From Eledone cirrhosa (lineage: Eukaryota), in NCBI GenBank assembly GCA_964016885.1, contig OZ024740.1, forward strand, positions 334,304,001 to 334,368,000: 64,000 bases of DNA. The letters are read 5' to 3'. Shown one piece after another: positions 1 to 64,000 of this stretch. Every line of letters begins with the position of its first letter. Positions within the stretch are counted from its first letter, which is position 1. The translations under genes and the position numbers were made by a program. The notes beneath the pieces were generated by a model, which was not told the DNA's origin, did not search any database, and was given only the letters and a program-made list of their open reading frames with translations.

Positions 1-290
1 ATTTCCTCTCAGCAGCGACGCTTTCTTCTATTCCAATCGATCCTCTCCAAACATTCTTTCTTGACCCATACAGCCTCAACATTTTTGCACCAATACATTT
101 TGAACCCGTCTCTGCCAATACCATCTTGATCTTACTGTCAATGTCTTCCAGTTCCTGCTTGGTCCAATTGAAGACCACCATACTGCATCTCGCCACTGCT
201 ACATCCGCTCAATTTATAATTGTCATCAACTTATGGAAGCAACTCATGATTTTCGAAGTGATATTAAGTCTTCTCTGAGAATATTTAAGC
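1..290 (-). mobile_element. Degenerate R4/Dong-like non-LTR retrotransposon fragment (post-RT thumb region)
   Basis: Minus-strand translation gives ...FNWTKQELEDIDSKIKMVLAETG...RLYGSRKNVWRGSIGIE, matching the WTxxELxxIDRKTRK...RLYxxRKxGGRGLxxIE signature of R4/Dong elements. Frameshifted. Confidence 0.6.
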
Positions 291-1709
291 ACGTTATTGA
301 TCAGTAATGTTCAAACACTTCTCCTTTAGATTATAATAATTATTATTATTAGTCTAATGTTTACTGTGTATCGTCACTGTGTTATCGAATGCAGCTATGT
401 GCGCTTGCGTATGAGCAATGTGGTTTTTGATGGTTTTGTTTCTATTGTATGGAAAGTACACATGGTAATTTGTTTGCAGAATCTAGTAGGATTAGTTTCT
501 GTATACTGCATATATTTGTAAGCTTTAGACCTTTAATTACATATTTGTAATCATTTCCAGATCATATATTATTGTAGGGATTATTTCAGTTTTCATTAAT
601 TGTTTTCGGTTTAATTATATCACTAGGTATTTATATTTGGATAATTTTTTTTGTTAAATACATTGTCATCTGTGGTGATTGATGTAATCGGTTTGCTTTG
701 GTATGCTTTTTTGAGTGTATTGGCATATCAAAGTGTATGTTCACAAAGTTGACGAATTTCCTGGGGTGTCCCTGAATAATATGGTATTTCGTAGTGCTGC
801 CCTAATTCACTGTAAGGAAATCCTAAATATATTACATTTTGGATGGTGTATTATCTAAATGCAGTCATTATTTTTCTTCTTTTTCTGTCTATTCCTGCTA
901 GTTCTTTTAGCCCCAGTTCAGTATCTTAAAACATTAACTCATAACTGGCATTGCTAGAGTTTTGATGTCACTAAACTTATCCTTTGCATTTAGTTCTGTT
1001 TAAAGCTGTAAGCTCATATGTCTATAACATTCTGCGCGGAAATATTTTACACAAACCCGTACAATACATTTTGAATTCCATTGAATATCATCATGAAGAC
1101 CATAATCAGAATCCTGCGTATCCTGATACACCATAATCCTATACGACGATACACCTTTAAACAGCTTTTAAAAGAGAAATGTGTGTTGTTAAGACTACAC
1201 TAAAATGTCTAAGAAAAGCGGGAGAGAGAGAAAGTATGGCAGACAAAGAAAACTGTGCAGAGAACGAAAAAGAAAAGACTCAAATTCTTAGAAAAGATCT
1301 GAGGCCTGCCACGTAATAGTGACAGATGAAGAAGACTGGTACACACCACCTCACAAAACATCATTAATATGACTCATTCAGAATCTGATATCTTATGTAT
1401 ATATATATATATATATTAACCTGCCATAGAACACGTTGGCACACGGTTAGATAATACATGTGCCCCTATATGCATTTTGCATGTAGGGAAACATACTTTA
1501 TTATTCCTGGTCGAGAAAACATTTTGGTCGTTTTAACTGCTGCTATTTCTAGTGGCAGTACATTGACCTTTCTACCCCTGCCTTCTATCTTTACACACGG
1601 CACTAGACAAGATTGTTTCTTCATCATACACTCTCATCCGGGAACAGTTATGTATGGCGCCAGTTCGTGATTTGAACTCGGGAATTTTATATTCTCCGAG
1701 TGAGAAGAG

Positions 1710-1791
1710 CCATCTGACGAAAGTCTTCTTCTCAATGAATTTCCGCATGAATTATCCATTTATTTTGAGACTTGAAAGCGCGCGGTAAAGG
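1710..1791 (+). ncRNA. Degenerate type-I hammerhead ribozyme with extended stem II
   Basis: ccat CTGACGA aagtct...agactt GAAA gcgcgcgg TA aagg. One mismatch each in stem I and stem III. Lies ~70 nt before a (TA)n tract. Confidence 0.5.
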
Positions 1792-1859
1792 TAATTATAG
1801 CAGATACAGTGAAATTTTTAAAATTTATTTTAAAACTTTTTCTTATTTGCTAAACCCTG

Positions 1860-1906
<47 letters not shown>

Positions 1907-1910
<4 letters not shown>

Positions 1911-2590
1911 AATAAAATATGGAGAAAAATACAGCAGGTAGCGCATGGATAACATGTAATAAAATGAATACCTCATCAGTGATTTGCCGACGATCATAGA
2001 TATTTCATTGCATTAAAAATCATATACCTCACGTCGGTGCAATAATAACTAAAATAAGTTATTAGGACAATTAAAACGCGTAAAGCGAGTGAGACAGGAG
2101 AACAACAAAGAGTATAGCTAACCGTAGGGGAATGAAACAAGCTTCATAATTATTCTGTTTAGCGTAAGCTAGGTGAATATATGAGCGTTTTAGAAAAAAG
2201 ACCTTACACGAACGAGGGCCATGTGAGAAGAGAGAAAAATATAGCTTTCGTCGTGTACGGGATGAAGTGAAGAGAGGAGAAACAGTGAGTGAGTGAAAGT
2301 GTGAGGAAGAGTTAACTGACATGACAGAGGAGGCGAAAGAAAGTAGGAGAAACAGAGAGAATGGGGGAGCAGTAAGAGAGAGAGAGAAAAACACAGAATC
2401 GCAGTTTGGGTAAATATATGTAATACAATATGGAGAAAAATACTGCAGGTAGCGCATGGATAACATGTAATAAAATGAGTCCCTCATCAGTGATTTGCCG
2501 ACGATCATAGATATTTCATTGCATTAAAAATCATATACCTCACGTCGGTGCAATAATAACTAAAATAAGTTATCAGGACAATTAAAACGC
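1907..2590 (-). repeat. Partial tandem repeat (period 511 bp) of a non-coding element; related copy at ~22354-22760
   Basis: ~170 bp at 1910-2079 recurs nearly identically at 2421-2590. A diverged homolog follows the TA tract at 22354. Confidence 0.8.
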
Positions 2591-2907
2591 AAATTTGGAC
2601 TGCACCATCTGTCTGCATATATTATGCAACAATGCACAATCGGCTTATGCGGCTTCATCAGCGGGTATCGCCTAATCAATAATCAATCGATCGACAGAAT
2701 CCAAACACCGGCCCATGTCGGTCATGACTGTTTGTGACAACCGACACGGTAAAGCGATTAGCAACGGGCAACAGATAGGAGTCTTCTCTCAACTAGCCAC
2801 CGATTTACAAATTTTACGTGGAGACGTTTATCCCTGGTTCAATCGGGGAAAATCACAGTAAGGTATTGAATACAAAGCAGAGTATGAATATTTAATATAG
2901 AAAGGCT

Positions 2908-3000
2908 TCTACAGGACTAGAACTGTTTCATTCGGGACAAATCAACGGGAAGCCCTTGCAGATTGATTTCTCCCGAATGAAACAGTTCTAGTCCTGTAGA
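2908..3000. repeat. Fold-back hairpin made of two hammerhead 3' halves (GAAAC...GTC)
   Basis: tctacaggactagaactgtttcattcggga / tcccgaatgaaacagttctagtcctgtaga arms are reverse complements. Confidence 0.75.
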
Positions 3001-3027
3001 GTCTTTTGTATATATATTACACACACA

Positions 3028-3187
<160 letters not shown>

Positions 3188-3191
3188 TATA

Positions 3192-3280
3192 ATTGGTGTT
3201 GGATGCTTAAAGCGTCCGTGTGCGGTAGGCCGTATGAGCACTCGATGCCCTCATAGAGCAGAGTATGATATCACAGAAAA
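3192..3280 (+). repeat. ~90-bp element terminus abutting (TA)n; inverted homolog at ~47680-47767
   Basis: attggtgttggatgcttaaagcgtccg...gagcagagtatgatatcaca matches the reverse complement of 47680-47767. Both copies start directly at TA tracts. Confidence 0.7.
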
Positions 3281-4901
3281 AAGAGAATCAGTGTTGCGCC
3301 GAAAGGAATTTATTTATATTACAATTCTTTCTCGGCCGACCAGCTCGAGGCACGATCGAGGTGGTGATCAAACCTGACTCTGAAATCGCGCGGTCCTTGT
3401 TTGTGTACGCACGCACGGTCCACATCTATCCACAAACCACGAGGCCTGCATCATGCGCAGTCTCCCACCCAGCGGCCTAGACCAACAGCCTCCATGTATA
3501 TTATATAAACATTTGCACCACAGCGCCAAAGTATTGTATGCAACTTCACGCACACCCCTATACTGCCCTGTCCCCCTCTGCATCCTTGTCAAGTATGCAT
3601 TCACTTTTAGCAGCATTTTATTTTATTTTATTTTATTTTATTATTGTATATTATTTCATTATTATATTACTTTATGTTATGAACGTAGAGATTTTTTTTA
3701 TATATGTGCCACCCAATCTATTTGTGATTATCGCATGGATATTGTGCAGCCTTAACATGTATGCATATTGTGCAGGCACATTCGGACTCATATCGCCACG
3801 TTATCGGGTTGGGTGAAAGGCTCAAAAGCGTTGTCTCATATAACACTGTGTGCACCATCTGCGTAGCTGCGCGTGTGAAGACGGATGAGGGGGTACTAAT
3901 CAAGTATATGCCTCCGGTGTGTGAGCACGCGGGTGCTTTATGTATGTGTGTCCACACAGACATGCATGAGCATGGGTGTGCGCATGCCTGGGTCGATGTA
4001 TTTGTCTGAGCATGTCTGCGTGGGGGTATGGATGATTATCTATGGATTTTTCATTTTTCATCTGTCTATATATGTGCGGCGTCTTGGCTATGCGCGCTTC
4101 CCTGAGTCCAGTGTGTGAGTGTGGACTTGGGTGTTTGTTGAAATCCCTTTTGTTATAGCCTGTCTCTCTGAAAGGCTGTTGCAAGCTTTCATTTAAAAAC
4201 ATTCTTAATACAGGTTTTTTTCTTTTTCTTTTTCTTTTTCTTTTTCTTTTTCTTTTTCTTTTTCTTTTTCTTTTTCTTTTTGAAATATGTATGGTGGAGA
4301 GTATTCTAGGGCTCTGTCCTAGAAATGTCATGCTAAATATCCCTATAATTTGTTTTTTTTTAATTCCATCCAAACATTATTTACAATGACTGCTGCATAC
4401 AGCATAATTGCGGGTGTGTACCTGACCGCTGTGGACGGGGGGGGGGGGGGGGCTTACTGATAATGAAGACGTCGGAATGATGCCAGCCGTTCAAGATTAC
4501 AGTCCCCCCTCCCAACACAGTGGTAATTCTCATATATGAAGAAATTTTGATTGACAGGTGGAGAAGGAGAAGAACCAAACAGTGGGCAACCATGAGTGGC
4601 TAGAAATACCGGTGACGTGTATATGTCTTGACCACACATGGAATGACAATAACATGATCTAAATCAACAAACGAAAGAATCCGATGTTAAAGGACAATAG
4701 GAAAATCTGCTTCGTAGAATCGAGACGTATCCGAGGACCGCGCGATTTCATATATATTGGTAAAAGGGAAAGAAAAATAGTTTAATTAGGAATAAGTAAA
4801 AATTAGTAATAGTATTGGTTAGTATTCAGTTTTATTCGGTTTTAAGTTTTACCGGTTGCGCATTTCTAATGCTTTTCAAAAATAATTTTGAGATAGAGCG
4901 C

Positions 4902-4944
4902 CCGTGATGTTTGCTCTAATCTCAGATTAGAGCAAACATCACGG
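4902..4944. repeat. Perfect 21-bp-arm palindrome with 1-nt spacer
   Basis: ccgtgatgtttgctctaatct c agattagagcaaacatcacgg. Confidence 0.95.
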
Positions 4945-4959
4945 AGAGATGACCCCTTA

Positions 4960-5350
4960 GCCTTTGTCAAGGCAGAATTCTAGGAGAAGGAAAACTCTGA
5001 TATAACACCTGCAAACCTGATGGTATCCAATGATGTTGACTTGTTCTTCTTTTTGGTAAAAATCATCTTGGTTAAGAGAGTGGGACTGGCTTTGTGCAGT
5101 GCCTTTGCCCACTATAAAAGCTTCACGGCACAGGCATTGCTTTATATCTGGAGATCTCTCTGCACTTGTCGTCACATGGTACCATGGGCCCAGCACTGTG
5201 TGTCAATAATTGTCACAAGTGTAGTGTTTGTACCAGAGTTTTCAAGTCGCTGGCTGGACTAAAAAGTCACACTCGTTCAGCACATCAGTAGGAGTTCTCC
5301 TACATGGATATAAAGTAGTGGCCGTACTCGAAAACGAGTTGGCAGCCACC
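4960..5350 (+). mobile_element. 3' fragment of RTE-like LINE with C-terminal C2H2 zinc finger
   Basis: Plus frame reads HKCSVCTRVFKSLAGLKSHTRSAHQ* (~5214-5291), followed by a short 3' UTR (gtggccgtactcgaaaacgag...) ending in a microsatellite, as is typical of RTE 3' ends. Confidence 0.55.
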
Positions 5351-5436
<86 letters not shown>

Positions 5437-5702
5437 GGAAATGTCTGTCTGTGTGTGTGAGTGTGTCTGTTCCGCAGCAACTTTTGATCCGCAAGGCCGA
5501 TTTTCAAAATTATTTTTGTAATCAACCACAAATCTATCAGGGGAGGTCGGCACGTCATTGCGAATGATCGTCTCCCCCTTTGTCCATGTAAAACATCGAT
5601 AAAACTAACTAAAAACTAACAGAAAAATCTCTATATCTATAAAAATGAAAAAGAAATAGTGAGATTGAAAGAAAAAGACAGACTAAAAGAGGGGGATAGC
5701 GG

Positions 5703-5749
<47 letters not shown>

Positions 5750-6138
5750 CGACAGACGCTGTGTTTGATACATGACAGTGGAAGAGGGGAAGGAAAGCTA
5801 TATGTAATTAACATGTGTGCGTGTGTGCGTGCGTGCGCGGGTGTGTGTGTGTTCGTGCAGCGTTCCAGTAAGAGTTAAATCTATTAACATGTGTGTGTAC
5901 GTGCACATGTGCGTGCGTGAGTTTGCGTGCGTTTGAGCGTTTGCGTGCGTGAGTGTGTGTGGGTGTGTGTACGTGCATGTAGCGTTTCACTTATGCCATT
6001 TTTTTCAGTGACAGTAGTTGTTGTCGATTATAATTTATTCATACCCTACAACATAAATGTAAATGATCTGGGAAAACCAAGTGAAAGAAACGTAGAAGGA
6101 ATGAACAATAATGAAAACCCAGATAACATTGGAAAAGT

Positions 6139-9057
6139 ATGCATTTAACTTCAACCTTCGAAGGAAGTCCCCGTTGTGTGCATTCAAGAACCCAGGACGC
6201 GATGACATATGTGCGCGAGTACGGCAAACCAGACATATTTATTACTTTTACATGCAATCCTTCGTGGAAAGAAATTGCCCATGAACTCCTTCCAGGACAA
6301 CAGCCCAGCGGTCGCCATGACCTCTCATCCAGAGTCTTCGAGCTAAAAGTATACAAACTAATGGACCTTATCACAGAGGGTCAGGTATTTGGACGTGTGC
6401 AATGTTACATGTACACAATTGAATCGGGGACTCTCCGATGCTCACATTCTTATTTGGTTGTCGTCAAAAATAGAGAGCAGACGATATCGACAAGATTATA
6501 TCCGCAGAGCTTCCAAACCAGCAAACTGACAAAACCCTATTTGACATGGTTACGGCGCACTTGGTTCACGGTCAAAAATACCCAAAAGCCTTTTTTCGCG
6601 GAACTCAAACTGCTGATGACGGATACCTATCATACAGACGAAGAACCCCTTAGACGGAGGATTAACAGCACTGGTTGGAAAACATGAAATTGACAACAAG
6701 GCGTTCAACTACCACATAAATGTTGAATAGTGCAACTCAATTAAATCAATCAAATATGTCTGCAAGTATATAAATAAGGGCCCGGATGCCGCCATGTTCG
6801 GGTTTAAAGAAGAAAATAAACGGGATTAAGTTGCACAGTACCATTCAGCACGATATATAAGTACCAGCGAGGCCTTTTTACGAATTTACCGTTTCTCAAT
6901 GCACAGAAGATACCCTGCCGTCCAACACCTTGCTGTGCACCTGGAAAACGGCCAAAGAATGTACTATACAAAACAAACATCTTTTCTGAGGGCTCTGCAA
7001 CCAAGGAACACAACTCTTACTGCATTCTTTCAACTATGTCAAGGCGACGCATTCGCTCGCACTTTGCTGTATCCCCAAGTCCCCTCTTTCTACAAATGGG
7101 AAAAGTATTCATGGAAGCCAAGAATCAAAGGTCATCCTGATTTTAACTTTGACAGCTGCCTGGCGCGAGTTTACACAGTGCCCCGCATCTGACAAGAATG
7201 TTACTACCTACGTATGCTTCTCCATGACGTAAGAGGTCCTATCACTTTTCAACACCTAAGAACTGTTGATGGCCAAATTTGCGACACGTACAGAGAGGCC
7301 TGCCTGAGGTGTGGACTACTGGAAGATGGTGCTCAGTGGGATGCCACTTTGGCAGAAGCAGTTGTTTCACAAATGCCACACAGCCTGAGGAAGCTTTTTG
7401 CTGTCTTACTGTACATTTGTTAACTGCCCGATCCTTCCTTCTTGTGGCTCAAGTACAGAGATGACCTCTCTGAGGACTTCAGACATCAAGCACAATTACA
7501 AATTCCTGACATGGAAGTAGGCTTCACACATGAAATCTACAACAAAGCACTTATTGAAATTGAAATATGATTGCTGCAATGGGTGGGAATGCACTGTAGA
7601 CATATGGCCTGCCCCAAACCAACAGGACAGGCTCCGACGTCATTTCCGCAGAAACACTTCGAGAACTATCCTACGACACTGACAGCTTGGCTACATATGT
7701 CACTGAACATGAACCAATGCTGCTGCAGGAACAGGAACGAACATATAACACTATTGCTGACTGTGTCCATCGTCGTACGGGAGGAATCTTTTGCTTTGAC
7801 GCACCTGGAGGCACAGGGAAGACGTTTGTCATACGGCTTCTCCTTGCCAAGGTTCGACAACACAGACACATAGCACTTGCTGTTGCGTCTTTCTGTATTG
7901 CAGCAACCTTGCTTCCTGGGGGGCAGGACAGCACATTCAGCCTTCAAACTCCCCCTCAATATGACAGTAAATGACACACCCTGCTGTTATATTACCAAAT
8001 GATCAGAAAAGGCAGAACTGCTTAAAAGGTGTAAACTTATAGTTTGGTACGAATGTACCGCGGCTCATAAAGGAGCTTTGGACGCACTGGACCGGAGTTT
8101 AAGAGACAAAAGAGACTCCCAGGATCCCACGGGAGGCGTGCCTGTCCTTTTATCCGGAGATTTTAGACAAACCCTCCCTGTTATTCCCAACGGAACAAGG
8201 GCTGATGCTATTCGAGCATGCTTAAAGTCATCTCCGCTTTGGTATTATGTCACAATATTAACGCTCTCTACGAACATGAGAGCTCTGATGCTTGGTGACC
8301 AAGTGTCATCAGGTTTTGCTACCAACCTATTGACACTTGGGAACGGCAAAGTGCCACTTGATGAAGATGAAAAAATCTCCCTCGAACCGGTCTGCACTTT
8401 AGTCTACAGTGCTGACGACTTGACAGATGCAGTATTCCTTGAGTTGAGCACTAACCACCAAATCCAAACTGGCTGTGCGAAAGGGCAATATTGGCTCCGA
8501 AAAATGAGACTGTCGACAAAATCAACGGACTACTGCTTAAGTCTCTTCCTACAGCTTCGTGTACATACAAGTCCATCGATAAAGTCACAGACCCCATTAA
8601 CTACCCAATTGAGTTTCTTAACTCATTGACCCCCCCCCCCGTGTTTCCATCTCATTGATTGGAACTTAAGAAAGGATGCCCAATTATGCTTTTGAGGAAT
8701 CTACACCCACCAAAACTCTGCAACAGCACCCGCCTTACAGTAAATAATCTAACGCAAAACTTGATCGAGGCGACGATTCTCTCGGGGTGTGGAAAGGGGG
8801 AAAATTCCCCTTTGTCCGTCAACATCAGAGATCCTCTTTTCATTCAGGAGGCTCCAGTTTCCAGTTCGTTGTAGTTTCGCTATGACGATAAATAAGTCTC
8901 AGGGGCAAACATTGTCCATCGAATAAACCTAGAAGAGCAATGCTTTTCGCCCGGTCAGCTATACGTTGAATGTTCCAGAGTGGGAAGCAAAAGAAACCTT
9001 TATGCATTTGCTCCAAACAGTAAAACCAGAAACATTGTGTACCAAGAAGTTCTGTAA
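6139..9057 (+). pseudogene. Helitron RepHel (HUH Rep + PIF1-like SF1B helicase), frameshifted, N-terminus missing
   Basis: Rep motifs GSPR...QDAMTYVREYGKPDIFITFTCNP, KYPKP..DGY..YRRR and LAVHLENGQR. Helicase motifs FDAPGGTGKTF, LSGDFRQTLPVIP, LSTNMR, PIMLLRNL.PPKLCN.TRL, FAMTINKSQGQT, ending RNIVYQEVL* at 9057. Confidence 0.92.
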
Positions 9058-9109
9058 TCAACACTACGACACAAACCGTCTTCTAACAATCAAATACCTC
9101 GCTGCTTTC

Positions 9110-9660
9110 AATAATTACCAAATTGTAGACATACTGCCTTTTTGAAATTCATAACACCATACTTTTCGACTGTAAACGTTGTGACCACTTTGAGCTGCAC
9201 GGTATTGAAATTCACGTTCCCCTCTGGTTGGTTGAGCCAGTTTTCCTTGGATTCGCCAGCGCGTGCAACAGACGTTAATTCACATGTCTTTGCTGCCGCA
9301 GTTGACACTGTGTTTCGGTTGATACAGCTCAAACAGCAGACGTTGACTCACAGTTCTTTGCTGCCGCAGTTGACGCTTTGTTTCGGTTGATGCAGCTCGA
9401 GCTGCGGAAGTTGCCTCAGCATTTCTATGCCGCCGTAATGAACGCTGTGGTTCGTTCTCTGCGTCTCCTGCAGTAGACGTTGCCTCAATATTTGCTTTCT
9501 GTCGCAGCGAGGGTTAAGAATCGCTTTCTGCACCTCAAGCAGCAGCAATTGCATCAGTATTTATTTGCTGTCGCATCGAACGTTGAGTTTCGTTTTCTGC
9601 ATCTCGTGCAATAACAGTTGCTTCAGCATTTTTCTTTTGGCGTAATAATAGCTATTCGTT
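9110..9660 (-). pseudogene. Antisense reading frame inside the Helitron encoding tandem 23-aa (STPR-like) repeats
   Basis: Minus translation: NAEATVIARDAENETQRSMRQQI / NTDAIAAA*GAESDS*PSLRQKA / NIEATSTAGDAENEPQRSLRRHR / NAEATSAARAASTETKRQLRQQR. 69-bp periodicity. Confidence 0.6.
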
Positions 9661-10218
9661 ATTCTCTGTTACTTTTGCAATCAGTCTGTGCAACGTCACA
9701 GTTTCTATTGGCAGCCACAACTATACAGAATGGTAAGCATTTCAAACAACATAAATCATTAGAATACCTACATATACGCAATGCATAACGAAAAATGTAC
9801 ATGTTTCTACTGTAGCAAACGTATGGCACCCCCTCATTTGTACCTTTCACTCAAAGTGGTCATACATTATCTTTGTCATCCCGCAACGACTTCAGTCCCT
9901 GAATTGCCAAACATCTCACATTATTGTCATAAATTCTATGTGACTCACTTTTGGGCTGCTGAATTCCTTGTGGCATAGTTCGCGTTTGGAGCTTCACCAC
10001 GTCAAGGTCACACTTTTACACTCATTCACCTTTCATATGCCATAACATTTTACCGTTTTTACATCGAACAACACATACTTCTCATGGTTAAAAATAAATG
10101 TTTTTTGGGGGTTCGTGCTACGTTGTTTTCTCTTTAAACAAATTATTTACTAATGGTAGACTTACACCCGGGCAATGCCGGGTATGGCTGCTAGTATATA
10201 TATATAGTTAGATAGATA

Positions 10219-10283
<65 letters not shown>

Positions 10284-10847
10284 ATTATGTAGGACATTCC
10301 AATCGAATCAGACTGGTTACCAAGTGAGCGCTGAGCGTTGATGCATGTATTGACAAATATTTATTACAGTGGGATACAAACATTGTCACCGTGTTCATTT
10401 AATCTGGACCTTCATAATTACGTGAATTTACAAAATAGGAATTGGTTTATTCCAAACTTATTCATACCTTCTGTGACGCTGATTCTTCACTTAAACATTA
10501 CTTTCCTGAGCAAGAAGTTCCGTTGATTGAATCAACTGGAAACCACGTCGTAGAAAACGGAAGAAGGAATTCCATGTACGTGTTATTGTGCATGCTTATG
10601 TGGCTTTCTACATGCGATTGTTAAAGTGCGTGTTTTCCGGAGAATGGTTTTGAATGACATCTATAATTTTCACTACTATGTCTAGTTGACCTTACTTAAA
10701 AACAGATTGAAATAGGCATGAGAAACTTTCATTTGCCCAAGAACTGTATTCATCCTAAATGCATTGCTCTAGAAATGCATATATCTTTGATATGATGTCT
10801 CTTGATATAGGTATAGTTAAGCAGAAGAATGTATTTATTTTTTTTTA

Positions 10848-11040
10848 CGCGGAAGAGTATGCAGTATCGGTAGAGGGTCGGACGCCATGCTTTCCAGCAT
10901 AGTTACGTCCCTTTATGATCTGAGTTCAAATCCCGCCGAGGTTGACTTTGCCTTTCATCCTTACGGGGTCGATAAAATAAAGTACCAGTAATGCACTGGG
11001 TAATTTGCTGGCCTTGTGCCTAAAGTAGAAACAATTATTG
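10848..11040 (+). mobile_element. tRNA-derived SINE (abundant octopus-type family)
   Basis: A-box-like head, B box GTTCAAATCC, core gactttgcctttcatccttacggggtcgataaaataaagtaccag, AT-rich tail. Confidence 0.85.
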
Positions 11041-12949
11041 TTTAATACAAATGTACTGATGTATTTCTTCCTTTCTACTAGGATTTCATATTGTTTCATC
11101 TTCTACTCTTTGTTCCTGTATTCCTTTGAACAAAATTTTTTACATTGTTTATTGATTGTGTAAAGATGACTTCATTGATGTAGAATATTCTTTTTAAATC
11201 TTAATATCTGGTGCACGATACACTGTTGCATTCTTCTACAAGCCTATTCGTTGTATATCGCATGCGAATTGAGTGAGGATTTTCTGTATATACTGGCAAG
11301 CCAGTATATCTATGTTGATATCTTATATACTATGTTGATAGCAGAAAACGGTCAGAAACATAGAAGGAAATTGATGCCCTCATTATATATAAATTATAAA
11401 TAATTTAGTTTACATATTAATAATCTTTCACTTTATAAGTCAAAGAAATGGGTTTTCAGGTGATTCGCATTGTCGCCTCAGGAATTAAATGCCTCGCAAA
11501 TGAATTGGGTAAGATATTGCCTTCGCCAATCTATCAAATCTACTAAAAACCACACTTCTATATGGGAAAATATCATCGAAAAACGTAGATTTATTTGAAA
11601 TTAAAGAAATGAATAATTCTTCTATCAACAGTTAATCAAACACCTTTCACAAATGCTCGTCAAAATAACTATTGACAAGCTAAGGTAAATAGTAAAATAC
11701 AATAGATATGTGTATATGTCATATTATTTAGGAAGTCACTTGCAACTCCATCTATCTCAAACACCAAATAGAATAGATAAAATATCTAAAGCATTAAATA
11801 CAATATGCTCTAATGTATCAGCATAGAATATTAAAGAAAATTGGCTTCTGGTGTATTTATTAAAAATCTTTCACGCTGCTGTAACCTAAGAAACTTACGT
11901 GTTTATTACTGCGGACGGAAATTATAAGCGCTGGTTATTTCTCCTCTACTAGGGGTAAAAGATGGAAGAGTGAACAGATAAATTCTAAACTTAGAAAAAA
12001 AAAAGAGAAAGATAGATGCTGTGAACAATAGAGCGGAATGGAGAATGCTATTATCCTATATCAATTTAGATATTGGCTGAAAGGCATTTAATTTCAATTT
12101 TGATTAAAATTCACTTGCTATTTCATATTTGAAAGTAAAATTTATAAAATGTATACCTATTAAAAGAATTTGGTTTTTCATTCTGCAATTGAAAAAGTAG
12201 GGAAAACACTAAGAGTAATAAAAAACGTCATTTCATTAAAATTTCGTTATATTAAAAATATCATCTATGGCTTTATGGAGGTAAACAATATAAAAGTCGA
12301 TCATTGAATTTTAATCTCAGAATAAACAGGCCTATGCATACATATATACATAATAATAATGCAATATTCTGTCAAAGGACGCATCATATATTTATAGGAA
12401 AGAAGGCTAACACGACATGGGAGGCTTCTGATTTACAGAAATGTGTATATTACAAAAGAAAAATAACGATTTATTTTCACTTTATATGGTCAAACGATCA
12501 TCACTGGTTCCTTGACAATCTTAGATTTACAAATATGAATACTACGACAACGTGCTTTATATAGTCATTTATAAAGGGAGTGCGCCAAGCGTTTAAATAT
12601 AATGCAGACTCATCAAAGGGAGGAATATATAATCATCATGAACAATTTTGGAAGATCCACCCTGCTTATGCAGTGGTAGGCAACCCTTCGCTTTCAGTTA
12701 TTTTCTAACACATAGGAGCGTTTTGTTTATAAATCTATATATTTTGCGTCTTTTGGTAAAATGCTGAAGGTTGCTCTCTTTTCAGAATAAGTAAAGTGTC
12801 TTATTTAGATAATAGTTAGAACATTTTAACAGTATGCCTTTGAAAAAAGGATAGAAATAAAAAAGCATTCAATTTAAGCAGAAGAAATAATAGAAGTTTG
12901 AAGCAAACCACAAATATGAGGATAATATTAATAACAACAACAATAATAA

Positions 12950-13142
12950 TAATTGTTTCTACTTTTGGCACAAGGCCAGCAATTATCCCATGGTACTACT
13001 GGTACTTTATTTTATCGACCCCATAACGATGAAAGGCAAAGTTAACCTCGGCGGGATTTGAACTCAGATCATAAAGGGCCGTAACTCTTTGCTTCAAAGC
13101 ATGGCGTCCGACTCTCTACCGATCCTGCCAATTCACCGCCCA
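12950..13142 (-). mobile_element. SINE, same family as 10848
   Basis: Reverse complement of the 10848 SINE, with head ggcggtgaattggcaggatcgg and an (AAT)n tail. Confidence 0.85.
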
Positions 13143-13189
13143 AATAATACTAATAATGGCAATAACAATAATAATAGTAATAATTTCTT

Positions 13190-14100
13190 TATTGGCCCCA
13201 AGTCCAAAACATAGTACAGTACATAAAATTGTGTAAAAATATAACAGGTAACAATAACCAATGTATTTATAACAATACACATAGCCCAACTGTGACTTAG
13301 CAAAAGTACCAATCTTGAACCATACTACTCCCCAAGAGCACTCACGTGGGACACCCTTCTCCACTCAAATCTCTCCAGCTTAGAAGCCCATTATCATAAT
13401 AGGCCGATTCCCTCCGGCTATCCTCACTCTATTCACTCACGTTTTAACAAATACCTAGGGAAACGAGAGGCAGCGGGCAGCCTTACACTCTCGCCAGTAA
13501 CCTAACCTTCTAAGTGGAACTGGAACAAATTAATGAGGACTTTCAGCCACAGCTACTGTTCTTGATGTTCCTGCTCACGTTGTCGTTGTTTACAATGTGT
13601 CTACAACGCAACATCATTTGCTATGGGCATTAGACATATAAAAACTGCTACCCCCATCCTGATTAAGAGAAGGTTGCGGGGCAATGTTCACGATAAATTC
13701 ATCAGATAGCCGGGACAATCCCTCACAATACAGCAGCTGTTTGACAGAAATCCACAAGCAATGCTCGGGCACTGACCAACTGCATGCAGGATGGTTTCGT
13801 GACCCTGTCCGCATCTGGTTTTCTTGGCTGTACATTTGAGCCTGTATATTTATCTTGAACTGGCAATGTTCCCTGGTAGTACAGCCAGACCAGGCCAGGG
13901 ATTTCTGGAAGTTATTCATCGGACCTGGTACGAAAGTCCTCCAGAAAAGAGCAAGTCGTTGATTTTCGACGACACCCAACATTTCCCAAAGAACGTCATC
14001 GCTATTAACCACTAGAAGCTCTGTATGGAACGCTAACGTGGATTTTCTACTGATGGTACTGTCCGAGTGGCACAGGCCTGTGAGCGCTTGGAGTCATTTA
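13190..14100 (-). mobile_element. L1/Tx1-clade LINE 3' fragment
   Basis: TFVPGPMNNFQKSLAW...VKQLL...RLSDEFIVNIAPQPS resembles the zf-RVT C-terminus of cephalopod Tx1-like ORF2. 3' UTR ends with AATAAA and an (AAT)n tail. Confidence 0.55.
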
Positions 14101-15597
14101 CCCAAAATTGCCCTTTATTTTATGAAAGAAACATATTTTAAAACGTGTTTGCCAATTGCTAACCTATGCATTATTTAAAACCCTCTTCGAGATCTCAGCA
14201 ATCCGGTCTCCTCAAGACAGCACGCAGACACATTGCCAGTGTTTTCAGCATTAGCTAGAGATTGCAATACATTTTTCGCATTGGCTGCTCTACACAATCG
14301 GCTGAGCTGTGTAGCAGGAAAACGGTTTGCAGGTGACTGATAGCAGTACGTCCACTTGGGATGATGGTTAATTGCGATATAAGAGGTCTCCTGTCGGAAG
14401 AATAGATAACATCGAACCAAACAACGATAAGTTACTAGGTAAGAGGGAGCAAAAATGTTACAATCCAGCCATGTAGGTACGGCATGGCGAGTAAATGCCA
14501 CCTTTAAACATTTAGTTATCGTCGATCTGAGAAAATTACACGTTCATCGATTTGCGAGAGTAAGACTGCAGAAACGGCTATACTGCCCGATTCAATAACA
14601 TCATCTAAAATCATTCATATTTAAATTAAGATATTCCAATATAATTGGTACATGAAATGTTTCTTAGATTATATTGGAAATAACATTTTAATAATGAAAT
14701 AATACATAATCTAAACTAAAACAAATTCTTCATAAAATTATTCGAACGCAGAAATTATCTCAGAAACTTGTAATGGAAGACTATGGACGCCCGCTGAGCG
14801 GCTATCACCGATTTAAGAGCTGCACAAATAAATATCTAAAATAGGCGCCTGTAGAATATGAACATGACCTGTAGTGGTTTTATTAGAAAAACAGTAATGT
14901 ATTTGTATTTTTTATGTACATGCCTCACCCGCAGCTGTATTATTAGTAAGAGCTGAGTCTATTGGTGTTTGGTCTAATTATGTATAGTAGTATATAGTTT
15001 ACAAAATAGACTATATAATTGCACTATCACGAGTGAATATATCTCACATAATACATTAGAAATATGACATATTGTTAGAATAGCATGAGCGTCACAAAAT
15101 GAATGTAGTAAAGAGTAAGAAATATGTTCAGAAATACAAACGAAATGTCAAAGATAAATCAATGGCACCCGATATTATGTGGAGAAAATTAATACAAGGT
15201 GAAAAGCGAAAGCTAAATGGAATTCGATGCGCTGGAGACAGATAGTTAACTGAATTGCCTTCAGTTATGATTGTTCATTCTCGGTGCTTAATTATACAGC
15301 CTTAGGTTGTAAATGAGGAGTTGAAGAGCAAACAGAGGGCTAATAGCTGTTACTTTTATTCGGGGACGCTTTAATTAGCTAGTTCAATACCTGTCTGAAC
15401 GCACATCTTCAGGCAAAATTCAATTTTCGTATTCACTACCAAATTATCTTTCCTTTTGTACCTATCTTTTGTAATATCTGGGAATTTTAATCATATCAAT
15501 ATATACATGTATAGATGCATACATGTGTACATACCTATATATGTATACGCAAACACATACATAACATACACACATATGCGCGCACACATATTTTAAC

Positions 15598-15642
<45 letters not shown>

Positions 15643-15859
15643 ATATATGTATATGTATGTAGCTGTCTGTGAGTGTGTATAATATCATATCATATATGAT
15701 ATAACATTTATAATATGGTTTCTTCAGGGTATACTATTTCGAGTCAGAAAGTTAACCAACTGAACACGGTATGTAGCAATGCTTTAAATATACGATGTAT
15801 TCAGAAAAATATACGGTAATTGTACTAAAATATGCTTCGTATATATATATATGGCAGAT

Positions 15860-17045
15860 AGTTCGAATGTGAAGAAAACTGTATTGCAATGGGAGCACCA
15901 ACAGCGGATTTTCTGTGAAACACAAATGCATCTCTGTCCAGAAGCAATTTTATGCATGTTTTGTGATGGATAAATCTCCCTTTATAGCCGCTATACTAAA
16001 CGGGGTCAGGACGTTTAAGACCTAGAGAGCCGTGTAAAATCCAAATACTGTGTCTGCGAGCCATCCTGCCCATTCTCGGTGACACAAGAAGCTTTCAGTG
16101 GAATGTTTTCCACATAGAGAGTGACTGTTGAACAGAACCCAAAACGGTCACTGTGCAAGTGAACCCAATCCTTGGGTATCCCCACAAAAATTTGTTGGCG
16201 TTTGGTGAAATCAGATCTTAAGAAATACCACAATAGAATACAGACTAAAAGAAAAAGCTTTTTTCAGCTAAGACCAAGAGAATGTTTATGTTTGAAAGAA
16301 TTCTGAAGATGATGCAATTGCAACCGAAGCTTCTGAATCTGCCGTTTATCTCTGATAAAATCCATTTCACTCAGGCAGGATGATAAACTGTAAGAACAAT
16401 ATGTTCTGGGGAGCAGAGAAACCCCCAGAGGTGGTTGTGAAACACCTGACCAGTCGACTAAATGTACTGTCCTGGCTGTCATTTTAGAGGGAGGGCTGAT
16501 TGACCAAAGTCCTCTTGGGGAAAATTGATTAACTACTACAGAGGTACTGGAAAAGTATATACCTATTTCTAATGAATAAGTACTTATTCCAGCAAAGTCA
16601 AAAAACTCTTACACCTCCAATCGACTGGGAAAATAGAAGTAAAATAATTGAGAAATCGTTTGATATTTTAAGGAATGATTTTTGAGCGGGCCCCACAGAG
16701 ACATGGTTTGAGTCCTACTGATTTCTTTCTTGGGAGCTATCGGGTGGATAGTCTATGTCTACAAAACCAGATCATCGCTAAAGTAAAAATACTTTAAGGC
16801 GGCTATCAGATCTATCCTTAGATCAGTTTGTAAAGACGTTCTGCTAAACACCATCATGCAAAAAATGCATCAGTTTAAATGGGATCACATGGAATGTATG
16901 GTGCACCTCTGGCCAGAAATATGAGGAGATAGTTATTTCTATATGTTATTTTTAATGATTTGAACATAATATATTAGGAGTTTCATACGTGTTTATCAAA
17001 AAATTAAAATAATATAAATTAGGCAAGTTTGTTAATCACCCGGCT
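15860..17045 (+). mobile_element. Degenerate Tc1/mariner-superfamily DNA transposon (DD37D/maT-like)
   Basis: Remnant motifs SDKIHF..MINCKNNMFWGAEKP (cf. SDEAHF..VN..N..FWG.ENP), LFQQ, and APQRHGLSPTDFFL (cf. WPP.SPDL.P.DFFLWG). TIR-like end aatcacccgg at ~17045. Confidence 0.7.
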
Positions 17046-18166
17046 ATATGTATATGTTTGTGTGTGTGGTTGTATGCCGGTGTATCTCTGTATTATATTT
17101 AATTAAATTTACATATGGATGACATTTTTTATATTCTCCTAATATTTTCAAGAATCGTCAATTGTTATTTAAAGCAAATGAATGATCAATGATATTTAGA
17201 ACAAAGTAAGGCTGGATAAGGTAACCAAAGTGCTAGAATCATACAACATTTATTTGCAACAAATTAGGAGCCGATATATTTTATTGATTTACATAATTTT
17301 CAAGATATATGCTATTGCTTCTTTCGAAGATTTAGGAAGTTTTAGACAAATTTTCATGAAATGATTTTATTAGTTTGATTTATTTCCACACCCAAAACAT
17401 TATCAATGTTCCTGCTTATTTTAACTTAAACCTCAATTCTTTTTTCTTTAAAATGCATGCGGCATTTTCTCACGGATATTGGTCGATTAATAAGTATGAC
17501 ATATTTTTCAATTGTGGTCACATTGGCTATTTTCGATTGAAACGATACACAATGTGTATTTATTGACTTCTAAAACTGCAATGGGAGGAAACAATTAGAG
17601 AAAATAAGGAAATTAGTTTGTACAATGGCACAGAAGGTAAAAAAAACAATGTTTATATGAATTGTGATGAGTTTGTGTCTATTCATGAAACCTATAGAAG
17701 GGATGCTCATATATTCCACAAACCATACATTAGCAAGTTAAATTTGTATATTAATTATGTATGGGAACGATATACGTCAACAACAAACAGCAATGTCAAA
17801 TTATGATCATTCAGTATTTTATTATTTCAAGAGTTGTTTCAATGTGTCGGGTTGGCTCCCATTAATTCCCTAACAAACATCTCATACATCCACACATATA
17901 TGTGCATACATACCTTATATATATTATATATTAATAGTAATATTCGATTCGTTTGCAATTATGCAAACAGCCTCTTTTATAGCCATGTCAGTAGAATGAG
18001 TCCCTCATTCTTGCTCTTTTGTTGGCATGCAAACAGAACTGCATACATTAATGTTTCTGGGTGATACCCCTTCATCAATGCAGTTTATTGCTTACCTGCA
18101 AGTGCCAGAATTACTGAAAATATATGATATTTTCAGAAATACAGTGACTGATCGGCCTGATGTATA

Positions 18167-18287
<121 letters not shown>

Positions 18288-18559
18288 TTCTCTTGTAAAA
18301 ATGGGTATAGCTTTCACTATGTAAAATCTTCCCATTTTACCTCATGTCTACCCGTTTTGGGACACTTTTTCATGGTACACCCCGTGTATGTCTGTATGAA
18401 TGTATGTATATGTAAATATTACACATGGCATAATCAGATTTTAATCGTTTGTCATTGCGCGTGTAACCAATCGCAAATGAAACTATTAGACCCCAGAATT
18501 CATATTGAATCATCAACTTCGTCCCAATTGTGGGTTCTCAATTTAGCACAAGACGACAA

Positions 18560-18745
18560 TTTGTTGTGATAGGAAAATCGATTAAATCGACCCTGTGCTT
18601 TACTGATTTTATCGAGACCGTAAGGATGAAAAGCAAAGCTAATCTCGGCGGGATTTGAAATGATAAAGAAAAGGGAATTAACTCTATGCCACAAAGCATA
18701 TTGTCGGACGCTCTGCAGATGCAGACAATTCAATGCGATAATTCG
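18560..18745 (-). mobile_element. Diverged SINE, same family as 10848
   Basis: ttttatcgagaccgtaaggatgaaaagcaaagctaatctcggcgggatttgaa core. Confidence 0.7.
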
Positions 18746-18870
18746 AACGATCAATAAAACTAATCTTTGTTTCCAGTTCGTATTCCTAATGTTAGACAAA
18801 GATACATTTATCTTCATCCATGTATACATGCATACGCACATACATCCAAGCATATATATACTGAGAGAGA

Positions 18871-18967
<97 letters not shown>

Positions 18968-19155
18968 AGAGAGTGTGCGGGTGATGTTGTGAGATTAAGA
19001 GAGTACGAGGAAATAATCAGGAGAAAGAGAGACGGGGAAGGAATATAAATCGAGATGTATATTTGCTAACTATTGCTTAACATCGGGAATTTATCATAGA
19101 GAGAATATGTGCCACGTTAGAATTTTTCTTAAAATGTGTTCAATATTATTTTATA

Positions 19156-19452
19156 CTAGACCACCCGTGACCCGTTGGGTCATGTTCACTTCAAAATATT
19201 GTTTTAAAAATCATGTTCACTTAAAAATAATTTTTAAATAATTAAAATATACACTTACATGTATATACGTGTGTGTATGTATATATATAAATGTAACTTG
19301 TTTTATTCCATTTCTATTCGCATTTCAGGGTCAATTTCCTTTCAAAGTATTTTCCCATCATTGTATTACATTACAGACAAGCAAGGAAGCGCAGAACTTA
19401 AGTAATCTATAGATCTCCTGATTTTTCATGAGTATATAAAATTGCAATTGTA

Positions 19453-19455
<3 letters not shown>
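19156..19455 (-). mobile_element. Short non-autonomous Helitron
   Basis: Minus strand: A|TC start at 19455, subterminal hairpin tgaccc-aac-gggtca, end CTAG|T at 19156. The 5' end is less certain. Confidence 0.5.
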
Positions 19456-19490
<35 letters not shown>

Positions 19491-19584
19491 CCAAAAGTTA
19501 AACAAGATTCATTGATTAATCAATGAATATAGTTTTACAAAAGATTAGAAGCACTCAACAAGAAGTTTTCTGGAGTTATTAATA

Positions 19585-21636
<2,052 letters not shown>

Positions 21637-21824
21637 GGTGTTAAGGTGTATGAATTAATTGCGCTCCACTGCTTCTCCACTATCTGAATATCATCTGCAA
21701 ATATGATATAGCTAGAAAATCAGTTGAAGACATGTTCCCTGGTCATATACACACACATATATACACACACTCACTTGTATATGTATACACAACACCACCT
21801 CAAGCTCTCTTTTCCATTCTCCTG

Positions 21825-21870
<46 letters not shown>

Positions 21871-21883
21871 ATATATATAATAA

Positions 21884-21921
<38 letters not shown>

Positions 21922-21924
21922 TGG

Positions 21925-22197
21925 TACCACAACATCCAGCCCGAAACAAATGTGGTCGTGTAGGTGTCACGACAAAAAGACACACAGTCCACGCTGTAAT
22001 GTGGCCGTGTAGGTAACACGGTAAAAACCTCCCAGTTCCACACTGTAAATGTGGTTGGTGTTAGGAAGGGCATCCAGCTGTAGAAAACCCGCCAGACAGT
22101 CCTATGCGAGCAAGACAACCACTCTTGCCTCAAGTGGGAAAACTCCCGTCCAAACCCATGCAAGCGTGGAATATGGACGTTAAACGATGATGATGAT
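21925..22197 (+). mobile_element. Second SINE family, 3' part with (GAT)n tail
   Basis: gtggttggtgttaggaagggcatccagctgtagaaa...ccgtccaaacccatgcaagcgtggaatatggacgttaaacgatgatgatgat, a common cephalopod SINE 3' end. Confidence 0.7.
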
Positions 22198-22252
22198 ATA
22201 TATATATATATCTTTCAATTTACTCACTCACAACAATTATCTCTTCCTCTCT

Positions 22253-22356
<104 letters not shown>

Positions 22357-22784
22357 AAACATGAGAAGAAAGAAGAATACTGCGTGGTTGCACATGGGTT
22401 ACATATGATAAAAATAGTCCATCGTCAGTGATTTTCCAACCATCATTGGTATTTCATCGCATTAAAAATCATATACCTCAGGTTGGTGCGAGCAATAACT
22501 AAAACAGTTATTGGGACCAGTAAATCGCGTAAAGCGAGGGGGACAAGTAAACAACATAGAAGGATAAAAGCAAACCAAAAATAGGAAAATATACAAGCAA
22601 CATGGTTGTCCGGTCAGCTGGGTGGATTTCATGAGCGAGAGAGGAACAGACCGTCCGACGTGTGTGAGATGTAAGCAAGAAGAGACCCACTACAAGCCAA
22701 ACGGGAGGAAGTGAGAAGGGGAGAAACAGAGAGTGAGTGAGTGGAAGTGCGAGGAATATCTTTCAATCTACTCACTCACAACAA

Positions 22785-22901
<117 letters not shown>

Positions 22902-23502
22902 GCTCTCTCTCGCTATATATATATATATCTTTCAATCTACTCACTCACAACAATTATCTCTTCCTCTCTATCTTCTATCTCTCTCCCTATCTCTCTCTCT
23001 CTCTATCTCTCTCTATATATATATTTATGAAGGTACCAGGAAAAACGCCGCTATAACATTTACCAACATTTGTGACCGGGAAGCAACTAAATAAAAACTC
23101 AAGATGGATAAGTTCGTTACTCGCTAATGAAACGAATTCACGACCAACAACTTTGTGATGTAGAGTCACGTCAGCTAGACACGTGGTGAGAGCGATTAAG
23201 ATGTAGCCAAAGTTTATTTTTATGCCAATGTTATGGAAAACTTTTACTATATTCAACTAACGTGAGTGTTCGAGACTTGAGGACATATCAGTTATACAGA
23301 TACAGTCTCTTCTTATTTGGATAAATATTTACGTTTATGTGGTGTCAGAAACCTATAATTAAAACAATGTAGGTCACCTTGTGATAATATAATTACGGTG
23401 CAGCCGCCTAGAAAAAGCCTAGCCCTTCCCAGTTATATATGTGTAAGTAGAGCTAAGCAAAATGTAGAATTCAACAAACAAAAACCGTACCATAGCTATA
23501 GG

Positions 23503-23536
<34 letters not shown>

Positions 23537-26500
23537 GCACACGCACGCTCACGCACATGCACCCACACAAACACACACACACACATATATATATATATAT
23601 GCGGGGCGTGTGCGTACACGCACACACAAAGACACACACACACGCACACGCACACGCACACGCACCCCTCCCCCCAACACACACACACTCACATATATAT
23701 ATATATATATATGTGTGTGTGGGGGTGCGTGTGCGTGTATGTGTGTGCGTGTGCGTGTTTGTGTATCTGTGTGTGTGTGTGTATGTGACTGTGTGTGTAT
23801 GTGTAGTGATCTTCTGATAGCTGAAGGCTTTTTAAGAAACAAAGTTACTTGACCACTAACATGATCTAAAGAAATTTAGCTCGCGTTTCATTGGGGTTTC
23901 AGCTTTAAAAAAATTGATTTTTTTTTCGCTCTCTCTACTACGTTGCATACACTAGAAACGACCAAAAAATCAATGTTTCTATAGTAACAAGAATCTTAAC
24001 TATATAAAGTATTATAAGAAAACGGAACTTTAAAACATACTTATTAATATCAGTATATATTTAGATTATTTAATTTGATAGTCGCGATGTTGTTGATGAT
24101 GATGATGAGGATGAGTATCCTGATGATGATGATAATGAAGGAGGTCATTGTAGTCACAGTGGCAGATGAGTTAGTAGTGGTGATGGTGATGTTGGCGATG
24201 TCTTGATAGCGATGTTATGATGGAAATGTTGTGGTGGCAATCATGATAGTGCTACTGATGGCAAGGAATATTTGAGGAATACAATGAAGATGAGATCGGT
24301 GGCGGTGTCGTTGTTCCTGTTGCTAGTGGGATTGGTGTTGTTGATTTTGTTGTTATTGGTGATGGAGGTGGTGGCGGTGGCTGTGGTGTTGGTGTTAATG
24401 ACAATGAGGTATAGGTACCACATGGCGGTGGTGTTCTTTACTTTTAAAAACTTAAGATTATGATATCGAATATCATCTTCTTTGTGATAGTTATATAAAA
24501 GTTATTAACTTTTATCTTTTATCATATTTTCCAAAATCCAATTATGTTTCTTGGCGTAATTTTGGTTCAATTTGGTTCATTTGTAATGTACACCTTTCTT
24601 TAGCGGTCTAACATGCATGAGTATTTCATTTACGCTGTTGCATTTTCATGGATATATGATCTACATATGGACAGTTTATTACACAGAGGTTTAAGATACG
24701 GATGAATAAGATTTTACTTGAAAAATGTGCAATGGTTAAATGTTCCAGAATTTGGAATCCAGAGGATGGTTTTCCTAGTTATCGTTATAAGCAGGAATAG
24801 TGTGAATGCAATTCGAGAAAATTATTTAGAAACAAAACTAGTTTTGTTTTGCAATGGCTAAAAATAGCTATCTAAATTTTGAATCATCTAGGTTTCCTGT
24901 CCTTCTTGTTTTGGATCAAGACGAATTGAAAATGATCATGATCTGTAAATTATTTTGTATTTAAATCTCAGTTATACCATACCTTTATTTAAGCGAATTG
25001 AAAAGAAGATAGACAATTAGGCATATAATGTTGATATATCGAGCCACCGAAGTATTCTCTGCGTGAACGCTTGCTGACTAGAAATTATGAACATACATAC
25101 AGCTCAATTTTAACGAAAATGAAACCTAAGATGGCAATCTAGAGTGCTGAAGTTATTAAAGTCTCTTACGAATTGACTTGCTATATTCTTCCGACCTTTT
25201 ACAGTCTGAGTTCAAATCTTCATTGGGGCCTCCAAGTTTAGTAACTTTATGTTGTGGTGTAGTACATTAAGAACAGTCGACTTTGCTGCACATTCGGAGC
25301 AAATTTCCTGTTTGTAGATATGTCCCCTCTCCATTCCATTCACCTTGGAGGTCATGAAACTGTTATGAGCAATATTATGTCAGTTCTAACGAAAAAGAGT
25401 AGAGTGATTGTTTCGCTATTCCTTTATGTACTGGTGCGAAATTCCATCACTATATACGGTCTCCTTTCATCACATATAAAATAAAAATATTAACTAATTG
25501 TAGTAATATGGATATATCTCCCACCATAAGGATCAGAGATGTAAAGTTTTATGACTAATATTTGGAGAAATTTATCCCCAAACAGAAGTTGTTCGACGGA
25601 ATCGATTACTTTAAAAGCCTCCAATATTCAAATAGTGGTGTTAGTCTGGGTGTCGTATGTCTTCCACTATGTAAAGGGTGCTTTTTCTCGTATTGGGGTT
25701 CCATATAACTTCATTCTAACGAATTTAACTGAGGCTTTGTATAGACTAGAATGTGTCATGCACTAAGATTTACTCCGAAGATTTCCTACAAAGATAACAT
25801 TCTAACCATGCATATGATTATTCGCATAGACATTGATTCATGTGTTTGTAGAAAGCCAAGCGTTTGCAAATACACGGTCTCATAGGTGTTCTTATATAGT
25901 GATTCCTACGCCTACACCTAACTGTGCTGCTACCTGTCTTAGATTGGATACGTTACAGAATATAAAGAAGGCTGCAGAGAATTATGTATCATAACAATTA
26001 GGGCTAGTTTAATGTGGTGTCCCGGAACTTAGTTCTCATTCCATACAACTCATGATAACACATATTAACTACACAGAGTCCTCGATATTTAAATTTAATT
26101 TATGTAAATATATGGAAATAATTCTGTAGCGTAAATATACTGCATATTTAATTTTAGCTGACATCATCTAATAGACGACGGTAGATCGATGACGCATAAT
26201 ATAATTAATATATTTCCAGCACAATCTATTTACCTTGTCGCATACATGCTAGTTTTGGAGAAAATATTTTCAGAATTCAATTTTAATTTTCAGAAGGATT
26301 AGGAGTTTATATATATTATAGTGTTTAAAATTGCATTCCTTCCGTTATCTTCATTCTATATATTCATATAACGGATTCATAAAGTCGGCGGATGTAAATC
26401 ATGCTCAGACACGCATATACAAACACTCACACAGTTTGCTCACAGACATTCCAATATGCACACATTCGCACCTGCTCTCGAGAAGTCATGCGTAACAGGT

Positions 26501-26549
26501 TGTTACACTCTCAGTAGTCTATAGTGAACAATCCATCCTCACCTCCTAT

Positions 26550-27700
26550 ATATTTTTCAGCTATTACTTTCCTCTCTCTAGAACACTATTCTCGATCTTC
26601 CTATCCAGTCAATTTCCTCTTTTCTCGTACATTTTCCTTTCATTGCTAGAATTATTTTTTTTCTATTGTCTCACGTTGTAATTATGTTTCGTGGTCTTGT
26701 TCATTGACTTGATCTGTCTATAGTTTATATTTTTATCTCTTCTCGAGCCTATACTGTTTTTCTCCTATTACGCTAACACAGACCACATGGATTTCAACTG
26801 ATGTTACAAGTTTATAGTGACCCTCAAAATATTTCCCAGTTTTTTGCATCATTACATCAAGCAATTTTTCAACGTTTTTTTTTCTTGTTTTATACCACAA
26901 TATCTTGCATCGCTACACTTATCGGCACCACGACGGGTTATAAATTGGTTACATTTTCTACTCTGTCAACTGCAATCGCATCCCCAGCTAATACTTACAC
27001 CAATCTCATATGCGTTTTGAATTGTATCAAATTTAGATTGCTATTTTGTCATATTATGCGTTCCAGCATCATCAACATTTGTTTCCAACTCAATTCTATT
27101 AATAGAGTTGGAAACATTAATGTTTACTAAACACCTTGCTTGTCGTCTACTTACCTAAAAAAAATGCCTAGTGCATAAATGCCGAAGATATCGCGTTGGG
27201 CCCTTACATATATATATATACCTCCCTTCATCTGATGAACGAATGCTTAATGTGCTGCATTACTACACCACCTCTTACACTTCTTGCATATAATTCAATC
27301 TCTTGACTTCCATCACTCGTGAAAATAGCCCGAAAAAATTACACTTCTCCATCTGTTTCAGTGCAACTACATTCACGTGTAGAGTGCACAGCGCTGGCTT
27401 TCACAAAGGTAAGGGTTCTTAGTATTTGCAGCATATAACTTTTTTTATTCCAGACGATTTCGTGATAGTAGGTGTAGGGAGGTGATTCTTATTACAACAA
27501 ATTCCAGCTTAAGCCCTAAGTCCTTCCATGTCTTTGGACGTTTTTACTGACTCCACAGTGATATGTTTCGCCTGCTTGTACCACTCGTCTAGTCCTATCT
27601 AGACTGATAAATATGTATTAAGTGTATAATTAAATACAATATCATCGTAACGTTAGCTTCGTCAGTTCAGTATCTACGTAATACAGATGTTTATCAATCG
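26550..27700 (-). mobile_element. Highly decayed RTE-like LINE fragment
   Basis: Minus frame TSDGSQEIELYARSVRGGVVM near 27250-27320 resembles the RTE thumb (F.YLG..FTSDG...EI..RI..A). Confidence 0.35.
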
Positions 27701-28879
27701 AATAATTTATATCCCACTCGTCTCGAATGCTAGTTTTAATAGCTTTCTAAATTAACAGAACAATGCATTAAAATAATGTATTAGCTACTTATGTCTTGAA
27801 ACAAAATAATGTTACTGAGATGAGGGAAGTCGAGGACAGCAACAAAGCGACTGCTGACTCGCCGTGACTAGAACAAACAAACAAAAGCAGTAAAATATAA
27901 TGGGATATGATGTGAGAACGAATATTTTATTCGTTGGAAAGAAATAGTTTCAATCAGAAATCACAGAATGCAGTGGAAATATGAAACTGAATCATGTTCA
28001 AGATTATAACTCCCTGCTAATAGGCTATACATGGAATTGATACAGATATCAATTTGACTTTTTCGCGAATTCGGTTCTGTAATTCGTAAAGTAGCTATTT
28101 CCATAGATATATCGACATATATGAAATATGAATATACATTCAAACAAAAAATTACGTTTGCGTAATGGATACAATTTCTGTTATTCTTCTTGTACAAGAT
28201 ACCTATTTACTCGGCTAAATTGGCTACAATATATACTGCATTCATTAACAGGTATGAGATACATGGCGATTACAGATGAAAGAATTATTTCGTAACTGAA
28301 TAATTCCGTAAAATTTAGTGGATTAATGCATTATGCCGATTCATTAAACTTATTCATCGTAGAATCGATTCCTAAAGACCTGATTAATTAACTGATTGAA
28401 CACTTTAAAGTATAGCCTCATGAAAGAAGGTCATTGAAGCCTTAGTGAGAATGTAATTAAGCATATTGCCGATTGATCTTTGACGGAGCATCGTAGGAAT
28501 AATACGTCTCTATTAATATTTACAAAATGGGTTCACTAATGCATATAATTTCATCAAAGTAATGTCAGAACATGTACCTTCTCCATAATAATATATCTTG
28601 GTGGTATTATTAACCCATTGGGATTTGGATTTATCGGAGACAACCCTTACAACAATTTTATAATATAACGGATATTGCTATAGTCTGCCATATAAATAAA
28701 ACCTTTTGACATTGGGTGGAATTGGATAATATAACGTTCATATAATTTCGAAGATGATTAACGAAGTGATTTAGCTTCAAATGGAGATTGAAACTATATT
28801 GATATCATGCCTAGTCTCATAAAAAAACGTGTGCTTTACGGTTCTCGCAACAGAGTCGATATTGTAGTTATATAATTTG

Positions 28880-29800
28880 ATACAGGATATAATTTGCAAC
28901 AAACTGGTCGTAAGGCAACACATCCCTCTCCACCCTTTTGCTTCGGAGGGGCTTTGATCAATTTCGATCAATCGAAATATTTCGAGATGATCGACCATAG
29001 ACACCTGGATGGAAAGTCTGTCGGGCCAAGACTGTGGAATCTGCAGCCTTTGCGGGGCATCCCAACTGAGTGGAGACCTGGAAGGATTTTTCTGCATATG
29101 CAGACGTCAATGTGATTTTGTTGTATATCTCGGAAATCGAGGTGGTCAGAAAATTCTTGGTGGAATGTGAATCGTTGACTGGCGGACGGATCGTGGACGT
29201 TTTTCGGCGTCTATTTGGTCCAGACCTCCCGGTAGATAAGATCTGCCAAGGGATATCGAGCCACTCTCATCCAGACATTAGCCAAGAACAAGTTATTTCT
29301 CAATTGTCGGCTTGAGGTGGGACACGCGCTCATCGTGTCCGTAATCTATTACCGAATGAACGTCGTGCATTGCACCGGTCAGAGGCTCACTAAATTGGAG
29401 CGCATGATTTTCAAGATCATGTCGACGGTACTAGTTCCAATGATGGGGTGGTTATCTTCTGCCAGCAACCCTGCGATGAGGCTAGGCATGACATGGATCT
29501 GATGCCAAACATGTACTGAGGCTACATCATCTGCAGGTATTTCTAAACGGCGAACGTGTGTGGTCGCCGTTTGTAAGAAAGATATTTCCGATGCTCGTCT
29601 CTATGACATAGCTGCATTCATGGATCAAGCGAATTTTGTGATTGAGTGCCTGGGATATGGAATCGGGCAATGCAAACAGTGGAAATTTCAGATTAGCGCT
29701 ATATCGAGGACTTGTGGTGGACAAATGTGACGTTCTCGGAGAAACTCTGGTCACCGACTAAGTTGAATGTGGATATTTGACGAACAGCAATTAACACGCG
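28880..29800 (+). mobile_element. Internally deleted L1/Tx1-clade RT remnant
   Basis: GALINFDQSKYFEMIDHRHL (cf. LDQSKAFDRVDH.YL), SAYADV (YADD), IVSVIYYRMNVVHC...LTKLERMIF, VWSPFVRKIFP. Confidence 0.65.
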
Positions 29801-30965
29801 CAGGACGGATCTGGCTATTGACCAACTTCATCGTGAACATCACCCAGCCACCTTCATATTATCATCCAAGAGTAGCACGACCACACAAGTAGAGGAAAAT
29901 ACATCAGCAACAGCTATGTTCGTCAATGATTTTCAACTGCTCCACAACATTAATGACCCCGAGAAAAAATGATTTACACCCCTCATATAAACATATCGAT
30001 ATTATGCAATGTGTGTTCACAAATATGGAATAATTAGACATGAAAATAAAGGCCATTGCCATTATCCAAACCTTTCCGTATGTCGTAAATGTTTGAAGAG
30101 CACTTGATCATATGACACAATCACTATCATAGTATCAACTTCATTTTCATACATATAACTCCTATGTTACGCATCGGCTGGTATTGTGAGATGCTGATCT
30201 GCAGAAAGTGAAAATCGCACAACTATTTGGCATCTGAAGCGTAACGGCTATTTTGTAAATAGAATATGCATGTTCGACCACTTCTGTGGTTTTATTCAGT
30301 TATAAACCCACTTCTTTAATGACAAACCGTTTGTTTAATCTACTTCATAAGAAACCTATTTAATGAGTACATTTCCTGTTGTGTAGCTTTGATACTAGCA
30401 TCTAATCAATCGAACTAAGCATGATTCGTATATAAAATGTCAGATGCAATGCTGTTGAAAGGTCAAACAGTGTTATCCTAAGAATATATGACGATGTTCT
30501 AAAGGTTACGAGGTTTTCTTTCAAACTTTACGCTAACTATGTTATTTACAGCAAGTATTCAGAAGTAGCTGGCCTATTAAAGTGCATTGAAATGTACTTA
30601 AACAACGATAGACATCATTAGCAATGTAACGAAATTTATTGATCGCATCCTATTTTAAATTTTATAAATCAGAATAAGGAACTGCTGAATAATTTCAAAT
30701 TTAATACATCGTTGTGTAAAGATGTAAATGCATGCAGAGAAATACATACATCTTCCAGATAAGAGCCATTTAACGGATGATTTTCACTTGAATGGGTGAC
30801 ACCCTGCATATGTGGGTAATTTTTTATGTTGATATGAAACAGAAAATTGAATGTATAATTGACTCGCTTTTTCTGGTGAATTAGCAATTTAAATGAAGAC
30901 AAACGAGAGATCGTTTTTTACATATTGCTAGAAACACGTGAGAAAATGAAAAATATAAACATTTG

Positions 30966-30998
<33 letters not shown>

Positions 30999-31297
30999 TC
31001 TAACATATAATACACGCAAGCAAACATACACGCACACACACATATATATATTAACGTTGTATATAGACATATATGTTATTGCTGCTCATATATATATATA
31101 TATATGTGTGTGTATACATATATATATATATATGTGTGTATACATATATATATGTGTGTGTTTGTATGTATTTGTATGAGTGTGTGTATAAATTGATTAG
31201 GCAAAAAGCCAAAAAAAAACAGGCAAAACCCGTTGTTTCGTTTATTAAGTTTACACTAACGGGAATTACCCTACATGGAAAGGATATACACATTTTC

Positions 31298-31348
<51 letters not shown>

Positions 31349-31349
31349 A

Positions 31350-31437
<88 letters not shown>

Positions 31438-31469
31438 GAAAAGCGGCCAAATTCTACTCTAGTCGTCCT

Positions 31470-32520
31470 CCCAATGTGCCTCAAATAAAACCCATCCCAA
31501 ATGAAATAAGAAAATTGTCAAAAACATAGAGAGAAGATGACGTTAGGAAAGTTTAAAATGGAAATAGAACTATAATGATTAAGCGCCAACTCCAACGAAA
31601 GAAAGTTAAAGTCATTCGACCAACAACAACCCAAATCTAAGTACATCCGAAATTTTATAAAGGGCCAGACCACGACAGTGAAAATGCCATCATATATAGA
31701 AATGCCAATGAAAGAAAAATTGTGTAAGTTCATTTTTCAGACCAAGGCAACAAGATCCACGACACCAGGTTGTACAAACCGATGTTGAAAAACCGCAAAT
31801 AATCAATCTTTCAAGAAATTAAAAATTAAAATCCTCTCAAAGGGAATAAAATTCTCCTCAACAATACAATACTCTTACTTCCATGAGTTAAACGATGCTA
31901 TTTCACACGTCTGTAGAAAATTATGTCTAACAAAAATAAAGCTACTACAAACCGACAAACGACAGGAACAGTGTTTTAGACAAATATTCCGATCAGGTAT
32001 CAACTTTCCCACACCATGAACTAGCACAGTCTAAACCCAAACCAAACACCAATCGAAGGGAATGGGAGATTATTCATGGGTTAAAAAACAATAATGACAT
32101 CATAATTAAGGAAGTGGATAAGGGTAGTGCCCTCGTCATTATTGATTCTGAACACTATAAAACTCTATATTCACTCATTTACAATACACTACCTACTACG
32201 AAAAGGTAAAACAACTATCAACCATCAAAAGCGAAGGTCTCATTAAATACACTCATTTCTCAACACAGAAAACACTTATCTATAGAGGAACACGAATATT
32301 TAACACATTTTGAATGCAGAACCATCAATCTTTACAGACTTCCGAAAACGCACAAGAGCAAAATGAGTAACGATGACTGTAAATAATCCACCTCAACCTG
32401 TGTAAACATATTACACCCCGCTAACCTTGAATTATGTCCAATTGTAGCCGGGGACAAAATGTGAAAGACATAGATAGACGAAGCAACTTTATAGACATAT
32501 TAACAAAATAATTCTTCAAC
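31470..32520 (+). mobile_element. Decayed Neptune-type Penelope element related to 60145-62880 (ORF1 end and RT N-terminus)
   Basis: HFSDQGNKIHDTRLYKPMLKNRK* matches the ORF1 end. Then KPKPNTNRREWEIIHGLKNNNDIIIKEVDKGSALVIID, HFECRTINLYRLPKTHK, PIVAG. Confidence 0.85.
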
Positions 32521-34264
32521 AAACATGAACACTTGCAAAAGCAATTCACCACCGTATACATACACACACATACACACACACACATTATAATTTTACAATT
32601 TGGTTTTTAGATCTAGTAAGATCGTTGTTAACTTCGGTGGGGAGATTTTTAAATATTCCTGGAGAACTTTCTCGCACTCGTCGGTGGCGATTGTCAAACT
32701 AAAATCTGACATTAATTACATCAACACCAGTGGTTATGTCCTGCTTAAAATAGACGATACGATTTCAGTAACACAACCTATGTTTTTTTCCCCCCATAAA
32801 TATCATATGATACTTGGTGTCACATGATGCCCCAGCTCTTGAATGATTTTAACTAAATTCTTGTGAATTATTTTCCCCAAATATATTATATATATTCCAT
32901 GAAATTTGCCCGTATTTCTTCCTCGAATATAGTGTGATTTTCTGTCGATATGGTCGATATAAGGCAGTTATTCGCCATAATATCGGAAAATATATTATTG
33001 TTTTAATCAACATGTAAACAAAAAACTTTAAACCATGCGTGACATAGATGTTTCCCGCAAACAGATTTCTAACAGTGTTTGCACGTTTGTCGTATTTTGA
33101 AACGATGGTTCCTTACGATGTTATTCTCCAAAATTCTGGGGGTAAAAAGCCAGAGAGATAGTCACACCAGAATCATTTAAGTTCCATGGAATGACAATCA
33201 TATATCCCCCTAATAAGCGTTCGTCATTTAGGGGGTAAAAATATCCGATCATGTTCATAGACACAGCTGCAAAAACAACACGACATTCTCACAAAATTAA
33301 AACCTTTGATCATAGGTTTAGACGATTAAATACACAATACCTTTAGCTCCTTTATATATTTCCTGTAACTGGGATTGGCATGTCGAATTTTACATCGAAA
33401 ACATCACCAGTCATGTATTAATAGTTAACGCCTGCGTTAAAACCACAGCATCAAGACAGGGTTCATGAAAACATCCACCTGCTTTGAATTCCCAGCACTG
33501 ACATATATTCTCTATCCCTAAACATTCTTTCCCATCTAAAGACGGTTATATAAGTAATCTTTGTGAATTCAGACCAATTGGTAATTCTCTTGAATTCTAT
33601 AGAGCTTTAAGGGTGACAATGTATGAGGCATCCAGGTAAAATTTTGTATATTCAAATAGTGAGGTGGTAAGGGCTAGAGAATACTCAAAATAGGAAGAGA
33701 GTGTGCATGTATACTGACTAGGTGTTCTGATAAATTTGCCGCACACAGACAACTGATGTGGGGACGAGATCCTTAAAGCATCATAAGGTCATGTATGTGT
33801 ACGTACGTGCATATATATGCGTGTTTTATTAAGTTGTTCCAGGTTGTAATGTATATATGGGTATATGCAAGTATGGTATAAAATAGGGTATGAAATGTTT
33901 TCTCAGAGCTTCTGTTGGACACGTTTTGGGACAGAGCCATGATTTCTCGAAATTGTGAAATATTCAAAACGAAAATATCATAGTTTCGATAAACTCAAGA
34001 TATGGCAAAGATTTAATCCACGAGAACAAAAACAAACAGATTTTTTTCGATGATTGCCCTATTAAACGGTGTCAGAACACTCCAAAATTGTTGAATATAA
34101 TATTTTTGTATTGAGAAATATATGTGTAGTCATTTTATATGAACATTCACACATTTTTTTATGAAAATAAATTTATAAACGGTGGTTTACGCACATATAT
34201 GTTAAAATATAATATAATATAATATAATATAATACAAGTTAATATAATGTAATATAGTATAATT

Positions 34265-34657
34265 CGTTAAACGAAATAATTGTTTCTACTTTAGGCACAA
34301 GGCCAGCAAATACCCAGTGCATTACTGGTACTTTATTTTATCGACCCCGTAAGGATGAAAGGCAAAGTCAACCTCGGCGGGATTTGAACTCAGATCGTAA
34401 AGGGATGTAACTATGCTGGAAAGCATGGCGTCCGACTCTCTACCGATACTGCCAATCCACCGTTAAACGAAATAATTGTTTCTACATTTGGCACAAGGCC
34501 AGCAAATACCCAGTACATTACTGGTACTTTATTTTATCGACCCCGTAAGGATGAAAGGCAAAGTTAACCTCGGCGGGATTTGAACACAGACCATAAAGAG
34601 ACTTAACTATGCTGGAAAGCATGGCGGCCGACTCTCTACCGATACTGCCAATTCACA
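34265..34657 (-). mobile_element. Two tandem SINE copies (family of 10848)
   Basis: Two ~195-bp copies, each preceded by cgttaaacgaaataattgtttctac. Confidence 0.9.
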
Positions 34658-34775
34658 ATGTTATAAATTCAAAGATTATGAATGACTATTCAAGAATGAG
34701 GCTCATATTTGTATTATGTTACATGAGTTATAAAACTCCCTATGCTTTGGTCTATACAAATACTAATTGCTTCAC

Positions 34776-34850
<75 letters not shown>

Positions 34851-34883
34851 AATCTGTATGTGTGTGCATGCGCGTGTGTGTAG

Positions 34884-34919
<36 letters not shown>

Positions 34920-35789
34920 TTATTACCTCTCTGACTACTCTCACCGTTTGATCCTCAACAACATCCATGTCCACAGAGATTTCTACAAACACACTCACAC
35001 AGACATACACACACACACATGCACACACAAACAAAATGATTATTCTACTACCAAGAACCTTATTAAACACAGGTAAGATAATGACAATAAATTACATATT
35101 GTAGTAAGATTAAGCCAGGTAATATAGTATAATAGTTAAGTAATCATCCGTTTCGATTTATGGTTCTCCTTTCTGTAGAGAAAGAGCGAGAGGATGGGAG
35201 AAAGAGAACGAAAAAGAAAGAATAGAGACATGATGAGAAAATGAGAACTCAAACATAGGAGACCTGTTTACATCAACTACATCAATTTCTTTTCCCCTCT
35301 CCCACAGACATTGTCTTCGCACATTTTCATTGATGGAAAAGCATCCGGGATGTTAAGAATTTTTCCTAACATATCACTTGAGAATCTAACATACAATCAG
35401 TAGTATTTTTCTCTTGTGTAATATTGTCCTTGTTGAATCTTCCGATATATAAACGTGTGCTTGTGGTGTTTGTGTGTATGTAAGTGGGCTTTCGAGTAGG
35501 GGGCTTTCGAGTAGGGGTCGTGTGCAGGAGCGTATGTTGATATAATGAAATGACTTGGCACTCCCATACTATAATCTTAATTTCAAGAACACCTTCATCA
35601 GCCATCATCCACGAACCACCAATTCTAATGGGTTATACAAGTATATTACAATGATTTCTTCAGTCATTCTCCGGATACAATGTAGCTAATCTTGGGTACA
35701 CCAAACAAGCATGGTTCCCTGAAGAACAAATGCACAGAATCAGTAAATGATTCCAAATGCAAACACACCGATGTATCCCTCCTTCTCTC

Positions 35790-35829
<40 letters not shown>

Positions 35830-36850
35830 ATATTAATAAATGGAAACTACATTTATAAAAAACATTTTTTTTAAAAGGTTTTTATGTATTCGTGGAGTCA
35901 TTTGAGTTTTTTTTAAATCACTATTAACTTCCTTTATACTTCCTTACTCTTTTCATAATACAATCAAGAAGTTATTCCTTTGTAAACTCTCGTAAATTTT
36001 CATAAATTTAGAAATAATTGGATGTTTAGGTTTTGACTTACAACTATTAATAAATATAATTTTGCCAAACTTACTTTAATAAAATAAACTATACTGGATT
36101 TTCTCTAATGTAAAATACAATATATTTATTTAAATAATTTATAATCCATAACATACACATCTAAACCAATATATTATTACTAATACATCTTAATATAATA
36201 TAAATACTTCTGTTTTAATTTTTAATATTAATATTAAATTAAATCTTTAATATTAAAGCAAATTTTAATCTTTAATTTTAATTTTTAATTTTTAATTTTA
36301 ATCTAATTTTTCAACCTATCATTATGAATATTATAATCACAACGTAATGAAATCTACATTCTAAATATTATTCTTCCACGTTAATCTTATTTCTTCTTTC
36401 ACTTCTTTCACTTAGATATATTTACGCTATGTATATTTTTCCATTAAACTTATTTCTTCATTCACTCTGACTATCTTCACTATCACTATGTATAATCGTT
36501 CTTTGTTTCCTCTTCTCTCTTTCTCCTTCCTTTTCTTTTTTCTCTCTCCATTACATATCATCTTCCTCCAACAGTTTAATTTAAATAAACCGTTATCTTT
36601 TCAACTTTTCGGACACTCATTTGCATACTCACTCATAACTTTCTATTACCATCAATAAAGCATTATCTCCACTATCCAGGAAGCTCCAACCGTTAAGGTT
36701 GTCTTATTTCCGGGTATGTCAATATTTATTTATAAAACAAATCTGTATTTTATCTGATGAAAGCGCACCATAATTCGCTTTGGTTGCCCTTGACATATAT
36801 ATAATAAAATAAATATGGTTTTATAAATATAGTTTCCATTTATATATATA
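35830..36850 (+). mobile_element. AT-rich Penelope-type remnant ending in a mutated hammerhead (36747-36810); homologous terminus inverted at ~39020-39200
   Basis: attttat CTGATGA aag...ctt GAcA tatata TA ataaaat. Terminal ttataaatatagtttccattta is inverted at 35835-35865 and shared with 39020-39190. Confidence 0.55.
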
Positions 36851-36925
36851 TAAACTATTGAGGGTTTTATATCAGTTATAAAAATGTTTAAGCTTGTTGA
36901 ATCCCAACAAATTAAATATAACCTC

Positions 36926-36959
<34 letters not shown>

Positions 36960-36966
36960 CACACAT

Positions 36967-37045
<79 letters not shown>

Positions 37046-37201
37046 TAGATAGATATATATGTATATGTGTGTGTGTGCGTCTGTATATATATATATATAT
37101 ATACATATATATATACGTACATACATATATATATACGTATATACGTATATACATATATACACGTATATACACGTATACACACACACACACACACATATAT
37201 G

Positions 37202-37236
<35 letters not shown>

Positions 37237-37807
37237 GTATACGTGCGTTGGGGGTGGATGGGATTGCCAAATATATGCTGGTACAATGGATCATGTGTAA
37301 CGAAAATATCACGAAATTGCTTTATCTTTGTAGCTGACACAATAGATATAGGATTAGGGAAGACTTCACCAATTAAAACAGTATTTTCGTCTCTTTCTAG
37401 ATGAATACACAAATAAACGTTGTTAGAATTTTACAAGATTTCCTAAACGTCGTCCTCTGATATTTTGGTATTGATAAACACGATAAGTTTGTTAGAGCGT
37501 GATTAACAAACATTACACAAATACCGATATACACTTATATTTGATCTGATACAGACTTATATTGAATTTTTTTTAATCCATATATTTGAATTTATGTTTT
37601 TGAATTTTAGTGTGATTTATTACACAAGAATTATTGTTTTTAGTTTCTAAAAACTATGTATACTTGTTCATGTATTGTGTCAATATTTGTTCATTTTTGT
37701 TTTTCTTGCTTTTGCTGACATATCAATACTTGTTATACCGACGCTTGTGACAAGTTGATTTTATACCCCTGGGCTATAAAAATAATATTATTATTATATT
37801 GTATTGA

Positions 37808-38030
37808 TGGTGTGGTGAATTGGCAGAATCATTACTTCGCAGAACAAATTCTTCCCAATATCTGTTTCGACTATTTACATTCTAAATTCAAATCCAATCT
37901 AGATGACGTTTGTATTTCCTCCTTTCCATGCGAATTAAAATAAAGATACCAGCAACGTATTGGGTTTATTTCATCGATTTCCTCTGCCACCAAATTACCG
38001 GTACTGTGCCCAAGGAAGAAAATATTGTAT
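37808..38030 (+). mobile_element. Diverged SINE
   Basis: ggtgaattggcagaatc head, ttcaaatcc B box, aaaataaagataccagc core remnant. Confidence 0.55.
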
Positions 38031-38263
38031 TAGTTCACGTTTTGAAAGAAACATAGAAATAATTGACCCGCGCGATGTTCTACTTCGTACATAAAAGAAA
38101 CTCGGTACAATTGCAAAGAAATATTTTCGCGAGATTTCGAATACTTCGCAGTAACCTGTACATGTTATCTAATGTTAGGAATACAGAGACAAATCAACGA
38201 CAGAGACATACATATTGTCAAATTTTGGTTTTACTGTCGAGTACGCTATGATACGTGCCATGT

Positions 38264-38344
<81 letters not shown>

Positions 38345-38877
38345 GAGAGAGAGCGCGAGAGAGAGAGTTCAAATTCCATTATGTTTTTATTTGTTAATAA
38401 TGATCTTTTGGAAGGGAATATATGTGTATGTTACTTTGAAGAACATAGCGTTTTGTGCATAGAAGTTAAATTGGGCTCTACAGTAGGTTTTTGAGATACA
38501 AACACTCCTGAAATTCGCTTACGGATATTATAGAGTATAAACACTAATACGGCCTAATACAAGACGTCTTTTACTTTTTTTCTTCCATTTCACCCACTTT
38601 TCTAAAAAAGTATGTCATGCCCAAACCGCCAGGATCGACAGTTTTCCAAGAGATGGCAACATGAAAGGAGCTGTTATTTTTCTCTAAGAACATTTTTCTT
38701 TTTTTCCGATTCCGCCTTACCCATCCCGTTAATTTTTCTAATAATATCTTATTCTTTCTTCTGGAGGACCGGCGTCCTAAACGTTAAGACCCTGTCCCTG
38801 CTATGTCAAGCGTTAACCTAATATATTCCTTCCATATACTGTACCTATCGTGTTGTTATTTCTCTTTACCATTTACA

Positions 38878-38942
<65 letters not shown>

Positions 38943-38943
38943 A

Positions 38944-39013
<70 letters not shown>

Positions 39014-39219
39014 ATGATATTAAATAAATGGATACTATATTTATAAAACCATATTTATTCTATTATATATACTTAAAGGGTACCAAAACTTTCGTAGGCA
39101 CTCATCAGATAAAATACAAAGTTTGCTTTTTAATTATTGACATATCCAGGAAGAGGATCGTAACGTTTCATGTTTTTCCTGGATAAATTGCTATTTCACT
39201 AAAACTGAAATACCATCTT

Positions 39220-39292
39220 ATACTATGATGCATACACCCCGCCCCAATATATATATATATATATTGTGGCGGGGTGTATGCATCATAGTATA
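39220..39292. repeat. Palindrome centred on a (TA)n tract
   Basis: tatactatgatgcatacaccccgcc-c-caa(TA)n ttg-t-ggcggggtgtatgcatcatagtata. Confidence 0.85.
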
Positions 39293-40549
39293 AATTGCTA
39301 TTTCAGTTTTAGTTAACTGCATTTTGGACGTAGCTAAAAGGGCGGTAATCGATGTTTTCACAATTGTCTCGTCTCCATTCGCAATCCATTCGCTGTTTAT
39401 GATCGATCTAATTTAAATGACCTAGTCTTGCAACTAACATTCTATACTACGTTCTTTTTCTTTTTTCATTTCATTTTGGCATCCATAATAATTCGACAAC
39501 AGAGTTTTGCACAGGCAAATGTTCTTCATCTGAATACTACCATTTCACTAGATCATGCTAAACAGGATTTATCGCAGTTGTTTTTGGCTTTACCAACATA
39601 CACGTACAGCATTACGTTGAAATTTATATTTGATATTTTACCAAATTTTAAAGCGACATAAAATCTCATTCATTCGGACGTTAAATTTAAATAAAACACT
39701 CAAACATTTTCGTACGTTTTGGTATCATCCAGCAGCCTGATTTCGGTAGATCTGGAACCATAGGAAGCAAAGGTTGTTTTCATCAAGATTTATAATTTGA
39801 CTTCAAATTGAAGAAAATGGTTCAACACCATTTTCTGATATAGTTTAGATTTAACCAAGGATACTTTTGAAAAACAGATCTATGGAACGTTACATACATT
39901 AGTGATATGCTGTAAACAGTTTATGCTTGTTCTGACAAATATGATAATCGTCGTTTAATAGCTGCATTTTACCTGCTTATACCTATTCTCCCCCACACAG
40001 TATCGGGTTTATTGTGTTGTTTTGTTCTTTTAACTGACCAAACGCGATCTCATAAATGTTAAATGAAGTTCCGTATTTGCATCAGTTTACATAGCTTGTA
40101 AATCTCATGCAACATACTTGTTGCAAATAAATGTAATTTTAATGTCTCTCACTCAGAACTATTTTTACAACCATTTCGTGATTGATAGCGGAGTAATGTT
40201 CAATTGGGCCTCTCCATCATTGATTAAATTGGATATTTCCATGTAAGATTCACTTTATATTCAGCATTATGTGAACATGTGATATAGAAGGTGTAGCAAA
40301 TGAATTGAATGTGAAACAAGTGTAGATTATATAAATTAAGTAACCAGTAGAGACATAAAGGTTTGAAACAACGCCTGTTGCAATGAAAGAACAGCTCTAT
40401 CAAAAACCCCTTAACATCCGAGAAAAGTTTCTCGACTTCATACAAAACTGCACGTAATTTTTTCTTTATTCATTTTTGTAACTGAAATTAAATTTGAAAA
40501 TTCCGATAGAATTACATTTTCACGTTTATTGGAAAATGTACATTTTATA

Positions 40550-43130
40550 AGACAATTGCTGCCGTACCAATCTTCGCCGCCAGCGTAGACACTTGGTAAG
40601 AGAAGACAGGTAGAAGCGAGAATGACTATATTGGATGTTTGTCTGGTTTACGGTATAAGGCGTGACTGTGGTTTGTGTGAAAAAAGAAAGAAAACAATAA
40701 AAAATCTTCCACATACACCAGTTCCTTCATATTTCGTGTATAATATATGAAGATCTCTAAGTGTTCCCCCTCGGGAAAAACATACAAATAGATAGCGGGA
40801 GCGATTATTGGTGTTAGATATAGAGATTGGGATAATGAGAGAGTGCCGTGTGATTGATAGAGTGAAGGGAGAGTTTAGTGGTAATAAATAGAGTGAGGCG
40901 GATTAAAATAGAGTGCCTTATGGAAGATGTGGACAGTGAGAAAGTTTAAAGGTAGCAGATAAATAGAGAGGTGTTGGGAGAGAGTATTGCACGGTAGATA
41001 TAGAGAGGGGGGAGAGGTTAGTGGTTATAGATACAGAGAGTGAGATAATGAAAGAGAGCCGTGTAGTAGATATAGAGTGGAGGCGAATTTGGTAGTAGTA
41101 GAGATAGAGAGGTTTGTTAGGAGAGACTGTTGTTTGGTAGATATAGTGAGGGGGAGATTGGTGGTAGTAAAATAGAGACGGGTGTTGGAACAGACAGGTG
41201 TATGGTAGATATAGAGAGGGGGAGACTTTAGTGGTAATAAATATACAGATAAAGATAATGAGAGAGAGCAATGTGGTAGATAGATAGAGAGAGAGAGAGT
41301 CAGATGATGTTGCTGGTTGTAGATATAGAGAATTTAGTGGTTATGGATAGAGAGAGAAAGATAATTATAAGGGGCCCTGTGGTAGATAGAGAGAGGGGTA
41401 GTGAATACCGGTAGTAGATAAAGAGAAGGGTGTAGGGAGAGAGAGGTGTATGATATATATTGTGAGAGTGAGAGGATAATGGATATAGAGAGGGTGGTGG
41501 GAAAGATAGTATCGTAATACATATAGAGAGGGGAAGAAACTATTGGTGTTAGATATAGAGAGGGTGACCATTCGAGAGAGCCGTGTAGTTCATATAGAGA
41601 GGGGTAGTGTTTGAAGTTATTAGAGATATAAAGAGGGATATTGGGGGAGAAGGAGAGTTTAGTGGTTATGGATATTGAGAGTGAGTAAATGTGAGGTGCC
41701 GTATGGTAGATATAGGGAGGGGAGGAGTTTGCTGGTAGTAGATATAAAGACGGGTGTTGGGAGAGAGAGAGTGTTGTACGGTAGATATAGAGAAGGGGTG
41801 AGTGTGATGTAGATATAGAGAGGAACGATGGGAGGGGTAGATGGATGGTAGATATAGAGAGGGAGACAGTTTAGTGGTTATGGATATAGAGAGGTAGATA
41901 AAGTGAGAATGCCGTATCGTAGATAGAGATGGGGAGAGTTTAGTGGTTATGGATATAGAGATAATGAAAACGTGATCTGTGGTAGACATAGGGAGTGGTA
42001 GAGATTTGTGGAAATAGATGTAGAGAGAGGCGTCCGGAGAAAATATTGCAAGGTAGATATAGTGAGCAGGGGGGGGGGGTTACTGGTAGAGCTAGAGTCA
42101 TAGTAGATATAGTGAGCGGCATAATGAGAGAGTGCCGTGTGGTAGATAGAGGGAGGGAGATATTGGTTGCAGTAGATATAGAAAGGAGTGTTGGGCGGGA
42201 TAGGTGTACGTTAGCTATACAGAGTTTAGAGGTGTTAGGTGTAGAGAGGGGCAACATAGAGAGAGGGATTGGAAGAGATGTGTGTAGATAGATAGAGAAT
42301 GAGAGCTTGGTGTTAACGGAGAGAGTGAGTGGGATTGGGAGAGAGTGTTATGTATTTTAGGCAAGTTGACGTACCCGGCTTCCTCCGGGTAAACAGATTA
42401 TAAGAGAAGACAGGTAGAAGAGAAAATTACTCTATTGGATATTTTTCTGGTTTACAGTATGAAGCGAGACCGTGGTGTGTGTGTGATAAAAGAAAAACAT
42501 GTAAAATCTTCCAGATATACCAGATCCTTCATCTTATCTTTCATGCATAATATATGAAGATTTGTAGGTTTTTTCCCCTCGTGAATAACTTATATATAAA
42601 GAGTGGGAGCGATTATTGGTGTTAGATATAGAGACGGCGGATTATGAGAGTGTATCGTGTGGTTGATATTGAGAGGTGAGAGTTTAGTGGTAATAAATAG
42701 AGTGACGAGATGAGAAGAGAGTGTCGTGTGGGAGATGTAGAGAGGGAGACAGTTTAATGGTACTAGATATTAAGAGTGGTGTTGGGAGAGACTGTTGCAC
42801 GTTAGATAAAAAGAGGGGGAGAGTTCAGTGGTTATGAATATGGAGAGTGAGATAATGAGAGTGTGCCGTGTAGTAGATATAGAGTGGAAGTGAGTTTTAT
42901 GGTAGTAGTAGATATAGAAGGGGTGATCATAGAGAATAGGATTGGGAGGGATATGTTTAGATAGAGAGAGGAGGATAGATTAGTTTTAATGGCAAGAGTG
43001 TGTGGGATTATTAGTGAGTATTGTTTATTGTAGACATGCTAACGTACGCGGCTTCTTCCGAGTAAACATATGATGAGAGAAGACAGGTAGAAGAGAAAAA
43101 TATTCTATTGGCTGTTTGTCTCGTTTACAG
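40550..43130 (-). repeat. Head-to-tail array of Helitron-like non-autonomous units with an internal GA-rich minisatellite
   Basis: Block gagaagacaggtagaag...ggtttac recurs at ~40598, ~42403 and ~43076, each preceded by a decayed Helitron 3' hairpin (e.g. gacgtacccggcttcctccgggt at 42368-42390). The interior has repeated tagatatagagaggg motifs. Confidence 0.6.
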
Positions 43131-43685
43131 AACTAGCTCTACCAGGGAACTGAAGTCTTGAGAATTTGAAATGAAGCTCATTAGAGGTTGGGATAACAGG
43201 AATCTTGGGAATAAATACACTTACTCGGTGATGATTGCCTCCAATAATAATAATGAACTCTAGGAGATAGTTCATCATCCTGGCTGCAAAGCGTGTGTCC
43301 TTGCATAGACGTGGTTGGTCAACATTTCTCAAAAGAGTGTATGCGTGTGCCGTATGTGTGTGTATGTGTGCGTGCGTGCGTTTATGTGCTTGCATGTTTG
43401 TATGTGTGCGTTGGTGGGTGTATGTGTGCACACGCGTTTGTGTCCGTGTGAGTGTAAACCGGCCTTCGGATCAAGGACACTCCAGCGAAACACGATCGTC
43501 GCTAACAACGAACACGCTGAGAAAATCCATTATGGATGACTCCCAACGTGCTAGAAATAGATGGGTTGTTGGTCGGTATATTCTCCCGCCACAAACAGGT
43601 AGTGGCTACATATTCATTGCTATTCTGCTGGACAACAATCCTTATCGAGATCTCTTTGGATTTTGGCCTCCATAATTATTATTAC

Positions 43686-43781
<96 letters not shown>

Positions 43782-43914
43782 TATACATATATACATATAT
43801 ATATATACATATATATATATACATATATATATATACATATATACATATATACATACATATATATATACATATATACATATATATACTAATATACATATAT
43901 CGATATATATATGC

Positions 43915-45165
<1,251 letters not shown>

Positions 45166-45168
45166 TTA

Positions 45169-45270
<102 letters not shown>

Positions 45271-47762
45271 GCGAGAGAGATAAACATAGAGTGAGTGATG
45301 GACTGAAAATGATAAAGAGTGATTGCTTTCGCGTGACCTTACATGTATACCCATTTCTATAAAATAATGACAGATTAAAAATGATGTTTTGCTGATGTCT
45401 ATTTTTTCGTATTTGCGTTTCTCTTTTGCCAATGCAGTGAATGGATGTATTCTAGGTTGTTATATGATGATTCTTTATATAGATACTGCCTGGTACAATA
45501 ACATCCTCTGTGCCATACTCATGTAAATGCTATTTTAAATATAGTCACATTTAATATGGAGATTTTAAGAAATCATTTTTGTCATAGGAGGGCAGAGGTT
45601 AACCTTTAATTGTCAATGTCAGTCAAAGTTGGCATTCTTCAAATGGTTCTCAAAAAAGCGATCAAAATCTACACCGCCTTGACAAATGATAGAAGGGAGG
45701 AAATGAATCTGATTTAATCTACATAATTTGAGTATATTCACAGAATTATAATATATATGTTTGTCTATCATTGTCTTCGGCTGATTTTTGCAAGCATGTG
45801 TGGATATGTGTTTGATGTGTGTTTTAATCTACTCACGCATCCAACCACAGACGTACACAGATACACAAAAATCTATATATATTGTTATAACCTAATATTG
45901 TCTCTGATATCAATATAAACCAATATAAGTATATGTGAGTTCAAATATAAACCAATATAAGTATATGTGAGTTCAAATGTAAATATACGTATGAATATAT
46001 TCCATTACTATATTTGTTTATTTATAATTATCTGCACTTACCATAATATATACAGAGTGACTAAAAGACAACTGGGTACATTTTTATTTTTGTCTGCATT
46101 ATACATTTTTTTAACAAAAATGGAGGAAACACCAAATAAATTTAGTTCAAACAATTAAAATCAGCATACTCTATCTTCTATTTCTGTCCAGAGTTACAAC
46201 ATACGTTCTATGTGATAGCCATTTGAATTTATGTATATTTTTTTAAGTTGCTTGTTGGAGCTTAACTTAACGTAATTAGAAAAATACATCAGAATAGCTC
46301 TCATTTCCTCCCTAATATTTTTCTCTCATTTCCTCCCTAATATTTTTCTTTAATTCAGAGATGGACATGAGTTTGTTCACATATATTTTGTTTCAGATTG
46401 CGCCACAGAAGGAATTATGGTGGGGGCGGGGGTCATTTAAGGGTTGTGCCAGTAAGCCATCATACAATAGACCAGATACTAATTTCATATAATTCGCTTT
46501 CTTTATTTATACTCGAAGGTAAATCGCAATAAATATATGAACTGGAAGTAATAGGTAAGGCAATTCAGCCATGTAAGAACGTATAGATTCAGTCTTTTCA
46601 GTATAGGTAAAACGTTTAATAATATGATAGTCAGAATATGACAAAGAGATTGGAGTGTGTGGGGCAATGTTAGAAATAGAGTTGGGTAAAGGTGAATTGG
46701 AAATTCTTGTGTGACGATATGAAATTCTTACCTATAAACTTGTACCTACTCAATAGAATATTAGTTATTTTAAAAAAGAGTGTGTATGCAAGAAATCGAC
46801 ATTTGTGTGTTACATGTGATGTTTGATGCGAGTCTATATCTTTAACTTCAGTATTGTTGATTCTCAGAGCAGATTCCCAATCGATTTTTACAAAAGCATT
46901 ATCTTTCAAAGATTTTATTCTATGCTTGACAGACGGTTGCAAGGATTATATACATTCTCTGTTATTGACCGACTAAAATAAGTGTTGTGTGAATAGAGTA
47001 CAAACAATGCAGATATATTAAAATGTTATGCGAAAACCATAGTAGTGTTTCATATGTAATCTCAGTATTCATATTAACAATAATATTGCTATTAATTTTA
47101 AATAAGTGTGGGAATATTTAATTGGACTCTACTGTTCAGAAACTTGTGTTTGTTGTGGTTCTAGTTATTATATTTCTTATGCTTTTATGGCTGTCCAAGA
47201 AGGCTGCAGTCAGTTGCATGTGATCTATATTGATGTATGTATTCATCGTCTATATTTGTCATTTTCTATATCCAATATTGTTGTCTGATAGTCCAGAAAA
47301 CTTTGTGCTCAGTGAATTTGTACTTCTATTTCCTAGTATAATTAGGATTAGCATGAGTGAAACTCTAAGCACAGCATAGCTATTGACACTTCGCCAGGTA
47401 CCATCTTTTGAATGTAACAATTTCATTTTATCTACTCACAGACATACACTAGGCTCGATTCGAAAACGGACTGCCTGGCAAATTCCCCTATAATGATATA
47501 TATACCTCTTCTGCTAACTCACTCTCTCTCTCTCATACACGGACACATGATATGATAGTGCTACTTATATTACACACACACACAAATACACACACAGACA
47601 CACACACATACACATATACACACATACACTTACATACACACACATATATTTATATATATATCACATAAGAAACGGAGAATCAGTGTGATACCATACTCTG
47701 CTCTGTAAGTGCATCGAGTGCTCAAACGGCCTACCGCTTACGGACTCTTTAAGCACCCCACA

Positions 47763-47836
<74 letters not shown>

Positions 47837-47880
47837 ATAAAATAAAACAAAGACGAGTGGTTACTCCATTCGTTTATTGG

Positions 47881-47914
47881 TTGGTGACGCGTATTTCGCT
47901 ATTCTTCAGCTCAA
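47881..47914 (-). ncRNA. Degenerate minimal hammerhead followed by AATAAA
   Basis: Minus strand: ttgag CTGAAGA atagc GAAA tacgcg TC accaacc AATAAA. Stems I and II pair poorly. Confidence 0.35.
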
Positions 47915-47987
47915 GATACGACCTGTATCGATCTAGCCCGCCTCTGTAATCAATGGCTCGTCGGACCTCTTTGGTTATAATGGCAGA

Positions 47988-48021
<34 letters not shown>

Positions 48022-48253
48022 TAAAACAGAAAACAAAAACAATATATGTAGATAGATAGATATATAAAACTAAGAAACTTATAAAAATCAAGTCTGAGAA
48101 AATCACAGACTTGCGCCATATCACCTGCAGACAAAACTCATATTTTCTTATGAATAGCTCCGAGCATTTATTAAAAATTAGAAGTCGTTTGACATATATT
48201 ATATATATATATGGAAGAAATAAGATTTCACTTCAAGCATAGCTTTATACAAT

Positions 48254-48757
48254 ATGTATTGAAATTTCGTATTTCTAAAGAAATGCTGTTTTAGGACACC
48301 TTCGCTAACGCCCTCTGGTGGTGTCCAGCAGAAACAGGGGGACAACTATCTACGCATTTCGGGCTTAACTGGCCATGGTCAGGACGGTCCCTCCCACCGC
48401 TTGCGAATGCTGGACTGGAAAACAGGCGAGAATATATAGTTTTCTCGTCTGTGTAAATGAGGTGATTAATCTCATTTGCATATAAAGTTGCATAAGTTGG
48501 CTCAGCTTCATATGCAAATAAGATTAATCACCTCATTTACACAGACGAGAAAACTATATATTCTCAACTGTTTTCAATTCCAACAGTGGCAAGCGGTGGG
48601 AGGAAATGTCCTGACGAAGACCAGTCATACCTGAAATGCATAGACGGTTGTTCCCCTGCTTCTGCTGGACACCACCAGAGGGCGTCAGCCTTGGTGCTTG
48701 CATTACTACGGCTTCCTAAAACCGTATTGTTTTAGAAATACGAAATTTCTGTACATA
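48254..48757. mobile_element. Fold-back palindrome (~240-bp arms) of a Penelope-type terminus
   Basis: Arms are diverged reverse complements centred at ~48495. Confidence 0.85.
48604..48649 (+). ncRNA. Minimal type-I hammerhead ribozyme (mirror ~48343-48390 has G8C)
   Basis: aaatgtc CTGACGA ag..ct GAAA tgca TA gacggtt. Palindromic stem III ATGCAT. Confidence 0.65.
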
Positions 48758-49199
48758 TATATATACATACATAAACACATATCAAACAATGACGGGATAA
48801 TTTGTAAAGGGTGTAAGAACACATAGTTACAGAAGTATCATATTCAAATTTAACGAAAACCTCACATACTCACATATATACCTGCCGATTATAATCAGTT
48901 TCCTTCATACATATTCCATTATATCAGAAATATGTTTCACCATTAAAAATCTACCCCCCCCCCCCACACACACACACATACACACACACACATATATATA
49001 TATTTGTTTACTTCACTGATGAAACATATTTCTACAGCTTCAATGTAAATATTACACACCCTTTCATAATTTCTACTTCAAGGCAAATATACTAAATTTA
49101 CTTATGTCTCAATGTAATCAAAATTAATTTGTTAGACATATGCTTTTCAAATGCACATTTGAATTAACTTTCAAAATTCCCGAGAATCTCCCTCAAATA

Positions 49200-50060
49200 C
49201 ACTAACTTTTTATTATCTCGGTGTAAATTAAATTTCTTTCTTTCCCGTATGTTTTTTTTATTATTAAACATGAAACAACGCCAAATTTTCTTAAAATCTC
49301 TTTTTTAGCGCAAATGCACCGATGAAAATGCCGTATCTGATAACTTTCTTCATATCCCTGACGTACCACATGCTTTAAAATGTGTTTTAACTTCTTCCGT
49401 AAAAAAACTGGTTGCATATTTTAACGTAACCTATATTTTGATTGTAAAACTCGTTGTATCCTGAATATATCGGTGGAGAAATAGATGCCAACTGCAACTA
49501 AGCTAGCGTAAAACTAAAACCCTAAGTTTTATAGCAGACGTTTGTCACTATCATACCACCTTCTTTTCCGATAGTGGCGTCTAAATAGTTAACCTTGCTA
49601 TCATCACATCCAATCCTATTTCCTTCTAAACTCTTCGGATAGATATTGTGCAGTAAAACCTCAAACTGCACGTATTTAGGAACAAATGCATCCTCAATAC
49701 AGCGACAACGTTCTCCCAACTGCTTAATTACGCCTATTCCCCTAAGCTTCGTCCCATGATAGCCAAACTCACAGGAAGATAAATATAAATCTGCTAGGCC
49801 CGTGCTACAGCTTCCGACTTCCTGAAAACATTACCTGCGAATGCAATGTAAACATTATTTACTATAAACAGGACAGCCCGTAAGAGCTTATCATTTGTCC
49901 AATTAATGTACCCATTGTACCTTATTCTAGACACGAAGACATTTTCTTTCCCTGGTAGAAACGTATTTAAACTATTTCGAAAACTATGCTTAATATGCTA
50001 CCCACTCTGTCCTCAACTAAACCCAGCTTCAAACTATGTTCTACTTTATGTATTTTATTT
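49200..50060 (-). mobile_element. Decayed PLE RT remnant, probably Naiad/Chlamys clade
   Basis: Minus frames: FIVNNVYIAFAGNVF, CSTGLADLYLSSCE (cf. NCAPLLADLFLYSYE), RCIED..NIYPKSLE..VNYLDATI, TNVCYK..FSF. Confidence 0.55.
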
Positions 50061-51020
50061 CATGTTTCCTTGCAGTGCTACTGCCTTTTATGTGCGTAGG
50101 TTACTTCAGCTAGGTAACTGCAGTAAGGACAATTATTAATGTTAACTTATTTCGGAAGAGAAATAGTAGAGGCATTGCATTAACATCATTTGAGATTTGA
50201 TGTTAAAATATGCAAACTCTTGACACGTTTTAGAAAAGTGAAAAATCGTTGAGTTGGTCATCAAGTTCGAAATATGAACGCGAACAATAGACATGACTAT
50301 ACTCTGATAGCTTGTCCAGCGCTCTGCTGATTTTATTTTGCTAACCTGCTGTCCTTGTAATATTAGTATTGATCGTAGGATATAATGCCCATATCTTTCA
50401 AGTGTTTTGTTAGTTGAAGTAGTGTCATTGAGGTTATTTATTTTCCCGATTGAATGTGAATAATTGATAAACGTCACAGCATGTTCTGCCTTCACTACAA
50501 TATCATAAGAAGAGGGAATGCTGGTAAGATCTCTCTACGGATTTTGATGAGACGATAAGTCCATTGATTTCCTGACTTTTCATATCGATTTGATTTCAAA
50601 TCTTCATTGCATTGAAGAGGTTAAATCGAAGGCAAGAGATTTAGCTGTTTGAACTTTTGGCGATTTCTAAATAGGTTTATAGGAAATAGCTATTTCTGTA
50701 TCTATTTCCTCGGAGGAATAATTTTGATGAATATAGAGTTAAGAAAAAGTATACTCCTTTTGTGGCTGGGGTACATTTGGTGATGGGTATTTCCTTTGTG
50801 ATGTAAGATAGGTTCGTAGCTTGGGGTAGAGTAGTTAAAGGGATTACGACAGATAAATGTATTTTATTTAATTTATATTCTCTACATGAAATATGTAGAT
50901 GAACGGAACGTAAGTATATATATGCAAAGTATAAGGGTATTCATGTTTTCGGTAAACTCTGAATACCTTCAATGTTAATTAACTGAATTACTTTTCCTTG
51001 ATACCGCCTTAAGAGAGCCG

Positions 51021-51124
51021 AAAGTCACCTGCCTCATTCATGGAACTTATATCGAATGTTCATTCCCATCTAAAAGTCACCTGCCTCATTCATGGAACTT
51101 ATATCGAATGTTCATTCCCATCTA
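51021..51124. repeat. Perfect 52-bp tandem duplication
   Basis: aaagtcacctgcctcattcatggaacttatatcgaatgttcattcccatcta x2. Confidence 0.95.
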
Positions 51125-53032
51125 GTTTATATAAAAAAATCATAAAATATTATTGTTTAATCTTCTCAAAATTTTCGTAAGTTATATGCATAGAAGTACG
51201 TACCTCCATAAAAACATATTTATTCACATATGTATTCATTTGATAAGTGAAACCGAATACGGCAAAGTTACTTCGTCTAAAATGAACATTATGTTTTCTT
51301 CAGGCAGTTCCCTAAAGATATAGATGTTGCGTGTTTCGAATGTGTACAGATAACTGTGATTGAAATCCACTCGGTTGACTATGTATGTAGACAGACAGTT
51401 TTGGTTTTCGTGTTGTTTATTATTAAAATAAATCTGATAGACGAAAGAAGCTGAAGTTAGGGCTTTTATGAAAATATTAGATCTCTAACATTTGATGTAT
51501 ATACTATTTTCATTAAAGGCAGTGTATGTTTTGACAGAGAATGTGCAGCTCTTTTATGTATATGGAATTATTACTTAGATACACTTCCGTTGTTTTGTCA
51601 GTATCGTTACATATATTTGATTCCACAGAAACAGTACGGCACTGCCAAAGGCAATCGTTATCGTAATGTAAGAAATGTAAAGAATATTACGCAGCTTACG
51701 ACGTGAAATGTCTACTACATTTCAATAAGCTCTTTCAAAATCACAACGAAAGATATTTCTTCTGAAAACGTCATTGTTCGAAGTAATGATTCATTTATAA
51801 TACTAAATACAGGTTCTCGTAAAAATGCATGCATTAACATGTGCAACGGCAATGAGTTTTTACTGACAACTGCTTGCAAGGCCGACTACTGTGTGCTTGA
51901 GTGCCTTTAGCGGCATCAGAATATTTGCAGATTAACTTTGACAAATCTGATAGTTTGTTTATTTTAGAGAATGACAATAATGGATGTCAAAATAATTATA
52001 TATCTTTTCATGCTTAGCTAAGCATTTAACGGTTGTGCGTTTACTATTTGACCATAAAGAAAGGAAGCCAATATATTTTAGTGGTTAATAATAACCGTAG
52101 TTATATAATCATGCTAGAGTGGGCTTAGATCGCAAGCATAGAACAACTTAAACTAAAATTTGCTTCATTTATGTCAATGTAATGACAAACATTTATAATT
52201 TAAATTTGACAACACTTTAACAACTCTCTGAGCACAAAAATACAGTTGCATTATTTGCTATTAAGATCATTGCTGTGTAGTAACAATATTGTTTCCAATT
52301 TAGAAGATGTAAAATATATTTACGCTAATATGTCGATATATGCCAACATTAATTCGAACAAGTTAATGTATTTATATATTTTCAATTCATTTTAGCAATT
52401 ACACGCGTGAAGCATTGAAATGCAAAATGCACGTATTTGAGGTTACTATGTTTTCATTTTATTATATTTATTCTTTTAATAGAGATATGGAAATCTTTTG
52501 ACTAGTTACACATGACCCACCCCTTATTCCTGACCTTAATTAATTTGTAATTTCGACAAAAAATTCAAAAGAATCGAGTAAAATAGAATTGACACAGGCC
52601 ATCTAATTATAAATTTATCGACCGTTTCGCAACTTAATTAATCCCTATATTTTGCTTTCTGTCCAGAAACGGAAGTTGAAAGTGAATCTTTTAATTTAGT
52701 TTTACTCCAAGCTTTAATTACAAAAATAATAGTTTTTGTAATTACATGTCAGTACATTCTTACCTTTGTGGAATGATATGAAATTATTTTCTAATAGAAA
52801 TCTTGTATAGTTTTCACACATCATTTCGACGTCGTTCAGTTACAGGGTGTGGCAACTCTTACGTTAAATATCACAAGTAAACGAGCGTTTTCAATGTTCC
52901 ACACATTTTCTTTTTGTTCTTATTAATGAAATGTAATCAAAGTGAAGCAACATAGCATGATTAACGGCCTTTGATGTGTAACTAAATTTAATGGTGGCAT
53001 ATCGATTAAATCTCTTCAATTTTATATGTATT

Positions 53033-53115
<83 letters not shown>

Positions 53116-53134
53116 ATATGTATCTATGTGTGTG

Positions 53135-53166
<32 letters not shown>

Positions 53167-53322
53167 GATGTATCTGTATATATATATATAAACATATAAA
53201 CATATATGTATGCAATTGCACACACATACACACATGCACGCACACACACACACACACACACACACGCATGTATATGTATGTATATATGTATATGTATGTA
53301 TATATGTATATATATATATATG

Positions 53323-53379
<57 letters not shown>

Positions 53380-55966
53380 CTATAAATATACATCTATATC
53401 CATTGATACCTTTTGTTTATCCTGTTTATATTCCATACATTTATTCATCTTTACCTAGTCTCAATAGCTATTAATTTATTACATAACATAATCAATTGAA
53501 AATACAGAAGCTGATCATCTCATGATGAGCGTAATAAAATGAAGTTTACAATGACATCCTATGAGCTCATAATGTGATACACTAAATAAAGCGTAAATAA
53601 TTATATAATATAAAGTTAATAACAATTATCTATGATACGAACATAAATCTATTGTTAAGGGTGAATTCGACAAAAATATATTTGTGATTTTCATTTCGCA
53701 TTTTTGAAACTGGCAATTGAAAACGGAAAAGATATTTGTGGGAATTGTGACATTTATAGCGATGTGTGAATGTGTGAACCAGATCTTATTTCCACGTATA
53801 TAGGTTTTTGTTTAGATATTCTTTCACTCGTGCAATAATTGTATTCCTCGATTACATGTATTACTCGATTTCGTACATGTATGCATTACAAAATGTGTAA
53901 ATGTTCATTCGATGAGATTCAGATGAATAATTTTGTAGGGTTTCACAAATGTCCATGTTATCACAAAATTAAAGTGATTGTGATGATGCCAGCCAATATT
54001 TTTCCTTCCTATTTAATATCCTAGCAATTCAAGGATTCCTCGCAGATCTATTAGTACAAACTCCAGTCCATATAAAACGCTAGCCATAAATGAAAAGCTA
54101 CATCTCTGATATGCGAGCTGTAAGTTCTTATATATATCATTATATACAATCTTTTCTTCCATTTAAGACGTGAAATTAATATACACTAGACACACGAATA
54201 TAACAAGACTGCACTTGAGTATTGGATTCTTGTCCTTGTCTCATAAAACTATAACAGTACTGTTGTGTTTGCATAATATTGTTGTTTTAGTGGAACGTTT
54301 AAAGATGTATTCATATTCTAGAATCATCGAATCTTTCTTTGTCCGTCTGAATATCCATTCCGTCTGGGAGTTTTATAAATGATTCTGGTCACATTGCTGT
54401 ATCACACAAGAAGCCATTTCGATGCAGGCAGTTTAGGACAAGTGCAGATGATATTTTTAACTCCTTCCATACTGATTTGCTTCAATCAATTTTACTCTAT
54501 CCCAATGTTGGAGTGCAGAGGCATGATTGTCTTTCTTGCGTATCAAAAATATATTTGAAATAACCTTTCCGTAAATAGCAAAGATATGCCGTAGTAGTAT
54601 GAAGCTTCTATTACAGGTCCAAGAGAGCCTTGTATTCCTGACATGTAATACTGTAGATGTAATACTGTATGATATTGAAGTAGATCAGTAAGCTAACCAT
54701 GGAGCATATGGAATGCTTGTATATTCAAAATACCTTTCCAGGCGTTATTCGTTTATTCTCAGAATGTTCTTTTCAAAGTTATGCGAATATGTGATTTGCT
54801 TGGTTTTCATTTTATTGTTCAGTCGGTCTTGTGAGAGTGATGCATAACAACGCCCAAAAGCAGTTGGGGTTGTTGTGCATGCACAAACCCGCGCGGATGC
54901 ATACACAATATAGCGCTTAATTTCTAATATGGCGAGATTTAGCTTTCTAGATTATCCTCAAATCTGAACCATATTTATAACCATGGTACGATCTGTTCAA
55001 TCTTTTATATCGTGTATCGTGTATTGTCAAGAAATTTGTAAATCTTCGATTACATAGTTATTTGTTATCACTTTAGACCGAGATATCAGATATATATGAT
55101 ATATTTGGCTCATTTTCAAATCAATATCAATAAATGTATCTTATTCATTGTATCAAACATTTAATAAATTTAATTTATTCGAATATTACAAGCAAAATGT
55201 AACGGGAAAAGTCGCTATTATGCTTCACATGTAATCATACATAAAAATAGTCAAATATTAACTGAATGTGCAATAATTATACAAAAATGGAATAGTTTGA
55301 CAGATATTTCAAATCTCCGCTCCACTCGGCATCGTTATGCTACATACGTAACCACATAAACGCGCGCACCCATACACTCCCACACATACACACACGCACA
55401 TATTTATTCGTCAATATACCGATATTATCATTCAATGGTTTGAAACGATCGTACAGCAATGGACTGAACAAATCAGTAAAGCTCGACTACTTTATTTACA
55501 ATGGTCGACCTATATATATAAACAACAGGAGGGGCCGGACTGGGGATATATTTTAGAGTTTTAATGTTGCAAAAAGCAGTGCATACATTTCAATTGCCTG
55601 GCTGCATAAGACCTTGGTGACATCAGTTAGTGTGGATTGTATTATTAGTTAATCAATAAAAGGAATTACGGCAAACACACACGCATAATATAGAAACTAT
55701 TTAATTCGGAGATGGCCAGCGAAATCGTTGTTTTCGTTGCGGCAGACGATATCGGAATAAAAGAATATCCTCAGTCCGGCCACCTATTGTTTTAATAGTA
55801 TTAATATTTAACTCGGTTCTGCACCAGGCACAGTTTTCCCATCAACGATGAACGAGTTGCATAGAGTAGAATGTTTTCTTACTATTGCATCACGGTTAAC
55901 TAAGCAGAAGTTTTACACCATTGGTGAACCACAAAACATAAATAAATATATATATATACATACAAC

Positions 55967-56084
<118 letters not shown>

Positions 56085-57422
56085 TGTGTATGTGTGTGTA
56101 TAATGTAATATAATGCCCTACTCACATCTAGCTGATGCACCAAATAAAGGAAAACTATTTCAAATTCTGTGACAATCAGTCAGAGAGACTATTGCTCGAG
56201 AGATATTTAGGTTTATAAACTTCCCATGTATTTCCATATTTGTCGGCTCACATCGATAGCTACCAAATTGTGTCTGTTTATTAATATTTGATTCTTATCA
56301 ACATAAAAGTTAAACATGCCAACATTTTCAATACATCTAGATTGTGAGTGGCTTATATTTGTTTGAAAATGTGTAAATACATTTGTTCACTTCTCATTAT
56401 CTTAAATAAACCTGAATATATATTTTTTTTTAAAAGGATATTAGTGTTTAGAACAAATTATATCCAAGTGAGCCTCATCATCGGAATATTTTCGTGTTGA
56501 CACAGTTAAATATAGTCTTGGAACCCATTTGCATAAATCAGGTTTCATTATATAGCAGTGAATTGACGGAATCTTTAGAGAAAACTAATGGCTTGTCTAT
56601 CTTGATAACATATAATCTTAAGATATTTGCTGAATTCGTGATTTTTGATATTATGTTTCTAAATTGAACTTTTCCTGTCAAATATAATTATTACATATAT
56701 CAATAGTCATGTGGATAGAACGTTGGTTGATATTAAGAGATCAATGACTTCTGTATTATTTTCTAGCATAAGGTATACGGTGGTTTATAGTGAGGTCCTG
56801 CAAATGATTAGATAGGTCATTTCTATTTCTACACTGACATCAGGAGACTTACTATGCTAATCAGACGGTCATTAAGGTGCATTTTCGTTACGTTTATAAA
56901 GCTCAATCTTTAAATCTACAGAAAATTATATATAATAGTTACACTATTCTGCCCCAGATTTTCTTTCTATAAATAATATACGCAATTATTGTGTTTAATA
57001 TGTCATTATATAAGTGAGGCGTTTAGCGATTTGCAAAAGAAATTAAAATCACATTATGAATACCAGATTACCATGATAGTATGGATATGATGAGAGTTTA
57101 TTTTACTTTTTATGAGACGGTTGCTGTCCCAAAATATTTAGGTTCGTCTGACCAAAATCAGATATCGTTGCAGTGATATTTAAGCAGTGATATATATTTG
57201 GAACTTTGCGACTATATCCAATACGTCCAGTGAGGACATAGACATAAAGGCTGACCTATTGGCTAGAGACAATAGTAAGTTCCTATTGGTTGTTATTTAT
57301 GATGGGAATTGCCATATGTATTGTAGTGGTCGTAGTAGTGGACATTATGTCTAGATTCAAAATGTTCAAGTAATAGAGGGTTTATATTGTTGCATCAACT
57401 GCACCAACTGTTTCTCTGATTG

Positions 57423-57495
<73 letters not shown>

Positions 57496-57673
57496 GAGGA
57501 GGTTATAGTTCACTTGAAGCATTGTGTAATGAGGTATAAACGTTAGAATATGTGTAATAAGGCCAAGACAATGCAGATATGGACATAGAAAAAAGAATGC
57601 AATAGTGAGAGATATTGATGTGAATTCGTCTTTCACATCAATATTGTCTTGGCCTTATTACACATATTCTAAC

Positions 57674-58962
<1,289 letters not shown>

Positions 58963-59093
58963 GTGAGGTTTTTTTTACAAAATGAAAAATAACCGAGGTG
59001 TCCTACACGAGTGGAAGTATAAAGAAAAAGGGATGAAATCGAAAATGCAACTGAAGTCTTATTTTTTTTTAAAATATATATATTTATTTGGTT

Positions 59094-59131
59094 CCTTTAC
59101 CGGTTTCGCAGTTCTTCTGCTTTTCAAAAGG
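59094..59131 (-). ncRNA. Minimal hammerhead ribozyme (U3/A8 variant) in the PLE 3' UTR; inverted copy 63007-63044 (+)
   Basis: cctt UUGAAAA gcag aagaa cugc GAAA ccgg UA aagg, followed by AATAAA. Confidence 0.78.
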
Positions 59132-59620
59132 TGAGTTGAGATGGAGGGTCTGTGGTTTTTCTCACATCTGGTTGGTCTCTAAATGTTACTTGTTTTATAT
59201 GGAAAAACTGGCTCGAAGACCAGGTAATTTGATTGGTTTGTCAATAATTATAATAAATTTCGCGCCAGTTCGCGTTACAATAGTTCTTCAAATAAGAGAG
59301 GGGGGGGGGGGTTGTCACATGTTGTTTTTTCATATATGAGTGTTTGAATTTCTTTTTACTTGAAAAAATGAGGCTCACGAAGGCTGTTTTTTGGTTGGTT
59401 ATAAATGAAATTTGGCTGTCACGTGAACAAGTTTTCATTACATTTTTGCGCCCTTATTTGGAAAACTATTCTGTAGTCTTTATAGTGAATGTTATGACAA
59501 TGGAGAGATAGTGGTCAAGGGAAAAGGGATTGGGAGAAATGTTCTGGTTCAGTGAATATGGCCAGCTGTCAGAGTTCAGATTTTCTATTGAGACTGAAGA
59601 TATGTGTATATTTGTGTGCT

Positions 59621-59655
<35 letters not shown>

Positions 59656-60144
59656 ATGTGTGTATTGGAAGATGATTCTATTAGTAGAGATGGGGGAGGG
59701 AGTTGTGTGTGTGTGTATATGGGTGGTATGTGTGTGTGTGCGAGTATGTTAGATAGAGAGAATATATATTTTTTGTGTGTGTGTATATATATATGTGTGT
59801 AGGAAAGTGTTTCTATTAGTAGAAATGGGGAGGGTGTTGTAGGTGTGGGTGTTTTTATGTGTGTGTATGGGTGTTATGTGTGTGGGAGTATGGTTAGCAT
59901 GTTAAGATGAAGAGAATATATATATATATATATATATTGTGTGTGTGTATGTGTGTGTGTAGGAAAATGATTCCTTTAGTAGGAATATTTTTGAATGAAC
60001 ATATTTTCCTGACTTTTTCGTGTTTGCTGTTGTATTGCCAGTGCAAACGTATGTTTAAGGTTTATTTAGTTCGGGTTTTTATTTTCTAAAGTAGGTGTTA
60101 TGTGTGTGTGTGTATGTCATATTGTGGTGTTGACATAATGTATA

Positions 60145-62415
60145 TTAAACCTTATTTAATGTTGGTCTATATTTTTGAATAAACATATTTTCCTTATTTA
60201 TTCGCATTTGTTCTGTTGTATTGTTGGCGCAAATGTAAAATGGGAAGACTTGGAATTTGGGTGTCTTATTACTTGCGCAAATGTCTAGATGTGCACTTAG
60301 TGGTATTTGTCTCGTGGTTGGATCTCGTAATTGTTGGCGATGAACTGTCATTCTGTTTCTGAGTGTGAGTTTAGTTTGTCCTATATAATCTTCATTGCAT
60401 CCTTTACATTTAATGGCATAAATTAGATTTTTTGATGAGCAAGTGAAGTGATTTTTTACGGTAAAATTTTGTCCTGATTTAAATGTATACGTGTTGCCTT
60501 CAATGAGGTGAGTGCAGGTTCCACAATTAGAGCGACCATATTTTTTGATACTTGGTTGTGGGTTTGTGGTAGGTAATTTGGCATTGGTGAGTAATGTTTT
60601 CAGTGATTTTGGTTGTCTTTTGCTTTTGATTATTTTGTGTGTTTCAAGGGCTTTTTTCATTCTTGGGTTTTGTTTTAGTAGTGGGATGTTATTGTGAATA
60701 GTGTTGTAAGCTTCCGCATTTCTTGGGTTGTGTGTTGAGATATATGATAGAATATTGGACGTACCTTGAATTTGTTTCTGTTTCCGTAATTCATCAATGC
60801 CTATTGCTTTAGCCCTTTCTATTCCATTATTTATTAGTAATAGTGGGTACTCTCTCTCAAGTAGAATTTCCTTTAATTCTTGAAGTCTTTTATTTCGCGT
60901 TTCATAATTGGAGACAATTGTGCAAATTCTTCTTGCTAGGTTAAAAGGAATGTTCGTCTTCGTGTGCTTTGGATGGTTGGAGGTGAATAGCAGATATTGT
61001 TTGGAATCTGTTGGTTTGTAGTGTATGTCAGTTTCGATATTTGTGTCTTTTTTTGTGATTAAGATGTCCAGAAATGGGAGTTGATCTTGGCTGTATTCCA
61101 TTGTGAATTGGATGTGGTTATTGATGCCGTTTATTAAGTTTTTGAAATCCTTCAGTTGGTCGAGTGTGTGGGACCAAAGAATGAGGCAATCATCCAAGTA
61201 GCGTTTCCAATTCTCTGATAAATATTTGTGGAAGTTCAATCCGTATTTTGATTTGGACTGTTCATATATCTGGACTTCTAAGTATGCCATGACTAAGTTG
61301 GCATAAGTTGGAGCGGCTTTTGTGCCCATCGCAGTCCCCGATATTTGCTTGTAAGTATTGCCATCGAAATCAAAAAAGTTGTTCTGTAGGATGAATTTTA
61401 ATCCCTTGGTGATGAACCTTTTTTCTATTCTGTCAGGTATCTCATTGGGATATTTCTCTAGCCAGAATCCTATTGCTTCTAGTCCGTATTGGTGTGGGAT
61501 CGTTGTGTAGAGACTCACTACATCGAAAGACACAATAATAGTGTCGTTGTTGACATGTTTGGGGAGGTGGTTTAAGAGGTCCAGATCGTCTCTTACAAGG
61601 CTTGGTATGTGTTTCAGTATTGGTTTCAGTAGTATGTCTATAACGTTGCTCAATCTGTGTGTTTCACATTGTGGGCCCGCTACAATTGGTCTTAATTTAA
61701 GGTCTGTGGGGTATTGTGTGTTCACGCAGGCTGAGGTGGATTGTTTACAGGCATCGTTGATTATTTTACATTTGTGGATCTTCGGAAGTCCGTAAAGGTT
61801 GCTGGTTTTGTATTCAAAATTTGTTAAATAATCGCGTTCCTTTTTAGTTAGGTCTTCCTGGTATCGATAAATCAGTGTGTTTAATTTGGTCATTATTTTT
61901 GATTGCTGGTAGTTTTTTACTCTTTCATAGTAATTAGCATTTTGTAAGAGAAAGAACATAGAATTTTTATATTTTTCAGCCTCCATAATGACAACAGTAC
62001 TTCCCTTGTCCGCTTCCTTAATTACAATGTCCGGATTGTTTTTTAGTTCATGGATAATCTCCCATTCCCTTCGACTTGTGTTGGGTTTGGGTTTAGGTTG
62101 CGGTAGTTCATGGTATGGGAAGGTAGCTATGTGGTCACAAAATTTGTCCAGAACTCTGTTTCTACCGTTTGTTGGGTTGTAGCTGCTTTTATTCCGTACA
62201 ATTGATTCGTCGTTATTCTCCTTGTCAAAGAATTCCTCTGTGAGACGTAATTTTCTACAGAAGTGTGAGATATCGTCATTTATCTCGTTGGGGTTAGGAT
62301 ATTGTGGTGTTGGTGTGAATTTCAGACCTTTGGAGAGAATTTTCACTTGTTGGGCTGAGAAGTTTCTATTTGAAATGTAAATTATTTTCGGTTTTTCAAA
62401 ATCGGTTTGTGCCAC
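60145..62415 (-). CDS. Penelope-type reverse transcriptase with C-terminal GIY-YIG endonuclease (756 aa open; true start probably via upstream frameshift)
   Basis: LSKGLKFTPTP, IKEADKGSTVV, YGLPKIHK, LRPIV, SFDVVSLYT, GTAMGTKAAPTYANL, RYLDD, LPFLDI. Cys linker (Y)GRSNCGTC. LIYAIKCKGC.EDYIGQT..LRNRMTVH. Confidence 0.95.
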   Translation of the reverse strand: MAQTDFEKPKIIYISNRNFSAQQVKILSKGLKFTPTPQYPNPNEINDDISHFCRKLRLTEEFFDKENNDESIVRNKSSYNPTNGRNRVLDKFCDHIATFPYHELPQPKPKPNTSRREWEIIHELKNNPDIVIKEADKGSTVVIMEAEKYKNSMFFLLQNANYYERVKNYQQSKIMTKLNTLIYRYQEDLTKKERDYLTNFEYKTSNLYGLPKIHKCKIINDACKQSTSACVNTQYPTDLKLRPIVAGPQCETHRLSNVIDILLKPILKHIPSLVRDDLDLLNHLPKHVNNDTIIVSFDVVSLYTTIPHQYGLEAIGFWLEKYPNEIPDRIEKRFITKGLKFILQNNFFDFDGNTYKQISGTAMGTKAAPTYANLVMAYLEVQIYEQSKSKYGLNFHKYLSENWKRYLDDCLILWSHTLDQLKDFKNLINGINNHIQFTMEYSQDQLPFLDILITKKDTNIETDIHYKPTDSKQYLLFTSNHPKHTKTNIPFNLARRICTIVSNYETRNKRLQELKEILLEREYPLLLINNGIERAKAIGIDELRKQKQIQGTSNILSYISTHNPRNAEAYNTIHNNIPLLKQNPRMKKALETHKIIKSKRQPKSLKTLLTNAKLPTTNPQPSIKKYGRSNCGTCTHLIEGNTYTFKSGQNFTVKNHFTCSSKNLIYAIKCKGCNEDYIGQTKLTLRNRMTVHRQQLRDPTTRQIPLSAHLDICASNKTPKFQVFPFYICANNTTEQMRINKENMFIQKYRPTLNKV

Positions 62416-62870
62416 CGGGTGTCGTGAGTCCTGTAGCCTTGGTCTAAAAAATGATTTTTCTGGAATGTTTTTTCATTGGTATTATTATATCTAATGGTAT
62501 TTCCCCTGTTGTTGTGTGGTCTTGTATAGAAGTTTCGGACGTATTGAGGTTCGGTTTGTTGATAGTCCGGGTTGTAGATTTGGTTCCTTTGTGTGGGTTG
62601 GAATCTATGGTTTTGGAACAGGCTCTGTGTGGGCAGGGGTCTACGGTTTGGGAATAGGTTTTGTGTGGGTTGTGATCTGCGGATCAGGTCCTGCCTTGTG
62701 TTCGGGGATCTTTGGTTTTTGTTAGTAGGGTTATAGTTTTGTCTATGGTTTCTGGGATTATCGTTATGGTTTTGCTGGGGGTATGTTGGACGTTTTGTTA
62801 CTTTTTTTGTTATTTGTTGTGCATGTGGTGTGCATGTGGCGCGAAATTTGTTGTGCATGTGTTGTGCATG
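62382..62870 (-). CDS. C-terminal part of upstream ORF1 of the PLE (N/Q/R/P-rich), overlapping the RT ORF
   Basis: Open frame ending NHFLDQGYRTHDTRWHKPILKNRK*. The same ending is conserved in the decayed copy at 31731-31802. The 5' part was lost at the inversion junction. Confidence 0.6.
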   Translation of the reverse strand, partial: HAQHMHNKFRATCTPHAQQITKKVTKRPTYPQQNHNDNPRNHRQNYNPTNKNQRSPNTRQDLIRRSQPTQNLFPNRRPLPTQSLFQNHRFQPTQRNQIYNPDYQQTEPQYVRNFYTRPHNNRGNTIRYNNTNEKTFQKNHFLDQGYRTHDTRWHKPILKNRK

Positions 62871-63199
62871 TGGCGCGAAATTTATTATAATTATTGACAA
62901 ACCAATCAAATTACCTGGTCTTCGAGCCAGTTTTTCCATATAAAACAAGTAACATTTAGAGACCAACCAGATGTGAGAAAAACCACAGACCCTCGATCTC
63001 AACTCACCTTTTGAAAAGCAGAAGAACTGCGAAACCGGTAAAGGAACCAAATAAATATATATATTTAAAAAAAAAATAAGACTTCAGTTGCATTTTCGAT
63101 TTCATCCCTTTTTCTTTATATATATATATATATATATGCCTGGCCGAGTCGGCCGAGATCGTCAAGTTGAAATCGGTCGTAAACTCGAGATCAGATATA

Positions 63200-63382
63200 A
63201 TATTTGTTTCTAATTTTGGTACAAGGCCAGCAATTATTCCAGTGCATTACTGGTACTTTATTTTATCGACCCCATAAGGATGAAAAGCAAAGTTAATCCC
63301 GGCCGGATTTGAACCCAGACCGTAAAGGGGCGTAACTCCATGCTGCAAACATAGCATCATACTCTCTAACGATACTGCCAAT
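63200..63382 (-). mobile_element. SINE, family of 10848
   Basis: tgtttctaattttggtacaaggccagc...ttttatcgaccccataaggatgaaaagcaaag...gatttgaacc...gatactgcca. Confidence 0.85.
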
Positions 63383-63403
63383 ACAAACTACAGACACAGG
63401 AAG

Positions 63404-63885
63404 AACACTTTCTCCGCACAGACATTCGGCCATGGGCCAACCACTAACCATGACTTGAACTCAACATAGGGATAATCACCATTGCCTTACACACCGTCCC
63501 TCAGTACCATTGTTTTCTCTGTCATATTTTAACATCAAACCCATTGTAAGATCCGATCTTGTAAATGTCATGTCGCACTCAACAACCCCACCGCCAGCAC
63601 CAAACACATCGCCATACATCCACAACCATCAACATTACCAACACCTTCTCCGCCCAGACATTCGGCCATGTGCCAAGGACAAACCCTAGCTCGAACTCAA
63701 CATGGGGATAATCACATATAACTTACCACACCGTCTCTCATTTCAGTACCATTGTTTTCTCAGTCAGTTTTTAACTTGTAACCCATTGTAACATTCGATC
63801 CGGTAAATATCATATCGCACCTATCACCCCCACCACCACCATAAAACACAACGCCATACATCCACAACCATCAACCTCACCAACA
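63404..63885. repeat. Two diverged ~240-bp tandem units
   Basis: ttctccgc.cagacattcggccatg...gccatacatccacaaccatcaac occurs twice. Confidence 0.8.
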
Positions 63886-64000
63886 CATACCACATTTAAC
63901 ATCACACCCTAAACACCGCATGTGGGTGTGTCTGTGTGTACATATGTTTGTGCACTCGCCCACACCACGTATCCCCACTGGCTATAATATATACACATGA

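What the first reader, a model, noticed from the sequence alone, without database searches (positions are those of the whole stretch)
59094..59131. Natural U3-A8 compensatory-core hammerhead ribozyme in the Penelope 3' end (six copies)
Seen: cctt-UUGAAAA-gcag aagaa cugc-GAAA-ccgg-UA-aagg at 59094(-), 63007(+), 21064(+), 21276(-), 21391(+) and 20151(-, A9G). Stem I (cctt/aagg), stem II (gcag/ctgc), palindromic stem III (ACCGGU) and a GUA site are all perfect, but the CUGANGA box reads UUGAAAA. Established: C3 and G8 form a tertiary Watson-Crick pair in the active hammerhead fold, and U3-A8 can substitute; minimal PLE hammerheads with palindromic stem III cleave as dimers. Inference: this is a functional variant that standard CUGANGA motif searches would miss.
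Basis: partly seen in the sequence, partly recalled or inferred. Interest (0 to 1): 0.78.

Follow-up and report, generated by a model that had tools for sequence, protein, structure and literature searches.

The report
Penelope hammerhead with published U-A core
A 38-base hammerhead-shaped RNA motif with a swapped but still paired core sits in the repeated end of a very abundant Penelope-like jumping gene; it likely cuts itself only slowly and in pairs, and this kind of core swap was already described in 2011 and 2014, so it is an ordinary example.

Summary
Observation confirmed: five exact copies and one A9G copy, from three inverted-pair insertions of a young Penelope-like element (RT plus GIY-YIG). 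The genome holds 6,009 exact copies; the 98 variants at positions 3 or 8 change one side only, none to C3-G8. In related elements elsewhere, 19 of 19 distinct motifs found with positions 3/8 left free are Watson-Crick paired (C-G 15, U-A 2, A-U 1, G-C 1). It is a real minimal type I hammerhead, but not new: natural U3-A8 cores (Perreault 2011) and U3-A8 Penelope hammerheads with the same UUGAAAA box (Cervera 2014) are in print, and this scan has noted the kind in other genomes. Cleavage is untested. Additions: 81 of 191 copies begin about 70 bases upstream of the cut site, so the motif likely lies in the RNA's 5' leader and most templates were uncut; a weak excess of junctions falls at the cut site; a U3-A17 pair is predicted to compete with the active fold.

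The parts
59094..59131 (-). minimal type I hammerhead motif, U3-A8 core, in the downstream pseudo-LTR; predicted cut between 59098 and 59097
63007..63044 (+). same motif in the inverted upstream pseudo-LTR of the same insertion; predicted cut after 63040
21064..21101 (+). same motif, short-tailed half of an ORF-less inverted pair
20151..20188 (-). motif with A9G, long-tailed partner of 21064; likely a decayed copy
21276..21313 (-). same motif, short-tailed half of a second ORF-less inverted pair
21391..21428 (+). same motif, long-tailed partner of 21276
60148..62472 (-). 775-codon open frame (ORF2): reverse transcriptase plus GIY-YIG endonuclease, DKG, GTAMG, YLDD motifs; the frame opens after a stop codon; zinc-linker first Cys is Tyr in this copy
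62382..62832 (-). 3' remnant of ORF1 (400 aa in full copies), overlapping ORF2, which is in the -1 frame
62445..62451 (-). U-UUU-UUA heptamer in the ORF1 frame, predicted -1 frameshift site, with a predicted hairpin 7 bases downstream (62437-62411)
58951..60147 (-). downstream pseudo-LTR with microsatellites, motif and tail; copies end 79 or 147 bases after the predicted cut (about 59019 and 58951), joined to (TA)n
59164..59170 (-). position at which many genomic copies begin; inferred main 5' end of the template RNA (likely transcription start)
62871..63120 (+). inverted, 5'-truncated pseudo-LTR, 99.2% identical to 59018-59267

Best explanation
The motif is a minimal type I hammerhead with a U3-A8 core carried in the pseudo-LTR of a young Penelope-like retrotransposon, and it likely cuts itself after GUA only slowly, as a pair of motifs joined through the ACCGGU palindrome and likely with help from the element's protein. 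Shown: anatomy, position, copy number, family-wide U3-A8, 3/8 covariation among relatives. Inferred: the element's RNA starts about 70 bases upstream of the cut site, so the motif is in the 5' leader; reverse transcription starts 79 or 147 bases downstream of the cut site and mostly copies uncut RNA; a small share of RNAs is cut. Inferred: the six window copies are likely inert, because each has a near-identical inverted partner that would pair with it in a read-through transcript.
For: Core, G10.1-C11.1, palindromic stem III and NUH all present. 6,009 exact copies, reversed-pattern control 0; 59 of 59 position-3 variants keep A8 and 39 position-8 variants keep U3; 78 of 79 copies picked by an anchor outside the motif have U3 and A8, the other ends before it. 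An older subfamily (10,766 matches to a 14-mer, control 48) has the same core with a shorter stem I. In 124 loci of related elements, 19 of 19 distinct sense-strand hits at the strict score and 26 of 28 at the loosest are Watson-Crick at 3/8; 10 shuffles gave 0 and 3 hits. A second, unrelated U3-A8 family in this genome (293 matches) shows a palindrome-keeping double change in stem III. Two copies are predicted to pair through the palindrome with probability 0.92-1.0, dimer -20.3 versus monomer -6.4 kcal/mol. Junctions exactly at the predicted cut: 42 of 95 examined versus 16 of 88 at a control base 6 upstream, about 132 versus 28 genome-wide. 81 of 191 copies start 63-77 bases upstream of the anchor just 3' of the motif. 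Literature: dimer-only, low activity of PLE minimal hammerheads (PMC4209133); protein-assisted cleavage and use of unprocessed RNA in the anole element (PMC11167929); U3-A8 active in vitro (as cited in PMC3088659).
Against: No cleavage or RNA data: untested. Stem I is only 4 pairs (3 in the older subfamily) and its predicted probability falls from 0.51 to 0.07 as flanks grow to 80 bases. U3 is predicted to pair with A17 in 0.4-0.6 of the ensemble, and that fold is 1.4 kcal/mol below the active-like dimer; the analogous C3-G17 pair is a proposed trap (PMC3884650). The extra base between positions 9 and 10.1 of the published consensus is absent. Within the family, selection on the motif was not demonstrable: shared variants at 1 of 38 motif sites versus 20 of 234 flank sites, p = 0.33. 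The junction excess rests on one control site and is inflated because A bases from (TA)n targets can mimic a break at the cut site; a few junctions are two views of one event. I did not see a cleavage test of a U3-A8 Penelope hammerhead in the papers read.
Confidence: 0.62

Rival explanations
1. The motif descends from a hammerhead but no longer cuts at a meaningful rate; it is carried passively in the leader, or kept as an RNA pairing or protein-binding structure.
For: Weak stem I, predicted U3-A17 trap; fewer than 1 in 100 copies break at the cut site (about 132 counted against at least 16,000 copies); no measurable excess conservation inside the family; hammerhead mutants do not affect insertion in vitro in the anole element; Naiad elements thrive without the motif (PMC8557442).
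Against: All 11 core positions are intact and unchanged between subfamilies; strict Watson-Crick covariation at 3/8 among relatives points to selection on the active fold; junction excess at the cut site.
Confidence: 0.22
2. The ribozyme cuts efficiently in vivo, unit-length RNA is circularised, and circles are the main template (model of Cervera and De la Pena).
For: Tandem copies longer than one unit exist (motifs 4,679 bases apart in L047), and a re-ligated circle would let cDNA run through an intact motif.
Against: The dominant 5' boundary 70 bases upstream of the cut (81 of 191 copies) needs a linear, uncut RNA; read-through of tandem copies explains long inserts as well; the anole element uses unprocessed RNA.
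Confidence: 0.14
3. The resemblance to a hammerhead is chance in an AT-rich repeat.
For: Six copies are one family, so one event; a loose descriptor gives 9 hits in 40 shuffles; no Rfam match.
Against: It lies exactly where related elements carry the motif, has the published UUGAAAA core, and only 2 shuffle hits in 40 have a palindrome this long.
Confidence: 0.02

Closest known systems
Minimal hammerheads of metazoan Penelope-like elements, U3-A8 variant (Cervera and De la Pena 2014, PMC4209133; read main text parts 1-2 of 4 and supplement 2 part 2 of 3; supplement 1 could not be read)
   Same: Type I, short stem I, palindromic stem III, position in the pseudo-LTR, U3-A8 covariation; the Schistosoma mansoni(4) entry has the same UUGAAAA core.
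   Different: Stem II is 4 pairs instead of 6-8, no extra base between 9 and 10.1, a 6-base palindrome, and A17 (which can pair with U3) where that entry has U17; very homogeneous (6,009 identical copies).
Natural U3-A8 hammerheads (Perreault et al. 2011, PMC3088659; passages)
   Same: Same compensatory core change, reported as natural.
   Different: The passages seen do not tie them to Penelope elements or to the dimer type.
Hammerhead of the anole Poseidon element PAc (Frangieh et al. 2024, PMC11167929; main text parts 1-2 of 4)
   Same: Motif at the pseudo-LTR/ORF junction, two reverse-transcription start sites downstream giving a 'tail', unprocessed RNA as main template.
   Different: C3-G8 core overlapping the start codon; single ORF; tail 30-40 bases versus 68 here.
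Neptune/Nematis-type endonuclease-positive Penelope-like elements (Craig et al. 2021, PMC8557442; passages and a supplement word search; figures not seen)
   Same: C-terminal GIY-YIG, CX2-5CxxC linker, (TA)n targets, inverted 5'-truncated partner, tail; an ORF1 separated by a frameshift is noted in the legend of their Fig. 1.
   Different: Which clades carry the frameshifted ORF1 could not be read from the legend; no pseudoknot was found here, only a hairpin.

Membership tests
Minimal type I hammerhead of Penelope-like elements | 11 core positions with a Watson-Crick pair at 3-8 | tested here: met
   U3 U4 G5 A6 A8 A9 G12 A13 A14 A15.1 U16.1; 3/8 covariation in relatives
Minimal type I hammerhead of Penelope-like elements | Stem II closed by G10.1-C11.1 | tested here: met
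   pair probability 0.8-0.92 with up to 40 flanking bases, 0.58 with 80
Minimal type I hammerhead of Penelope-like elements | Short stem I closing the motif | tested here: inconclusive
   4 pairs present (3 in older subfamily) but predicted probability 0.51 falling to 0.07 with flanks; no compensatory change seen in it
Minimal type I hammerhead of Penelope-like elements | Palindromic stem III allowing a dimer | tested here: met
   ACCGGU; predicted intermolecular pairing 0.92-1.0
Minimal type I hammerhead of Penelope-like elements | NUH cleavage triplet | tested here: met
   GUA; U3-A17 pairing is a predicted competitor
Minimal type I hammerhead of Penelope-like elements | Extra base between 9 and 10.1 (consensus trait, not universal) | tested here: not met
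   absent here; also absent in two printed entries (Marsupenaeus, Saccoglossus 2), so not defining
Minimal type I hammerhead of Penelope-like elements | Location in the pseudo-LTR of an RT-endonuclease element | tested here: met
Minimal type I hammerhead of Penelope-like elements | Site-specific self-cleavage | not testable with these tools
   only an indirect junction count
Endonuclease-positive Penelope-like element | RT with DKG motif and C-terminal GIY-YIG | tested here: met
   Pfam RVT_1 E 1.5e-6 (just under its cut-off), GIY-YIG E 1.6e-6; motifs
Endonuclease-positive Penelope-like element | Pseudo-LTRs, partial tandems, inverted partner, optional tail | tested here: met
Neptune/Nematis clade | CX2-5CxxC linker between RT and endonuclease | tested here: met
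   48 of 50 matches in overlapping loci have the first Cys; the window copy has Tyr
Neptune/Nematis clade | Placement in the clade on an RT tree with named references | not tested
   no named reference sequences were fetched

The most novel reading that the evidence does not exclude
The genome itself records how often this ribozyme cuts in vivo: a U3-A8 core combined with A17 gives a self-damped hammerhead that cuts about 1% of the templates, while about 40% of insertions copy the intact leader back to the transcription start; and Penelope-like elements have naturally sampled all four Watson-Crick pairs at 3-8 (A3-U8 and G3-C8 each seen once).
Probability: 0.3. Interest if true: 0.45.

Novelty: new member of a known kind. 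Interest (0 to 1): 0.22.

Why it matters
As filed, it matters little: U3-A8 Penelope hammerheads are published. What Penelope hammerheads do is still open (PMC8557442, PMC11167929). This family is a good test bed: at least 16,000 young copies, many with an open RT frame, whose ends map the template's 5' end, the two reverse-transcription starts and possibly the cut site, so ribozyme activity could be tied to insertion outcome.

Tried and rejected
Rfam scan: no hammerhead family match. DNA similarity search of the genome with the motif region found nothing because common words are skipped; exact patterns were used instead. A canonical-core version with the same palindrome: 3 matches genome-wide, no family. 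An intron joining ORF1 to ORF2 (CAG-GT ... TAG, 420 bases): rejected, it stays in the ORF1 frame in the 19 loci where both sites were found. Search for RNA runs: no RNA holder listed; the contigs laid are not on record as RNA and the cut-site region was skipped as repeat. First metagenome scan with the single protein found no relative. Within-family conservation test: inconclusive. No H-type pseudoknot was convincing after the slippery site. ORF1 has no Pfam match below E 0.49. Papers not held and so not read: Lunse 2017 (PMC5785218), Przybilski and Hammann 2007 (PMC1986816), Nelson and Uhlenbeck 2008 (PMC2151028); they may contain U3-A8 rates or natural A3-U8/G3-C8 examples. Searches for natural A3-U8 or G3-C8 returned one paper, mentioning an engineered G3-C8; this is not proof of absence from print.

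Full report
Observation. The motif is exactly as reported: five identical 38-mers and one with A9G. A descriptor leaving positions 3 and 8 free finds the five intact copies, against 9 hits in 40 shuffles of the window, 2 with an equally long palindrome. Rfam gives no hammerhead among 128 matches at E up to 1. Self-comparison shows three insertions, each an inverted pair with one long-tailed and one short-tailed end joined to (TA)n.

Host element. The copy at 59094 lies downstream of a 775-codon frame with RT and GIY-YIG domains. The genome (3.0 Gb, G000) has many near-identical copies; 131 of 7,971 candidates were scored at 93-100% identity. Fuller copies show the unit: motif, 169 bases, start codon of a 400-aa ORF1, then ORF2 in the -1 frame, then the pseudo-LTR with the next motif 4,679 bases on. 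The window copy lacks most of ORF1. The zinc linker typical of Neptune/Nematis elements is present in 48 of 50 matches (overlapping loci). Copies end 79 or 147 bases after the predicted cut, as expected from two reverse-transcription starts (PMC11167929, main text parts 1-2).

Is U3-A8 the family state? Yes. 6,009 exact copies. With the rest of a 35-base pattern fixed, 59 copies differ at position 3, all keeping A8, and 39 differ at position 8 with U3: scattered single changes, no C3-G8. 78 of 79 copies chosen by an outside anchor have U3 and A8 (30 loci plus 40 stretches, of 11,635 matches). An older subfamily, 10,766 matches to a 14-mer, keeps the core but has a 3-pair stem I. Conservation inside the family does not prove selection: shared variants at 0 of 11 core, 1 of 38 motif and 20 of 234 flank sites after dropping a T/A run of 11 sites, p = 0.33.

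Covariation outside the family. In 124 loci of related elements from metagenomes and mis-binned genome contigs, sense-strand motifs with 3/8 free were Watson-Crick in 19 of 19 distinct cases at the strict score (C-G 15, U-A 2, A-U 1, G-C 1) and 26 of 28 at the loosest; 10 shuffles gave 0 and 3 hits (all 3 happened to be paired, so the shuffle controls the count, not the pairing); antisense hits were few and mixed. The U-A, A-U and G-C cases flank RT-endonuclease frames; A-U and G-C are single contigs. In G000, other families carry C3-G8, and a second U3-A8 family of about 320-base tandem units (293 matches) shows a double change that keeps its stem III palindrome.

Mechanism. Stem III cannot close in one molecule; two motifs are predicted to pair through ACCGGU, matching the dimer-only, low activity reported for such motifs (PMC4209133; review PMC6765202, passages). 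Against fast cutting: weak stem I and a predicted U3-A17 pair in about half of the ensemble, by analogy with the proposed C3-G17 trap (PMC3884650, passages). The insertions give indirect evidence. 81 of 191 copies in loci not chosen by the upstream anchor, and 38 of 68 in those that were, begin 63-77 bases upstream of the anchor next to the motif, most within 59164-59170, joined to target DNA or to an inverted partner. I infer that this is the RNA's main 5' end, likely the transcription start, so these cDNAs came from uncut leaders, as in the anole element where unprocessed RNA is the main substrate. Junctions exactly at the predicted cut were 42 of 95 examined (of 298 matches) versus 16 of 88 (of 153) at a control base, about 132 versus 28 genome-wide, p = 0.0002. 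This is only suggestive: one control, first-listed matches only, A microhomology with (TA)n inflates the count, and restricting to junction bases free of that effect leaves about 50 versus 23. The window's six copies are each matched by an inverted copy 93-99% identical, so I infer they would be sequestered in read-through RNA.

What is known. Natural U3-A8 cores: Perreault 2011 (passages). U3-A8 in Penelope pseudo-LTRs, with its own descriptor and about 1,300 hits, and a printed UUGAAAA example: Cervera and De la Pena 2014. Searches for 'U3-A8' and 'U3A8' with 'hammerhead' returned that paper and nothing, respectively. Three relevant papers were not held. Earlier notes of this scan report the same kind in other genomes with the same verdict; none matched this sequence.

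Verdict. Real feature, correctly read, new member of a published kind; activity untested and likely low. Interest 0.22.

Noticed in passing
window 62382-62472 (-); L047:1759-2961; L135, L136, L137, L140, L144, L216: The element has a 400-aa ORF1 overlapping ORF2 in the -1 frame with an in-phase U-UUU-UUA site and a hairpin 7 bases downstream. 6 of 8 relatives examined have an upstream overlapping frame and an in-phase U-UUU-UU(A/G); ORF1 is homologous in L136 and L137. A conserved -1 frameshift is predicted; Craig 2021 mentions a frameshifted ORF1 in a figure legend.
   Followed up: partly
L093-L104, L040, L058 (G000): Second U3-A8 hammerhead family in about 320-base tandem units with a long stem I, a 12-base palindrome with a compensatory double change and C17; resembles a non-LTR retrozyme; no RT match in the 12 loci.
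   Followed up: partly
L179:1969 and L190:117: Single Penelope-type motifs with A3-U8 and G3-C8 cores next to RT-endonuclease frames; I found no report of these as natural in one search.
   Followed up: partly
window 19757(+), 19690(-), 48611(+): Hammerhead motifs of other families with the usual C3-G8 core (19690 has U3-G8), palindromic stem III.
   Followed up: no
window 31618-32502 (+): Decayed older copy of the same kind of element, 71% identical in DNA, 48% in protein.
   Followed up: partly
window 6127-6684 and 8003-8626 (+): Open frames that by eye resemble Helitron Rep and PIF1-type helicase segments (label recalled, not tested).
   Followed up: no
window 43784-45270 and 57659-58862: Another repeat family in inverted and tandem arrangements ending at (TA)n, into which the main element's tail is inserted.
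   Followed up: no
L215-L258: 44 stretches encoding Penelope-like proteins lie in contigs filed as bacterial genomes, probably host DNA in the bins.
   Followed up: no
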